Position numbers and translations under genes: made by a program. The notes below the pieces were generated by a model. The model was given only the letters and a program-made list of their open reading frames with translations. It was not told the origin of the DNA and searched no databases. This document shows, one piece after another, positions 1 to 64,000 of a stretch of DNA of 64,000 nucleotides (the stretch's first letter is position 1; the number at the start of each line of letters is the position of its first letter). Source of the DNA: Candidatus Marinacidobacterales bacterium. Its GTDB lineage: Bacteria > Acidobacteriota > Vicinamibacteria > Marinacidobacterales > SMYC01. Location: NCBI GenBank assembly GCA_965237955.1, contig OZ250169.1, positions 2,272,001-2,336,000 on the forward strand. The letters run 5' to 3'.

Positions 1-2995
1 CGAGCTCACGGCCCATGCCGTGGTAGTGATTTCCCGACCCCGGATAAACGAAGGCAAGGCTTCCCTCATGCGCCAAGGGTTTGTTGCTCTCGAAAACACG
101 CGTCTCGTCGACACCCTCGAGCAGAGGGCTGACGTCGGACCCTCGTGCGGCGACCACGGCAAGGCCGAGCTTCTTTCTGGGCTCGAGCGGGTTTTCGTGA
201 TGCCAGCGCGCCGCTAGTCTTCGGGCATCATTTTCGGGCTGTGACTCCAGCCAGTCGCTGAGTCGGCGGCTCTCGGCGGCGAGTCCCACCTCATCATCCG
301 CCTCGATGGCAAAGAGGGCGTCGCTCGCCGTTCCTATTGAGCATCTCGTGCCGGCTACTGGCTGGTGAAACTTATCCGACTCGTATTCTTCCAGCACCAC
401 ATGACAGCAGTTGCCGTCGACACTCATGCCGCTGACACCGGCGCGCCGGGGCCCCTCGGCCCGGTTTCTCAACCAGTGCCGGGCGGGACCGGGGAGCACC
501 CGGTTGTAGAGGGCGAGAGCAGTCTTCGCCAGCGATGCCATCCCCGACGCGGCGCCGGCGTGGCCTACCGCCTCCTTGACGCTTCCCGTCGCCGGCCGCT
601 CGGCAAGAGTCGCAAGGTGTTTCTCCAAGGCGGATTTTTCAGCGCTATCTTCACAAGAAATGCCGCTTCCATGGGTCTCGATGTAGCTCACCGTCGAGGG
701 ATCGATTCCCGACTCTTCGTACGCTCGGCCGAGCGCCGACTCATAGGCGGCAACGGTGGGTACCGTCGTCTCGACGCCACCACCGGTCGCGCTTCCCAAC
801 CCCTTGATCACGGCATAGACCCGATCGCCATCGGCCTCGGCGTCCTCGAGACGCTTGAGCACGAAGGCCGCGCCACCTTCACCGAGTAGGGGTGTCCCAC
901 GCTGCCCATCGGGCCGGGCCTCGTGGGCCGCCAGCACCGCCCTCACGTCACCGGCCAGATCCACGGCGCCCACCAGGGCTTGATCCACGCTTTTCGTCTG
1001 GAGCGCGCGCACCGCCGCTTCGAGGGCCTTGAAGCCCGAGGTCTCCTCGCTGGATAGAGTGAAGCTCGGACCACCGATCCGGAACTCCCGGGCCAGGCGG
1101 CTGGCAACGATGCCGCCGAGCGCACCCATGGTCCTGTTGGCGATCAGGGGTGGAGCCGCGGCGTCGGCAAGAGCGTCTCGCGACGGCTCCTCGGAACCGA
1201 GCACCGACCAGCGGAAGTTGAAGTTCGTCGTGTTGAGATCCAGCCCGATGCCGACGAACACCCCGGTGGAGAGTTTCTCTTCGGTACCGAGACCCGCATC
1301 GTCCATGGCGCCCTTGGCGACGGCGAGCATCAACGACTGCTGAGGCAGCATGTGCTCGAGCTCCACCGGCGGGATCCTGAACCGGTCCAGTGGCAGAGAG
1401 AGCTCGCGCATGAAATGGCCCTTGAACTCAGCCGCCGATTGTCCACGGTCGTTGAACGAAGACGACTCCTGAACGCCCCACCACAAACCGTTCTCCTCCG
1501 GATCCCGACGTTCGTCGCCGAGCACGTGCTGAGTGAAGGCCTCCAGTGACTCGAGCGATCCGAAGTGAGCGTCCATGCCGACAATGGCCACCGGCGAGTC
1601 CGCTCGCATGACCGGCGTTTGGACAAGGCTCTTATCCCCGGTCCACTCCTCCACCAGCACATGGGCGTTGATGCCGCCAAAGCCGAAAGCGCTCACCGCG
1701 GCGCGGCGGGGGGTGGAGCCGTCTCGGGTCTCCCAGGGCTCGGCCTCGGCGAGCACCTTGAACGGGCTCGCCTCGAGATCAAATTTCGCGCCGGCGCGAG
1801 AGAAGTTGGCCGTGGGAGGAAGGGTCCGAGCTTTCATGGCGAGGAGAACCTTGATGAATCCCGCGGCGCCGGCGCCGGTGAGCAGATGCCCCACGTTGGA
1901 CTTCACGCCCCCAATCACGCACCGGCCGGCCTGCCCGTCATTCCCGGCCCAGAGCTTCGTCAAGCTCTCGAGCTCCACGGCGTCGCCCACCGGTGTGCCC
2001 GTGGCGTGGCATTCGATGAGATCCACGTCCTGCGGTGACCAGCCCGACTGCTCATAGGCCGGCCGCATGGCCCTGAGCTGCCCCTCGGTGCTGGGCGCCA
2101 AGAGCTTCCCTTCCACGTCGTTGGAAAGACCAATGCCGGTGATGACACCGTGAATGTGGTCTCCGTTTCTCAGCGCATCTTCCAGGCGCTTGAGCACCAG
2201 CATGCCGGCGCCCTCTCCCACTATGAGGCCGTCGGCCTTTTGATCAAACGGTGAGCAGCGACCCGAAGTAGACAGCGCCCGCAACTGGGAGAAGCCCATC
2301 TGGGTGTAGAGACAGTCAGTGCGGCACAACCCTCCGGCGACCATGGCGTCCGTGCGTCCCGCGATCAGTTCATCGGAGGCGAGCTTCAGAGCGTAAAGGG
2401 ACGAAGCGCAGGCGGCATCCAACGTGTAGCTTCCGCCACCGAGCCCGAGGGCCTTGGCCATCACACCCCCAGGGAGTCCGGCGACGTACCGATTAAGAGG
2501 ATGGGTGCGGCCCGGAGAAGTCGCGGCTGATACTGACGCGATCTGGCTGCCGGTGGCCTCGTCAAAGGTCTGACCGAGGATCTGCCGCGCCATCTTCGAA
2601 GCGCTGTCGGTGGGCAGCGCGATGTTCCCGATAATCACGCCCACGCGCTCGCGGGAATTCTCACTCAGCCCTGCGTCTTCCACGGCCTGCCTCCCAGCGT
2701 GGAGTGCCAGGTGAAAAAGAGGATCGAGGGCGGCGACAACATCCGGATCCAGATCCAGATCGCGCATGTCCAGATGGAAGTCCTCGATGAAACATCCTCT
2801 AGTGGAGTACACCTTGTCCGCTCGGCCGACTTCCGAGTCATAGGCCCGGGCGGCATCCAGGATCCAGCGATCCGAAGGCACTTCCCGTGAAGCATCCACT
2901 GAAGCGGCGATGTTGGCCCAGAAGCGATCGAGGTTCGGCGCTCCGGGGAAAATCCCGCCCATACCAACAACGGCGATGGGGGCGCGGGACTTCAT
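1..2995 (-). CDS. PUFA-synthase-like PKS subunit Pfa3/PfaBC (KS-CLF-AT...), 3' end runs off window
   Basis: Manual translation from ATG at 2995: MKSRAPIAVVGMGGIFPG...; KS motifs YTLDAACASS, ECHATGT, KSNVGHLL; second KS-like domain GEGGAAFVLKRL; AT start LAFVYPGSGNHYHGMGREL at the window edge. Sampled segments are all in the same frame; absent from the ORF track because it has no stop in the window. Confidence 0.9.
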   Translation of the reverse strand, partial: MKSRAPIAVVGMGGIFPGAPNLDRFWANIAASVDASREVPSDRWILDAARAYDSEVGRADKVYSTRGCFIEDFHLDMRDLDLDPDVVAALDPLFHLALHAGRQAVEDAGLSENSRERVGVIIGNIALPTDSASKMARQILGQTFDEATGSQIASVSAATSPGRTHPLNRYVAGLPGGVMAKALGLGGGSYTLDAACASSLYALKLASDELIAGRTDAMVAGGLCRTDCLYTQMGFSQLRALSTSGRCSPFDQKADGLIVGEGAGMLVLKRLEDALRNGDHIHGVITGIGLSNDVEGKLLAPSTEGQLRAMRPAYEQSGWSPQDVDLIECHATGTPVGDAVELESLTKLWAGNDGQAGRCVIGGVKSNVGHLLTGAGAAGFIKVLLAMKARTLPPTANFSRAGAKFDLEASPFKVLAEAEPWETRDGSTPRRAAVSAFGFGGINAHVLVEEWTGDKSLVQTPVMRADSPVAIVGMDAHFGSLESLEAFTQHVLGDERRDPEENGLWWGVQESSSFNDRGQSAAEFKGHFMRELSLPLDRFRIPPVELEHMLPQQSLMLAVAKGAMDDAGLGTEEKLSTGVFVGIGLDLNTTNFNFRWSVLGSEEPSRDALADAAAPPLIANRTMGALGGIVASRLAREFRIGGPSFTLSSEETSGFKALEAAVRALQTKSVDQALVGAVDLAGDVRAVLAAHEARPDGQRGTPLLGEGGAAFVLKRLEDAEADGDRVYAVIKGLGSATGGGVETTVPTVAAYESALGRAYEESGIDPSTVSYIETHGSGISCEDSAEKSALEKHLATLAERPATGSVKEAVGHAGAASGMASLAKTALALYNRVLPGPARHWLRNRAEGPRRAGVSGMSVDGNCCHVVLEEYESDKFHQPVAGTRCSIGTASDALFAIEADDEVGLAAESRRLSDWLESQPENDARRLAARWHHENPLEPRKKLGLAVVAARGSDVSPLLEGVDETRVFESNKPLAHEGSLAFVYPGSGNHYHGMGREL

Positions 2996-3004
2996 GGGAG
3001 GAGC

Positions 3005-6000
3005 TTAGACCGACAGACGATTACGGGTGAACGCCTCACTAAGAGAGGTGTCCACGACGCATTCATAGTCCTCGAGACGGGCCACGAGACCGCCGTCGCT
3101 GTCGAGGAACTCCATGTCAGCCCGAGCCCAGGAGTTTCCGCTCTCGCTGATCTTTACGACGACAGAGACTCCGTCGCCAGGAAATGAGTCTCTGAACTGA
3201 CGATAGCGCCCGGCAAAGGTCGGCAACGAGGCGGCTCCGTGAATCTCCCGGCTCCAGACAATCATCAGTTGGAAGGCGACGTCTAGCGCCAGAGGATCGG
3301 CGAGCCACGCGCTTCTGAGTGGCTCGGCGAGCCAACGGGAGGGAGGAACCGTCGGGCCGGTGCGGGCGGTGATGGCGTCGTCGGAGATACCTTCCACCTC
3401 TTGGATACCCTGCAGAGCGGGCCCCTGGAAGAGCAAGTCACGATAGATCTCGTCGCTCGGCCGGTGGTAGGGATGAGTGTTGGTGTTTAGCCGGGCGCCG
3501 GAAGCCGCGGGCAGCTTGGACGCCAGGTGAATCGTCGCTCGGGCATGGTGGTGCTCCTTGCCCTCGGCGCCGGTGCTGCGAATCTCCACGGGAACACTGA
3601 GGAAGCCGAAGCCGAGGCCGTTCGTCTTTATGGCCTTGCCGGTGAGGACCTGGGTGGCGCGGGTTTCGCCGGCATCCAGGGTAAGTCCCTTGAGCACTCT
3701 GAGGTCGTCGAATCCATGGAAGCGGAGGCCGGGATTCTTGTGCACGGCGCCATGGGCCATCCACTCGACGATGAGAGCCAGGGGAACGACGGCCCGGCCA
3801 TTCAATACGTGATCCTTCAGTATCGGCACTTGCTTCACACCGATCTCTCTCTCGAAGGCCACACTCAAGCTCGCACCCTTTTCCGGCGGCGCGAGCATCA
3901 CGACCTCTACGGCGTCCCGGCTGCCATGGCGAATCTCGTCCACCAGCGCCCGGCTTCCTTCTTGAAGACCGATGAGCCCCACGCCCTCGTCATGGAACAC
4001 CTTGGCCAGGGCCGGAGTGACCATGCCACCGTCCCAGGGACCCCAACCCACGGAAACCACCCGGGCGGAAGGAATCCTCGCGGCCAGCCGCCACGCGGTC
4101 TTGTTGAGCACCTCGTTGGCCACGGCATAGTCCACCTGGCCTTTGCGACCGAAGCGTGCCGTGGACGACGAGAAGAAAACCACGACCTTGAGGGCTTCGA
4201 CGTCCAAAGCGGACAGGAGGGCGGTCATGCCGGCAACCTTCGTCCCGAAGACCCGGGAAAACTGCTCCTCAGTCTTGTTCTCGATGAGCTGATCCGCGAG
4301 CACGCCGGCCCCGTGTACGAGACCGGTGATGGGTCCGAGCTTCGTGCGAACGTCAGCAAGGATGTCCTCAACCGCCGCACCGTCGCGAACATCCACCGCG
4401 CGGTACTCCACATGCCCGGCCGTCCGTGCCACATCGTCAAGAGTCTGCCGAATCTCGCGATTCACCATGAGGCGTCGGTACTCTTCACCCACGTGGCGGG
4501 GCGAGGCACCGGCACCTGCCCGAGTTGCGATCTCTTTCTTGATGGCCGCTTCGGCGGTAAGGCCATGAAGCCATGCGGGCTCGGCCGTGGGCTCTGGACT
4601 TCTCCCAAGAAGCACGAGCTTCGATCCAAAAGCCCGGGCCAGCTCCCGGGCGGCCGCCGCTGTCACACCTCTGGCTCCGCCTGATATCACAATGACATCG
4701 TCCCTGCCGAGCTCGAACGACGATTCACCGGGAACGATGGCGCGGGGCGAGAGCTCCAGAGTGACCCGGCCCGTGTGGGTGAGACCCACTTCGAGCGGCC
4801 CGTCGAAGAAAATCTCATCCACGATGCCGGCGGCGAGCGAGGCCGCGTCATGGACCCCCGACGTAACATCCATGGCCTTGCAGTGCACCTCGGGCCACTC
4901 GTGGCTTGCCGTCTTGGCGAGACCGGCCAGTCCGCCGCTTTGACACCGCGTCTCGGGGCCCGTGCCCTTCAATCCGAAGGAGCCGTCTAGACGGGACACG
5001 GTGACGAAGACCGAGCCTCGCGAGCGGCCGCTCCGGCGCAGTGCAGAGCTCACCCGACTCAGGAGCGTCAGCGAGTCGGCCAGGAACTGGTCGCTGTCGG
5101 GACTCGCCGGGCCGACCACGACGAGGCCACCTAGCTCCGACGGTGGCTCCAGGGATGCTGCGTCTTCCAGCGCGACGAGACGGGGCTTTAGACCCAGTGC
5201 CTCCATGCGATCGGCGACCTCGGCCGAGAGGCCGGAGTCGTCACGGGAGATCAGAACGACGGCGTCAGAGGCCAGAGAGAACTTCTTGCGCTCCGCCGCC
5301 TCGTCCAGGACTGTGACAGCGAGGACACTTCTCTCTGGCGCCTTGGCTCGAGACACACTAGCCCGCCGCACGAGCTCGTCTACATCCACACCCTCGGCCG
5401 GAATCGATGAAGGCGTGATGCGGGCTTCTACGGCATCCGACAGCGTGTCCACCACGTTGCGCACCGTCCGCCAGGAGTTGATGATGCCTTGGGCGATCTC
5501 GGGCATGGAGGGTGTCTTGTCCCTAAGGAAGGAGAAGATCTCCGCGCGCTTGACCTGATCGATGCCCAGATCCGAACTGAGATCCATGTTCATGTGGAGG
5601 GAGTCCACCGGAAATCCCGTCTTGGCCGAAACCGCCGCCAAAACGCTCGAGCTGATTCTGAGGTCAACGGTGGAAACCGACGCCGGCGTGCCACCGTTCG
5701 TGTCACTCTCAGTGTCAGTGTCAGCAGCAGTCTCCGCTGCTTCAATGGGGGCCGGCGATGGAGCGGCCGCGCCGTCTTCTGTGAGGAAGGCCACGACCTG
5801 TCCAAGAGTACGCAGGGTGCCGAGGTGCTCGGGGCCCACGGACGGCGCCTCGGGAATGCGTTGCTGCAACGCCGAGAGAATTTCCACGCGCTTGATGGAG
5901 TCGATGCCCAAGTCCGAGTCCATCTCCATGTCCAGGTTCAAGATGTCGACTGGGTATCCGGTCTTCTCGGCGACCACCTCGAGGAGAACCGCCTCCACCT

Positions 6001-9000
6001 TGCCGGCATCGATTTTGGAAGGCTTGCTGGTTTCCCCGGGAGAAGTGGCTCTCGGCGTCTCGGCCGGCGGAGGCGTCTCGGCGAGAGTGGGTGCCATCGC
6101 CGGAGCCGCAACCTGTACCGGCGGCGGCACGGGCACGGGAACGGGTTGGGCTCGAGGCAGGGGTGACGGTGCCAGGCCCAGCCGTTGCTCGACGAGGCGT
6201 TGCTTGTGATCGACCAAGGATTGAAGCGTGCGCTGGGCCGACTCCTGGCCCTGAAGGAACTGCCGATGGAGGGCGGCGGTTTGCTCCTGCATCTTTTGAA
6301 GCGCGGCCATGTTCTCCTGTGTCATCCGTAGCGCGTCATCAATTACGGCGTGCCCAGCGCTGCCCGGAGCGGATGGCTGTCGCGGGACGGCGGCAGCGTT
6401 CTCTTTGGGGGGCTCGGGGGTTTTGGCGGGTTCGGGTGGTTGACGACTCATGGTGGTTCGCCTTGGGGCCGGCGCCTCCTGCCTCTTTTTTGGTTTGACA
6501 TAGTTGGCGCCGCTAAGGGTCACAGTGAGAGCCGGCTTGGAACGCTCGTCCGCAAACGCCAAGGATGACGCCTCGGGGTCCCACTGATTTAAATCGACGC
6601 GGAAGCCGTAGGCAGAAACGCGGGCCAGAGCCCGGGCGAGGTCGACGGCTCCGGAGCGCTTGCCCGACGATGCATCGAGGGCATGCGCCACATGTTCTTC
6701 GCCCTCGAGAATCGACCGCACCAAGCCGGTGAGCCGGCTCCCCGGGCCGACCTCGAGAAAGAAGCGGGCGCCGTCTCGGTGCAGGTTTTTGATCTCATTG
6801 ACGAACTCCACCGGCCGGACGAGCTGATCGGCGAGCAGCGCGGCAATGCCGGAAGCCTCATCGGGATACGTTTCGCCGGTGGCGTTGGCGTAAACCTTGC
6901 GCCGGGGCGCCGCGATGTCGGCCCGGCCGAGCTCGGTAGCAAAGGGCTCCGCGGCATCGACCACGAGAGTGCTGTGAAACGCCGCGGAGACTGGAAGACG
7001 CTTGCATCTAACACCGCGCCTCTTGAAGGCCTTCACCGCTTTTTGGATCTCGTCGGTAGGACCGGACAGAACGAACTGGGCCGGAGCATTCTTGTTGGCC
7101 ACCACCAGGGCGAGTGAATCCTCGACGACGATGGATTCGATGGTGCTCTCATCGGACTCCACCGCCAGCATGGCGCCGCGGTCGCCGTTGCCCTCGCTCA
7201 TGAGCCGCCCGCGGAGCATGGAAAGGACGCTCAGGGTCTGGGCGTCGAACACCTCCGCCGCTTGCAAAGCCACCAGCTCGCCGTAGCTGTGACCCGCCAC
7301 GGCGGCAGGCTCGAGACCGAACCTCTGGAGCACGCCCAGGGCGCCCACCGAGACGGCGCCGATGGCTGGCTGGGCCACCTCTGTGGCGCGCAGCGCTCGT
7401 TCTTGAGCCTCTTTCGTCTCATCGTCGAAAGCCGGGTGCGGATAGATGACATCGCTGAGCCGGTTGCCGGCCCTGTCCAGCCTGTTCATCCTGTCCAGGC
7501 TGTCCAGTAGCTCGGGGAACTGACAGGCCAGATCCCTGAGCATTCCCACGCACTGAGAGCCCTGGCCCGGGAACAGGAAGGCTAGAGATCCTACCGGCGC
7601 TCCGGTGCCGTAAAAGGCCCCGTCCGGTGTAGTCCACGAAGTCTTGTCGGTATGGGTCTTCAAGAGTGTGAGGCCACCCTCGAGACACTTTCTGAGTTGG
7701 GTTGGCTCCGTGGCCAGGATCAGCCGGTGCGCGGCCTCATGACGGAACGAGCTTCGGGCCCGGGCGGCCAGGCCTCGCAGGGCTCGTATATCAATGCCCT
7801 TCCGATCGGACGGAAAGGCCTGAGCGACGCTTACGAGCTCCTCTCGAGTATCGGCCGAAAATGCCAGGAGCACGGTTTCGCCGTCGAAGTCCGGAGCGGC
7901 CTTGGCCGCTTCCGCTTCTTCGAGAACGCAGTGGAAGTTGCTCCCGCCAAAACCGAAGGCGCTCACCGCGGCCCGCCTCGGATGATCTGCGGAGGAAAGC
8001 CAGGGCTTCTTCGTGGTGTTGACGTAAAAGGGTGAGCCCCCATTCCTGAGCACATCCAGCGGCTCGGTGACTTTCAAAGTCGGGGGAAGAACCTTGTGTT
8101 TCAGCGCCAGGGCGGCCTTCATCACGCCGGCGATTCCGGCGGCAGCCTTGGTGTGTCCCAGCTGCGATTTGACGCTGCCCAGCGCACACCATCCTCCGTC
8201 GGCATCGGCTTCTCGGAACACCGCGGAAAGGGATTCGACCTCGGTGGCGTCTCCCACCTTCGTGCCCGTGGCATGGGCCTCGATGAGCTCGATGCTCCGG
8301 GCCGAGATCCCGGCGCCGGCGTAGGCGTCTCTGAGAGCCTTGGCCTGGCCGCTGGCTACCGGCGCGTACACCGCCGTGCCCTTGCCGTCGCTGGACGAGC
8401 CTATTGATCGGATCACAGCGTGGATGGTGTCTTGGTCTTTGCGAGCATCGGCCAGCCGCTTGAGCACCACGACGCCGAGGCCCTCACCGAGAATCGTGCC
8501 GTCCGCTGACTTGTCGAAAGGACGGCAATCGCCGGTAGGCGAGAGCGCCGGCGTCTTGCTGAAGCACATGTACATAAAAATGTCGTTGAAGGTGTCCATG
8601 CCTCCGGCAAGCACCATGTCAGAGCGTCCGGAGGCGAGCTCCAGGCCGGCAAGGTGAAGGGCGCCCAGTGAGCTGGCACAGGCCGCGTCCACCACGCAGT
8701 TGGTGCCACCGAGGTCGAGCCGGTTGGCGATGCGCCCGGCCACGACATTGCCCAAGAGTCCCGGAAAGGAGTTTTCCTGCCACTCCACATAGTTGTCGGA
8801 AATCTTCTGGACCACCGTGTCGGTAAGGTCGTCGGCGACACCGGATTCCTTCAGCGCCCGCCGCCACAGGGGGTGTCCCAAGCGGGCCCCCAGAGGAATC
8901 ACCAGCTCCAGCGTGCCCGTGACACCGAGAATCACGCTGGTCCGATCCCGATCGAAGCTTCCCTTCTCCCCATAGCCCGCATCTTCCAGAGCTTGGCTCG

Positions 9001-9319
9001 CCACCATGAGTCCGAGCAGCTGGGTCGTGTCCGTGGCCTCTATGTCGTTGGGCGCGATGCCGAAGGCAAGGGGGTCGAAGGCGACCGGTGACAGAAATCC
9101 ACCGCGACGGGCATAGGTGCGATCCGGTGCCTTGGGATCGTCGTCGAAGAAGTCCTCCACGTTCCAGTGGGTGGAAGGAATGTCGGTTATGGTGTCGACA
9201 CCGTTTTTGAGATTGGCCCAATAAGCCCCCACGTCATCGGCCTTGGGGAAGAGACAGGCCATGCCGACGATGGCCAGGGGCTCTTGTTGCATCCGAGTGT
9301 TACTGGACTTAGTGGACAC
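3005..9319 (-). CDS. pfaA: PUFA-synthase-like iterative type I PKS Pfa2/PfaA (KS-AT-ACP-ACP*-KR-DH)
   Basis: KS DAACASS/EAHATGT/GHTKAAAG; AT GHSYGE; ACP LGIDSIKRVE; second ACP-like LGIDQVKRAE; KR GGARGVT and YAVAN; DH HVLNGRAVVP. Likely GTG start at 9319 after GGAGG. Confidence 0.92.
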   Translation of the reverse strand: MSTKSSNTRMQQEPLAIVGMACLFPKADDVGAYWANLKNGVDTITDIPSTHWNVEDFFDDDPKAPDRTYARRGGFLSPVAFDPLAFGIAPNDIEATDTTQLLGLMVASQALEDAGYGEKGSFDRDRTSVILGVTGTLELVIPLGARLGHPLWRRALKESGVADDLTDTVVQKISDNYVEWQENSFPGLLGNVVAGRIANRLDLGGTNCVVDAACASSLGALHLAGLELASGRSDMVLAGGMDTFNDIFMYMCFSKTPALSPTGDCRPFDKSADGTILGEGLGVVVLKRLADARKDQDTIHAVIRSIGSSSDGKGTAVYAPVASGQAKALRDAYAGAGISARSIELIEAHATGTKVGDATEVESLSAVFREADADGGWCALGSVKSQLGHTKAAAGIAGVMKAALALKHKVLPPTLKVTEPLDVLRNGGSPFYVNTTKKPWLSSADHPRRAAVSAFGFGGSNFHCVLEEAEAAKAAPDFDGETVLLAFSADTREELVSVAQAFPSDRKGIDIRALRGLAARARSSFRHEAAHRLILATEPTQLRKCLEGGLTLLKTHTDKTSWTTPDGAFYGTGAPVGSLAFLFPGQGSQCVGMLRDLACQFPELLDSLDRMNRLDRAGNRLSDVIYPHPAFDDETKEAQERALRATEVAQPAIGAVSVGALGVLQRFGLEPAAVAGHSYGELVALQAAEVFDAQTLSVLSMLRGRLMSEGNGDRGAMLAVESDESTIESIVVEDSLALVVANKNAPAQFVLSGPTDEIQKAVKAFKRRGVRCKRLPVSAAFHSTLVVDAAEPFATELGRADIAAPRRKVYANATGETYPDEASGIAALLADQLVRPVEFVNEIKNLHRDGARFFLEVGPGSRLTGLVRSILEGEEHVAHALDASSGKRSGAVDLARALARVSAYGFRVDLNQWDPEASSLAFADERSKPALTVTLSGANYVKPKKRQEAPAPRRTTMSRQPPEPAKTPEPPKENAAAVPRQPSAPGSAGHAVIDDALRMTQENMAALQKMQEQTAALHRQFLQGQESAQRTLQSLVDHKQRLVEQRLGLAPSPLPRAQPVPVPVPPPVQVAAPAMAPTLAETPPPAETPRATSPGETSKPSKIDAGKVEAVLLEVVAEKTGYPVDILNLDMEMDSDLGIDSIKRVEILSALQQRIPEAPSVGPEHLGTLRTLGQVVAFLTEDGAAAPSPAPIEAAETAADTDTESDTNGGTPASVSTVDLRISSSVLAAVSAKTGFPVDSLHMNMDLSSDLGIDQVKRAEIFSFLRDKTPSMPEIAQGIINSWRTVRNVVDTLSDAVEARITPSSIPAEGVDVDELVRRASVSRAKAPERSVLAVTVLDEAAERKKFSLASDAVVLISRDDSGLSAEVADRMEALGLKPRLVALEDAASLEPPSELGGLVVVGPASPDSDQFLADSLTLLSRVSSALRRSGRSRGSVFVTVSRLDGSFGLKGTGPETRCQSGGLAGLAKTASHEWPEVHCKAMDVTSGVHDAASLAAGIVDEIFFDGPLEVGLTHTGRVTLELSPRAIVPGESSFELGRDDVIVISGGARGVTAAAARELARAFGSKLVLLGRSPEPTAEPAWLHGLTAEAAIKKEIATRAGAGASPRHVGEEYRRLMVNREIRQTLDDVARTAGHVEYRAVDVRDGAAVEDILADVRTKLGPITGLVHGAGVLADQLIENKTEEQFSRVFGTKVAGMTALLSALDVEALKVVVFFSSSTARFGRKGQVDYAVANEVLNKTAWRLAARIPSARVVSVGWGPWDGGMVTPALAKVFHDEGVGLIGLQEGSRALVDEIRHGSRDAVEVVMLAPPEKGASLSVAFEREIGVKQVPILKDHVLNGRAVVPLALIVEWMAHGAVHKNPGLRFHGFDDLRVLKGLTLDAGETRATQVLTGKAIKTNGLGFGFLSVPVEIRSTGAEGKEHHHARATIHLASKLPAASGARLNTNTHPYHRPSDEIYRDLLFQGPALQGIQEVEGISDDAITARTGPTVPPSRWLAEPLRSAWLADPLALDVAFQLMIVWSREIHGAASLPTFAGRYRQFRDSFPGDGVSVVVKISESGNSWARADMEFLDSDGGLVARLEDYECVVDTSLSEAFTRNRLSV

Positions 9320-11057
9320 GTAGTTCCTCCACGGGCCGCAGCCGGTACTCGCTCCACGAGCGCAGTGGTTGGACGCCCTGGCTGCGAAGGGCATTGATAC
9401 GGGTCAGCAAGGAGGCGCCGTGCAAGATGTTCAACGCAACGGTGACGACACGGCGGTGTTCCGGCTCCTCCAGGAACGATCCCTTTACCCATCCATTGAA
9501 TGCCCCCATCGAGGGCCCGCACCAGATCTGGTAGTCGATGGTCCGGGAGGGATCGCCGGCATTGGCCCAGTTCGACGACTGGCCGAGATACCAGCGGAAG
9601 ACCAAGGCCATCTTGTGTTTGGGATCCTTCGCGGCTCGCTCGAGCTGGGCCGGATCCCTCTCAGCGAAGAAGTCGCGGCATTGGCTCCACACCGCGTTCA
9701 CCGGTGCTCGGAAGTAATTTTTTTCCAGCGCCGCCATATCGGTCTCGGGAATGGACTCCAGACTTTCACACGCCCGGTAAAGTTCGTAGAGCTTCTGGGC
9801 TCGCATGGCGAAGAAGGTGCCGCGCTTGAGCACCTGTACCTTCACACCCATCTCGAACATGTCGGCCGCTGGCGCCATGGCGACGTCGGCCTGCTCGGCG
9901 GCGGCGAGCATCGTGCGCACGGTCTGAGACGTACCCGCCTCGACGCAGGACTGGTTGACCGAGCCAGTGAGTATGTAGGCGGCCCCCATGGAAAGGGCCG
10001 CAGCGGCTGAAATCGGAGTGGAGATGCCTCCGGCGGCTCCCACCCGCAGGGTCTCACTGTAACCATGACGTTCCTGCATCTGATCCCGGAGCGCCATCAG
10101 CGCAGGTATGAGGGCCAGGGCCGGCTGGTTGTCGGTGTGACCGCCGGAGTCGGCCTCGGCGGTGATGTCCTGGGCCATGGGAATGCGGGCGGCCAGACGG
10201 GCCTGCTCCTCGGTGATGTTTCCTGTGTCGACGAGAGGCTTCAACAGACGCTCCGGTGGTGGGGAAAAAAACTTCGTGGCGACTTCTATGCGAGACACCT
10301 TGGCGATGAGCCGGTTCGGCGTCACGATGCGTCCCTGGGAATCTTCGTGAATCCCGTGGACGCGGTAGCGGACCACAGGAAGAGTGAGATCCAGATAGGC
10401 CGAGGCCGAGGCCAGGTGCACGCCGCGCTGAATGTAGAGCTCGACCACGGCGGACTCCAGACCGGGCTCGTTGGGGCTGTGGATGAGGTTGAAGCCGTAC
10501 GGCCGTCCCTCCAGAGAATGAGACAGGCGGTCGATGGCGGCTTCCACCGCCTCGAGAGGCAGGCCGGCAGCGCCGAAGAAGCCAAGCATGCCGGCGCGGC
10601 CCATGGCCTCCACGATTTCGGCCGAGCCGATCCCATTGGCCATGGCACCGGCGATGTAGGGATAGCGCAAGCCATGGTCTAAGAGGAATCCCGGGTCACC
10701 AAGGTGCTCGGGAGGGCTGGCCGGGGAGTAGCCGATTATGGGAAACGCTTCACCCTCGGTGACACCAGCTCCTAGAATCGCAGTGCCGCCGGTCACTCGG
10801 GCGCACGCGCCCCGATCCGAGATCAGGATCACGGGTCGTCCGGTATCCTGCACGGCCTCCCTGATGGCGTCTGGCCGGCGGTCCACACGGGAGGCGGGGC
10901 CCGTCCACCAGCCCAAAGGAGCCATGGACTTTGCCGAGGTATCGCTATCGCTCGAGCGATCCGGCTCCGAAACGAGCGCGTGAGCGCGATGCTCGTGGAT
11001 CGGCGCGTATCGCTGGTTCTTTGAGGCCACTCCGGTTCTCGCGCGTTCGCTGGTCAC
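9309..11057 (-). CDS. pfaD: PfaD/Pfa1 family FMN-dependent enoyl reductase
   Basis: Motifs YIAGAMANGI, AEADSGGHTDN, VGAAGGI, MAPAADMFEMGVKVQVLKRG, DYQIWCGPSMGAFN. Start codon uncertain. Confidence 0.93.
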   Translation of the reverse strand: MTSERARTGVASKNQRYAPIHEHRAHALVSEPDRSSDSDTSAKSMAPLGWWTGPASRVDRRPDAIREAVQDTGRPVILISDRGACARVTGGTAILGAGVTEGEAFPIIGYSPASPPEHLGDPGFLLDHGLRYPYIAGAMANGIGSAEIVEAMGRAGMLGFFGAAGLPLEAVEAAIDRLSHSLEGRPYGFNLIHSPNEPGLESAVVELYIQRGVHLASASAYLDLTLPVVRYRVHGIHEDSQGRIVTPNRLIAKVSRIEVATKFFSPPPERLLKPLVDTGNITEEQARLAARIPMAQDITAEADSGGHTDNQPALALIPALMALRDQMQERHGYSETLRVGAAGGISTPISAAAALSMGAAYILTGSVNQSCVEAGTSQTVRTMLAAAEQADVAMAPAADMFEMGVKVQVLKRGTFFAMRAQKLYELYRACESLESIPETDMAALEKNYFRAPVNAVWSQCRDFFAERDPAQLERAAKDPKHKMALVFRWYLGQSSNWANAGDPSRTIDYQIWCGPSMGAFNGWVKGSFLEEPEHRRVVTVALNILHGASLLTRINALRSQGVQPLRSWSEYRLRPVEELRVH

Positions 11058-11094
11058 ATTATTCCGTCTCGCTCGCGGCTTGACGGCCGGTTAG

Positions 11095-11475
11095 GCCACC
11101 TATGAACCCGCCGCCTCCTGGCGGCGTGACCCAGAAAGCTTCGAGCGATGCGGCGTGAAGTGCTAGTTCCGCCTCCGGGAAGACCCTGTGCGGCCTCCGC
11201 AAGGAGAACCTGCATGCATGAATAAGAAAGCCTCTCGCATGTGCGATGGGAATGCAAGTACCACGTTGTGATCATACCGAAGTCTAGGAGGAAGGTGTTG
11301 TTTGAAAACCTACGCTGACGCGTGGGCGAATCCTTCGTGAGCTATGCGAGGTAAAACTGATCGAAGGCAACGCTCAGGCGGACCACATCCACATGTGTTT
11401 GAGTATCCCGCGTAAGTACAGCATATCTCACACGACCGGATTCCCGAAAGGGAAAGTGCGGTTCGCCGTTCGGTG
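11095..11475 (+). mobile_element. IS200/IS605-family tnpA remnant with left-end hairpin
   Basis: From ATG 11214: MHE*ESLSHVRWECKYHVVIIPKSRRKVLF..., then after a frameshift ILRELCE..LIEGNAQADHIHMCLSIPRKYSISH..KGK (HUH motif DHIH). Internal stops and truncation. Hairpin CGCCGCC-TCCT-GGCGGCG at 11109-11126. Confidence 0.85.
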
Positions 11476-11567
11476 AGAAGTCGCACACCGTCGCCCCGCG
11501 ACTTTTTCTTTTTCAGGAGGATCCGGGTGTCTCGAGATCCTTCGCCTTTGCGATCGTCGCTTGTCTC

Positions 11568-11700
11568 CTAGTCCCCTGTATCAGAACAAACTAGATAAAG
11601 CAGAGCTTGCCGAAACCCTTCTAAGTGCATGAATCTTATGAATCTTATGGGCTGGCGAAAAGCCTAACTTTGTATAGTAATCAAAGATCCAGGGGGCTAG
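11568..11700. mobile_element. 133-bp MITE related to the IS630 element at 21260-22448
   Basis: Bounded by CTAG at both ends. Left 31 nt match the IS630 left end at 25/31; right 34 nt match the IS630 right end at 29/34. No coding capacity. Confidence 0.85.
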
Positions 11701-11762
11701 CGAAAACGACAGCAATCGCTTGCTCGGTCGAGAAAGCGAGGCCCACAAGTCACTGAAAAGAA

Positions 11763-11839
11763 TGGCGCGCCCTAGGCGATTCGAACACCTGACCTACAGA
11801 TTCGTAGTCTGTCGCTCTATCCAGCTGAGCTAAGGGCGC
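11763..11839 (-). tRNA. tRNA-Arg(ACG)
   Basis: GCGCCCTTAGCTCAGCTGGATAGAGCGACAGACT-ACG-AATCTGTAGGTCAGGTGTTCGAATCGCCTAGGGCGCGCCA; cloverleaf with encoded CCA. Confidence 0.97.
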
Positions 11840-11863
11840 GCACTGCGCTATGGTGAGACGGCC

Positions 11864-11892
11864 ATCGTAGCAAGGGCAGTAGACGGCGTCAA
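11864..11892 (-). promoter_or_regulatory. sigma70-type promoter for tRNA-Arg
   Basis: TTGACG-17 bp-TACGAT on the minus strand, ~25 nt upstream of the tRNA. Confidence 0.7.
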
Positions 11893-12006
11893 GGTACCTA
11901 AGTTACTCTCTTCGGGTGGCTTGCCCAAACTTTGCGAGGGTGTTGCCGCCTTCACATCGCATGTGCGCGAAGCGTGCCCAATATATTGCCGGAACGTACA
12001 AAAACT

Positions 12007-12664
12007 ATGCGCGGCATGTTCGTTTCGATCGATCTTTGGTTTCGCTGCCCTGTGGTTCGCCGTCTCGGCACACTCGAGCTCCGGCGAAGATCTGTTCTCG
12101 GGCTTCGAGAATGGATGGAGAAAGTCGTGGATGGAGCGGGCGATGGCGCGCCGCTCCAATACGTTTCGATTGGAAAGCGAGAAAGAGAATCGTTTTCTTC
12201 GGATCGACAGCCAGAACTCAGCCTCGGCGCTCTGGCGTCAAGTCGATCTCGATGTGACACAGGATACCGTCGTCTCGTGGCGATGGAGAGTCTCGAACAG
12301 TCTCGGTCACATCAAAGACGAAAGGCGGCTGGGGAGCGACGACTATGCTGCGAGAGTCGTGGTCATGTTCGACGGCAAGCCGTTCGGTCGCAACACGCCG
12401 TTTCTGATATACGTGTGGGCCGGGAATGAAGCCGTCGGGAACATCTACCCGAGCCCCTACACCGAGAAAGCGGTTACGATCGTTCTCCGTAGCGGAAACC
12501 TTGATAGCGGGGAATGGCTTATGGAAGAACGCGATGTGTCGGCCGACTTCGAGCGTTACTTCGGTCGTCCCGCGGAGCGCATTACTGGCGTCGCGCTCAT
12601 GGTGGACACGGACAACACCGACTCGCAAGCAACCGCCTGGTTCGACGACCTCATCGTTCACTGA
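12007..12664 (+). CDS. DUF3047 domain-containing secreted protein
   Basis: Motifs SWRWRV, DDYAARVVVMF, IYVW, EERDVSADF, MVDTDNT. The ORF track opens at 11921; a better signal peptide (MRGMFV-RSIFGFAALWFAVSAHSS) results from ATG 12007 if one T near 12023 is extra. Confidence 0.8.
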
Positions 12665-12675
12665 ATCCTATGAGT

Positions 12676-13482
12676 TCAGATATCGACTTCGGGCTTCGTC
12701 ATCCCTTCCGCGAGATAAGCGTGCGCCATGCACGGGGTGTTGAACGCGAAACCGAGCTCGCCCTTCGAATCGACGACGATGATGCCGCCGCGACCGTGGG
12801 TGCGTGATTTGAGCACCCGAATAGCTTGTTGAGCCGCCTCACTCGGCCCGATGCCGGAGGTTAAGGACTCGACGGCGCGATGTGCCATCACGACGCGTAT
12901 GATGCCTTCGCCCCAACCCGTCGACGACGCAGCGCCTCGCCGATCGTCGGCGTAGAGCCCGGAGCCAACAAGCGGCGAATCGCCGACACGGCCCGGAAGC
13001 TTGAGGAGTGCTCCGCCCGTCGACGTCGCGGCGGCGACATGCCCGTCGCCATCACAAGCGAGCGCTCCGACGGTGTCGGCGGGAGAGGCGAGCCCACCCA
13101 GCCCATCCATTTCGTCGAGAGCTCCCGGCTTCTTGAAGCGTTTCGCTTTCTCGAAGCGCTTACGCTCACGGTCTTCGATGAGAGACTCCGGTGCACACGT
13201 CGCGATACCGGACTCGCGCGCCAGCTCGAGAGCACCGTCCCCCACCACCATGAGATGACGCGAGCTCTCCATGACCGCGCGCGCGAGCGCTACCGCATGG
13301 AGCACACCCGAAACACACGCGACCGAGCCCGCTTCCAAGTCTTCGCCGTTCATAATCGCGGCATCGAACTGCACTTCGCCGCGTGCGTTCAAAACCGCCC
13401 CTCGGCCCGCGTTGAACGTCGGATCCGCCTCCATGTGCTCGACCGCTCTTTGCACGGCGTCGACCGCCGAGCCGCAACTAAG
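12676..13482 (-). pseudogene. iaaA: Isoaspartyl peptidase/L-asparaginase (Ntn hydrolase), C-terminal part, interrupted by IS110
   Basis: SAVDAV..FNAGRGAVLN..DAAIM, autoproteolytic D|TVGA, ATSTGG, GRVGDSP, STGWGE. Confidence 0.88.
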
Positions 13483-13560
13483 CATCGTACGCGCAGGGCT
13501 CGCGATCTGTCTGGGTAGAAACTCCAGTGCTGCACGGAGCGTCCGTTTCATACAATAGCG

Positions 13561-13718
13561 GGAGCATCCGGGAACCGAGGCCGACTCAACACTGGTGCGA
13601 TCCAGCCCGTAACTAAGCATGGCCCGGGGATGTTTCGGCACTGTCAGTGGTGACACGCGTGAGCGTGATCCCGTTTAGGAGAATGTAACGAATGCCCATC
13701 CCTGTTCCCGGATGCTTC
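13561..13718 (+). ncRNA. IS110-associated guide (bridge-like) RNA
   Basis: TACAAT -10 box at 13551-13556. Closing stem GGAGCATCCGGGAAC / GTTCCCGGATGCTTC; GNRA hairpin CACGC-GTGA-GCGTG. Loops contain AACTAAGCAT (= left junction) and TTAGGAGAATG (= right junction). Confidence 0.8.
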
Positions 13719-13740
13719 ACGAAGTATGAAGGAGCATCTG

Positions 13741-15129
13741 ATGAAGCACAATCGTCGTCAACCCAAGAAGCGGACTTCTCCATCCCTGCTGAAGCAAATC
13801 AACGTGAATGTCGCTGGGATCGATTGCGGCTCGGCCGAGCATTTCGTCGCAGTTCCACCGGAGCGCGATCCTAAACCGATCCGTTCCTTCAGGAGTTTCA
13901 CGGCCGATCTTCATCGGCTCGCCGACTGGCTCGCGACTTGCGGCGTGACGAGCGTCGCGATGGAGTCGACCGGCGTCTACTGGATCGCCCTGTATGAAAT
14001 CCTCGAAGCCCGTGGCTTCCAGGTCCTCTTGGTCAACGCGCGCCACGTCAAAAACGTCCCGGGGCGCAAGAGCGATGTCAGCGATTGCGAATGGCTCCGG
14101 GAGTTGCACAGCGTGGGGTTGCTCCGCGGAAGCTTTCGACCCGAAGCAGCCATCACCGCCCTTCGTGGCTACCTCCGCCACCGAGAGACTCTCGTTCAGA
14201 GTGCGGTAACCCATATCCAGCGCATGCAGAAGGCTCTCGTGCAAATGAATCTTCAACTCCACCTTGTGGTCACTGATATCACGGGTGTCACTGGCATGCG
14301 GATTCTACGAGACATCGTTGCCGGACAAACCGACCCCCATCGGCTCGCTAAGCACCGTGACCACCGTTGTCAGTCCTCCGAGGCCGAGATCGCCGCTGCA
14401 CTCACCGGCAACTATCGCCCCGAGCACCTCTTCGCTCTCAAGCAGAACCTCGAACTCTTTGATGCTTTTCAGCTCCAGATCCAAACCTGTGACGTGGCCA
14501 TCGAATCGCACCTGCAGCTTCTAGCTCAACGCTCAACCCCGAACACCTCCTTGCCACCGCCTCGAAAATCGCGCAAGCCCCGAGTGAACGAACCTCGGTT
14601 CGAGCTCCGGCCTCTCCTCCACCAGATCGCCGGGGTCGACCTCTCCCAGATCGACGCCATCGGACCCTATTCCGCGCTTCGCTTGCTCGCCGAGATCGGT
14701 ACCGATATGAACCGATGGCCTACTGAAAAGCACTTCACTTCCTGGCTTACCCTCGCGCCCAATAACAAAATCTCCGGCGGGCGACTCCTCAGCTCGAAAA
14801 CACAACCCTCTGCAAACCGGGCCGCTGGCATTCTCCGCATGGCCGCACTCAGCCTCGGGCGTACACAGACCGCTCTCGGCGCCTACTATCGACGTCTCGC
14901 CTATCGCGTCGGTAAATCCAAAGCCATCACCGCCACCGCTCGAAAGCTCGCCATTCTCGTCTACCGCACTCTCAAGGATGGGCTCGTCTATCAAGACCCC
15001 GGGGCCGCCGCCTACAACGCTCAAGATCGCTCCCGTGCCGTGCGCCGCCTGACCCAACGCGCCGCTGACCTCGGTTTCGCTCTCATCGACACTCAAACGG
15101 GCGACGTCGTTCAGGCGGTAGTTTCTTAG
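13741..15129 (+). CDS. IS110-family transposase/recombinase (DEDD RuvC-like + Tnp20 domain)
   Basis: AGID, AMESTGVYW, GRKSDVSD (DEDD) and C-terminal KISGG serine motif; AAGGAG RBS before ATG 13741. Confidence 0.95.
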   Translation: MKHNRRQPKKRTSPSLLKQINVNVAGIDCGSAEHFVAVPPERDPKPIRSFRSFTADLHRLADWLATCGVTSVAMESTGVYWIALYEILEARGFQVLLVNARHVKNVPGRKSDVSDCEWLRELHSVGLLRGSFRPEAAITALRGYLRHRETLVQSAVTHIQRMQKALVQMNLQLHLVVTDITGVTGMRILRDIVAGQTDPHRLAKHRDHRCQSSEAEIAAALTGNYRPEHLFALKQNLELFDAFQLQIQTCDVAIESHLQLLAQRSTPNTSLPPPRKSRKPRVNEPRFELRPLLHQIAGVDLSQIDAIGPYSALRLLAEIGTDMNRWPTEKHFTSWLTLAPNNKISGGRLLSSKTQPSANRAAGILRMAALSLGRTQTALGAYYRRLAYRVGKSKAITATARKLAILVYRTLKDGLVYQDPGAAAYNAQDRSRAVRRLTQRAADLGFALIDTQTGDVVQAVVS

Positions 15130-15270
15130 GAGAATGGTCTCGAACCCGATCATCGACGCCCGGTGGACTCCTTTGAGGTGGTCTTCAAGCTCACCTTCGG
15201 GTGTCGCCCACGCCCCGCCGTGGACGAGGATTGCGGGGCGAGCCTGGCGTGTCGCGGGCTTGTCCATCAT
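15130..15270 (-). pseudogene. iaaA: Isoaspartyl peptidase/L-asparaginase, N-terminal 47 codons
   Basis: MMDKPATRQARPAILVHGGAW... (IHGGAG-type motif) with a GGAGG RBS; in frame with the 12676-13482 part once the IS is removed. Confidence 0.88.
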
Positions 15271-15297
15271 ATGGTTTCCTCCGCACCCGATCGCTAC

Positions 15298-15326
15298 AAA
15301 AAAGGCGCCTCGGAGAGGGAGGCGCC
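15298..15326 (-). terminator. Intrinsic terminator after tRNA-Glu
   Basis: GGCGCCTC-7 nt-GAGGCGCC followed by TTTTTT on the minus strand. Confidence 0.75.
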
Positions 15327-15336
15327 GATAATAGCT

Positions 15337-15412
15337 TGGTAGCGCTACGGGGATTCGAACCCCGGTTTGATGGCTGAGAACCACCCGTCCTAGTCCCCTA
15401 GACGATAGCGCC
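15337..15412 (-). tRNA. tRNA-Glu(CTC)
   Basis: GGCGCTATCGTCTAGGGGACTAGGACGGGTGGTT-CTC-AGCCATCAAACCGGGGTTCGAATCCCCGTAGCGCTACCA. Confidence 0.96.
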
Positions 15413-15441
15413 ATCCAGGTGACTGCCAAGCAGTCTCAAAA

Positions 15442-15471
15442 AAATTAGCACACGCGGGAGACAGCTGTCAA
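15442..15471 (-). promoter_or_regulatory. sigma70-type promoter for tRNA-Glu
   Basis: TTGACA-18 bp-TAATTT with extended TG on the minus strand. Confidence 0.65.
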
Positions 15472-15614
15472 TTTTTAGGCTTGGGAGGCCACCCTCCAGG
15501 GTAGAAAAACCTGTTTCCCATGGTAAGATAAAAGAAACATCCAACAAATCCACGAGAGTTTATGACGGAGGGGGGAATCCCTCTGAACAAGCCACGCCAA
15601 GCCAAGCTGGCTCG

Positions 15615-18474
15615 ATGCTAAAAAGTCTTCGCAAACGTTTCGGAAATCTCATCGCAGGGAAGACCTCTGTCCTCGAGGAGGAGCAGCCCGATCCCGAGAT
15701 TCCGGATGAAGAGGCAGCACCCGAGGAGACCGACATCGAAGCGGTCCTCCTCGCCCGGCGCGAATCGCAAAAACGCGAATCGCGCCTCATCCTCACCGAG
15801 CGGATCCACAACCGAGCCCAGGTTCTACTGAACGAAGTCCGGACCGATCTGCTCCAAGAAATCCACCGGCGGCTCGAAGAAGAGATCCCGACGCAATCGC
15901 TCAAAAACCTTCTCGAAATCACGCTCGACACCGGCTTCACCGCTCGGCTCGACGCAGCCATCGACAAGATGACCACCCGCGTGCTCGACAAGCTCAAGGG
16001 AGAGTTCGCCTCGTGACAACGAGGCGGCGCCGCTGTTTCCTCAACGGGAAGGTTTCGCCAAAGAGCTGGCCTCCTATCGAGACGAGGTCCTCCGCAAACA
16101 CCTGCTCGTGCAAGTGGAGGTGCTCGCGCTCCCGACGTCCGCGCAAGCGATTCCACTCGACAGGGCCAGCGGTGAGGAGCTCACCGAACGCCTCGGGGAG
16201 TATTGGGCGAGCTGTCGCGAAGCGCTCGACAAGTTCTTTCGTTCCGTCGAAATGGCCCTTCTCGATGGCGCCCGCGAAGGGATTCGCCTCGATACGGAAT
16301 TGATCCGAGATCGCCTCGTCGCCGCCCAATACCGAAACGGCTACCGGCTGCTCGACGAGCGTTTCCGGAAAGTGTACGGTGAAATCGCGCGGCTCCAAAT
16401 GAGCACCGAGCCCGAAGCAGAACCACAAAGTCGGGCGGAGTTGGACCGGAAGGTCGTCGATGAAATCATCGTGCCGCTAGCTTACTTTATTCGCGAGCGT
16501 GCCGAACCCGAGCCCCGCGACGCGCTCTCGAGTCGGGCGGAGCTTTTTCGAGAAATCGTCGACAAGCTCGTCGCTACTCCCGAGCCGTTGAACCACACCG
16601 CCGAAGCAATCAAGCCGCTGCTCAGGAAGAGTGTCGAGCAAGCACGCCCCCTCGTTCTCAAGGATCACTCCTACTTACACACCATCGTCGAGAGCTTGAA
16701 ACCTGCAGCCATCCATCGGACTACGGCGCTCTTGAAAGTCTTCGAGACACTCGTGCAATCCGATCTCGACGAGAAATCGCTCGCCACAATCGAGCAAGTC
16801 ATTCGCCTGAACCGGGCTCAGTAGCGGCTGCTACAACAACTCGACAGCAACTACCCGGAGCTCGTCCCGCGCCTGAGCCCGCTCGACCGGGTCGATGATA
16901 AAGACGCCGCGATTCTCACCGAGACCATCGAGCAAGCCGCGCCCCCTACGCGCTGGTGCACGACCTATTCTTGAAGCTCGGCTATTTGGATTGGCCCGCT
17001 ACCCTGCCGGTTGACTCGCGCGAGCTCCTCCGTCTTCTAGCGGTGCTCGTGCTCACGCCGCATGAGCTCACCGCGTGGTTCTCGCTTTACCAAGGTGGCG
17101 AGGTATCGCGTGGCGACCGTGCGCAACTAGCGCGCGAGCTCGTCGACAGGCTCGGTCCCGGCTCCATTGGCCCCGACGAACGTCAGACGCGTCTCGAGGC
17201 GGTTCCGCTTCCCGTCGACGTGAACAAGGCGCTGATGTCGATGGGGTACCGACCGGACGACAAAGAACGTCTTTCGTCGTTCAAGGAGGAGGTGCAAAAC
17301 GCCATTACCGACGGCGATGCCGCCGAGCTCGCGAAATTCGATCCGCGGAATTCGACAACTCAAGACCGCGGTCGAGAACGAACGCGTGGAGCTTGGCGCC
17401 ACCGGAACCGACGGGGATCCCTACCGCGTCGAGATCTGGTTGACGAGCGAGGGCACGATGGTCGGGCTCGTCCTCTGCCACACGAGTGGTTTCGGGATGG
17501 CGCCGGTGGAAGTCGTGCGCCGCGACCCGAACGGGGGCAATCGCAAAGAGACAGAAGAGACGCTACGACGGCAACTGCAGAACCAGGCGCTCATCTATCA
17601 GAGCTTCCACAAGCTGTTCTCGCGAGATGTCCTTCTCGAAAAAAGCAAACGCCGCTCGCTCCCTTCGTTCGTCAAGAAACTCTATGAACCAACCGAAGCG
17701 AGCCGTCACCTTCTGCTGTCGCGGCTCCGCTATGCCAGAGAGCTGCTCGCACTTCTCACGTCGTTCGCGACGCTCATCGCGGAGGCCGATGCGGAATCCG
17801 CGAGCGACACCAAGGCAGTTCTGCAGATTCTGAGTGGCCTCGACCGGAAAGTGGCCGAGCTCGCCCAAAAGACGGAAAAGAGCCGTGACTCCGCCGAGTT
17901 TGCACGCGTCTTGAAAGAGTACGATCGCGCGCTCAAATACTTGAACACCGTCGTGATCCACGCGGTCAATCCATGGCTCAAGCGGCAAACCGCCGAGCTC
18001 GCCACCGAGTTCGAGTTTCGTAAAGAAGAAGTTTTGGGGGCGGTGAGGCTGTACACGTCCCAGAGGGGAATCGACTGGGATCAAGATGTCGAACGTTTCG
18101 AGGCTCATGGTATCCGCGGCACGCTCGGTTGCCGTGCGCTTATGCACCTTTCCGACGGCTCCTCCAAAGTAGTGGTCCTCAACTACCATCGACGCCACCA
18201 GAGCTGGCAAGTGCGCTATCTCGGTCCGCGGGTCACCGACGTGGTGCGGGAGGCGCTTCGCCAGAAAGGTAGGAGTCTTCCCGACGATTACGACGAGAAG
18301 CACGAGCAGGCGACGTTCAGCCTCGACGAGCAATCGTGCCGCTTCTTTCTCATGAAGCGCGAGGTCGCCCGCATCGAAGCCACGCTCGTTCTGGATTCGG
18401 ACCAAAAAGAAAATCTTTGGAACATCGTTTACTTGAAGTACAACGATGACGTCCTCACCGATAGGACGGCGTAG
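15615..18474 (+). pseudogene. Large (~950 aa) hypothetical helical protein, broken by 3 frameshifts and 1 in-frame TAG (pseudogene or assembly errors)
   Basis: Four ORF pieces join via GGGG ~15997, TAG 16822-16824, CCCCC ~16942 and AAATT ~17335, with continuous coding-like sequence across each break. No recognised family. Confidence 0.6.
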
Positions 18475-18545
18475 AGCAGGAGCGTCTAGTCACCCGAAAG
18501 CTCGTCGCACGTTGATCAGCTCGGCGAGCTGACTTATGATTCTAC

Positions 18546-21135
18546 GTGTCGCCACGACGCGTCCTGCTTCTTCTCACTTTCTTCATAAGCGGTCTCGCGG
18601 CCCTCATTTTCGAGCTCGCGTGGACCCGTCTGCTCCTCCTGTCGCTCGGAACCACGGCGACCGCCGTCGGCGTCGTCCTCGGCGCGTTCATGGGCGGGAT
18701 GGCGATCGGAAGCGCAGTTTCCGCCCACCCACTGTTCGCACGCAAAAACACCATCCTCACCTTCGCCGCGCTCGAAGCGCTCATCGGCTCGTATGCGCTT
18801 TTATCGCCGACTCTTCTCGCTGCGATCGGCGGAGTCCAAGGACAGGAGCTCCGGTTCTTCCTCGCGCTCATGAGCTTGCTGCCTGCGACGGTGGCGATGG
18901 GCGCGTCGCTGCCGATTCTCGTACGCGCGTTCGGCCACCGCCAAGTCGCCATCGGACTCGGCCAGCTCTACGCCGCTAACACCGCAGGTGCGGTGCTCGG
19001 CCTCTCCTCGCCGTGTTTTGGTTTTTCCCGAGCGTAGGACTCACCGCGACCGTGTGGATCGGTGCGGGGCTCGATTTTCTCGTCGTCGCGACGCTCGTCG
19101 TCGCCCACCGTCGCTTCCTCACGGACGCATCCCCCGAGGAAATCGCCGAACCGGTCGCAGCCGCGGCAGACTCAGTGCCGTGGCCGCTTCTCGCGACCGT
19201 CGCCGTTTCCGGTGCGAGCGCGATGGTGTACGAGGTCGCCTGGGGACGCACGCTTTCGATGGTCTACGGTTCCTCGGTGTACGGCGTTTCCATCATGCTG
19301 TCCACGTTTCTGCTTGGAATTACACTCGGGGCCGCGCTCGCCACGCGATTTCTGCGCGGGCATCAAATACTGGGGGCATCAAATACTGGAGACCCATTGC
19401 TCCGGCTTGCGAAAGTGCTCATCGCGTCGGCCACACTTGCTTTCGCGAGCCTTCTCGTTGCGCGGAGCTTGCCATTCGTTTTCTTGAACTTCTATGCGTC
19501 GATCGAAGGCGCCGAAGGCACACTGTTTTTATCGCAATTCATCATCGCCGCGTTTCTCATGTTGCCGTCGACCGCCGCGCTCGGTGCCACACTCCCGTTG
19601 GCCGCGTCAGCTCTTCCCGAAGGTCCCATCGGGGGTCGCATTGCGCGCTTGTATAGCTGGAATCTTATCGGCTCGGCCACGGGAGCGGTGATGGCATCCG
19701 TGCTGTTGCTCGCGAGCCTCGGGATCGAGTTCTCCATCCGGGGCGCGGCCGTGATCTCGCTGGCCTTCGCCATCTTCCTCGTCGCGCGCGCGAGCCTGTT
19801 TTCGGTGGCAAGTGGGGCTATCGCCGGCTCGTTCATCTTGATCATCCTCGCGCTCGACCCGAGCGGCGAGCGGGTGTTGAAAAGCTTTGGGGTCTATAGC
19901 GGCGCGAGAACCTACGCGCGATACGACGCGAGCCAGATGCGCGAGCTCGTCGCGAGCCACGAGCTTCTCTTCTACCGCGACGGGCCCACGGCGACTGTGG
20001 CCGTCCAGCAGATCGATCGGTTTCGACTTCTCAAGATCAACGGCAAGACCGACGCCTCGAACGGACCCGGCGACGTCGCGACCCAGCTGTTGTTGGGACA
20101 TCTTCCGTTTCTCGCCCACGACGCGAAACGGGTTGCGGTGATCGGTTGGGGCAGCGGCATGACAATAGGCGCGGTTTTGCGCCACGCGGTAGAGCGGGTC
20201 GATGCGTTCGAGATCGAGCCTGCGGTCATCGAAGCGTCGCGTTTTTTCGAGCCCGGAAACGGAAACCCGCTAGAAGACGACCGCGTCGAGTTGATCCTCG
20301 GCGATGCGCGCAACGAGCTCCGGCGTGGCACGGAAAGCTACGATCTGATCATCTCCGAACCGTCGAACCCGTGGATCACCGGTGTCTCGAATCTGTTCAC
20401 GCTCGATTTCTTCGAGCTCGCCGCCGCACGGCTCGCGCCTGACGGCATCCTGTGCCAGTGGTTCCATCTCTACGGCATATCGGAAGAATCGACGCGCTCG
20501 CTCATCGCGACGTTCCGACAAGTGTTCCCTCACGTGGTCGCGTTCCAGGATCGCGATCTCATTCTCATCGGTGCGAGGCAGCCGCTTCGCTTTTCGTTGG
20601 AAACGCTCGAGGGTTTTTATCGAACACCGGCTATCCAAGAGAGCCTCACTCGGGCGGAGATGCCGTACCCGAGCGACGTGCTCGTGAGCATGACCCTCGA
20701 CGACGACGGTACCCAGGCGTTTTCGATAGACGCCATCCTCAACACGGACGACAACATGCTTCTCGAGCTTCATGCGCCGCGCTCGCTCTACCGTGACGAA
20801 GTCGATTCGATTCTCAACACGATGCGGAGTACCCTCCGGATGTCATGGCCCACCTCGTCGACGTCGACTCCGAGCTCGACACCCGCCTCGAGCTCGCGGC
20901 GTCGTACTTCACCTCGGAGAAGCTCGACGAAGCCCTCCTGCAAACGGAGCTCGCGGTTTTGATCGAGCCCTCTTTCGAAGGCCAAAAACTTCGGGGACAA
21001 ATTCTGCAGCGTCTCGGGCGGGACGACGAAGCGAAGCAAGCACTTCAGGACGCGCTCGACGCAGGAGGGGACCCGACCGGCCGCCGCTTCGTCGAAGCGA
21101 TGCTACGGTCTCTCGACTCGCCCGCGGGACCCTAG
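18546..21135 (+). CDS. Fused membrane (MFS-like)/spermidine synthase-like SAM-binding protein with C-terminal TPR; two apparent frameshifts
   Basis: SGLAALIFELAWTR, LYAANTAGA, VIGWGSGMT, EIEPAV, GDARNEL, YDLIISEPSNPW. Frames rejoin by adding one base at ~19000 (CC) and at ~20827 (GG). Confidence 0.8.
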
Positions 21136-21148
21136 CCCCAGAAAAACA

Positions 21149-21236
21149 AACGCAAAGACGCCAAGACGCAAGGGCGCAAAGAAGTCGAGTCGACTGAAGC
21201 GACGCTGAACTCTTTGCGCCTTTGCGCCTTTGCGTT
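21149..21236. repeat. Inverted array of 8-bp CGCAAAGA/CTTTGCGC units forming a long hairpin (REP-like / bidirectional terminator)
   Basis: AACGCAAAGACGCCAAGACGCAAGGGCGCAAAGA ... TCTTTGCGCCTTTGCGCCTTTGCGTT between convergent genes. Confidence 0.7.
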
Positions 21237-21259
21237 AATCTTCTTGCCTCATCAGCACG

Positions 21260-22448
21260 CTAGTCCCATGGAACAGAAAAAGCTAGACAACACCGGCCCT
21301 TCTGTGATCTGCTAAATGCATGAAACACAAGGGCCGGCGAAAAGCCGAATTGAAGCTGTCGTCTCAAGAAAGCGAAGCGCTGACGCGACTGGCGCGACGC
21401 AGCCGTAGTTCGCCGCACCAAGCCTTCCGAGCGAAGATCGTGCTGGATTGCGCGGCGGGTCTGACGAATATGGAAGTTGCTAGGAAGATGCACACCATGA
21501 GGAGCACGGTGGGCAAGTGGCGAAGACGCTTTGTAGAACAACGAATGGAAGGGTTGTACGACGAACCTCGGCCGGGAGCGGCTCGCAAAATCGGCGATGA
21601 CCAGATCGAGGAAGTCGTGACCAAGACGCTGGCGACGACTCCAAAGGGGAGAACCCATTGGAGTACGCGCTCGATGGCCAAGCATCTTGGGCTGAGTCAT
21701 TCGACGATTGGACGTATTTGGCGAACGTTCGGGCTTCAACCGCACCGCTCGGAATCGTTTCGTCTCTCGCAAGACCCACAACTGGTCGAAAAAGTACGCG
21801 ACGTTGTTGGCCTGTATATGAACCCACCGGATAACGCGGTCGTCCTGTGCGTCGACGAGAAATCGCAGATTCAAGCGCTCGAGCGTGCTCAACCTGTCCT
21901 GCCCATGAGCTTGGGCCAGCCCGAGCGACAAACCCACGACTACATTCGGCATGGAACGACTGACCTGTTTGCCGCACTCGACGCCGCAACAGGTGAAGTC
22001 TTCGGAAAGTGCTACGCGCGACATCGAGCGCTAGAGTTCAAGAAGTTCCTCGCTGAGATCGAAGCAGCCGTTCCCAGCGAGTTGGACATCCACGTCGTGC
22101 TCGACAATCTCGCCACGCACAAGACACCGGCGATCAAACGCTGGCTTTCCAAGCGACCTCGGTTCCACTTTCACTTCACACCGACACACGCCTCTTGGCT
22201 CAACTTCGCTGAGCGCTTCTTTGGCTTGCTCACCGAACACGCCTTGCGACGAGGCTCGCACACGAGCGTGCCTCAGCTCCGCGTTGCGATACAAGACTAT
22301 CTCGATGCTCACAACGAGAACCCAAAGCCATTCAAGTGGACGAAATCCGCCGACCAAATCCTCGAAACCATCGCTCGGTTCGCCCAGCGAACGCTCGATA
22401 CACATGGCAAATCGAATTTGGACAGTAATTAAAGATCCAGGGGACTAG
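21260..22448 (+). mobile_element. IS630-family insertion sequence
   Basis: Terminal IRs CTAGTCCCATGGA / TCCAGGGGACTAG with CTAG at both ends, enclosing one transposase ORF. Confidence 0.92.
21320..22432 (+). CDS. IS630-family DDE transposase
   Basis: HTH region ([24 protein letters not shown]); DDE motifs [28 protein letters not shown]. Confidence 0.95.
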
Positions 22449-23632
22449 CGCCCGAGCAAGCTCTCGTAGAGGGCAAGAACTTCGGCAGAACGTTTGGCCC
22501 AGGAAAATTCTGCTTCCGCGAACCTCCTGCCTTCTTTGCCCCACTCGTTCAGGATGTCAGGCTCTGACACCGCGGCGCCAATCGCCCGGCCGAGGGCTTC
22601 GACGTCGCCGGGGGCGACGAGAAGGCCGGAGAGGCCGTCCACGACTTTGTCGGGAATGCCCCCGACCCTCGTCGCGATCACGGGCGTACGATGCGCCATC
22701 GCTTCGAGCGTGACCATCGAGCTCCCTTCGTAGAGCGTGGGGTGCACGAACAAATCGGCGCGCTCGTACAAAGCGTGGAGAAGCGCGTCCGAAACCGGCC
22801 CTGCCAACAGAGCTTGGTTCCCGATCCCTCGAGCGCGGACGGCGTTCTCGATTCTCGACCTCGCCGGACCGGCACCGACGAGGATCCAGCGCCACTTCAC
22901 GGGCATGTCATCGACGACATCGGCGAGGGCGTTGACGAGGCCCACGAAGCCTTTGTTGTCTTCGAGACGGCCGACCGAGAGGAGCATGGTGTGGGTGTCG
23001 TCGATTCCGAGCGCACCCAGGCTCACCGGCTCTCGTTCGCGGTCGATCTCTTCGAGGTCGATCGCATTCGGAACCACGACGATTTTCTCGGAATCAACAC
23101 CCAGATGTTCTTGTACGTCATCCACCATGGCAGCATCCGGTGCGATGACCCGGGCAGCGTGTCGCGCCGCATATCGAGTAGCACTTCGAAGCGGTAGGTA
23201 AGCGGCTCGTTTCGCGGGCGCGCTCTTGAACTCTTCCATCCCATGCGGATGCAACACCAATGGTGCCGAGTCCTCGTTGCGGAGGAACGCGTAACCGAAT
23301 CCCGCGCCGGCATCGGCTTGAACGATGTCGGGCTCGAACGTGCTCAGAAGCTCTCGCGCTGCACGGAGGCTCCAAATCAAGTAGTTCGTGTTCCGGTCGG
23401 CCACGACGAAACCCTTTCGCCGTGGCCACGGTAGCGCACGGTAGGGAACGAACGCGTAGCTCTCGTCACGCGGTTCGGACAGCGGCTGTTCGGGCGGCGA
23501 CGTGAACACGCGGAGCTCACATCCGGCGCGCTCGAGGTGGCGTTTCAACGAACCGACGTGGCGTTCGAGCCCACCGTGTCCGTGAAGTGGGAAGACCGCG
23601 CGCGACAGCAAAGCGACTTTCATGACATTCAT
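22445..23632 (-). CDS. Glycosyltransferase family 4
   Basis: GGLERH, VGRLEDNKG, YEGSSMVTLEAMA, TRVGGIPD. Confidence 0.9.
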   Translation of the reverse strand: MNVMKVALLSRAVFPLHGHGGLERHVGSLKRHLERAGCELRVFTSPPEQPLSEPRDESYAFVPYRALPWPRRKGFVVADRNTNYLIWSLRAARELLSTFEPDIVQADAGAGFGYAFLRNEDSAPLVLHPHGMEEFKSAPAKRAAYLPLRSATRYAARHAARVIAPDAAMVDDVQEHLGVDSEKIVVVPNAIDLEEIDREREPVSLGALGIDDTHTMLLSVGRLEDNKGFVGLVNALADVVDDMPVKWRWILVGAGPARSRIENAVRARGIGNQALLAGPVSDALLHALYERADLFVHPTLYEGSSMVTLEAMAHRTPVIATRVGGIPDKVVDGLSGLLVAPGDVEALGRAIGAAVSEPDILNEWGKEGRRFAEAEFSWAKRSAEVLALYESLLGR

Positions 23633-24819
23633 GACAGGGCGGCCTTCCGGTATACGGTTTCGATTTGCGGCAGCACGACGGCCTCGGAGAAACGATCTCG
23701 GGCGCGCGTCCTCGCACCACGGCGCAGACGCTCGGAAAGTGCGTCATCGGAGAGCACCCGCGCGAGCGCTCTCGCGAGCTCTCGAGTGTTTCGACCGAGT
23801 AGTCCACTTTCCTCGTGCACCACTGCGTCTTCGCTTCCGCCGGTCGGCTCGACGATCAAGACCGCACCTACCCCCAAACCATCGATAAGAACTCGCGACA
23901 ACGGTTCCTGCCAACGCGACGGGAACAAGACCGCGGCGGCATGTTGCATCAACTGGAGCGCTCGCTCCTCGGAGACCCACCCGAGAAACCGTACGTCATA
24001 TCGAAGGCTCTTCGCTTTTTCTTGAAGCTCCGCTGACAGACTCCCCGCTCCGGCGATCACTAGCGGCACGTCCGCGCGAGCTTCTTCGAGGATGGTAAGA
24101 AGTCGATCGGGCGCTTTGTTGGGCTCCAGCTTTCCGACAAACAGCACGTAGCGGTCGGGAACGTCGTCGGGTCGCGGAAGCTCGACATCCGAGGCGATCA
24201 GGAAATTTGGCAGGAAATTCGGGACCACGTGAACGTTATCGAGGGGCAGCGTTTCCGAAACGTACTCGCTCACGGCCACGACCGCCTTGGCTTCGGCGAG
24301 AACTCGTTGGCGCCGGGCGAGCTCCGCGCCGACGACAGGCGGAAGCACCGGAGCGAGCGGCCAGAGTAACGGCCGGTGGCGACCCACACACACGACCCGG
24401 CGGGCATAGCTGCAACCCGGACATGCCTCCGTCCCCGAAAGCATCGTGGACCAAATGCACACCGGCCAATAGTCCCGAACGGTGACGACCATCGGCAGCC
24501 GCTGGCACGCCGCACGGGTCGCCATCGCCGACATCCAGTGTTGCGCGTGCACGATGTCCCATGCTTCTTCTCCTATTGCCTGCTCCAGTCCTTCCGCGTA
24601 GGCACGCTCGCGCGCGTGGCTGCCGAGCGCGGCTTTCGGGATCGAGATTTCCGAGACCGGAATGCCTTCCCAATCGGTTTGACCTTGCGGCTCGGCACGT
24701 CCAACGACGACCCGCACACGGTGCTCACGATGCGCGAGCGCCGCGGCGAGCGTTGCCGTCGATCGGCCACTGCCTCCCGAGCCCGGAGGGAAGGCGTCGC
24801 TCGTCAGGAGAATATTCAT
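23629..24819 (-). CDS. Glycosyltransferase family 4
   Basis: FPPGSGGSGRS, HAQH, VGKLEPNKA, PSRWQEPLSRV. Confidence 0.88.
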   Translation of the reverse strand: MNILLTSDAFPPGSGGSGRSTATLAAALAHREHRVRVVVGRAEPQGQTDWEGIPVSEISIPKAALGSHARERAYAEGLEQAIGEEAWDIVHAQHWMSAMATRAACQRLPMVVTVRDYWPVCIWSTMLSGTEACPGCSYARRVVCVGRHRPLLWPLAPVLPPVVGAELARRQRVLAEAKAVVAVSEYVSETLPLDNVHVVPNFLPNFLIASDVELPRPDDVPDRYVLFVGKLEPNKAPDRLLTILEEARADVPLVIAGAGSLSAELQEKAKSLRYDVRFLGWVSEERALQLMQHAAAVLFPSRWQEPLSRVLIDGLGVGAVLIVEPTGGSEDAVVHEESGLLGRNTRELARALARVLSDDALSERLRRGARTRARDRFSEAVVLPQIETVYRKAALS

Positions 24820-25982
24820 GACGCGTGCTTCTTCGTGGGCGACCCCAATAGGCCCAATAAGATTCGCTCGAGCTCCTCGCAGTGCCGCTTCCAGCTGAAC
24901 TCGGCCGCGACGCGTTCTCGGGCGGAGCGTCCCTTCGCACGCGCCGAGGCGGTATCGTCAACAAGGACTCGGATTGCCTCGGCCATCCCGTCAATCCCGT
25001 CAATGTCTCCCTCGGACACCAAGGTCCCTTCACTCTCGCGAACAATCTCCCGAAGCGGCGCCACGTCGAGTGAGACCACGGGAAGACCCATGGCCATGTA
25101 CTCGAAGATTTTGAGCGGAGACCAGAAAAACCCGAGCTGCATTGGACCCAGACGCGCAGGCTGGTAGGGAGCGACACCGACGTCCGCCCATTTCAAGTAG
25201 GCCGGTACCTCGTCGTAGGGCACCGCGCCGGTGAACAGCACGCGCTCACTCACGCCGAGCTCGTCGGCGAGAGCGATGGCTTCACTGAGACGCGGTCCAT
25301 CTCCTACGAAGAGGAAAAACGCGTCGGGAAGCTTCGCGGCGCACCGGACGAGCATGTCCGCCCCGTGCCATGGACGAAAGCTTCCGGAGAACACGACCAC
25401 CGATCGATCGTCGGGAATCGGAAGAGGCTTCCGCTCGACGTTCGGTCCGAAGCGGTCGACGTTCGCACCCCAGTGCACCTGGTGAACTTTCTCAACCGGC
25501 ACGTCGTCGGGAACGATCGAAGGTAGCGGCGTCACCAGCGCACTCGCCTTCGCGCACATCGCGTCGCGCAGTCTTTGCATCGGTCGTAGCAAAGCGAGTC
25601 GGTCCAACGTGCTCTTCAGTGAGCCGGGGTAGTCTTTGAGCGGGGCATTGATCTCGAGAAGTGCAGGGATTCCCCGCTGATACGCGGCGCGGACGCCTTC
25701 TCCGGCGAAGTTGTAGTAGCGCTCCATGACCGCGTCGATGCCGAGTCGATCCAAGAGCTCGCCCACGCCTCGCCGCGCGGTCCAGCGAAAGAAACGATGC
25801 TCGAGGAGCGTCGGGCTCGGGTGCAGCTCGAAGCTCGACGGTGGTTTCCCGTCGCCCACAAGCGCAACGACGTGTAGTTCATGACCTCGCTCCGATAGTC
25901 CACGAGCGACTTCCTCCACGTGTACCGAGCCCCCGGTGCGACCGGGCACGTGTTGGTCGGAAGCAACGTAGAGAATCTTCAA
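24816..25982 (-). CDS. Glycosyltransferase family 4
   Basis: GGSVHVEE, FSGSFRPWHG, SPLKIFEYMAMGLPVV. Confidence 0.9.
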   Translation of the reverse strand: MKILYVASDQHVPGRTGGSVHVEEVARGLSERGHELHVVALVGDGKPPSSFELHPSPTLLEHRFFRWTARRGVGELLDRLGIDAVMERYYNFAGEGVRAAYQRGIPALLEINAPLKDYPGSLKSTLDRLALLRPMQRLRDAMCAKASALVTPLPSIVPDDVPVEKVHQVHWGANVDRFGPNVERKPLPIPDDRSVVVFSGSFRPWHGADMLVRCAAKLPDAFFLFVGDGPRLSEAIALADELGVSERVLFTGAVPYDEVPAYLKWADVGVAPYQPARLGPMQLGFFWSPLKIFEYMAMGLPVVSLDVAPLREIVRESEGTLVSEGDIDGIDGMAEAIRVLVDDTASARAKGRSARERVAAEFSWKRHCEELERILLGLLGSPTKKHAS

Positions 25983-27031
25983 ACAGCCTCGAGTAGCAGA
26001 AAGAACGGGCCGGTGCGCATACGTCCGAACAGTGCCACGTCGAGCTTCATGATGTAGGAGGCGAGCGTCAGCGGCGCGTGTGCCCAGCGGCCGACGTCCG
26101 GTTTCGTGGACTCATGATGGTGATGGTGATCATCGCCGTGCCTGTTGTGGTTGCCGGGCGAGCCAGACGGCTCCGCGAAGAAGTTGTGCTCGACGAGCGG
26201 CAACATGAGGTCTTCGAACAAAGCTTTGAAGAGCACGTTGTAGTAGCGGATCTTGGCAATCTTGAAACCCGTCTGCTCGAGCACCGCATCAAGCTGCGCA
26301 TAGCTTCTCAGAACGTTCCGGTGATCGGATTTTCGCTCCCGCTCGAGCTCGTTGTCGACGAGACCTTTGGAGTCGAGCCAGTGCACGAGGCGATTGACGC
26401 TCCGTTGGAATACCGCGAGGCGGGAGCTCATCATCACGTGGGAGTAGAGAAAGAGCTTCCCGCCAGGCTTCAACACGCGCCGGGCTTCGGTGAGCATCGA
26501 CGTGACCCCCTCTTCGTCGAGATGTTCGAGCACGTCGAGGGAGTACGCTTTGTCGAAGCTCTCGGCTTCGAACGGGAGAAGACGGACATCACCGCGGGTG
26601 AGATCCACCGTGGCCAGAGGCTCCGGCGCAAAGTGCGCGCCGGCATCGATCCCGACGAGCTGCCCGCAGCTCGCGCGGCTATAAAAGAGGAACTGGCCTT
26701 TGCCGCAGCCGATGTCGAGAACTCGATCGTCGGGCGTGGGCCGGAGCATCTTCGACATCATGTCCATCTTGATTTTCGCGGAGAGGAACAGCGGCTTGAT
26801 GACGCCAGCGCGGTGATGGAACTCTTCCTCGGCGTAATCGGTGAGATCGTCGAACGTATCCACCGGCGGTCTCAGATCGAGGTAGCCCCGCTCGGCAAGC
26901 GCGGGGAACCGACGCCCGCACTCACGACAGCGCATACCCTCGGTCTCCGCGTCGAGAGGTAGCGCGGAGCCGTTGCCGCTCGCCCGGCAAAGGGGACAAC
27001 GCACGACGCTTTTGAGGTATTCCGAGATCAA
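25979..27031 (-). CDS. Class I SAM-dependent methyltransferase with N-terminal Trm112-like Zn ribbon
   Basis: CPLC...CRECG; VLDIGCGKG; FDKAYSLDVLEHL; RVLKPGG. Confidence 0.88.
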   Translation of the reverse strand: MISEYLKSVVRCPLCRASGNGSALPLDAETEGMRCRECGRRFPALAERGYLDLRPPVDTFDDLTDYAEEEFHHRAGVIKPLFLSAKIKMDMMSKMLRPTPDDRVLDIGCGKGQFLFYSRASCGQLVGIDAGAHFAPEPLATVDLTRGDVRLLPFEAESFDKAYSLDVLEHLDEEGVTSMLTEARRVLKPGGKLFLYSHVMMSSRLAVFQRSVNRLVHWLDSKGLVDNELERERKSDHRNVLRSYAQLDAVLEQTGFKIAKIRYYNVLFKALFEDLMLPLVEHNFFAEPSGSPGNHNRHGDDHHHHHESTKPDVGRWAHAPLTLASYIMKLDVALFGRMRTGPFFLLLEAV

Positions 27032-28422
27032 GACTCCCAGCCTCCATCTCCATCGTCGTCTTCATCGTCTTCACCATCAGGGGCACGTCCCGGAAGCTCG
27101 TCCCGCGCGAACAAGTACCGGCCCACGACCGACATCAGGCGCGGTGGGACCTCTCGGAACTGGTCGTTGACGACCTCCCGCCAAATCAAACGGTCGCGGT
27201 TCATGAGACCGAGACCGAACTGCACCATCAGCCCCACGTTCCACAGCATGAAAACGCTCGCGAGCGCGACCACTCCGGCGCGGCGCGTGTAGGAGGCGAC
27301 AAGCGCGAACAGTGTCGCACCCCACACGGCAAAAATGACCGTCGCGCCCACGAATCGCCGCGCGCCGAAGCCGCCGGCTTGCGTCCACGAGTCGACCGCC
27401 CCGGAAATGTAGACCTGCGATAGAAGGCCCAGCAAAAGCGCAATCCCCGCGACCCGCTCGCGCCGGAGCAACAGGAGCCCACCGACGGTAAAGAGCAAGA
27501 GAATGGGACTCCAGAAGTAGAGCCCGTGCTCGGTTGAAAAAAGGACCTCGAGCGCATGCGGTGAATACCAGAACATTTTATTCTGGATGTGCTGGGATGG
27601 AAGAGGCCGGCCGTTCAAAATCTGGTAGACGACGAGCTGGGGACTGAAGATGAGGAGCGCGGAAACGCCGAATGCGGCGGCGCGCTGGGCGCTTTTTCGA
27701 AGCTCCCAGCTCGCGACGAGAGGCACGAGCGCAGCCATCGCAAAGAAAAAGTCTTGCTCGCGCACGAGCGCCATGAGCCCGGCCGACGCTCCCCAGATCG
27801 CCCAGCGCCGGACGCTAGGAGACGCCACCACCCACGGCCCGAGACTGAAGAAAACGGCGACGGCAAAGAGCGACGCCGCGTGGCTCATCCCCGGAGCGAT
27901 GTACATGTAATACGCCACTGGCGTCGCCCACCAGAGAGCAACAACGGCGATGAAGCACGTGAACGGTTCGGCAAACCGGCGCGCCAGTCGATAGCTCAGA
28001 AAGAGCCCGAGCGCTCCGTAGAACGCCGATGCCAACGACACCGCGGTGCGGTAGGGCTGGGACATTCCGTCGGCCTCGACGTCCGCGCCGAGAGCACCAA
28101 AAACGACCACGCCGACGTGGGTCGCGATGTAAAACGGCGACCACAACACCGCGGTGCCCATGGGCCCGAAGTTGAGCTTCAAACCCGTGGGCGTGCTCCG
28201 ATCGAGAAACGTTTCTTTGAACCCTTGTCGCCCCTCCGGATCTTCATCGTAGAAATGCCGATACTCGTCTTCGAAGCTCACGTCGTAGTCGAACAGAATG
28301 GACGGCAGGTACGAGAAGTACTCGACCGCGTCCGATTCCGCGATGCGCGGGGTCACAAGGACAAGAGAGCCGAACAAGAGGACGGCCAAGACGAGCTCGG
28401 TGCGGTCGCGAAACCACGTCAT
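27028..28422 (-). CDS. Polytopic membrane protein, GT-C/PMT-like glycosyltransferase
   Basis: Many hydrophobic helices; D..EYFSYL first loop; HGLYFWSP and W..GGFGARRF motifs; lies within the glycan operon. Confidence 0.65.
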   Translation of the reverse strand: MTWFRDRTELVLAVLLFGSLVLVTPRIAESDAVEYFSYLPSILFDYDVSFEDEYRHFYDEDPEGRQGFKETFLDRSTPTGLKLNFGPMGTAVLWSPFYIATHVGVVVFGALGADVEADGMSQPYRTAVSLASAFYGALGLFLSYRLARRFAEPFTCFIAVVALWWATPVAYYMYIAPGMSHAASLFAVAVFFSLGPWVVASPSVRRWAIWGASAGLMALVREQDFFFAMAALVPLVASWELRKSAQRAAAFGVSALLIFSPQLVVYQILNGRPLPSQHIQNKMFWYSPHALEVLFSTEHGLYFWSPILLLFTVGGLLLLRRERVAGIALLLGLLSQVYISGAVDSWTQAGGFGARRFVGATVIFAVWGATLFALVASYTRRAGVVALASVFMLWNVGLMVQFGLGLMNRDRLIWREVVNDQFREVPPRLMSVVGRYLFARDELPGRAPDGEDDEDDDGDGGWES

Positions 28423-29261
28423 GACGACTTCTTCACGAGGAGCTCCAGGTTACTAATAATGATGTTCTGCGTGAACCCGTTGTGCTCGAGGAAGCGTCGG
28501 AGGAATTTGGGGACGTTGCGGGTAAAAAACCCGCTCACGTGGCGCTCTTCGCGAACGACGTCGAAGCCCACCCGCTCGAGCCACCGGTGCACCCGCGCGA
28601 CCGTGACCCTTTGGATGAGGTCGTCTTCTTTGGTCTCTCCGCGTTCGGCCATCAGTTTGAACGTGTTCGACTCGCGGGGCTCCTGCAACCAGCTCGGCTT
28701 CTTCCGCGCGATTTCGAAGTTCAGCCGGAACGCCCAGCTCCGTGGCATGAGGAGGTGGATCGGAATCGGAATCTTCAGCCGCGACAAGTGCGAGCCCGCG
28801 AAACTAAGATACGGCGGGGTTTGCAGAAACAGCACCCCACCCGGCCGGAGCACCCGGTGGCATTCGCCGAGATACGCCTCCGCGGAATCGACGTGCTCGA
28901 TCACCGAGTGCGACAAAACGAGGTCGAAGCTCTCGGGTGCAAAAGGAAGTCTGGTTCCGTCCCCTTGGACGAAAACGGCGTTTTCGAGGCCGCGCTCTCG
29001 TGCGAGCTTCTCGCCTGCGTCGCCGAACTTGTTCTTGATGTCGAGACCTATTGCTTGGTCGCACTCCTCGGCAAACGACACCGCGATGCCGCCCGAGCCG
29101 CACCCGGCGTCGAGCACACGGCCTTGGACGTCGATATCGTCCCACTCGAGACGCTTCAGGATTTTCGCGCTCCGGTAGTACTCGAAGAGCGCATAGTGAT
29201 AGCTCGAGCGGAACCGGATGTCGCCGTGTCTCCGGATCGCGTCGTTGTCAATCTCGCGCAT
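28419..29261 (-). CDS. Class I SAM-dependent methyltransferase
   Basis: VLDAGCGSGG, FDLVLSHSVIEHV, RVLRPGG. Confidence 0.9.
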   Translation of the reverse strand: MREIDNDAIRRHGDIRFRSSYHYALFEYYRSAKILKRLEWDDIDVQGRVLDAGCGSGGIAVSFAEECDQAIGLDIKNKFGDAGEKLARERGLENAVFVQGDGTRLPFAPESFDLVLSHSVIEHVDSAEAYLGECHRVLRPGGVLFLQTPPYLSFAGSHLSRLKIPIPIHLLMPRSWAFRLNFEIARKKPSWLQEPRESNTFKLMAERGETKEDDLIQRVTVARVHRWLERVGFDVVREERHVSGFFTRNVPKFLRRFLEHNGFTQNIIISNLELLVKKSS

Positions 29262-30387
29262 GCTGGTAGAGCTCGAGATAAGCTCGAATCGCAGCTTCAG
29301 GACGAAACTCTCGCTCGATGCGATCCCGCGTTATCTTGGACGAGCGTTTCCCCCGCTCGAGCTCGGTTCGGATCACTTTCGCGAGCGGCTCGATTTGTTC
29401 TCGGGGAACGACGCGCACATCGTCCGGAAAAAGCTCGCTGAGCTCTACGCCGCCTGGATGGTCCGCGGACACGACGCGCAGACCGGAAGCGAGCGCTTCG
29501 GCAGCGACCGTCGGGAACGCTTCGAGCCGCGACGGCAGCACGAACAGATCCGCCGCGTGGTAGTACCGCGGAAGCTCGCGGTTGTCGACGAGACCCAAAA
29601 GCGTCACCGCGTCGGAAACTCCGAGTTCGTTAATCAGGCGCTCGAGCTCGGAACGCGACTCGCCATCGCCTGCAATCGCGAGCTTCGCGTCGGGAAACTT
29701 GCTGAGGACCGCCGGCATCGCCTCGATGGCGTAGCGTTGACCGGCGAGTGGATGAAGTCTCTTCACGTTGAGAAGTAGGGGGCCCTCGATACCGAGAGAG
29801 CGTCTCGCTTCGGCGCGCTCTGCGTCTGTCGGTGCGCGGAACCGAGAATCCACTGGCGGGTAGACGACGGCGCTCCGCTTCGGAATCACCCCGAGCTCGA
29901 TGGAACGCTCGAGCAACAACCGGCTGTAGAACGTGACGTGTGCAGCGTTCTCGTTCATCCACAAGAACGGGTCGATACGGCGCAGGCGACGCGGCGTGTA
30001 GTGCCATATCTCGGTCCCGTAGTGGGTGAGCAGGAAGGGTAGACCTCCGCGATAGGCCAGTGCCGCTGCGACTTGATTCATGAACGTGTTCGAGTGCACG
30101 TGCACGACGTCGACATCCTGAAACGCATCTTTGGCTTTCGCGCGCACCGAGAGCCACGTCTCGAGTTGGGTCAGGCGCAGCTTGCGACTGAGACCGTTAC
30201 GGGGTTTGCGAATGTAGTGAACGGTCTTGTTCGTCGGCTCGCCCGCTCGGGGCTCGAACGCCATGAGACGCACTTCATGCCCCCGTTCCACGAGTCCGTC
30301 GTGCAACAGTTGCGGCAACAGCGCGTTCGCCGCTTGATCGGGCGGGAGGTGGGGCGTGACCATGCAGATCTTCACGCGGCCACCCAC
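29248..30387 (-). CDS. Glycosyltransferase family 4
   Basis: DVVHVH, PSRLEAFPTVAAEALASG. Confidence 0.87.
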   Translation of the reverse strand: MGGRVKICMVTPHLPPDQAANALLPQLLHDGLVERGHEVRLMAFEPRAGEPTNKTVHYIRKPRNGLSRKLRLTQLETWLSVRAKAKDAFQDVDVVHVHSNTFMNQVAAALAYRGGLPFLLTHYGTEIWHYTPRRLRRIDPFLWMNENAAHVTFYSRLLLERSIELGVIPKRSAVVYPPVDSRFRAPTDAERAEARRSLGIEGPLLLNVKRLHPLAGQRYAIEAMPAVLSKFPDAKLAIAGDGESRSELERLINELGVSDAVTLLGLVDNRELPRYYHAADLFVLPSRLEAFPTVAAEALASGLRVVSADHPGGVELSELFPDDVRVVPREQIEPLAKVIRTELERGKRSSKITRDRIEREFRPEAAIRAYLELYQHARD

Positions 30388-31322
30388 TTGTCACGGAACT
30401 CGTGGAAGGTCGAGCCGACGGCGCCGTTTTCGGTCAGATAGGAAAGAAGCGTTTCGAGCTCACGGTAAAACGTCTCGACTTGCTCCTCCGTCTGGTTGTA
30501 GGGACTTCCACCGGCCAGGAGCTCGCTCGAGTGGAAGATGATGTTGGCCGTCGGGGCCTCCCCATCGAGCACGCGGCGCGCGAGAAGGAGCATGTCTTCG
30601 GTTTTGGAGTACGACGGTCGCAGCCAAATGGGCCGCGTGATCTTCAAGAGCCGAAGCGCGCGGCGAAACTGGTAAGCACTGGTGACATCGGCATAAGCCT
30701 TCTCGAGCCACCGCGGCCACTTGCGATCGAGAGCGCTGGTAATCGGTATCTCGAGGAGCCGACTCTCGCCCGCGACGCGGGGATCGTCACCGCTCACGAA
30801 ATAGGGAACGAGCGGCGCGCCTGCGAACGACGGGCCGCCTTTGCGCTTTTCGTTGAAGAACGGATCGACGCTCGAGTCGACGAGATAGCCGAGCTCTTCG
30901 AGGATGGCCACTTGCCAACCGGTGAACCCGTTCCGTCCCGCGCGGTACGAGACCGGCGCCGTCCCCGACACTTCGCTCACCGCTTCGGTAAGCACCTTCA
31001 GCTGCTCTTTGAACTGCGTGGGCGAGAGGTTCAGCGGGTAGAGGTGCCCGTTCACGGCAGGCGGCGTCGACCACGGGTGGTGGTGGGTCGCGATTTCGCA
31101 CCGACCGGTGGCGGCGAGCTCTTTCAACACGCCGCGAGCGCCGTCGTCTTTGGCCATCTCGTAGGTGACGAGATAGGTCGGCGGCACGCGGTATCGATCG
31201 CAAACTTCCTGGAGCCGGGGGAGCTGGTACGCGTTTTTCACCGGGAGAGCCTCGCGCGCGGATGCGTCCCACTGGTTGTCCGCCTCGGTATCGACCCCGA
31301 GAAGGACGTGCGCCTTCATCAC
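30372..31322 (-). CDS. Polysaccharide deacetylase family protein (WalW-like)
   Basis: VDTEAD, EIATHHHPW, SYRAGR, YLVDSSV, FHSSEL. Confidence 0.82.
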   Translation of the reverse strand: MMKAHVLLGVDTEADNQWDASAREALPVKNAYQLPRLQEVCDRYRVPPTYLVTYEMAKDDGARGVLKELAATGRCEIATHHHPWSTPPAVNGHLYPLNLSPTQFKEQLKVLTEAVSEVSGTAPVSYRAGRNGFTGWQVAILEELGYLVDSSVDPFFNEKRKGGPSFAGAPLVPYFVSGDDPRVAGESRLLEIPITSALDRKWPRWLEKAYADVTSAYQFRRALRLLKITRPIWLRPSYSKTEDMLLLARRVLDGEAPTANIIFHSSELLAGGSPYNQTEEQVETFYRELETLLSYLTENGAVGSTFHEFRDKWVAA

Positions 31323-32413
31323 GCTTCTCGATCCTGATCCGAGTCGCCGAAGCTGACGTGCCAGCGCGATGTGTCCCGGAAGAAAAGCTCGTCGACGTGG
31401 TCGCTATGGATGCGAACGCAAAACTGCATCGGGCTCTCGATGCGCATGAATCCCTTGCTCGCGAGCCGCGCCTGAAGCCTGCGATCGAACGTGAACGTTT
31501 GCATGCGGGCGGCTTCGTTGTCACCCGCCCACGAGAACGCGTGGTCGAGGAGCGAGCCTACCGTCGCCTTGTCGTCTGGGTCCGCGAGCAGATCCACCAC
31601 GAGTGCTAGCTTCAAACCGTTTCGTTCGGTGGCGCGCAGCACGACGTAGCCGGTGAGCACACCATCCTTGCGAGCCTCGAAGATATCGTAGCTGATATGC
31701 GGCACTTTACGGTACTTCCACTCGAGATAGTGAGCGCTCCGCTCGGCAATGAAGTCGTACGCCGGGGCCACACGCTCCCACAGAGCGTCGTACTCCGGAC
31801 CGAACGGCTCTGCCGCCCGGCCGACGTCCACGGTGTCGCCGCGGCCCTTGGTATCGCTACGGCGCCTCGGAAACACGAGCCACAAAAAGAGCTTCGCCAG
31901 GGGTGCAGCCACGGCGGCCGCCGTAGAATTGGCACCGAAGCGCCGCTCGAGAAGAGCGCCGACGTCCACGACCGCCGAGTAGCACGGCACCGGACCGACA
32001 TCCTCCCAGTTGAGCTTCTTGAAGAGCGTGTACGACGATACCGAGAGCCCGAGTCCGAGCGAGGCTTCCACTTGCTGGTCCCAGTAGAGAAACAGGCGCG
32101 AGCCGATTCCTTTCCGCTGAAGGTTGGGCCCGACCATGACGTCCATACCCCAGGAAGCTCGGAGGATACGGTCGAGCACTTTCAACCGAACCGGCATCGT
32201 CGCGTACTGGCCGAGCACGCGGCCGTCTTCTTTGGCCACCCAGATCTCGGGCCCCTCGGGCGGGCAGTTTGGATTCTCATCGTATTGCCATCGCCACCGG
32301 GCGCGGTTTTGCTCCGCCGCCTTTTTCCCGAAAACATCGACGTACATGGCCTCGAGCGCCGGGCGCTCGGCCTCGGAGCGCCGGCCGATCTCGATCGAGG
32401 GTGCAGAAGACAT
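31319..32413 (-). CDS. GNAT family N-acetyltransferase
   Basis: WRWQY..NP, DVMVGPNLQRKGIG acetyl-CoA motif, YLEWKY, C-terminal GDSD. Confidence 0.8.
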   Translation of the reverse strand: MSSAPSIEIGRRSEAERPALEAMYVDVFGKKAAEQNRARWRWQYDENPNCPPEGPEIWVAKEDGRVLGQYATMPVRLKVLDRILRASWGMDVMVGPNLQRKGIGSRLFLYWDQQVEASLGLGLSVSSYTLFKKLNWEDVGPVPCYSAVVDVGALLERRFGANSTAAAVAAPLAKLFLWLVFPRRRSDTKGRGDTVDVGRAAEPFGPEYDALWERVAPAYDFIAERSAHYLEWKYRKVPHISYDIFEARKDGVLTGYVVLRATERNGLKLALVVDLLADPDDKATVGSLLDHAFSWAGDNEAARMQTFTFDRRLQARLASKGFMRIESPMQFCVRIHSDHVDELFFRDTSRWHVSFGDSDQDREA

Positions 32414-32485
32414 GGCTGAAGATCACGATCCTAGCACGCGCGGCAGAGACGCGAAGGAGTGCCGGCATTCGGCATTCGGCATTTA

Positions 32486-32623
32486 TCAGACGTAGACGAA
32501 GATGCCGGGGAAGGCGGCGGAGCAGATCGAGATCAGCACGTACGCGACGCGCACGATCGTCGGATCCCACCCGAGCCACTGGGCGATGCCGCCGCAGACG
32601 CCGAGCAGCATGCGCTCGCTCAT
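32486..32623 (-). CDS. PspC domain small membrane protein (45 aa, C-terminally short)
   Basis: Manual translation MSERMLLGVCGGIAQWLGWDPTIVRVAYVLISICSAAFPGIFVYV*; GVCGGIA...DPT.VR signature. Below the ORF-track size cutoff. Confidence 0.8.
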   Translation of the reverse strand: MSERMLLGVCGGIAQWLGWDPTIVRVAYVLISICSAAFPGIFVYV

Positions 32624-32677
32624 CGGGCGGGGAGGTTATCACACCTCGCGAAAACCCATGCTATCCTCACGCACGAA

Positions 32678-32956
32678 ATGGGCTGTCTCGCAGGATGTTT
32701 CGCGTTTCTCTTCCCCCGTCTCATGCTCTTCATCATGTTCCTCACCAGCAACTACATCGGCCGCGCCTACGAGACGAACCTTTGGCCCGTCCTCGGATTT
32801 TTCTTCATGCCGCTCACCACCATCGCGTACGCGTGGGCGGTGAACTCGAACGGCACCGTCACCGGGATCTACCTCGTCGTCGTCGTCATCGCGGTCCTCA
32901 TGGATCTCGGCGCGAACGGGAGCGGCGCCCACCACGGCCGCAAGCGTTGGAAGTAG
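32678..32956 (+). CDS. Small hypothetical membrane protein
   Basis: MGCLAGCFAFLFPRL...WPVLGFFFMPLTTIAYAW...; three hydrophobic segments. Confidence 0.7.
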   Translation: MGCLAGCFAFLFPRLMLFIMFLTSNYIGRAYETNLWPVLGFFFMPLTTIAYAWAVNSNGTVTGIYLVVVVIAVLMDLGANGSGAHHGRKRWK

Positions 32957-32963
32957 CTGATCC

Positions 32964-33845
32964 CTACCCTGGCAGGTATTTGAGCCCAGCTGCAACCGAC
33001 GCGACGATCGAAAGAGCCGTCGCCACGATACAAATCACCGCGACAAGAAGGTGGTCGCCGCGCTCAGGCTGAAGAGGATCCAGAAACTTGGCCATGAGAT
33101 AGCCGCCAACGAGGCCACCCAAGTGGGCCTGGTTGTCCACTCCGCGCATGACGATCCCGAATATGGCGAAGAAGATCGCGTAGGCGATCATCTGCTCACG
33201 AAGGACTCGACTTCCGGTTCGATTCCCGTAGTAGAGGAGTGCGCCTAGAAGGCCAAAAACGGCCGCCGAGGCTCCTACCGTCAACGGCGCGCCGACGAGT
33301 CCGAAGAACGCCAAAAACCGACCAAATGGGATGAACGGATACAGCTGGAGGGCGACGCTACTGAAGATGAAGCCCATCGCAGATGACACCGTGTAGATGA
33401 TGATCATCCGACCCGCCCCGTAGTATTCGGCCACGGCAGGCGCAAAGTTGCGCACAATCATCATGTTGAAGCCGATGTGGATGATGCCGCCATGAAGCCA
33501 CCCGGCGCTTAACACTGTCCACCACTGGCCGCGCTCGAAAACGGGACGCCATCCACTCGCACCAAAGAGTCGTAACGCCTCGGTACTTGGACTCATGAAG
33601 GTCAGAAACCCACCCTGCCGGATTCCAGAAGGATCCACGGCAAGGGTAGCAATGAACAAGGCGAGCGAGCCGGTAATCACGAGCTTGACGAAGCCCATGT
33701 CGCGGCCGAGCGCGCGCAACGCGCCACCGAAACCCCACATGCTCGGGTTGCGGCGCCCGCAGTGGAAACACACCTCGTCGTTGACACCGACGAGCTGCCC
33801 ACACGAGGAGCACAGCACCGAGCCGGTTTTCTGTCGTTCGAACAC
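32964..33845 (-). CDS. Rhomboid family intramembrane serine protease with N-terminal Zn ribbon
   Basis: CSSC..CFHC; WLHGGIIHIGFNM; GASAAVFG; AHLGG. Confidence 0.9.
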   Translation of the reverse strand: MFERQKTGSVLCSSCGQLVGVNDEVCFHCGRRNPSMWGFGGALRALGRDMGFVKLVITGSLALFIATLAVDPSGIRQGGFLTFMSPSTEALRLFGASGWRPVFERGQWWTVLSAGWLHGGIIHIGFNMMIVRNFAPAVAEYYGAGRMIIIYTVSSAMGFIFSSVALQLYPFIPFGRFLAFFGLVGAPLTVGASAAVFGLLGALLYYGNRTGSRVLREQMIAYAIFFAIFGIVMRGVDNQAHLGGLVGGYLMAKFLDPLQPERGDHLLVAVICIVATALSIVASVAAGLKYLPG

Positions 33846-33870
33846 GCCTAACGTCTACCCTTTCGGCATT

Positions 33871-34980
33871 CTACCCGATCGTGCGCGGGAGCTCTCGCGA
33901 GAGCCGCGCGAGCACTTCGTAACCGATGGTGCCGCTCCACGCGCCGACCTCCTCCGCCGTGATCGATTCATTCCCTTGCTCGCCGAGGAGGATGACTTCG
34001 TCGTCCTCCTCCGCGGATGCCTCGGTCACGTCGATCATCGTCATGTTCATCGCAACGCGGCCCACGACGGGAGCCCGCACGCCACGAACGAGTACCGCGC
34101 CGCGGCCCGAGAGCTTTCGATCGATGCCGTCGTAGTAACCCACCGGAATCACCGCAATGCGCCGCTCCGACGACGCACGGTAGGTGCGATCGTATCCCAC
34201 GCTCGCGCCCGCTGGCACCGACTTTACTTGCGCGATGCGGCATTTCCAGCTCAACACGGGCTGCAACTTGAGATCGCGTGCCGCGTCGCGCGTCTCCGGC
34301 GAAGGCCATACACCGTAGAGCCCAATCCCGACACGAGCGATCGTCATCTCCTCTGGAGCGTGGAGCAAAACCCCGGCGGTCGGTGACACGTGAACCCACG
34401 CCGGCTCGATGTCGTTGGCCCGAAGGACGGCGAGCGCGTCGCGCAACAACTCGATCTGCTCCTGGTAGTAGGTCGAGTTTGGATCCTCGATGTCGGCAAA
34501 GTGCGTGTAGACACCTTCGACGACAACGCCTTCCAGCCCAGCCAGGTACCGTGCGAAGCTAGAGAGCTCGGTGAGTGGCACGCCGAGACGATAGAGGCCT
34601 GTCTCGATCTTCACGTGCACGTACGCTGGTTTGCCCAGCTCGTGCGCCGCGTGGGACAACGCTTCGGCGGTGTCGCGGCGAAACAGCACCTGACGCAGCC
34701 CTCGGTTCACGACGCTCTCCAACAAGTCGGGTTCGGTATGACCGAGAACAAGCACCGGTTTGGCACGGGTCAAACTCAACTCCATCGCCTCGCGGACCGA
34801 GTCCACACCGAGCCAATCGACGTGGTCGACGAGCGCGGGTACCACCACCAGCGAGCCGTGGCCGTAGGCGTTCGCCTTCACCACCGCCATTAGCTGACAC
34901 ACGTCGCCGAGACGTTTTCGGAACGCGGCGACGTTCGCGAGGAGCCGTTCCCGATCGATTTCGATCCAGGAGCCTGCCAC
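33871..34980 (-). CDS. alr: Alanine racemase
   Basis: VVKANAYGHG PLP lysine, HVKIETG..RLG, GYYDG, GRVAMN, TIGYEVL. Confidence 0.95.
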   Translation of the reverse strand: MAGSWIEIDRERLLANVAAFRKRLGDVCQLMAVVKANAYGHGSLVVVPALVDHVDWLGVDSVREAMELSLTRAKPVLVLGHTEPDLLESVVNRGLRQVLFRRDTAEALSHAAHELGKPAYVHVKIETGLYRLGVPLTELSSFARYLAGLEGVVVEGVYTHFADIEDPNSTYYQEQIELLRDALAVLRANDIEPAWVHVSPTAGVLLHAPEEMTIARVGIGLYGVWPSPETRDAARDLKLQPVLSWKCRIAQVKSVPAGASVGYDRTYRASSERRIAVIPVGYYDGIDRKLSGRGAVLVRGVRAPVVGRVAMNMTMIDVTEASAEEDDEVILLGEQGNESITAEEVGAWSGTIGYEVLARLSRELPRTIG

Positions 34981-36168
34981 TTACTGGTAAGCCCTCACCA
35001 GAGGCTTCATCGTCATCGACTGCACCACGAGTGAGAAGAAGACGAGGATGGCAGTGAAGACAAGAAACTCGGCGCGGAAGGGAACGTCACGGGGAAGGCC
35101 GAGGACGAGAGCTATCGGGATCGATCCCTTCAGACCACCCCACACCATGATGTGCGCCCACCTGAATGGAAACGCCTGATGGGTCTTGCTCGTGAAGTAG
35201 TAGACCGGGTAGACCGTGAGGGCACGGGCGAGGAGCACGATCCCGACGATGAGAAGTCCCGGGAGGATGAACGATGTCAGGTCCCCGACGTACGCTTTCA
35301 TCTCGAAGCCGATGAGCACGAACAAGACCGCGTTGATGAGGAAGTCGACGACTTCCCAGAAGTTGTCGATGGTCTCGATCGTCTGGCTCGACATCGAGAA
35401 CAGCTTCCCGTAGTTGCCAATGATGAGTCCGGCGACGACGACCGCGATGACGCCGGAGAGATGAAACATCTCGGCGAAAAGAAAACTCCCGAACACGAGC
35501 ACGACCGTCAGCGTGACTTCGAGAAGGTGATCGTCGAGGCCTTTCATCAGCCGGTAGCACGAAAAGCCGAAGGCGAGACCGATGACGGCGCCACCCAAAC
35601 ATACCTTGAAGAAATCTCCCGCGATCGCGGTCACGCTCGGCTCGGCACCCTGGTAGAGCACGGCGAAAAGTGCTGAGAACAACACCACACTGGTACCGTC
35701 ATTGAACAGGCTCTCGCCCTCCATCAGCGCTTTCAGTCGTTTCGGCGCACCGACTTCACGAAAAATCGCGAGCACCGAGATGGGATCCGTGGCCGCCACC
35801 ATCGCGCCGAAGAGAAGCCCTTTGAGCCACGGCATTTCGAGCGCGTAGTGGAGCATCGTGCCCACGAGAAACGTGGCCACGATGAGGCCGGGAACCGCCA
35901 GGGTCGCAACCGGGATCAGATTCCTCTTGAGGCTCTCGAGGTCCATATGGAGTGCGCCCTGGAACAAGAGCGGCGGGAGCACGATGAGGAGCACGAGCTC
36001 CTTGCTGAGGTGGACGTCCATCTCGATGGGGAGAAAGCTCACCGCGACACCCATGAGCACGAGCGCGGTCGTGTAGGGAACGTGAATCTGTTTGACGAGG
36101 ATGGCGACGAGCGAAGCGACGCTCAGAATCAACAACAGGTCTTCGAGCACGAGCGCGGTTTCGGACAT
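34981..36168 (-). CDS. CPA1-family Na+/H+ antiporter (NhaP/NhaG-like)
   Basis: LPPLLF, ATDPISVL, EGESLFNDG, WGGLKG. Real start MSETAL at 36168. Confidence 0.9.
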   Translation of the reverse strand: MSETALVLEDLLLILSVASLVAILVKQIHVPYTTALVLMGVAVSFLPIEMDVHLSKELVLLIVLPPLLFQGALHMDLESLKRNLIPVATLAVPGLIVATFLVGTMLHYALEMPWLKGLLFGAMVAATDPISVLAIFREVGAPKRLKALMEGESLFNDGTSVVLFSALFAVLYQGAEPSVTAIAGDFFKVCLGGAVIGLAFGFSCYRLMKGLDDHLLEVTLTVVLVFGSFLFAEMFHLSGVIAVVVAGLIIGNYGKLFSMSSQTIETIDNFWEVVDFLINAVLFVLIGFEMKAYVGDLTSFILPGLLIVGIVLLARALTVYPVYYFTSKTHQAFPFRWAHIMVWGGLKGSIPIALVLGLPRDVPFRAEFLVFTAILVFFSLVVQSMTMKPLVRAYQ

Positions 36169-36169
36169 G

Positions 36170-37966
36170 CTAGTGATATCGGACGAGGGCCACGTCATGG
36201 AGCGTGCGAACACCCATGACGCCAATATAAAGGATGGCGCCCCAGGCTGCCGCCATGCCCAGCCGCCCGCGGTCGAAAGCACTCGAAAGATAAACACCGC
36301 CGACAAGCGCCAACAGCGGGAGCGCTTGGAGCGCGTAGCGGATCTCGACGGCCGAGGCGAGGTCGATCCCGAGAAACAGAATCGAAACGCCGAGCCACAC
36401 GAGCGCCGCGCTCCGGAACGTCGTCGCGTGCCGAGCTTTGACCAGCGATAGGCTTCCGAGCGCCGCCACCGCGAGGAACACCCAGCCGAGCGGAAACACC
36501 GTCGCTTGCCACCCGCCCGTTCCGCCGCTCGATTCCCCGGTGACGGCGCGGCCCCACTGGCCGGTGACGAGCTCGGCATAGCCGAGGTAGTAAATGCCGA
36601 CGATCACGAAGCTCACCGTCAGGGCGATCGTCAAACGTTTGCGATCGTCTTTCACCGGCGTTGGCCCGAGCCACAGGAGCGCGAGCCATGCCGGGAACAA
36701 GACGACACCTTCAAGCAGCATTCCGAAATGAGCGGTGAGCGCGAACGCAGTGAAGATCGCGCACGCGATCGGCCGCGTGAATAGAAATGTGAATGCGAGC
36801 GTAAGCATGGCGACGGCAAAAATATTCGTTAAGTTCCCTGCGGAGAAGCTCAACGCGTTCATCGGCACGAGCTGATAGAGAAGTGCGGCGAGAACGCCGC
36901 CACGCACGTCGTCGAAAAATCGCCACGCGAGCAGAATCAACATGATGGAGACGACGACATCGAACGCAGAAGTTGTCGCGGTGAGCGCGGTGACCCGTTC
37001 GAGGCCGAGGCCCACGAGGGGAGCGCTCACGACGTAGAGCGACACCGGGTAGGGGATGGTGAACGGTGGCTCATGCTGCGTCACCGACGTCGGATGCCAA
37101 TCTCCATCGAGAAAGTGCTGCATGCGGTTCGCTTGAAAGTCGGCGTCCGAAGTGAGGGTAAGGGGATAGAACGCGACCGCCATCTCGACAAGGAACACGA
37201 CCGCGATCGCGCCCGTGACCGACCGCCGCGGATCTTTCTGAAGCCGCCGGGCGAAAACCGCGACGACCAGCGTCAGAGCGGAGAGCGCCGCCACATGAAA
37301 CGGGTACAGCGAAAACCGCAACGCGTGGCAGGCTAGCAAATAGACGAAGCCGCCCAAAAAGAGTAGCGCCACCCCCGCGGACGGGAGGCTTGCCCCCGAT
37401 GCGACGAGCGCGGCCGCAAACAACAAAACAGCGGCGACGCCCATGAGCGCCGAAGGCGCCGCCCACGACAAGGGCGTATCGGGAAGGCGCACGGTGACAC
37501 CGAGGACCTGCACACCCAGGGGTCGTTTGCCGCTCGGGTCGAACGTGTTAGAACGGATACCGAGACGAAGATGGGAGCGGTCTGATGGGAACTCGAAATG
37601 GTAGCTGACGGTTCCCGGGAGCCCCGGGGTGTTGTGCACGGTGGCGCCATTCGCGGTGAAAGCGAGATTGGGAAGCGGTTCACCGTGGGGGCGTCGCACT
37701 CGGAGGCGGGCTTCGACGGCGAGCTCTCCCGTCGTAGGAAGGTTGTGGAAATCCAGGTACGAGACGTCTTTCGTCCAGCGAAAGAATTGATCGCCGAGGC
37801 GCTCGCGGTTGTGGAAATCCGAGATCATCCCGCCTTCGTAAGCGTTTTCGAAGTCGACGACGATGTCGCCACTCCGTCGATACAGCGCGGCGGTCGCGAC
37901 GAACGTAACCCCGGCACTGAGGAAGGCGAGGGCGAGCGCTACCGCGAGCTCTCTTTTAGCGACCAT
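36170..37966 (-). CDS. Polytopic membrane protein, possible GT-C transferase
   Basis: N-terminal TM, extracytoplasmic domain (FRWT motif), then many TM helices with IPYP motif. Confidence 0.6.
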   Translation of the reverse strand: MVAKRELAVALALAFLSAGVTFVATAALYRRSGDIVVDFENAYEGGMISDFHNRERLGDQFFRWTKDVSYLDFHNLPTTGELAVEARLRVRRPHGEPLPNLAFTANGATVHNTPGLPGTVSYHFEFPSDRSHLRLGIRSNTFDPSGKRPLGVQVLGVTVRLPDTPLSWAAPSALMGVAAVLLFAAALVASGASLPSAGVALLFLGGFVYLLACHALRFSLYPFHVAALSALTLVVAVFARRLQKDPRRSVTGAIAVVFLVEMAVAFYPLTLTSDADFQANRMQHFLDGDWHPTSVTQHEPPFTIPYPVSLYVVSAPLVGLGLERVTALTATTSAFDVVVSIMLILLAWRFFDDVRGGVLAALLYQLVPMNALSFSAGNLTNIFAVAMLTLAFTFLFTRPIACAIFTAFALTAHFGMLLEGVVLFPAWLALLWLGPTPVKDDRKRLTIALTVSFVIVGIYYLGYAELVTGQWGRAVTGESSGGTGGWQATVFPLGWVFLAVAALGSLSLVKARHATTFRSAALVWLGVSILFLGIDLASAVEIRYALQALPLLALVGGVYLSSAFDRGRLGMAAAWGAILYIGVMGVRTLHDVALVRYH

Positions 37967-39630
37967 ATCTCGATGAGCGGTCCTTTGTGCGATAGACCGG
38001 CGCTCGGCGCCCAGTCTTCGTTGTCCAAGTAGGGCGTCCCGTCTTCTCCATCTACGCCATCTAAGAACGGAGAGATCGTCGTCAGCAGCGTTCCCTCCGT
38101 GGCGGCGCGCTCGAACACCGCCGCCAACGCCGCCGGTGGCGAAATCGGGGCTCGGCGCAGGATGACGCCAAAAACGCCGCGCTCGATCAGAGGATCGAAT
38201 CCCCCATTGAGATCGTCGAGCTCGTCGTAAGCGATGTAGATGCGGTTGAGCTCGTCACCTTTCCCGAGAAAGTACAAGGGATAGCTCGTGGGCTCTGCTT
38301 GTGCGACATCGAGAAGCGAAGCGTACTTACCGCGGCGCTCGAGCTCGTCGAGGGCGCCGTTCGCTTCCAGGCTATCGCGAACGCTCTCCGCGGACTGCGG
38401 GAGCGGCACCGAGTACGACTGCAGCGCGAACGTCGCCCCCGAGACTACGTTTTCGACGACCCACTCCCGGGCGACGGTGCGGGTGTCCTCTCTCGCAAAG
38501 AGACGATCGACGTGGATCGACCAATAGAGCGGCTGCAGGCACGCAAGCACCGCCACGAGAACCGCCGCCGTTCTTCCCATCCGAGCTTCGAGCGCGGACA
38601 CCGAAAGCCCCGCCGCCGCCGCCAGACTCGGAAGGATCGGGTTCAAGTAGCGACCCGCAAAAAACGTGTAGGTTATGAATCCGAAGAACAAGAGCGGAAA
38701 GCTACCCCAGAGCGCGAGCTCGTTGCGGTGGTTTCGCGCCATGAGAACGAAGCCTATTAGCACCAACGTGAACAGGAGATAACCCAAGCCCTGCGTCACC
38801 AGGAACTCGAGGTAGCGCCCGAAGCTCGGGAAGATTGCGAGCCCGCCTTCGAGGCTTCGATCCACGACGACCTGACGGTTGGCTCGCATGTGCTCGAGCG
38901 CAATAGGGAATCTCAAAACGACGAATGGCGACAGCAGAAAAAACGTCACCGCCGACACCGCTCCCGCTGCGACCACGTGCGCGAAACGCTCCCACCCGCG
39001 GCTCACCAAATGGCACACGATGAACGCAGGTGCCAGGAAAATCATGTAGTAATGCGTCGCGAACGCTACCCCCAGTGCCCCACCTGCCACCAAATACGCC
39101 CAGAGCCCTTTCTTGGACAGCGCACGATCGATCGCCCAAAGTGCGAGGATGAACAAGAACCCGCTGGGGACATCGTGTTTGAGATAGTGCGCGTCGCGCA
39201 CGTGAAAGTAAGCGACCGCGATGAACACCGAGGCCGCCCTTGCGGCGGTGCGCCCGAAGTGTTTAAGCACGAGCCCGTAAGTAACAACGATGGTAGCGAG
39301 CGCGGCGACGACGCCTATTAGACGTCCGACGAGATAAAACTCGGTCGGGTCTTCGAAAAAGCGAGCCTGGAACGCGGCGACATTCTCGTAGCCTCCGTGG
39401 ACCCATCCGAACACATAGAGCCCCCCCATGACCGCGAACAAAAAATAGAAGAAAAAACTCGGGTAGAGGTAGTACTCGGGGTCGAGACCGCGAGCGACCG
39501 CGAGCGACCGCGCCATGATGTTCGCTTCGTCCGGGTTATAGACGAACGGTAGGCCGTGGTCGATTCCGTAGAGCCGCAGCACGGCGGCCAGGGCGAGCAC
39601 GACGACGAGAAATGGGTCTCGCATCGACAC
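37939..39630 (-). CDS. ArnT/PMT (GT39/GT83)-like membrane glycosyltransferase
   Basis: LRLYGID.GLP..YNPDE first-loop DE motif, YP.FF.Y, RYL.P; many TM helices. Confidence 0.8.
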   Translation of the reverse strand: MSMRDPFLVVVLALAAVLRLYGIDHGLPFVYNPDEANIMARSLAVARGLDPEYYLYPSFFFYFLFAVMGGLYVFGWVHGGYENVAAFQARFFEDPTEFYLVGRLIGVVAALATIVVTYGLVLKHFGRTAARAASVFIAVAYFHVRDAHYLKHDVPSGFLFILALWAIDRALSKKGLWAYLVAGGALGVAFATHYYMIFLAPAFIVCHLVSRGWERFAHVVAAGAVSAVTFFLLSPFVVLRFPIALEHMRANRQVVVDRSLEGGLAIFPSFGRYLEFLVTQGLGYLLFTLVLIGFVLMARNHRNELALWGSFPLLFFGFITYTFFAGRYLNPILPSLAAAAGLSVSALEARMGRTAAVLVAVLACLQPLYWSIHVDRLFAREDTRTVAREWVVENVVSGATFALQSYSVPLPQSAESVRDSLEANGALDELERRGKYASLLDVAQAEPTSYPLYFLGKGDELNRIYIAYDELDDLNGGFDPLIERGVFGVILRRAPISPPAALAAVFERAATEGTLLTTISPFLDGVDGEDGTPYLDNEDWAPSAGLSHKGPLIEIWSLKESSR

Positions 39631-39633
39631 CCG

Positions 39634-40611
39634 TCAAGACGTCGAGAGGTGATCGATCACGCGCTGAAGAATCCCGTCGAGGCTCACCTTCGGCTCGTAG
39701 CCGACAAGGGCCGCAATCTTACTCGTATCGGGAACACGTCGCGGCATGTCTTCGAAGCCTTCCTCATAGGCCTTCTCGTAGGGCACGAAGACGATCTCCG
39801 AGTCGCTCTTCGCCATCGCCTTCACTTTCTTCGCGAGCTCGAGAATGCTGACCTCGTGATCCGAACCGATGTTGAAGACTTCGCCCGGCGCGTCGGGATG
39901 ATCCATCAACCCGAGAAGGCCGCTCACCACGTCGGAAACGTCGGTAAAACACCGCCTCTGCGTGCCGTCACCAAACACGGTGATGGGTTGTCCGGCAAGA
40001 GCTTGACGAACGAAATTCGGTATCACCATGCCGTAGCGTCCGGTCTGCCGTGGGCCCACGGTATTGAACAGGCGCACCACCGTGACCGGAAGTTTCTTCT
40101 CTTTGTAATAGGCGAGCCCGAGAAACTCGTCGATGGCTTTCGAGCATGCGTAGCTCCAGCGACCTTTGTTGGTCGCGCCCATGACGAGATCCGCGTCTTC
40201 CCGAAACGGGAACTCGGTGCTTTTGCCGTAGACCTCGGACGTCGACGCCAGGAGCACACGCTTTTTCTTCTTGTTGGCGAGCTTCAAGACAGTCTCCGTG
40301 CCGTGGACGTTGGTCTCGATCGTGTGCACCGGGCTTTCGACGATGAGTCGAACGCCCACCGCCGCAGCCAGATGCACGACCACATCCACCCGATCGACGT
40401 GCTCCGCGGTCACCGGCTCGTTGATGACCGTGTCGATGGAGTAACTGAATCCCGTGTTCCCTTTGAGGTGCTCGATGTTCTCGATGCTCCCCGTCGATAA
40501 ATCATCGAGTACATAGACTTCGTCCCCGCGTTCGAGGAGCGCCTCCGCGAGGTGCGAGCCGATGAAGCCCGCCCCTCCGGTTATCAGGACTTTGAGGACT
40601 TTCATAACCAC
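39634..40611 (-). CDS. NAD-dependent sugar-nucleotide epimerase/dehydratase
   Basis: TGGAGFIGSHL, STSEVYG, YACSK, RLFNTVGPRQ. Confidence 0.92.
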   Translation of the reverse strand: MVMKVLKVLITGGAGFIGSHLAEALLERGDEVYVLDDLSTGSIENIEHLKGNTGFSYSIDTVINEPVTAEHVDRVDVVVHLAAAVGVRLIVESPVHTIETNVHGTETVLKLANKKKKRVLLASTSEVYGKSTEFPFREDADLVMGATNKGRWSYACSKAIDEFLGLAYYKEKKLPVTVVRLFNTVGPRQTGRYGMVIPNFVRQALAGQPITVFGDGTQRRCFTDVSDVVSGLLGLMDHPDAPGEVFNIGSDHEVSILELAKKVKAMAKSDSEIVFVPYEKAYEEGFEDMPRRVPDTSKIAALVGYEPKVSLDGILQRVIDHLSTS

Positions 40612-42350
40612 CGACCTCCGTTTGCTGGTCCCCTGTTACTTTTGCCGCCAGCGCTCTTCATGACTTCGTAAACACGGGTTGCGCCCCGTGCGTCGACGAG
40701 CCGGGCGCCGGCATCACTCATCCGATCGCGCCGATCGCGGTCCTTCACGAGCTCTTCCGCTTTCTTGCGGATCGTCTCTTCGCTCACCTCGGTGCCGAGC
40801 CCGAGGTGAAGGATGGTGCCGTAGCGGGCAAAACCCTCCATCCGCTCCCGCTCGCGCGTGTTCTGACACAAAACGATCCCGGGACGCCCGAGAGCCGCGA
40901 TCTCGAAAACGGTCATGCCGCCCGAGCACAGAACCAGATCGGATTCGAACAGGATGTCGGCCATGTGCTCGACGTTTTTCAGAATCTCCGGCTTCACCGA
41001 AAGTTTCGCCACGAGCGCGTCAAGCTCGGTGCGATATCCATAGGCGGGACCGAGCACGACCGTCACCGAGACATCGGCCAACCCGTCGAGCGCCGAGAGC
41101 GCTTTCATCGTCAAGTTCTGCGGATCGCTGCCACCGAAGCTGAGGACGATCTTGCGCCCTTCTTCGAGTATCGCCGGGGGTATCGTCGGCGTCTCGTTGG
41201 CTTTCTTCTGGAACGAGTCTCTCAAGATCGCGAACGCGGGACCGGCATGATAGTCGTCGAGCTCGACCTCGCCCTCTTGCATCGTGGCGATGATGATCGA
41301 AGCGAGCTCGGAGGGCTTCTCGATGTCATCGAGCGAGTCGACGAGGTTGATGGTGGACGCTCCGAGACCCGCGAGGGCCCGCAAGTAATCGTCCTCCAAG
41401 AACGGTCGGTCATTAATAATGATGTTGGGCGAATAATCTCGGATGACGCCAATGATGACATCGACATCGACATCGGTGTCGGTGTGGACGCCGTGTACGG
41501 GCGCCACACGAATCGTATACCCGGCACGGGCGATGTGCTGCACTCCCTCGGGAAGGTCGGCGCGCATCAAAAAGCAGACGTCCGCGTGGGCGACGACCTT
41601 GGTCAGCTCCTTGGCAACGGCGAGACTCCGGTACACGTGCCCCATCCCCATCTCGCTGCCGCCGTCGACGCAGAAGAGCACCCGCGGCAAGTGCACCAGT
41701 TTTTCCGCGAGCCAGAAATCGTAGATGTCGTGCACGGTGAGAGCGGACATCTTGTCCATGAGGATGTGACCGACTTTCGCACCCAAGCGTTCGCTCGATT
41801 CCAACACGTTCCGTCGGACCGCTCGGATGGCACCGTCCTCGTGGTAGAGCGGCTCGAGCTCATCACGTCGGCCCGGACGCTCGAATAGCGGCTCGAGCTT
41901 GCCTTGGGGACGATGCCACGTGAGCGTCCTCACTTCTTTGAGGGAGATGACGGCATCGAAGTCGTTGTCGGCGAGCTCATCGATCGCGGCATCGATTTGT
42001 TCCGCCCGACGAAACGGTGACGTCGCCTGGAGGGTGACGACGATATCGAATCGCGTGTCGTTTTCCACGGTCTCGACCGCGTGGCGGATGACCTCTCGGA
42101 TCTGGGAGATATTCTGCGCGAGCTCGTCGGGACGTCTCACGACTTCGGCATCGTATTCCCGCGCGACTCGTTCGACCTGGTCATCGTCGGTGGAAACGAT
42201 GAGCCGATCGATGTACTTGCTCTTTTTCGCTTCCTCGAGCGTATGCGCGATCAGAGGGATCGCGCCGAGCTTCTTGATGTTGAGGTAGGGAACCTCGGGG
42301 TCGCCCCCGCGAGCGGGGACGACGGCGATCACTTTGAGCCCGTTCTTCAT
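40602..42350 (-). CDS. Fused CMP-nonulosonate synthetase (NeuA/PseF-like) + PseG/SpsG-like nucleotide-sugar hydrolase domain
   Basis: N-terminal VPARGG..LNIK, VSTDD, LQATSPFR; C-terminal DGGSEMGMGHVYRS, SFGGSDP, SGGMTVFE. Confidence 0.85.
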   Translation of the reverse strand: MKNGLKVIAVVPARGGDPEVPYLNIKKLGAIPLIAHTLEEAKKSKYIDRLIVSTDDDQVERVAREYDAEVVRRPDELAQNISQIREVIRHAVETVENDTRFDIVVTLQATSPFRRAEQIDAAIDELADNDFDAVISLKEVRTLTWHRPQGKLEPLFERPGRRDELEPLYHEDGAIRAVRRNVLESSERLGAKVGHILMDKMSALTVHDIYDFWLAEKLVHLPRVLFCVDGGSEMGMGHVYRSLAVAKELTKVVAHADVCFLMRADLPEGVQHIARAGYTIRVAPVHGVHTDTDVDVDVIIGVIRDYSPNIIINDRPFLEDDYLRALAGLGASTINLVDSLDDIEKPSELASIIIATMQEGEVELDDYHAGPAFAILRDSFQKKANETPTIPPAILEEGRKIVLSFGGSDPQNLTMKALSALDGLADVSVTVVLGPAYGYRTELDALVAKLSVKPEILKNVEHMADILFESDLVLCSGGMTVFEIAALGRPGIVLCQNTRERERMEGFARYGTILHLGLGTEVSEETIRKKAEELVKDRDRRDRMSDAGARLVDARGATRVYEVMKSAGGKSNRGPANGGRWL

Positions 42351-42357
42351 AAACGGC

Positions 42358-43407
42358 TCAGATCATGCTCCACTCGAGCACGGTATCTTCCGGAATATCG
42401 CTCTTCACGATTCTACCGACGACGTCGTCGACGAACTTCGGATAGATACCGGTGCCGGGGCGTTTGAACGTCAGCATGTCGCGCGTGATGGTTGCTCCCG
42501 CTGGAATGTCCTGGTTGGTCACGATACTGCGGCGAGCGTAACGGTAGGCCTCGGATTCCGCTTCTACCGGTCCTTTCTCATAGCGCCCCATCGCCTTCTC
42601 GATCGTGCGAATACCGTCCATCATCCGTTTCAAGTCGTGATGGTCCACGGAAAGGTGGTGGTCCGGACTTCCCGGTAGCGTCTTGTCGACGGTGTAGTGC
42701 TTCTCGACGGCGACGGCCCCGAGAGCAACCGCGGCCTGGGGCACCGCGATCCCCAAAGTGTGGTCCGACAAGCCCACGGGAATCTCCGGAAACGCTGCTT
42801 TCATATGGAGCATCATCCTCAAGTTCGCGTTCTCCGCATTGCACGGATACTGGAGCGTGCAGTGCAAGAGAATGATCTGGTCGTTGCCCTGTTCGCGAAC
42901 CACGGCCACGGCATCGCCGATTTCTGGAATGGTCGCGAGTCCCGTCGACAAAATGACCGGCTTGCCTTTCGCCGCTACCTTTTTCAGCAGAGGGTGGTCG
43001 GTCAGATCGGCGGACGCGATCTTGAAGCCCGGAACCCCGAGCTCGTCCAGCATGTCGACGGCTTCATCATCGAACGGCGCCGAAAAACACAAGAGCTTGC
43101 ACTCTCTGGCATAGCGAAACAGAGCTTCGTGCTCGACCGGACCGAAGCTATCGAGCTTCGCGAACGTGTCGTATTGGCTTCCGTCCGGATCGTCCTGCTC
43201 GACCCAGTATCGCGGGGCGGTTTTGGTCGAGATCTTGCCGGCCTTGTAGCTTTGGAACTTGATCGCATCGGCACCGGCGCCTTTGGCCTCTTGGATGAGC
43301 GAGCGTCCGAGCGCGAGGTCGCCGTTATGGTTCACGCCTGCCTCGGCAATGACGAAGGCAGGGTGGCCCTCGCCAATGAGCCGTCCACCGAAATCAATCT
43401 CGAGCAT
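42358..43407 (-). CDS. neuB: N-acetylneuraminate (nonulosonate) synthase family, NeuB/SpsE
   Basis: IAEAGVNHNGD, KFQ, KIASADL, LSTG, LHC..YP, GLSDHT, EKHYT; C-terminal AFP-like domain KRPGTGI. Confidence 0.9.
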   Translation of the reverse strand: MLEIDFGGRLIGEGHPAFVIAEAGVNHNGDLALGRSLIQEAKGAGADAIKFQSYKAGKISTKTAPRYWVEQDDPDGSQYDTFAKLDSFGPVEHEALFRYARECKLLCFSAPFDDEAVDMLDELGVPGFKIASADLTDHPLLKKVAAKGKPVILSTGLATIPEIGDAVAVVREQGNDQIILLHCTLQYPCNAENANLRMMLHMKAAFPEIPVGLSDHTLGIAVPQAAVALGAVAVEKHYTVDKTLPGSPDHHLSVDHHDLKRMMDGIRTIEKAMGRYEKGPVEAESEAYRYARRSIVTNQDIPAGATITRDMLTFKRPGTGIYPKFVDDVVGRIVKSDIPEDTVLEWSMI

Positions 43408-44182
43408 TATCCAAAGCTACCGATCGGAAGTTAGCAGCGCTTGTTCTGATGTCCGTGTTGATCTCCGCGAGCTCCGGCTCTTCGTCCAGGAGCCCGATCG
43501 CGTCGATCGTCTGTAGCACTGTACCCGAACGATACAGTTTATCGAAGATGCGCTCCATGAGCACGAGATCTTCCGGCTCGTCGACCGTCAAACGGTACTC
43601 GGGCCGGTAGATCTTTTCGGGAAGCTCGGCGCGGACGACGCGGAACGCGTCCGGATGCTCCTTGATATAGAGCGTGACCAGCTCCGAGCGGTGCCGGTCG
43701 TCGCCGTCCCGGTGACTTTTTTCGAGGGCCCGCCGCGAGATCACCTCGGAAAGGATGCCCATGAGCAGGGCGTCTCCCGGGACGTAGGTGTAATCGGCGT
43801 CGGCATCGAGGTGGGTTGCCACCAGGGTTTCGATGAGCGGCAGGTCGGTCAACGGATTGTCGGCGGTGACACGGACGACTTGGTCGACGCCGAAGGTTTT
43901 GACAAGTGCCACGTGCCGTCCCAGGACATCGTTCTCGTCGCCACGGAAAGCCCGGATGCCGAGCGCCTCGGCGACTTCGACGAGGACGTCGTTCTCTGCC
44001 GCCACCGACGTCGCGAGCACGATCGGAGAGGTGCCCCCGAGCGAGCTCAACCGCTCGAGGAGATGCGTCAGGAGTGGTTTCCCCGTCAACGGCGCCATCG
44101 CTTTACCGGGACAACGCTCCGAGCGCATGCGCGCCGACACCGCGATGAGGACGTTGCCTTCCTCCCAGCGAACGCTACTCAA
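43394..44182 (-). CDS. SpsF-like cytidylyltransferase
   Basis: ARMRSERCPGK, FRGDENDVLGR, VRVTADNPL, RLTVDEPED. Confidence 0.87.
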   Translation of the reverse strand: MSSVRWEEGNVLIAVSARMRSERCPGKAMAPLTGKPLLTHLLERLSSLGGTSPIVLATSVAAENDVLVEVAEALGIRAFRGDENDVLGRHVALVKTFGVDQVVRVTADNPLTDLPLIETLVATHLDADADYTYVPGDALLMGILSEVISRRALEKSHRDGDDRHRSELVTLYIKEHPDAFRVVRAELPEKIYRPEYRLTVDEPEDLVLMERIFDKLYRSGTVLQTIDAIGLLDEEPELAEINTDIRTSAANFRSVALDNARD

Positions 44183-45188
44183 AAAGGTCCTCCGTCAGAG
44201 GCGACCACGCCGGGATATCGTGCCGCGGCTTCCTGCCGACGAGACGCGGGGCTTCATAGGGCGCGAATCCGGTCTCGTTCCTCAGAAACGCTAGCTGATC
44301 TTTCTCCACCGGCTCGCCGGCGCGAAGCTCCGAGGCGCTCAGCACCGCTCGGCGCATCACTCGGTGGTACCGCTCAGCGCTCGCCCCTTGCGTCAAGGCG
44401 GGATCTCCGAACGCTGCTTCCGCTTCGCGAATGAGCTCTACCATGGTTCGGAAACGATCTTTTTCGAGCGCGGATTCGTAGTCGAAGCCTTTCGCGCTGC
44501 GATCGAGGGTGACGTGCTTCTCCACGAGATCCGCTCCGAACGCTACCGCGAGCGCCGGCAAAACGAGCGCGGTCGTGGTGCCGCCGTCGACGTGATCGAG
44601 AAAGCCGACGGGAAGACCGAATGTCTGTTTCAACGTTCCGATGAAGCGCAGGTGTGAGTCCGCCGCGCGCGTCGGAAAATTCTGCACGCCGTGCAGGAGC
44701 ATCACACTCTCGTTTCCTTCCGTTCTCGCAACCGCGATGGCCGATTCGACCGCACCGAGTCCGGAGCCCCCGGTGGACAACAGGAGCGGTTTCCCCGTCG
44801 CGGCCACCTCGCGGATGAACTCCGGGTTCTCCATGTCGGTCGAATGGATCTTGTACGCTGCGATACCGACCCGCTCGCCGAGCGCGAGGCTTACGCGATC
44901 GAAAACGTCGGCGAAAATCGCAATCCGGAGCGCACTCGCTTGATTCAGCACGTTCTCCCAATCCTCGACGGAGAACTCGATCTGGTCGAACGTCGAGCGG
45001 TGCGGATCGTTCGGCGCCACGAGGGCGCCGGCGCGGAAGAGCTGAAACTTGACGCCGTCCGCGCCCGCATCTTTGGTACTCGTCGCGAGAGCAAGCGCTT
45101 GCACCGCTTCGCCCTGATGGGCGGACGCGACTTCGGCGAGAGCAAACGCGGGGGCACCGTCGCCAACGAGACGGTCGCCAATCTTCAT
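44175..45188 (-). CDS. Second, divergent NeuB-family synthase
   Basis: AEVASAHQG, KFQ, KIHSTD, LSTG, LHGVQNFPT, FLDH, EKHVTL; C-terminal AFP-like domain. Confidence 0.85.
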   Translation of the reverse strand: MKIGDRLVGDGAPAFALAEVASAHQGEAVQALALATSTKDAGADGVKFQLFRAGALVAPNDPHRSTFDQIEFSVEDWENVLNQASALRIAIFADVFDRVSLALGERVGIAAYKIHSTDMENPEFIREVAATGKPLLLSTGGSGLGAVESAIAVARTEGNESVMLLHGVQNFPTRAADSHLRFIGTLKQTFGLPVGFLDHVDGGTTTALVLPALAVAFGADLVEKHVTLDRSAKGFDYESALEKDRFRTMVELIREAEAAFGDPALTQGASAERYHRVMRRAVLSASELRAGEPVEKDQLAFLRNETGFAPYEAPRLVGRKPRHDIPAWSPLTEDLFE

Positions 45189-45895
45189 CGTCCACCTACT
45201 TTCTTGCTCATGAAGAATCGCACCATGTCGAGCTCGAGCGAGTCATCGCTGTGAAGTGATTTGAGCCCGCCGAGAACGATGGCGCGTACGTCCTTGCCGA
45301 GCCCGAAATCCTTGCCGCTCCAGTTCTCGAGAAGCTCGCGACGACGGAGAAACATACCGCCGTCGAGAATGTAAGCCGGCGGTAGATCCTGTCGTTGTAG
45401 ATACGAGTCGTTACTCGCGTCGTTGAAAGGAAGAATCCGATCGCCTTCGAGCCGCTTCACCCAGTACGGGTGCCCGTGCTCGATTCGCTCGACCGAGCAC
45501 ACACAGTCACCCCCGCTGGTTTCGAGCGTCTCGATCGCACGATCGATGTCCTCACCTTCGAGAAACGGCGCCGTCGCTTGGAGCGACAATACGGCGTCCG
45601 CGCGGAAGCCGAGGCGATCCATCGCTTCCATCGCGTGGCGCGCCACCGGGACGATTGAAACCTCGTCTCTCGCGAGCTCGTGCGGACGCCGGAACGGCAC
45701 TTCGGCGCCGAGCTCCTTGGCAACTTGAGCGATCTCTTCGTCTTCGGTCGACACCAAGAAGCGCTCGAGCCGCTTCGCCGAGCGAGCGGCATCGACGACG
45801 TAGGCAAGGAGCGGGCGGCCTTCGACCGGTGCGAGGTTTTTGCGCGGCACCGACTTCGAGCCGCCGCGAGCGGGAATGACGCCTAAGACTTGCAT
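45185..45895 (-). CDS. neuA: Acylneuraminate cytidylyltransferase
   Basis: IPARGGSKSVPRKN, VSTEDEEI, RQDLP. Confidence 0.9.
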   Translation of the reverse strand: MQVLGVIPARGGSKSVPRKNLAPVEGRPLLAYVVDAARSAKRLERFLVSTEDEEIAQVAKELGAEVPFRRPHELARDEVSIVPVARHAMEAMDRLGFRADAVLSLQATAPFLEGEDIDRAIETLETSGGDCVCSVERIEHGHPYWVKRLEGDRILPFNDASNDSYLQRQDLPPAYILDGGMFLRRRELLENWSGKDFGLGKDVRAIVLGGLKSLHSDDSLELDMVRFFMSKKVGGR

Positions 45896-47781
45896 GTTTG
45901 CCTTGTTTTAAAGACCGCCTCAACAATCCGCTCGGTCGAGCGGCCATCGGCACCGAAAGCGAACTCTTGTATGTACTCCTTCCGCGTCCTCTCGAGCTCT
46001 CGAGCGACTCCCTCGTCGAAGAGGAGCTTTCGAATCGCCGCTTCGATCGGCTCCCCGCGGGAAACGCCGAGGGCGACGCCACGCTCCACCAGCGCGTCCA
46101 GATTGCTGGGCAAGTTCACCACGAGGACCGAGCGACCCAGAACGAGAGCTTCCGAGGACGCAAACGAGTCTACCGTCACCAAACCGTCCGAGGCAAAAAG
46201 GAGCTCGAGGAGGTTCATCGACGCCGATAGAACACGGCTTTTCACCGGATGGAGCTCGTCGAGGACTTCGTCGTACGGCTTCCTCGACTCTGCCTGGTGC
46301 GGTTTGACGAACAACCATAGGTCCTCAGAACTATTGACGCGCTCCACGGCTTCCACGAGCTCGCGGAAGACGGGCGAAACCGCCGTCCACCGGCTTGCCA
46401 GCACGAGAAGCCGCGCCCCTTCGGGGACTCCGAGGTCCTTTTTCGTCGCACTCGCGTCGAATCCTTGTGCCGCCTGCACCAGATCGTCGAACTTCGGACT
46501 GCCGGTGATCACGATGCGATCCGGGTCGTAGCTTCCCCGGCGGACGAGGAGATCTTTGGCGACGCTCCCAAATACCGCCGTCTTCGTTGGAAGCGGAACC
46601 CCGTCGACGCCGACCTCGAAGCTCGCGTGCTCGTGCGAGTAGTACTGCTCGTACATGATGCCGTGCTGCACCGCGAACGACGGGATTCCGTGAACGCGAG
46701 CCGCGGTGACTGCGGCGCGACCGAGCCCGCTCGACTCGGCGTAGAGGACGACGATGTCGGGTCGATCGGTCGCGAGCACCGCCTCCACTTCTTGGTATGA
46801 GCGAATCGCCCACGGCAGCTGGCGGTAGAACGTATCGCGGAAGCAAGCGAGCGCCTCCGCTCCCAACGCGACGTCCCGGTGTGAGAGCTCGAAACGCGCG
46901 CGGAACTCTTCCCACATACGCCGGCACGCGGAGAACGCGCGTACGAGCGAGAGACTCATCGGTAGCGTGAAGTAGCGGCGGATCGGTCGATACGGGCGAT
47001 CGTCCTCACCGATTTCCAGTAGATCGCGAAGCCAGGAGCCAGGACCGCGTTTTCTGAATGGAACCGGCGGGCCGAACGCGACGACGGTGGTGCTCACCTT
47101 TTCCTCGACCGCCGGGAGAATGCGGTCGAAGTACATCTCGCGATCGCCGCGCCACATGGAGCCGTGGGTCAAGAAAAACACCTGCGCTCGCTCCTGCGAC
47201 CGCCGACGGCGGAGGAGGGACTTCAATCCCGTCCCCATCAACTTGAGAAGGTCGGCCGCGTGAAGCCGCGTCGTCCGGAACCAAAAAGGCGGCCCTTCGA
47301 CGGTATCGCCGATCACATCGACTTCGCGAACGAGCTTCTTGGCCGCGGCTTCCAAGGCACGGACCGGCCGCACCACCACGAGCCGGCCAGGCCTCAGCAA
47401 CGTGACGAGACGCGCGGCCGCCTCGACATCGCGCACCACGAGGCGCAGCGGTGTCTCGTGGTAGAGGTAGAGCTCGGCCCACCACCACAACACCAGGGGT
47501 CCATAGCGAAACCGGTCGCGAAACCGGTCGCGACCGAACTCCTTGAACCACCGAATAACGGCATCATCAACATCGAAGTCCTGTTCGGCGCCGAGCCTTT
47601 CCGCGATGGTGTCGCTTCCGATTCCGGCGCCTTCGAGGGCGCTCTTGACGGCGGGACTCGGGAAGCGGTCTTGGACAATGGAGCTGTGCTGCCACGCTAT
47701 GATCGTGGCACCCGTTTCTTCGAAGTCACGGACACGGCGGATCTCGTCGGGCGTCAGACGCGCATCGCCGACGAGCACCAT
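45883..47781 (-). CDS. GT-B surface-carbohydrate transferase (putative CMP-nonulosonate transferase; CDP-glycerol phosphotransferase/capsule-synthesis-like)
   Basis: QHG, TGSPKFD, VKPH and S.ASSEA motifs; heads the neu operon. Start may be TTG 47802. Confidence 0.65.
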
Positions 47782-47828
47782 CGTGTCGCTATCAGTGCTC
47801 AAGCAAAGAATTATACAATCCCGGAACC

Positions 47829-48731
47829 ATGTATCGCCGTGAGTTCCTGTCACTGGTGGCAGCCGCCTGGCTGGCAAGAACGCAAACGAAGCCCCTCTAT
47901 TCGATCTCCCTCGCCGAGTGGTCGTTCCATCGAGCCCTCAGAGCCGGCGAAATGGAGCACCTCGACTTCGCCGCCGTCGCCAAGCGGGACTACGGCCTCG
48001 GCGGCATCGAGTACGTCAACACATTCTTCTTCGACCAAGCGCGCGAGCAGAGCTACCTGGGCGAGATGAAATCGCGCGCCGACGGCGAGGGCGTCCAAAG
48101 CCTCCTCATCATGTGCGACAATGAAGGCGAACTCGGCGACGGGGACGAGACGGCACGTGCCACCGCGGTCTCCAATCACCACAAGTGGGTGGAGGCGGCG
48201 AGGAATCTCGGCTGCCATTCGATACGCGTGAACGCGCGCAGCAACCCGGTGCTCGACGCCCAGGAGCAGCAGAAGCTGGCCGCGGACGGTTTGAGACGCT
48301 TGTGTGAGTTCGCCGATCCTTACGGCATCGACGTCATCGTCGAGAACCACGGCGGTTTGTCTTCGAACGGCGCCTGGCTAAAGGCGGTGATGGAGAGGGT
48401 GGATCACCCCCGGGTGGGAACCCTGCCCGACTTCGGAAACTTCAAAATCCGGGGCGATCCCGATCACGAGGAGTGGTACGACCGCTACCAAGGCGTCCGG
48501 GAGCTCATGCCCTACGCCAAAGCGGTGAGCGCCAAATCCCACGATTTCGACGCCTCCGGGAACGAGACCGAAACCGACTACGACCGGATGCTCGGGATCG
48601 TTCTCGACGCCGGCTACCGCGGCTATGTAGGCATCGAGTACGAAGGTGAGCGACTCAGCGAGCAGGAGGGGGTGCGCAAAACCCGCGATTTACTCGTTCG
48701 CGTTCGAGAGGATTTGACGGCGGCGTATTAG
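47829..48731 (+). CDS. Sugar phosphate isomerase/epimerase (xylose isomerase-like TIM barrel) with Tat-like signal
   Basis: [41 protein letters not shown]. Confidence 0.88.
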
Positions 48732-48741
48732 CCCTTTCCCA

Positions 48742-48812
48742 GCAATAACTTAACACTTATTCCAGCCCTGTTCCATTTCGGGACATTTAAGTTATTGCGT
48801 AGTCAAGACTTA
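48742..48812. repeat. AT-rich inverted repeat / palindromic element
   Basis: Perfect 12-bp IR GCAATAACTTAA (48742-48753) / TTAAGTTATTGC (48787-48798), overlapping an imperfect TAAGTTATTG-N6-CAAGACTTA palindrome. Confidence 0.6.
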
Positions 48813-48833
48813 TACGCCGGCGTCCATGAAGAC

Positions 48834-48905
48834 AAAAAGGCCACCGCCGGGGTTGGGGCCCGGCTCCATTGGACTTCCTCAGGGGCAATAAGAGGAGGGT
48901 GGCAC
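48834..48905 (-). ncRNA. Putative ~70-nt multi-stem small RNA
   Basis: Promoter TTGCCT-17-TAATCT (48939-48911); GCCACC/GGTGGC closing stem enclosing three hairpins, followed by TTTTT. Confidence 0.55.
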
Positions 48906-49020
48906 CTGGAAGATTACCAGCACTCGGGCCCGGAGGCAACTGCGCCCCGGCAGCGTCAACGCGGGTTTTGTTTCGACGTTAGCGCGCTCGGATCATCGCC
49001 GCACCTTGTAAGATTGCTTC

Positions 49021-50472
49021 GTGATCCACACGGAGCTCAAGAAGCTGGCGCAACATTCCGCCATCTATGGCGTGGCGGACGTGGTGCCATACCTGATCAA
49101 CTTCTTGTTGCTCCCCGTTTTCACAAGTTACCTCTCGCCCGCCAACTACGGCGCCCTCGGTATCCTGCTGCTGTTCGGAGTCCTCACGAAAATCCTCTTC
49201 CGCTCGGGCCTCGACGCCGGATTTTTCCGGATTTACTACGAGCAGAAGACCGATCAGGATGCGAAGCTCCTCGCAACGACGCTGTTTGCGACTGCGTTCG
49301 CGATCAGCGCGACGCTCGCCACGCTGTGTGCGGTGTTCGCCGGCCCGTTGAGTCGCTGGCTTCTCGGAGACGAGCTCTCCCAATCCCAGATCGCGACGTG
49401 GGTCGTGCTCGTGGCCGCCGATACTCTCCTCAACACGTTCGCGTTCGTTCCGATGAACCTCTTCCGCATGCAAGAAAAGCCGAAGTCGTTCACCCTGATG
49501 ACGCTCTTCCGAAGCTTCGTCAACATCGGGCTGAAAGTCACCTTCGTGGTGAGCGGTTGGGGCGTGGCCGGGGTGTTGTGGGCCGATGTCGCCGCGTCCC
49601 TTGTGTTCGTCCTCGCCTTGTCGCCGACGCTGGTTAGGAACCTCGCCCCTGGATTTTCGGTGCCGATGCTTCGCTCAGCGGCGGCGTTCGGGCTCCCCAA
49701 AGTTCCCCACGGCCTCGCGCATCAGATCTTGAACTTGTCCGATCGCAAGCTCATCGAGCTCTTCCTTGCGCTGTCGGCATCGGGCCTCTACCACATCGGC
49801 TACATGATGGGGACGGGCGTGAAGTTCTTCCTGTCGGCGTTCGAGCTCGCGTGGGGTCCATATGTCTACGCGCACTTGGAGAAGCCCGACGCCGCTCGCA
49901 CGCTCGCGCGGCTCGCGACGTACGCGTTCGCGACCCTCGTCGGGTGCGGTCTGTTGAATGCGGTCTTCGGGCGCGAGCTCTTGTTCTTGATGGCCAAGCC
50001 CGAGTTCCATGCGACCTACCCGGTTATCCCTATCGTCGTCCTCGCGTACATGACGCAGGGCCTGTACGCACTCACCTCGATCGGCATCGGTATCAGCAAG
50101 AAGACGACCTACTTCCCGGTGATGACGCTGTCCGCCGCGGTCGTGAACGTCGCTCTCAACATTCTCTGGATCCCGCGATTCGGAGTCGAAGGCGCCGCGT
50201 GGGCGACGGTCGCAGGCTACGGCTTGATGGCGGTGATGGGGATCTACTTCGGGAACAAGCACTACCCGATCCCGTTCGAATGGTCACGACTGGCACGCAT
50301 CGCCATGGCCGCCGCGCTCGCGTACGTGGTGTCCACCACAGCGCCTTTCGAGTGGCAACGAGCGATCCCGATCAAGCTCGGTGCATCGCTCGTTTTTCCG
50401 GCGGCTCTCTTCGTGTTGGGTTTTTTCCGACACGACGAAATCGAATGGCTTAAGGATCGGCTCAAGAAGTGA
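49021..50472 (+). CDS. Oligosaccharide flippase (Wzx/MATE-like)
   Basis: HSAIYG..FLLLPVFTSYLSPANYG; DRKLI..GLY; ~12-14 TM helices. Confidence 0.9.
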   Translation: MIHTELKKLAQHSAIYGVADVVPYLINFLLLPVFTSYLSPANYGALGILLLFGVLTKILFRSGLDAGFFRIYYEQKTDQDAKLLATTLFATAFAISATLATLCAVFAGPLSRWLLGDELSQSQIATWVVLVAADTLLNTFAFVPMNLFRMQEKPKSFTLMTLFRSFVNIGLKVTFVVSGWGVAGVLWADVAASLVFVLALSPTLVRNLAPGFSVPMLRSAAAFGLPKVPHGLAHQILNLSDRKLIELFLALSASGLYHIGYMMGTGVKFFLSAFELAWGPYVYAHLEKPDAARTLARLATYAFATLVGCGLLNAVFGRELLFLMAKPEFHATYPVIPIVVLAYMTQGLYALTSIGIGISKKTTYFPVMTLSAAVVNVALNILWIPRFGVEGAAWATVAGYGLMAVMGIYFGNKHYPIPFEWSRLARIAMAAALAYVVSTTAPFEWQRAIPIKLGASLVFPAALFVLGFFRHDEIEWLKDRLKK

Positions 50473-51431
50473 AAATCGTTCTTCCTGGTGGATCGGGACA
50501 CGTCGGTACCGTGCTCGCGCGAGCGTTCCAGCGCGACGGCCATGAACCGGTAGTCTTGAGCCGGCAGCGCGACGCGGAAAAACGGTGGCGCACCGTCGAG
50601 TGGGACGCCGCCACGCTCGGTGATTGGGTCAACGAGCTCGAGGGTGCCGACGCGGTCATCAACCTCGCCGGAAGAAGCGTCGACTGCCGCTATCACGAGA
50701 CCAATCGCCGCGCGATCATGGACTCGCGGGTTCACTCCACGCGCGTCATCGGCCAAGCGCTTGCCCAAGCGGAGCATCCGCCACGGGTGTGGTTACAGTC
50801 GAGCACGGCGACGATCTATGCGCACCGCCACGATGCGCCCAACGATGAGCTTACGGGCATTCTCGGCGGCAACGAGCCCGGTCTTCCCGACACGTGGCGC
50901 TTCAGCATCGACGTTGCCGCTGCATGGGAGCGCGAAGTCGACGACGCTCCCGACACTCCCACTAGGCGTGTGAAGCTACGATCGGCGATGATCATGAGCC
51001 CCGATAAAGCCGGCATCTTCGATACCTTGGTCGGCCTTGTGCGCCGAGGCCTGGGAGGCCGCGCCGGCGACGGGCGCCAGTACGTGTCGTGGATTCACGA
51101 GGTGGACTTCGTCCGGGCGATCTATTGGCTCCTCGAGCACGACATGGACGGGGCAGTCAATCTCGCGTCCCCGAACCCACTTCCCTACACCGAGTTCATG
51201 CAAGCACTCCGCGACGCGACCGGCGTCAAGATCGGCCTCCCGGCAACGAAGTGGATGCTCGAGATCGGTGCTTTTTTCATGAGGACGGAGACCGAGCTCG
51301 TCTTGAAGAGCCGGCGGGTCGTACCCGGACGACTCTTGGCTTCCGGGTTCACGTTCGAGCAGCCGACGTGGCCCGAAGCTTGTAAAGAGCTCGCTAGTCG
51401 CTGGCGCGAGCTGCGCCGAGCGCGTCCGTGA
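50469..51431 (+). CDS. TIGR01777 family oxidoreductase/epimerase (DUF1731)
   Basis: PGGSGHVG, VINLAGRSV, SWIHEVD, SRRVVPGRL..GF.F..P. Confidence 0.88.
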   Translation: MKIVLPGGSGHVGTVLARAFQRDGHEPVVLSRQRDAEKRWRTVEWDAATLGDWVNELEGADAVINLAGRSVDCRYHETNRRAIMDSRVHSTRVIGQALAQAEHPPRVWLQSSTATIYAHRHDAPNDELTGILGGNEPGLPDTWRFSIDVAAAWEREVDDAPDTPTRRVKLRSAMIMSPDKAGIFDTLVGLVRRGLGGRAGDGRQYVSWIHEVDFVRAIYWLLEHDMDGAVNLASPNPLPYTEFMQALRDATGVKIGLPATKWMLEIGAFFMRTETELVLKSRRVVPGRLLASGFTFEQPTWPEACKELASRWRELRRARP

Positions 51432-52620
51432 CCGCATCGAGCACTTGCTCGACGGAAATCCCGGCGATGCACTCCGGTGCCGTGGCGCGGGCACACTCTC
51501 TCGGAGGACGGCGGATCATGTTGCACGGCGAGCAGTAGACGGGTTGGCGCACGACGCGTCTCCCAACGGCATCGTTATCGGGGGGCCCGTAGCGCACCGG
51601 ATCCGACGGACCGAAGATAGCGACGTTCCGCGTGCCGACCGCGTGTGACAGGTGCATCGGTCCGGTGTCGCCGGTGACGAAGACGTCGAAGCGTTCGACC
51701 ACCGCGGCGAACGTGGCCAGTTCATTCCCCACGAGCGTCTCGGGTTTCGATGTCGCCTGGTTGACGATCGTCTCGACGAGGGCGCGATCGCCGGACGCAC
51801 CGGTGACGATCACGCGCGCTCGCGCCGACAGTCTGTCGGCAAGCGCCGAGAACTTCTCGACTTCCCACTGCTTCAAGCCGCGGCCGGCGCTCGGGTGGAT
51901 GCCTATCAGTGGACGTGATGACTCGCCTATTAGTGGCTTCGCTTGCTCCCGGTCCTCGGGTGTGACAAAGTTGACGGGACGCAAATCGCTCTCCGCGTCG
52001 GGGAACAGAGCTCGCACGAGCTCGAGGTTTTGCCAATACCAACTCTTTTTCTCGTCCCACCGACCTCGATGGGTAAGCAGGTACGAGCCGCCGGTATCAC
52101 CGTATCCGGCACGAAGCTTCGCTCGGGTGTATGCCATCAATAGAAGAACGCGCACGTCGCCTTGGAAATCGATGGCGAGGTCCGGACGGGTCTTTTCTCG
52201 ATGGCCTCGAAGAGCCTCGCGCGCATCTGAAAACCGCACTTTCTTACCCCACGCGGCCCACGGTGTGTCGACGATCCGGACGGAATCGATGAAAGGCAGC
52301 CGACGTGCAATCGGCTCGTTCCAGCTCCCGACGGCGAGCTCGAGGTGCGCGTCGGGTGCGGCGTCGCGAAGAGCTTTCAGTGCGGGCAACGTCGTGAGGA
52401 AATCTCCGAGGCGGTCGAGTCGAAGGGCAAGAATCCGTTTCGCGTCGCGAACGTCGAGAAGGTCGCGCTCGGGGCGAAGTCCGAGCGCGGGAGACAGAAG
52501 GCGTAACAAGACGTCGAACGCCCCGAGGGCGACGCGCTCGCGCGGATCGTAGATGCGGGGACCGCCGCTCTCAAGACGCCTGGCGGCGAGCTTCCGCGAC
52601 GGAGCGAAAAACAGACTCAA
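51394..52620 (-). CDS. Glycosyltransferase family 9 (heptosyltransferase-like)
   Basis: RLDRLGDFL, IHPSAG..KQW, GDTGPMHL, IFGPSDP, C-terminal CSPC..C..C. Start uncertain. Confidence 0.88.
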   Translation of the reverse strand: MSLFFAPSRKLAARRLESGGPRIYDPRERVALGAFDVLLRLLSPALGLRPERDLLDVRDAKRILALRLDRLGDFLTTLPALKALRDAAPDAHLELAVGSWNEPIARRLPFIDSVRIVDTPWAAWGKKVRFSDAREALRGHREKTRPDLAIDFQGDVRVLLLMAYTRAKLRAGYGDTGGSYLLTHRGRWDEKKSWYWQNLELVRALFPDAESDLRPVNFVTPEDREQAKPLIGESSRPLIGIHPSAGRGLKQWEVEKFSALADRLSARARVIVTGASGDRALVETIVNQATSKPETLVGNELATFAAVVERFDVFVTGDTGPMHLSHAVGTRNVAIFGPSDPVRYGPPDNDAVGRRVVRQPVYCSPCNMIRRPPRECARATAPECIAGISVEQVLDAVTDALGAARASD

Positions 52621-53848
52621 AGCGCTCTCCCACCAAGTTCCAACTGAATGTCTCGACGGCCCGCTTCCGTGCCGATGCGCCGAGCGCGTCTCGCCTCTTC
52701 TTCGATTGAGCCAAGCTCGCGAGCGCGTTCGCGAGCGCCTCGGGGTCCTTTTCGGCTACGAGGAGCCCGTCGCGGCCGTCCCGGATCGCTTGCGGAATTC
52801 CAGCGACATCGCTCGCGACGATGGCACTTCCCGAGGCCATCGCTTCGAGAAGCACGTTTGGAAGACCGTCGACGTTCCCGGCGGCATCGCGAACCGACGG
52901 CACCACGACGATGTCGGCCATAGCGAAGTAGCCCGGGAGCGCCGCGCGCTCGACGTTCCCGACGAGGTCGACATTAGTGTCGTCGTGCAGTCGAAGCGCT
53001 TCCGCCCGCCGCTCAAGCTCGGAGCCGAGGTCTCCTTTGCCGGCGATCACGATGGCGAACTTTCCGAATTTCCGGACTTTCCGATCTGGCCGATCTGGCC
53101 GATCTGGCCGATTCAACTTCGCCGCGGCATCGAGCAGATACTCAAAACCTTTCTTCCTGACGAGCCGTCCGACAGCGAAGATCACGATGGCCTCGTCGTC
53201 GATCCCGAGTGTTCGCCGGAGCTTCCGTCCCGCCGAGGGCTCGGCTCGGAACTCTCGAGCGTCTACGCCGTAGGGGATGACCTCGGGTCTTTCTCTCGCA
53301 CCGAGGGCAAGAGCCCTCGAGGCGAGATCGTCGCTGCACGCGGTCGCGGCTGAGGCTCGCTGGAAGGCGAGCTTCGCCGCCGAGCGAAACGGCCCTTTTT
53401 TCTCCGACAAGAACACGTCGGAGCCATGCAGGCTGACGACGAGCGGCAAGCTGCGGGCTCTGGAGGCAGGCCACGCCATCGCACCGTTGGGGACGACCCA
53501 GTGAGCGTGCAAAACGTCGTAGTGCTCCCGGCCCGACTCGGCTAGAAGGCTCCGGGCACCCGCGAGGAGCGCGAGTGGTGCGGCGAGATACGCCTGGTGC
53601 TTCACTCGAACATCGGCGCGAAGCGCCTCGGCGTACCCGAACACGCTGAGGCCTTGTGTGGGTGCGTAGCGGAAGGGGCAAAACCGGACGCCGGCAACGG
53701 GCTCAAGGTCCAAATCCGCCCGAGCGGGCAAAACCACCGTCAGCTCGTGGCCTCGCGTGGCCAGTGCCTTAGTGATCGAGGCGATGAATGGCGCGGTCGT
53801 GTCTCCACGGTATTTGGGGTAGGAGGACGTGACGGTGAGGATTCTCAC
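52571..53848 (-). CDS. Glycosyltransferase family 4
   Basis: MRILTVTSSYP, HAHWVVP, LHGSDV, GRLVRKKG, DGLPNVLLEAMA. Confidence 0.9.
   Translation of the reverse strand: MRILTVTSSYPKYRGDTTAPFIASITKALATRGHELTVVLPARADLDLEPVAGVRFCPFRYAPTQGLSVFGYAEALRADVRVKHQAYLAAPLALLAGARSLLAESGREHYDVLHAHWVVPNGAMAWPASRARSLPLVVSLHGSDVFLSEKKGPFRSAAKLAFQRASAATACSDDLASRALALGARERPEVIPYGVDAREFRAEPSAGRKLRRTLGIDDEAIVIFAVGRLVRKKGFEYLLDAAAKLNRPDRPDRPDRKVRKFGKFAIVIAGKGDLGSELERRAEALRLHDDTNVDLVGNVERAALPGYFAMADIVVVPSVRDAAGNVDGLPNVLLEAMASGSAIVASDVAGIPQAIRDGRDGLLVAEKDPEALANALASLAQSKKRRDALGASARKRAVETFSWNLVGERFESVFRSVAEARRQAS
53081..53112. repeat. 9-bp tandem repeat (CCGATCTGG)x3.5 encoding an RPD repeat inside the GT4
   Basis: Seen directly; in frame (NRPDRPDRPDRK). 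Confidence 0.85.
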
Positions 53849-53979
53849 GGCGGAGCGACGATTATAACTAATGTTGTGAGGAGTATGGCGGGATCGGCGC
53901 ACACCACACCTCCCGCCCTGTGCTATGCTTCCCTTTTAGGCGCTACCCTCAGCCGGCGCCTCCCTGACAGGGGATTCGT

Positions 53980-56481
53980 ATGAACAACGTCCTCTTTCGC
54001 CACTGCACCGAGCGCGTCATCGAAGCGGTGAATATCGGCTCGATGGAGCTCGTCAATCTTCGCCAGAACGAGCTCACACCCGAATTCATCTTGCTGGGGC
54101 TATTGGAGCAGGACGATGCGGAGGCGCTCCGTCTGATCGGCGAGCTCGGGCACCCGGCACAACAGACCAAGAAATCGATCGTCGACCTCATCCTCGCCGC
54201 CCAGCGGAACAAGCTGAAGCTCCGCCGCGAAGGCTCGCTTCAAATCCTCGTGTCGCCGCAAACCGCCGAAGTGTTGAGGATGGCGAAAGAAGAAGCGGAC
54301 AACATGGGCGACCGCTTCATCGGCTTCGGGGCGATGCTCCTAGCACTTCATCGCGAGCCCGCCGGACTCTCGGCGCGCATCCTGCGCGATCTCGGCTTCC
54401 GCTACGAGCGGACCAAAGACGCGTATCTGCGCCAGCGCGGTGATCGCACCGTGGACGACAAGCGCGGTGACACGAAGTTCGAGACGTTGGCGAAGTACAC
54501 GACCGACCTCACCGAGCTCGCCCGCAAGGGCTCGCTCGATCCGGTCGTCGGCCGCGAAGAAGAAATCCACCGGCTCATCCAGATCCTGCTGCGGCGCAAG
54601 AAGAACAACCCCGTGCTCATCGGCGAGCCGGGCGTCGGCAAGACCGTCATCGTCGAAGGCCTCGCGCAGAGGATCGCAAACGCGGAAGTACCCGATACTC
54701 TGACGAACAAACGCGTTCTGCTCTTGGAGATGAGCGAGGTCGTCTCGGGCTCGAAGTTCCGAGGCGAGTTCGAAGAGCGCCTGAAGACCATCAAAGACGA
54801 AGTTCTCGCAGCTCAAGGCCAGGTCATTCTCTTCATCGACGAGCTCCACACGGTCGTCGGCGCGGGCAACGTGGAAGGCGGCCTCGACGCCTCGAACATG
54901 TTGAAGAGCGCGCTCGCGAGAGGCCAGCTTCGCTGCATCGGTGCGACCACGCTCGAGGATTACAAAAAGCACCTCGAGAAAGATAAAGCGCTCGAGCGGC
55001 GTTTCCAGAGCGTGGTCATCAGAGAGCCGACCGTCACCGATACCGTCAATATTTTGAAGGGGCTTCAACGCCACTACGAGCTTCACCACAGCGTGAGCTT
55101 CAGCGACGAAGCAATCGACGCCGCCGCGAAGCTCTCGGAGCGCTACATCGCCGATCGTTTCCTTCCCGACAAAGCCATCGATCTCATGGACGAAGCTGGA
55201 TCGCGGAAACATCTCGAGCTCGTTTATTCGCCACCGGAGGTCCGGCGCGGAAAACGAGATCGCGACAAGCTCATCTCGCAACAACGAGAAGCCTACCAGT
55301 CGCAAGACTACGAACGCGCCGCGATCTGCCAGCAGAACATCATGCGGCTCGAGTCCGACTTGAAGCAGATGATGAAAGCGTGGCGCGAGAGCCGCGAGCC
55401 GCAAGACTCGACGGTGGACAGCGAAGACATCGCCCGTGTCGTTCAGGGTTGGGCCGGCATCCCCGTGACCCGCATGCTGGAGTCCGAGGCTCAGAAACTC
55501 ACACGTATGGAGGACAACATCCACCAGCGCATCGTCGGGCAAGCGAACGCGGTGCGCGCGGTCTCCGACGCCATCCGCCGCAACCGTGCAGGCCTCAAGG
55601 GCAAGAAGCGCCCGATCGGTGCGTTCATTTTCCTCGGGCCGACGGGTGTCGGCAAGACTGAGCTCGCCAAAGCGCTCGCCGAGTTTCTGCTCGACGACGA
55701 GGACCGCCTCATCCGCCTCGACATGAGCGAGTACATGGAACGCCACTCGGTGTCGAAAATGATCGGCTCGCCTCCCGGCTACATCGGCTACGGCGAGGGT
55801 GGACAGCTCACCGAGCAAGTGCGGCGCAATCCGTACAGCGTGCTGCTATTGGATGAAATCGAGAAAGCGCACCCGGACGTCTACCATATGCTGCTCCAGA
55901 TTCTCGAAGACGGTCGTCTCACCGACGCGCAAGGTCGGACCATCAGCTTCGTGAACACGATCATCGTCGCGACGTCCAACATCGGAAGCGAGGACATCAC
56001 CCGCGAGTCTACGGGCATCGGTTTTTCGACCCCGGTATCGTCCCGACGGTACGAAGAGATCAAAGACCGCGTCATGCGTGAGGTGAAGACGGTCTTCAAA
56101 CCGGAGTTCTTGAATCGCATCGACGATCTGATCGTGTTCCATCAGCTGGAGAGAGAGCACATCCGGCGCATCGTCGACCTCACCCTGGCTGATCTGAGCG
56201 AGCGTCTCGCCGAGCAGAACCTAACGATTCAGGTGAGCGACGCGGTGAAGGACAAGCTCGCGAACGACGGTTACGACCGCGTCTACGGCGCACGGCCGCT
56301 TCGACGTGAGATCGAGGCACAGCTCGAGAACGTCCTTGCCGCCAAGCTCATCAGCGGTGAGCTCAAAAAGGGCGACCACGTCCTCGTCTCGCTCCACGAG
56401 GGTACGATCGCGTTGGCCGCGCAAGCGCTCGAGACCGCGCCCGTTCCCGCGCCCAGCCACGGCCAAGGGACTACGAACTGA
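53980..56481 (+). CDS. clpC: ATP-dependent Clp protease ATP-binding subunit ClpC
   Basis: Clp N-domain, Walker A GEPGVGKT and GPTGVGKT, short UVR-type middle domain (QDYERAA), IGF loop (GIGF). Confidence 0.9.
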
Positions 56482-56488
56482 AGACCTC

Positions 56489-57130
56489 TTGACATCGTCG
56501 TTACGTCAGCTCCTGCCGTTGGGCGTGCTCGGGCTCCTCACCGTCTCGGCATGCTCAAGAGAACCGCCGCCGGAGGACACTACTCGAACGCCAACCGGTC
56601 GCGTTGTCACCGGCACGGCTCCGCGGGCATTCGGGGGCTTCCCGTCCGTCGTCATTCTCGAGCCGGAAATACCCATGGAGCTCCCGGTACCAGAAGACCC
56701 CGCTGTCATGGACCAATACAACACAGCGTTTCATCCCCGCTTGCTCCTCGTTCGGGTGGGACAGCCGGTTCAATTCAAGAACAGCGAAGACACGCTCCAT
56801 AACGTCCACGTCATCGACATCGAAACGCGCGACACCGCCTTCAACGTGGCGACTCCGGTGACCGGTGCCTACCAGTACGTGTTCGAGAGCGCTTCGGTGT
56901 ACGACGTGTCGTGCGGCATCCATCCGTCGATGGCCGCTTTCGTCGTCGTCACCGAGTCGGCGTTCTCGGTAGTGGCCGAAAACGATGGCGCGTTCTTACT
57001 GCCGGAAGTTCCGCCGGGCAACTACAAGGTAGTTGTCTGGAACCTCGATCCCTCGCGGAGAAGCGAGCGCGTCGTCGTCATTGCCATCGACGATGCCGCC
57101 ACCGAGTTGAACCTCGCCGGAATGTCGTAG
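56489..57130 (+). CDS. Lipoprotein with cupredoxin-like/carboxypeptidase-regulatory-like domain
   Basis: Lipobox VSAC; MDQ...F.P, NSEDTLHNVH, CGIHPSM, PPGNYKV..W. Confidence 0.75.
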   Translation: MTSSLRQLLPLGVLGLLTVSACSREPPPEDTTRTPTGRVVTGTAPRAFGGFPSVVILEPEIPMELPVPEDPAVMDQYNTAFHPRLLLVRVGQPVQFKNSEDTLHNVHVIDIETRDTAFNVATPVTGAYQYVFESASVYDVSCGIHPSMAAFVVVTESAFSVVAENDGAFLLPEVPPGNYKVVVWNLDPSRRSERVVVIAIDDAATELNLAGMS

Positions 57131-57141
57131 GATACGCTCCT

Positions 57142-58728
57142 ATGCAGCGCAACTCCCTGTTTTGGGCTGTTCTCGGCTGTCTGGGCCCTCTGATCATGTC
57201 CGCCTGTACAGCCTGTACATCTTGTCCCGGGGCGCCCGAGGCGGCGCGACCCGCCCAACCCAACGTTGTCTTGATTACCATCGAGTCGCTCCGCGCCGAT
57301 CACGTCGGCGCCTATGGCTACCCGCGCAACACGACCCCGAACCTCGACCGCCTCGCCGCTCGAGGAACACGCTTCGACAACACCGTGGCGCAAGCGCCGT
57401 TTACGCTTCCATCGGTCGCTTCGCTCATGACCGGGCAGGCTCCACCCGGCCACGGCGTGCGCAACCATCCCGCGATCCTCGCGCCCGAGCTCGAGACCCT
57501 CGCCGAGCGCTTTCAGGCGGCCGGCTACCAAACGGCGGCGATGACGCGGCACACATGGCTCCGCCGGAAATCCGGTCTCGACCAGGGTTTCGACGAGTAC
57601 CACAACAACAAATTCTCGGCGGGGCTCGACGCGCGCAGTCTCTCGCTCGCCGCTCTCGACTGGCTCGACGCGCGTGATCCGGAGAGGCCGTTTTTCTTGT
57701 GGCTGCACTTTCTCGACCCGCACCTTCCGTACACACCGAGCTACCCGTATTCGGTCCTCTACCGTGACGAGAACGCGGACGAGCCGCGAGTGAAACACCT
57801 TCGCTCGATGATGGCACTCGACCGCGAAGCCTTCGAACCCACGCCCTACGCGGATATTCCCGGCGGTCCCTACTACGATCTCGTCTTCCCTTACTATCCC
57901 GACAATCCAGCGCTATTGGACCTCGCCTTCTGGCGGCGCTCACGTGGGAGCATCTTCTTCGGCGGAGCGCGCTACAGCGCACAAGACATCGACGAGCTTC
58001 GTAAGCTCTATGACGGCGCTATCGCGTACACCGACGATAATCTCGGAAGAATCATGAAGGCACTCGCTGAGCTCGGTATCGAAGAGACGACGGTTGTGGC
58101 GGTGACCGGCGACCACGGCGAAGCATTCGGTGAGCACGGGCTCTATTTCACGCACGATTTCACGCTCTACGATGAAGTGCTGCGCGTTCCTCTCGTGCTG
58201 CACTATCCAGCCGCGATCGAGCCCGGCACAGAGATTTCACAGCAAGTGCGCCTCATGGACTTGGCGCCGACGCTACTCGAGCTCGCGGGGATCGACGCCG
58301 CCACCCTCGGCGATGTCGACGCAGTGAGCCTCGTACCTCTCGTCGAGGGCGGCTCACTTCCTTTCCTGAACGCTTTCGCCGAGAGCGCGCCGAGGCGTCC
58401 CATGTTTCCCGAGCACGAGCGCGTGTACTTCAACGGGAATCGGGGCAAGTGGCGGATGCTACGTACGGAACGGTGGAAGCTCATCCGCATCCCTCACCCC
58501 GATGGCGACCGCTACGAGCTCTACGACCTCGTGAACGATCCCAATGAGACCGAAAACCTTTTCGATGAGCTTCCGGGCGAGGCGGGAAAGCTCGTTCCCG
58601 TGCTCGAGGCGTGGATGCGTGAGGATCCGGCTCGCAATGCCGATCGAAGCGCCGAAGAAAACGCTGAGCTCGAAAGCCTCGACCCCGCGGCGCAACAACA
58701 GCTCAAAACTCTCGGGTACATTCACTGA
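57142..58728 (+). CDS. Sulfatase-like alkaline-phosphatase-superfamily hydrolase (lipoprotein)
   Basis: PNVVLITIESLRADH, FTLPSVASLMTG, DPHLPY, YDGAIAYTD, GDHGE, LYDLVNDPNE. Confidence 0.88.
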   Translation: MQRNSLFWAVLGCLGPLIMSACTACTSCPGAPEAARPAQPNVVLITIESLRADHVGAYGYPRNTTPNLDRLAARGTRFDNTVAQAPFTLPSVASLMTGQAPPGHGVRNHPAILAPELETLAERFQAAGYQTAAMTRHTWLRRKSGLDQGFDEYHNNKFSAGLDARSLSLAALDWLDARDPERPFFLWLHFLDPHLPYTPSYPYSVLYRDENADEPRVKHLRSMMALDREAFEPTPYADIPGGPYYDLVFPYYPDNPALLDLAFWRRSRGSIFFGGARYSAQDIDELRKLYDGAIAYTDDNLGRIMKALAELGIEETTVVAVTGDHGEAFGEHGLYFTHDFTLYDEVLRVPLVLHYPAAIEPGTEISQQVRLMDLAPTLLELAGIDAATLGDVDAVSLVPLVEGGSLPFLNAFAESAPRRPMFPEHERVYFNGNRGKWRMLRTERWKLIRIPHPDGDRYELYDLVNDPNETENLFDELPGEAGKLVPVLEAWMREDPARNADRSAEENAELESLDPAAQQQLKTLGYIH

Positions 58729-58748
58729 CTATTGAAATGAGGTGACCT

Positions 58749-59630
58749 GTGAAAACAACCGCCTTCTTACTCTTCCTGACTGCATCGACGCTTGCCGCGC
58801 AGGAGCGTACCGTTCGCGGTGTCATGCAGCCGCGGCCTGGTGCTCCCGCGGAGGACGTCGAGGTCGGCGTCCACCCGGTCCCGGTCGACCCGCCCTCGGT
58901 TTCCGCGGCGGAATCGACCCTCCCCGACGACGATCTCGTGCTCGGCGTCGTCGTGGATGGGAGACCGATGGCGTACCCGATCCGCTTCCTGGCGTTGACC
59001 GAGATTGTCGACGACAGCGTCGGCGACACACCGTTGGCACCTTCATGGTGACCTCTCACCGGCTCGGGCGTCGTGTACGCCCGTCAAGTGGGACAACGTG
59101 AGCTGACGTTCGACTTTGCCGATGGACTTTTGAACAACAACCTACTCTTCGTCGATCGCGAGACCGACAGCGTGTGGTCTCAACTTCACGGCAAAGCCGT
59201 CATCGGACCGATGGAAGGTGAGCCCCTGACCATCATCCCGTCCGTCCAAGCGACGTGGAAGTTCTGGAAAGAGCGCCATCCGGACACGCGGGTCATGGTG
59301 CTGCCCGATGTCGATGGCCGGCCGTATTACTACCGGAACCGACCCACGGGACAATCGTCGCCGAAAAAGCCGAAGACGGAACACGACCTGTCTGTCCTCG
59401 GCTTCGGCCTCGCGATCAACGACGACGCATTATGGGTGCCGCTCCACGAGCTCGAAGGCCTCGAAACCCCCATCCAGATGATCCTCGGTGGAGAGAGCAT
59501 TCGCCTGTTCCACAACAAGGACGCGATGACCGCCTGGGCAGAAGATACGGATGGCAATCTTTTGAGCGGCGTTCTCGCCTACCGGGAAGGCTGGCTCGAC
59601 TTCTTCCCGAAATCACGGGGACTGAAGTGA
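58749..59630 (+). CDS. DUF3179 domain selenoprotein (in-frame UGA at 59049-59051)
   Basis: Two ORFs in the same frame joined by SW-TGA-PLTGSGVVY, where the family has a C-P-L-(C/T)-G-S motif; downstream NLLFVDRETDSVWSQ and W..F.P motifs; stem-loop just after the UGA. Confidence 0.85.
59052..59092 (+). promoter_or_regulatory. Putative bacterial SECIS element
   Basis: CGGGCGT-CGTGT-ACGCCCG 7-bp stem at 59065-59083, plus a lower CTCAC/GTGGG stem, starting 13 nt after the UGA. Confidence 0.65.
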
Positions 59631-59642
59631 GCCTCCATGGGA

Positions 59643-60707
59643 TCAGCGATCCCTGACCGATCGCAACACCACCAACACCTCTTCCATGCTCGACGGGCGG
59701 TCGTCGGGCTCCTTGGAAAGCGCGCGGTGCACGAGCTCATCCAACGCATCCGGTACCGAGGGCTCCTGCTCCTTCAGTGGCGGTGGATCTTCGTTCACGA
59801 TCGCGACATAGCGATCGAGAGCGTTGTGGCCGGAGAACGCGCTCTTCCCACTGAGCATCTGATACAGCACGCAGCCGAACGAGAACACGTCGGCGCGCGC
59901 GTCCACGGTCTCCCCCCGGGCTTGTTCGGGCGCCATGTAACCTTTCGTACCTAGAATCTCGCCCGATTTGGTCAGTCTCTCTGCTGGGGACGACCCCTTG
60001 CCGGCGCAATCTCGAGCATCTTGGCGATCCCGAAATCGAGCAGCTTCACCTGAGCCGAATACGTCAACAGAATGTTGCCGGGCTTCAAATCTCGGTGCAC
60101 GATCCCTTTTCTCGTGGGCACAAGCGAGCGCCTCGGCCACCTGGATCGCCACGTGAAGCGTGTCTTCGAGGTCGAGCCGGCGCTCCCCCGAGAGGACGTG
60201 CTTCAACGTGTGCCCTTCGAGATACTCCATGACGATGTGTGGTGCGCCTTCATGCTCCATCAGGGTCACGAACTTCACGATGTTCGGATGCTCGAGGGCC
60301 GAGGCCGCGCTCGCCTCGCGACGCAACCGTGCAAGTCCCTCATCACTGACGAGCTCACGGATGAGGCGCTTGAGCGCGAAGGTGCGGCCTTCGTCGTCGA
60401 CGACTTTGTAGACCTCGCCCATACCGCCGGCGCCGACCTTCTCGACGATGCGATAGGGTCCAATCGTTTTGGGGGGCGGCGGCGTTTCAGCTGTTTTGGC
60501 CGTTTCAGCAAGCCCCGCCAACGACACTGGTGCCGCGGGGCTTTCGAGATAGTCGTCGTCGTAGGACTCGAGAAGGCTTTGGACTTCTTCAAAAAGCTCC
60601 GGCTCATGGCCGCAAAGCCGCTTCAGGAAGCCTGCACGGTTGGCTGGTTTTTCCGCGAGCACGGCCTCGAGTGCCGCTTTGACGCGATCCCAGTGGTTCT
60701 CAGTCAC
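59643..60707 (-). CDS. Hanks-type Ser/Thr protein kinase; catalytic loop lies in the +1 frame (two compensating indels)
   Basis: [23 protein letters not shown] and DVFSFG are in frame; HRDLKPGN and DFG appear only in the shifted frame between ~60107 and ~59990. Confidence 0.85.
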
Positions 60708-61037
60708 CGAATGCGATGCCGAGTTCCCGCGCCGCGCGCACGATCGAGCTCGGAACTCGTTTCAAAATGAGCGACCGCCTTGGCGGGCGGTACCAGCTTG
60801 ATCGTCGGCGGCCGGAGCGCGACCATCGGGCCCCAATGACCTTCCACCGCGGCGCGCACCGCGGCCGAGCGGAACCGCGTTCCCAAGATCCGATCCCAGC
60901 TCTTGGATACCGACGGTCTCCCAACCGAGCGAGTATGCGGATCGGACGGCGGCTCGGATCACGGCGTTGAGGCCGGAACAGTCGCCGCCTCCAGTGAGAA
61001 TAGCGAGACGCTTTCTGCGTTTGCGTTTCATCTTCAC
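60700..61037 (-). pseudogene. pfkA: 6-phosphofructokinase remnant with large internal deletion
   Basis: N-terminal [16 protein letters not shown] abuts C-terminal [11 protein letters not shown]...MVAL... and [10 protein letters not shown] in other frames; only ~110 codons remain. Confidence 0.8.
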
Positions 61038-61038
61038 T

Positions 61039-62154
61039 TCAGGGACTCGCTCGCAACGCCCGTAAGGCTTGGACGACGTCGGCCACGTCGTCGTCGGTCA
61101 TGGAGGGATAGAGAGGCAGCGAAACGACGCTCTTCGCCGCCGCCTCGGCAACCGGGCAGCTCCCCTCACCTTGTTCCAGGCCACGATAGGCAGGTTGCAA
61201 GTGAACCGGGACGGGGTAGTGCACAAGCGTCTGGATCCCATCCTCGCCAAGATGTCCCTCGAGTGCGTCTCGTGACCGCGCTTTCACGACGAACAAATGG
61301 CGGGCCGACACCGAGCCCTCTCGCACCGCGATTGGGACGAGCTCGGTACCCTCGAGCGCTTTGACATAGCGCATCGAAATCTCGCGGCGCCTCTCGTTCC
61401 CACGTTCGAGGTGGGGCAGTTTCGCTCTGAGAACAGCGGCTTGGAGCTCATCGAGACGGCTGTTGAAACCGATCGATTCGTGCACGTAGCGGCTCGACTG
61501 TCCACCGTTTCGCAGGCGTTTGAGATGCACGGCGAGCTCTGCGTCGTAGGTGGCGATGAAGCCTGCGTCGCCGAGCGCACCGAGGTTTTTCGTTGGATAG
61601 AAGCTGAACGCCCCTGCCTGACCCAAGCTTCCCAACAGCTTTCCACGGTAGCGCGCACCGTGCGCCTGGCACGCGTCTTCGACGACAGGCAAACCGTGTT
61701 GCTCCGCGAGACTCATGAGAGCGTCCATGTCGCACGCGTTCCCGTAAAGATGCACGGGAACGATTGCCTTGGTACGGGACGTGATCCGATCGCGAACACT
61801 TTCCGGCGAGAGCGTGAGCGTGTCTTCGTCCACGTCTGCGAACACCGGCCGTGCTCCCAAACGACTGATGGCGAGTGCCGTGAACGCTGCCGTGAGAGGC
61901 GAGGTGACGACTTCATCACCGGGGCCGACGCCGAGCGCAAGAAGCGACAGGCTGATCGCGTCGGTCCCGGACGCGACCCCGACTCCATGCTTGGTGCCAC
62001 TCACGCGCCGAAACTCTTCCTCGAACGCTTCGACCTCGGGACCGAGAACGTACCAGGACGACGCGACCACGCGGCGGATGGCTTCGTCGATGTCGCGTGA
62101 AAGATTGTCGTCGCGAATAGCGAGGTCGTTGAACCGTACCGTGCGACCGCTCAA
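61039..62154 (-). CDS. DegT/DnrJ/EryC1/StrS sugar aminotransferase
   Basis: [42 protein letters not shown]. Confidence 0.93.
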
Positions 62155-63167
62155 CTCAAATAGCGCTCGATGTGCTCGCGGTAAAACTCGATGGTCTTCG
62201 ATACGCCTTCCGGCAACGGCGTTTTCGGCGCCCACCCCAACGCGCGCTCGATCTTTCCGTAGTCCGCGTAGAAATCGCCGATGTCGATGCGGCGCCGCTC
62301 TTCGGGAAACGGCACCAGTTTGTAGGTCGGCTCTTTCCCCGACACCTGGTAGAGGAGCTCGACGAAAGCCCGGAGTGACATCGGCGGCGTCGCACCCAGG
62401 TTGAAGGTTTCACCTTCGGCTTGGGGTGATGCCGCGGCGAGAAGAAACGCATCCACAACGTCGTCGACGTAGTTGAAGTCGCGCTTCTGCTCGCCGTCGC
62501 CGTACAGCAGGATCTCTTCGCCGAGCACGACCGAACGGATGACCCAGCCGGCAAAACCTTGCCGGTTGTGCTTCATGAGCTGACGGGGGCCGTAGGTATT
62601 GGTGAGCCGGAGCGACGTCGTGCGAAGCCCGTAGACATCGGCGTAAATCTGGTGGTACCTCTCGCCGCTCGCCTTGTTGATCCCGTTCACGTCCGTCGGC
62701 CGGATCGGGTGGTCTTCGGTGGCGGGAAGGTCGACCGGCTTACCGTAAATTTGCCGCGTGCTCGCGTATACGATGCGCACCTCGGAATTCACGTAACGAC
62801 ACGCCTCGAGAATCGAAAGCTGGCTCCGGCAGTTGATCTCGAGGTCGGTCATCGGGTCGACCATGCTGTCGATGTGGCTGACTTGACCCGCGAGATTGAA
62901 CAAGAAATCTTGATCCCGAACGAGATACCGCATCCCGTTCGCATCGCGGACGTCCGCGATGTTGACGGTGACTTGGGATTCTACGTCCGCGATGTTGAAG
63001 AGATTTCCGCCGTAGTCCGGAATGAGCGAGTCGACGAGGAGCACGTCCGCCCCGAGGGGGACGAGGGCTTTTGCGAGGTTAGAGCCGATGAAGCCGAGCC
63101 CACCGGTAATGAGAACCTTCTTGTTCTCGAAGGTCTTGCGGAAGAGGTCTTCGTTTACCAGTGTCAA
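62151..63167 (-). CDS. NAD-dependent epimerase/dehydratase
   Basis: TGGLGFIGSNL, FNLAGQVSH, STRQIYG, NGINK, RLTNTYGPRQ. Confidence 0.9.
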   Translation of the reverse strand: MTLVNEDLFRKTFENKKVLITGGLGFIGSNLAKALVPLGADVLLVDSLIPDYGGNLFNIADVESQVTVNIADVRDANGMRYLVRDQDFLFNLAGQVSHIDSMVDPMTDLEINCRSQLSILEACRYVNSEVRIVYASTRQIYGKPVDLPATEDHPIRPTDVNGINKASGERYHQIYADVYGLRTTSLRLTNTYGPRQLMKHNRQGFAGWVIRSVVLGEEILLYGDGEQKRDFNYVDDVVDAFLLAAASPQAEGETFNLGATPPMSLRAFVELLYQVSGKEPTYKLVPFPEERRRIDIGDFYADYGKIERALGWAPKTPLPEGVSKTIEFYREHIERYLS

Positions 63168-63198
63168 TTGCGTGCTCGAGACGGCGCGAGAGGCCTAC

Positions 63199-64000
63199 TC
63201 AGCGCACGACGCTCTCGGTGTCGCCCGCGGAACGTCCGGCCCGTCCGGAATGCCCGACGGTTTTCGAATCCTGTTCTTGCAGGTGGACTTTCCGGACGAC
63301 GAGATCGACCCACAGCCGCCCGAGGTCGATGAGCGTCTTCCCGATGCGCCGAAAGTTGAAAAACTGGCTCTTGCCGTAGGCGCGGTGAAAGTGGTGCACC
63401 GGCACTTCCTGAATGCGATAGCCGTTGTCTTGAACTTTCTTCATCAGCTCGACGCAAATAACGCCGCTGTCTTTCGTCAGCTCTACCTTGTCGAAGATCC
63501 CCCGGCGGAAGAGCCGAAAGTCACAGTCCACGTCCGAGAGCTTCAGCCCGAAAGCAATGCGTACACTCCAGTGGTAGAGCCGGCCGATGATGGCACGGTG
63601 CAGCGGATCGGAGCGGCCGATCTTGGTGCCGTTGACGAAATCGCTCGACGGCTCCCAAACCTCGAACAAACGCTCCATTTCGCGTGGATCGTACTGAGCG
63701 TCGCCGTCCGTATAGAAGATCAAATCCTTGGTGGCGGAGCCGAAACCGGTTCGGAGCGCACCGCCGTAGCCACGGTTTTCCGGGTGATGGACGACGCGGA
63801 GCTCGGGAAACACCGCTTCGAGCTCGGCGAGCACATCGGCGGTATGGTCGGAGCTCCCGTCGTTGACGACGACGATTTCGTAGTCATCCGCGAGCTTCCG
63901 CGCAGCAAGGCGTGCAGCCATCACCATACTCGGGATCGTGCCCGCATCGTTGTAGGCGGGAAAAACCACCGAGAGCTCGACGCGGGGGGTTTTCGTGGTA
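63199..64000 (-). CDS. Glycosyltransferase family 2 (polyprenol-phosphate glycosyltransferase-like), 5' end at or beyond the window edge
   Basis: SVVFPAYND, VVNDGSSD, NRGYGGAL, YTDGDAQY, DVDCDFRLF. Confidence 0.9.
   Translation of the reverse strand, partial: TTKTPRVELSVVFPAYNDAGTIPSMVMAARLAARKLADDYEIVVVNDGSSDHTADVLAELEAVFPELRVVHHPENRGYGGALRTGFGSATKDLIFYTDGDAQYDPREMERLFEVWEPSSDFVNGTKIGRSDPLHRAIIGRLYHWSVRIAFGLKLSDVDCDFRLFRRGIFDKVELTKDSGVICVELMKKVQDNGYRIQEVPVHHFHRAYGKSQFFNFRRIGKTLIDLGRLWVDLVVRKVHLQEQDSKTVGHSGRAGRSAGDTESVVR

Follow-up and report, generated by a model that had tools for sequence, protein, structure and literature searches.

Our analysis predicts that positions 13561-13718 of the window (the whole 64,000-nucleotide stretch of DNA that was analysed) encode the guide RNA of a multi-copy IS110 element, and it brings out a well-supported anomaly in one of the four guides: the 5' guide of the donor loop appears to read a segment inside the left end of the element. 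Because the donor loop thereby matches two separate places on the bottom strand, the donor is likely to be a folded single strand of DNA and not a duplex. On balance we favour, with slightly better than even confidence, a two-loop IS110 bridge RNA with guides in the IS1111-type order and a folded single-strand donor. The IS110 class, the handshake and this guide order are already known. Bottom-strand chemistry is likely to be central to the element, as the first-pass annotation of this DNA proposed.

The source genome carries 11 left ends and 17 right ends of the element, and IS-free paralogous sites exist in it for nine of the 11 left-end copies. Eight of these nine align without a gap if the element is taken as 13483-15132 (1650 bp), which indicates conservative insertion at a dinucleotide core; two nearly identical paralogues, at 97% and 99.7% over some 300 nt, match exactly across the junction. 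Since the paralogues align gaplessly under this boundary, the right core lies at the second AG, 15131-32, and not at 15128-29 as originally proposed; loop 2 of the first-pass annotation, described there as 2 nt of the element, AG and 7 nt of target, therefore consists of 5 nt of the element, the core and 4 nt that resemble flank. An IS-free allele of the window locus, with a length that matches the corrected boundary, is present in contigs of three of the four DNA runs, and the asparaginase-2 reading frame is uninterrupted once the 1650 bp are removed. The AG core follows the left flank in all 11 left ends, and the right flanks vary. The junction of a circularised element was not found in the contigs of the four DNA runs, which are uninformative on its absence. 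At one copy (G000:C1:2895069) the right junction has three additional bases (GAG) past the core relative to its IS-free paralogues. A tRNA-Glu(CTC) gene at 15337-15412 (- strand) lies 200 nt from the window element, close to where the split asparaginase gene begins.

Table 1. Features of the IS110 element, its predicted RNA and its insertion site, in window coordinates.
Feature	Positions	Strand	Basis
Host asparaginase-2 gene, interrupted by the element	12676-15429	-	PF01112
Left target flank CAACTA	13475-13480	+	Same in 11/11 left ends of the source genome; read by target-loop 3' guide
Left AG core (bottom strand CT)	13481-13482	+	IS-free paralogues
Initial 7 nt of element; nt 1-2 are target-loop handshake partners	13483-13489	+	Identity 0.97/0.75 vs null 0.88/0.33, n=102
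Left-end DNA hairpin, 4-bp stem, 7-nt loop	13490-13504	.	Fold; upstream of predicted RNA start
Inner left-end segment copied by donor 5' guide (6/9 identical here)	13505-13513	+	Guide matching; bottom strand is predicted partner
Left subterminal inverted repeat, 34 nt inside end	13517-13523	+	6 bp complementary to right repeat, 82-87 of 87 elements per position
-10-like hexamer TACAAT, putative internal promoter	13551-13556	+	Sequence; like hexamer at same place in many homologues, by eye
Predicted bridge RNA, 15-bp closing stem, two pseudo-repeated internal loops	13561-13718	+	MFE z=-3.07; conserved fold
Target-loop 5' guide, complement of core and right-flank top strand	13584-13592	+	Family z=13.6
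Target-loop 3' guide: left flank, core, 2-nt handshake (loop 1 of first-pass annotation)	13610-13619	+	Guide matching, permutation
Donor-loop 5' guide, non-canonical	13639-13647	+	z=1.0 at crossover; z=13.5 at inner segment
Donor-loop 3' guide: element right end, core, 2-nt handshake (loop 2 of first-pass annotation)	13674-13683	+	Guide matching, permutation
IS110 recombinase, 462 aa, intact; D28, E75, D112, D115, S345	13741-15129	+	PF01548 and PF02371; NF033542; alignment
Right subterminal inverted repeat, 4 nt from right core	15120-15126	+	Repeat complementarity, end inspection
Final 4 nt of element, stop codon included	15127-15130	+	Paralogue alignment
Right AG core (moved from 15128-29)	15131-15132	+	IS-free paralogues; IS-free allele of locus has matching length

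The recombinase scores 253 bits against NF033542 (cut-off 140). Its four acidic residues are invariant in 14 aligned sequences and its serine aligns with that of IS621, so that it combines the RuvC-like DEDD and the Tnp domain with catalytic serine that define the IS110 family; the match to IS621 itself is distant (E 1.7e-14), and likewise that to ISCro4. This intact recombinase lies downstream of the predicted RNA, and the proposal of an IS110 guide RNA is borne out.

For comparison we assembled 187 loci (77 from GTDB, 79 from metagenomes, 5 viral and 26 from 13 genomes, among them five copies of the element from the source genome), and the later addition of 10 plasmid or phage loci brought the set to 197. 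Our initial parser read 167 of the 187 loci (137 distinct guide sets, 107 with a left junction) and supplied the data for the tests of junction folding energy, hairpin axis, clusters and nearest-neighbour pairs; it misread a few donor guides, which weakened the signal. A stricter parser read 161 of the 197 loci (129 distinct guide sets, 102 with a left and 105 with a right junction) and was used for the guide z-scores, the repeat and wobble counts and the guide permutation test. Loci with truncations or motif variants (20 of 187 and 36 of 197, respectively) were excluded from every count. Junctions were placed by the flank and core portion of the 3' guides only, so the tests of the handshake and of the 5' guides are not circular; this placement was in turn checked with the guide permutations given below. 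As the homologues are kin, the z-values are overstated; clustering at 55% identity returned a single, uninformative cluster, and clustering at 70% gave 35.

A consensus fold computed with RNAalifold from 43 sequences (the window and 42 of 44 close homologues) has the two internal loops of a bridge RNA, target loop first, with 5' strands of 9 nt and 3' strands of 10-11 nt. Pairing in this fold is kept at 92.6% (87.5% when shuffled) and 45 two-sided changes are seen against 13.5 in shuffled alignments, a value reached by none of 500 shuffles. The first-pass annotation had instead drawn apical loops, whose helices pair in 71.6% of cells (shuffled 72.3%) and show 3 two-sided changes (shuffled 7.1). 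Its closing stem (13561-75/13704-18) and both of its sequence identities (13611-20 with 13476-85, and 13675-85 with 15126-36) are exact, and both stretches are same-sense and predicted to pair with the bottom strand; they are, however, not contiguous apical guides but the 3' strands of the internal loops, each with a partner 5' guide. A search of Rfam with the predicted RNA returned no family and nothing meaningful. The TACAAT proposed as a -10 box is there in the sequence, but a consensus promoter scan found no -35/-10 pair and no -35. Contigs from two of the four RNA runs cover part of the left end; start, strand and level are not readable from contigs, and because these reach upstream of the predicted start they provide no evidence of a small RNA.

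The target loop has split guides on opposite strands. Its 5' guide agrees with the complement of the core and right flank at 3.93 of 8 positions (null 2.38), and elements with an AA core carry TT in this guide in 21 of 28 cases. The 3' guide, with 63 distinct 5-mers among the homologues, covaries with the left flank, as had been anticipated for loop 1: of 112 distinct elements, 94 have its 7-mer, with one mismatch at most, at the left end, whereas permuted guides score 9.9 on average and 18 at most, so that the proposed matches to the left flank and core and to the right end and core lie far beyond chance. Past the core, the five following bases of the target guide agree with the start of the element at 0.97, 0.75, 0.25, 0.19 and 0.15 (nulls 0.88, 0.33, 0.25, 0.19 and 0.15); the match thus tracks the DNA for 2 nt only, nt 3-5 being at the null. 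In the donor loop the corresponding bases of the 3' guide agree with the right flank at 0.41 and 0.24 (nulls 0.29 and 0.19) and then fall to the null, so that the idea that they specify the right flank is left with a weak signal at positions 1-2. The TG that lengthened the loop-2 match of the window is a fixed scaffold motif. We thus find a handshake that is strong in the target loop and weak in the donor loop, and the 'cross-wired' portion of the first-pass annotation is this 2-nt handshake guide. Here and below, published systems are described from the portions of the cited papers that were covered. In IS621, handshake guides of 2 nt pair with non-cognate DNA after the first exchange (PMC11208158, Hiraizumi 2024). 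The handshake here appears mirror-imaged relative to that of IS621 since its core is AG when read along the coding strand and CT along the opposite one, and the guide order is the reverse of the IS621 polarity, in which 5' guides read the bottom strand and 3' guides the top strand. In the window element the target 5' guide forms 0-3 of 6 Watson-Crick pairs with the nine right-flank types of the source genome; since it fits the actual right flanks so poorly, targeting rests on 8 nt.

The donor loop does not present split guides on opposite strands at the crossover. Its 5' guide agrees with the complement of the core and left end at 1.94 of 8 positions (null 1.85, z = 1.0), and no register from -4 to +4 is significant in the homologue set. 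What it copies, in the same sense, is the 9 nt lying 23-31 nt inside the left end and ending 3 nt before the left subterminal repeat (4.29 of 9 identical, null 2.65, z = 13.5, n = 102), with a second register, one base along, in 29 of the 102. Taking one element from each of the 35 clusters, agreement is 4.33 against 2.20 of 6, and among 53 independent nearest-neighbour pairs guide and segment change together with an odds ratio of 5.0. In the two registers that are in use, 15 of 57 and 23 of 63 changes are compensatory, compared with 3-7 of 40-54 in five others. The link recurs in all eight scorable loci of the 10 plasmid loci fetched later (4.12 vs 2.84), and two other IS110 types of the source genome match at 7/9 and 8/9. 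Moreover, transition mismatches favour pairing of the RNA with the bottom strand (30:8; when each distinct guide is counted once, 21:7 and p = 0.013). Positions 1, 6 and 8 of the guide match poorly, and the predicted RNA starts downstream of the segment. The first-pass annotation had named canonical split target and donor loops as an outcome that would tell against its design; the target loop is of this kind, and the donor-loop 5' guide is non-canonical. Two further candidates for the missing donor guide, ATGC (13692-95) and GATG (13629-32), lie within stems and do not track the left end. At position 13509 the window copy carries a G and the remaining 10 copies an A; the G matches the donor 5' guide and the A would wobble-pair.

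How could one loop read two places on the same strand? The bottom strand of the window element's circle junction is predicted to fold into a repeat stem, a 12 x 13 bubble and a hairpin (-6.7 kcal/mol), and this fold places the core-equivalent positions of the guide opposite the true core. As such a fold is a duplex mimic that presents both donor guides, it makes a folded single-stranded donor likely. In 64 of 93 stems, as against 10.7 in shuffles, the axis of the hairpin lies -1 to +2 nt from where it would bring the two repeats into alignment; distances of 7 nt to the core and 12 nt to the repeat are typical, and the subterminal repeats contain compensatory variants.

In the mechanism that we propose, the recombinase would copy the bottom strand out as a circle, at whose junction the subterminal repeats would pair and the hairpin would turn the strand back. 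Within the resulting bubble of 12 x 13 nt, the inner segment would face the true core, in place of the top strand of a duplex donor. The duplex mimic would be bound by the donor-loop dimer and a duplex target by the target-loop dimer. The handshake pairs would assist an exchange that is limited to the bottom strands. Since a further exchange, at the mimic strand, would sever the element, the insertion would be left for host replication to finish. A comparable arrangement is found in the integron attC site, where a folded bottom strand mimics a duplex recombination site and replication resolves the exchange of a single strand. The integron enzyme is a tyrosine recombinase that works without an RNA guide and is unrelated, so the likeness is an analogy only. 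We give about equal credence to the truth and the falsity of a more general reading, in which the donor loop of a widespread IS110 clade with recombinases of about 450 aa has been rewired to a folded single-stranded donor, as an RNA-guided counterpart of attC recombination; on this reading a 6-nt guide together with the core would define where a single-stranded circle or oligonucleotide enters through the exchange of one strand.

Some observations count against fold-back. Folding of whole junctions shows no strand asymmetry (of 90, the bottom strand folds better in 42 and the top strand in 43), and the inner hairpin is weak when taken by itself, with a median z of -1.1. The G.T bias of the hairpin is towards the bottom strand at 47:20, only modestly above the composition expectation of about 58:42, and at the outer positions of the repeats the bias is the opposite (39 top : 4 bottom). 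In favour of fold-back, single-stranded circles are reported for IS621 (Xie 2026, 10.64898/2026.08.31.748434), and CazIS110-1 shows single-strand copy-out and integrates a single-stranded donor (Sun 2025, 10.1101/2025.10.25.684509), but in the latter work a duplex donor was preferred about 20-fold at one junction, which speaks against fold-back. The same preference would fit a conventional duplex circle for whose recognition a half-match (3' guide plus handshake) suffices, with the 5' guide pairing with the inner segment in duplex DNA for another purpose, such as tethering of the left end during excision or damping of a nearby promoter. Half-match recombination has been reported for IS621 (Xie 2026), and covariation indicates pairing and not the state of the DNA. 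Likewise, an ISPpu9 mutant in the A-box inverted repeat still forms minicircles by end-point PCR, the authors suggesting a role in integration (PMC12288879), a result that is compatible with fold-back and also with half-match recognition. Half-match recognition nevertheless leaves unexplained why the hairpin axis, the repeat spacing and the guide register together produce an exact duplex mimic, and we consider it unlikely, if worth keeping in view.

The geometry as a whole would also be accounted for if a supercoiled double-stranded circle, duplex elsewhere, extruded a cruciform and the fold made up one of its arms, for which the equal folding of top and bottom strands speaks. Such short stems (about 7 plus 4-6 bp) around a large bubble would probably not outcompete the duplex, and one-strand copy-out is reported in the family, so that a cruciform seems to us distinctly improbable. 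Hairpins near IS ends are common, and the match of guide to segment is partial, at about 4.4 of 6. One might then take the inner segment for a relic duplication or chance likeness, the hairpin for a terminator or insulator and the fourth guide for a degenerate one. Co-change in independent pairs, the wobble asymmetry and 72 distinct guides over about 44-100% protein identity make this very hard to credit, and no + strand terminator was found at the hairpin. Least credible of all, and in our estimate almost surely wrong, are the two apical loops of the first-pass annotation, in which each loop would be one unbroken guide across half of the target and half of the donor; the covariation test that the annotation itself suggested has gone against them. 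The window copy does have the exact 10- and 11-nt matches, and AATG does continue the right end in 8 of the 17 right ends; but the fold is not conserved, the core was misplaced, covariation ends 2 nt past the core and a separate 5' target guide is present.

How does the element compare with known systems? With IS621 and ISCro4, which exemplify the canonical bridge RNA layout (PMC11208160, Durrant 2024; PMC11208158; PMC13626964), it shares a recombinase with DEDD and Tnp serine, an RNA in the left end, a target loop that precedes the donor loop, both internal and with two guides, a dinucleotide core and a 2-nt handshake after the 3' guides. It differs from them in its mirrored guide polarity, with an AG core on the coding strand and 3' guides that read the bottom strand, in the length of its recombinase (462 aa; IS621 has 328), in subterminal repeats of 6-7 bp that stand 40 nt apart in the junction, in a donor 5' guide that does not read the crossover and in a promoter that appears internal and not junction-made. 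IS1111 elements with seekRNAs such as ISEc11 have the same guide order, a complement of the top strand before a match to the bottom strand, as well as subterminal inverted repeats and a 7-nt left terminal extension (PMC11187229, Siddiquee 2024). In that group, however, the RNA is mostly downstream, the recombinase has 330-350 aa and repeats of 11-13 bp lie 7 and 3 nt from the ends; here the repeats are 6-8 bp at 34 and 4 nt, the RNA is upstream and the protein has 462 aa, which places the element outside the IS1111 group. CazIS110-1 and IS621 excise and rejoin one strand, as proposed here, and a single-stranded donor can integrate, but they use the top strand with four guides at the crossover, and a folded donor is not described in the portions covered (10.1101/2025.10.25.684509; 10.64898/2026.08.31.748434).

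ISPpu9 and MITEPpu9 of Pseudomonas putida (PMC12288879, PMC8450116) have the AG core and an A box made up of the core, 7 nt, a hairpin, about 13 nt and a short repeat that complements the B box, and our element has this layout when compared by eye with Table S2 of PMC12288879. Like the predicted leader here, that of ISPpu9 is long and structured; ISPpu9 also has an internal promoter, the counterpart of the putative one here, with its start about 84 nt from the end, and it transposes and forms circles. The ISPpu9 group is described as free of inverted repeats, with the role of the palindrome left open, and the text covered of these two papers contains no guide map or folded donor. No ISPpu9 locus or Pseudomonas record was found among the matches listed (60 of 201 plasmid rows).

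Preprints of 2025-26 debate the strandedness, single or double, of IS110 circles at insertion, and our result is a prediction from sequence for one clade, that its donor loop can read with both guides a folded bottom strand and not a duplex junction. If true, this would be a natural programmable recombinase for single-stranded cargo and would account for the unexplained A-box palindrome of ISPpu9; four-guide design rules and short duplex donor windows would misread the clade. A recent bridge-RNA survey used 25-nt donor windows, which would probably miss the inner segment. In the literature covered, the running text of openly readable papers and preprints, we found no donor guide that reads an inner segment and no folded donor; this scope includes a 2026 review, the 2026 bridge-RNA survey, Hu 2026 and Na 2026, and the covered text of PMC13626964 (Hiraizumi 2026) and Perry 2025 has nothing on a folded donor. 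Fig. S12 of the survey may include the clade studied here.

Eleven of the 49 CAACTAAG sites in the source genome are occupied. The main target is a repeat just 3' of Mutator-like transposase remnants (PF00872, E 0.0074, below cut-off), as at G000:C1:313561 and 3680239 and at five filled left ends; we take this repeat to be probably an IS256-type end. The copy at G000:C1:3182436 lies in a repeat with about 50 genomic paralogues, of which the listed IS-free ones lack an exact CAACTAAG, several being one base off. In the window itself, five of the eight flank positions at 13476-13480 and 15133-15135 are unlike the IS-free allele (CGCAA/AACTA, GAG/AAT), with adjacent DNA about 98-100% identical; a GGSA motif seen in 11 of 11 relatives is kept in the IS-free allele, and the window flanks would encode CGSA. 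Because these flanks are identical to the commonest target of the element, they look overwritten, perhaps by recombination with another copy, and the 11-nt match of the first-pass annotation is inflated as a result. The element at G000:C1:1171196 also occurs at the same site in run X16, on a contig in which TTC replaces GA directly after the core, and the post-core bases of the source-genome version are the start of another copy's flank, a second hint of flank exchange between copies. No IS-free allele of this copy (C1:1171196/1172843) was found in 41 genomes.

The source genome also contains a second IS110 type (G000:C1:4255521 and related copies, 50% identical), with near-identical 3' guides in its two loops; the flanks on its left side are similar to its own right end, and several of its copies lie in tandem. 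A subclade of five homologues (L190-L192, L194 and L196) has an AA core and an A-rich target guide and sits in A-runs inside reading frames, sites which presumably resemble IS3-family frameshift sites. Elsewhere in the window, 3005-11057 (- strand) holds large ORFs of 2129 aa and 582 aa that, judged by eye, are polyketide/PUFA-synthase-like.
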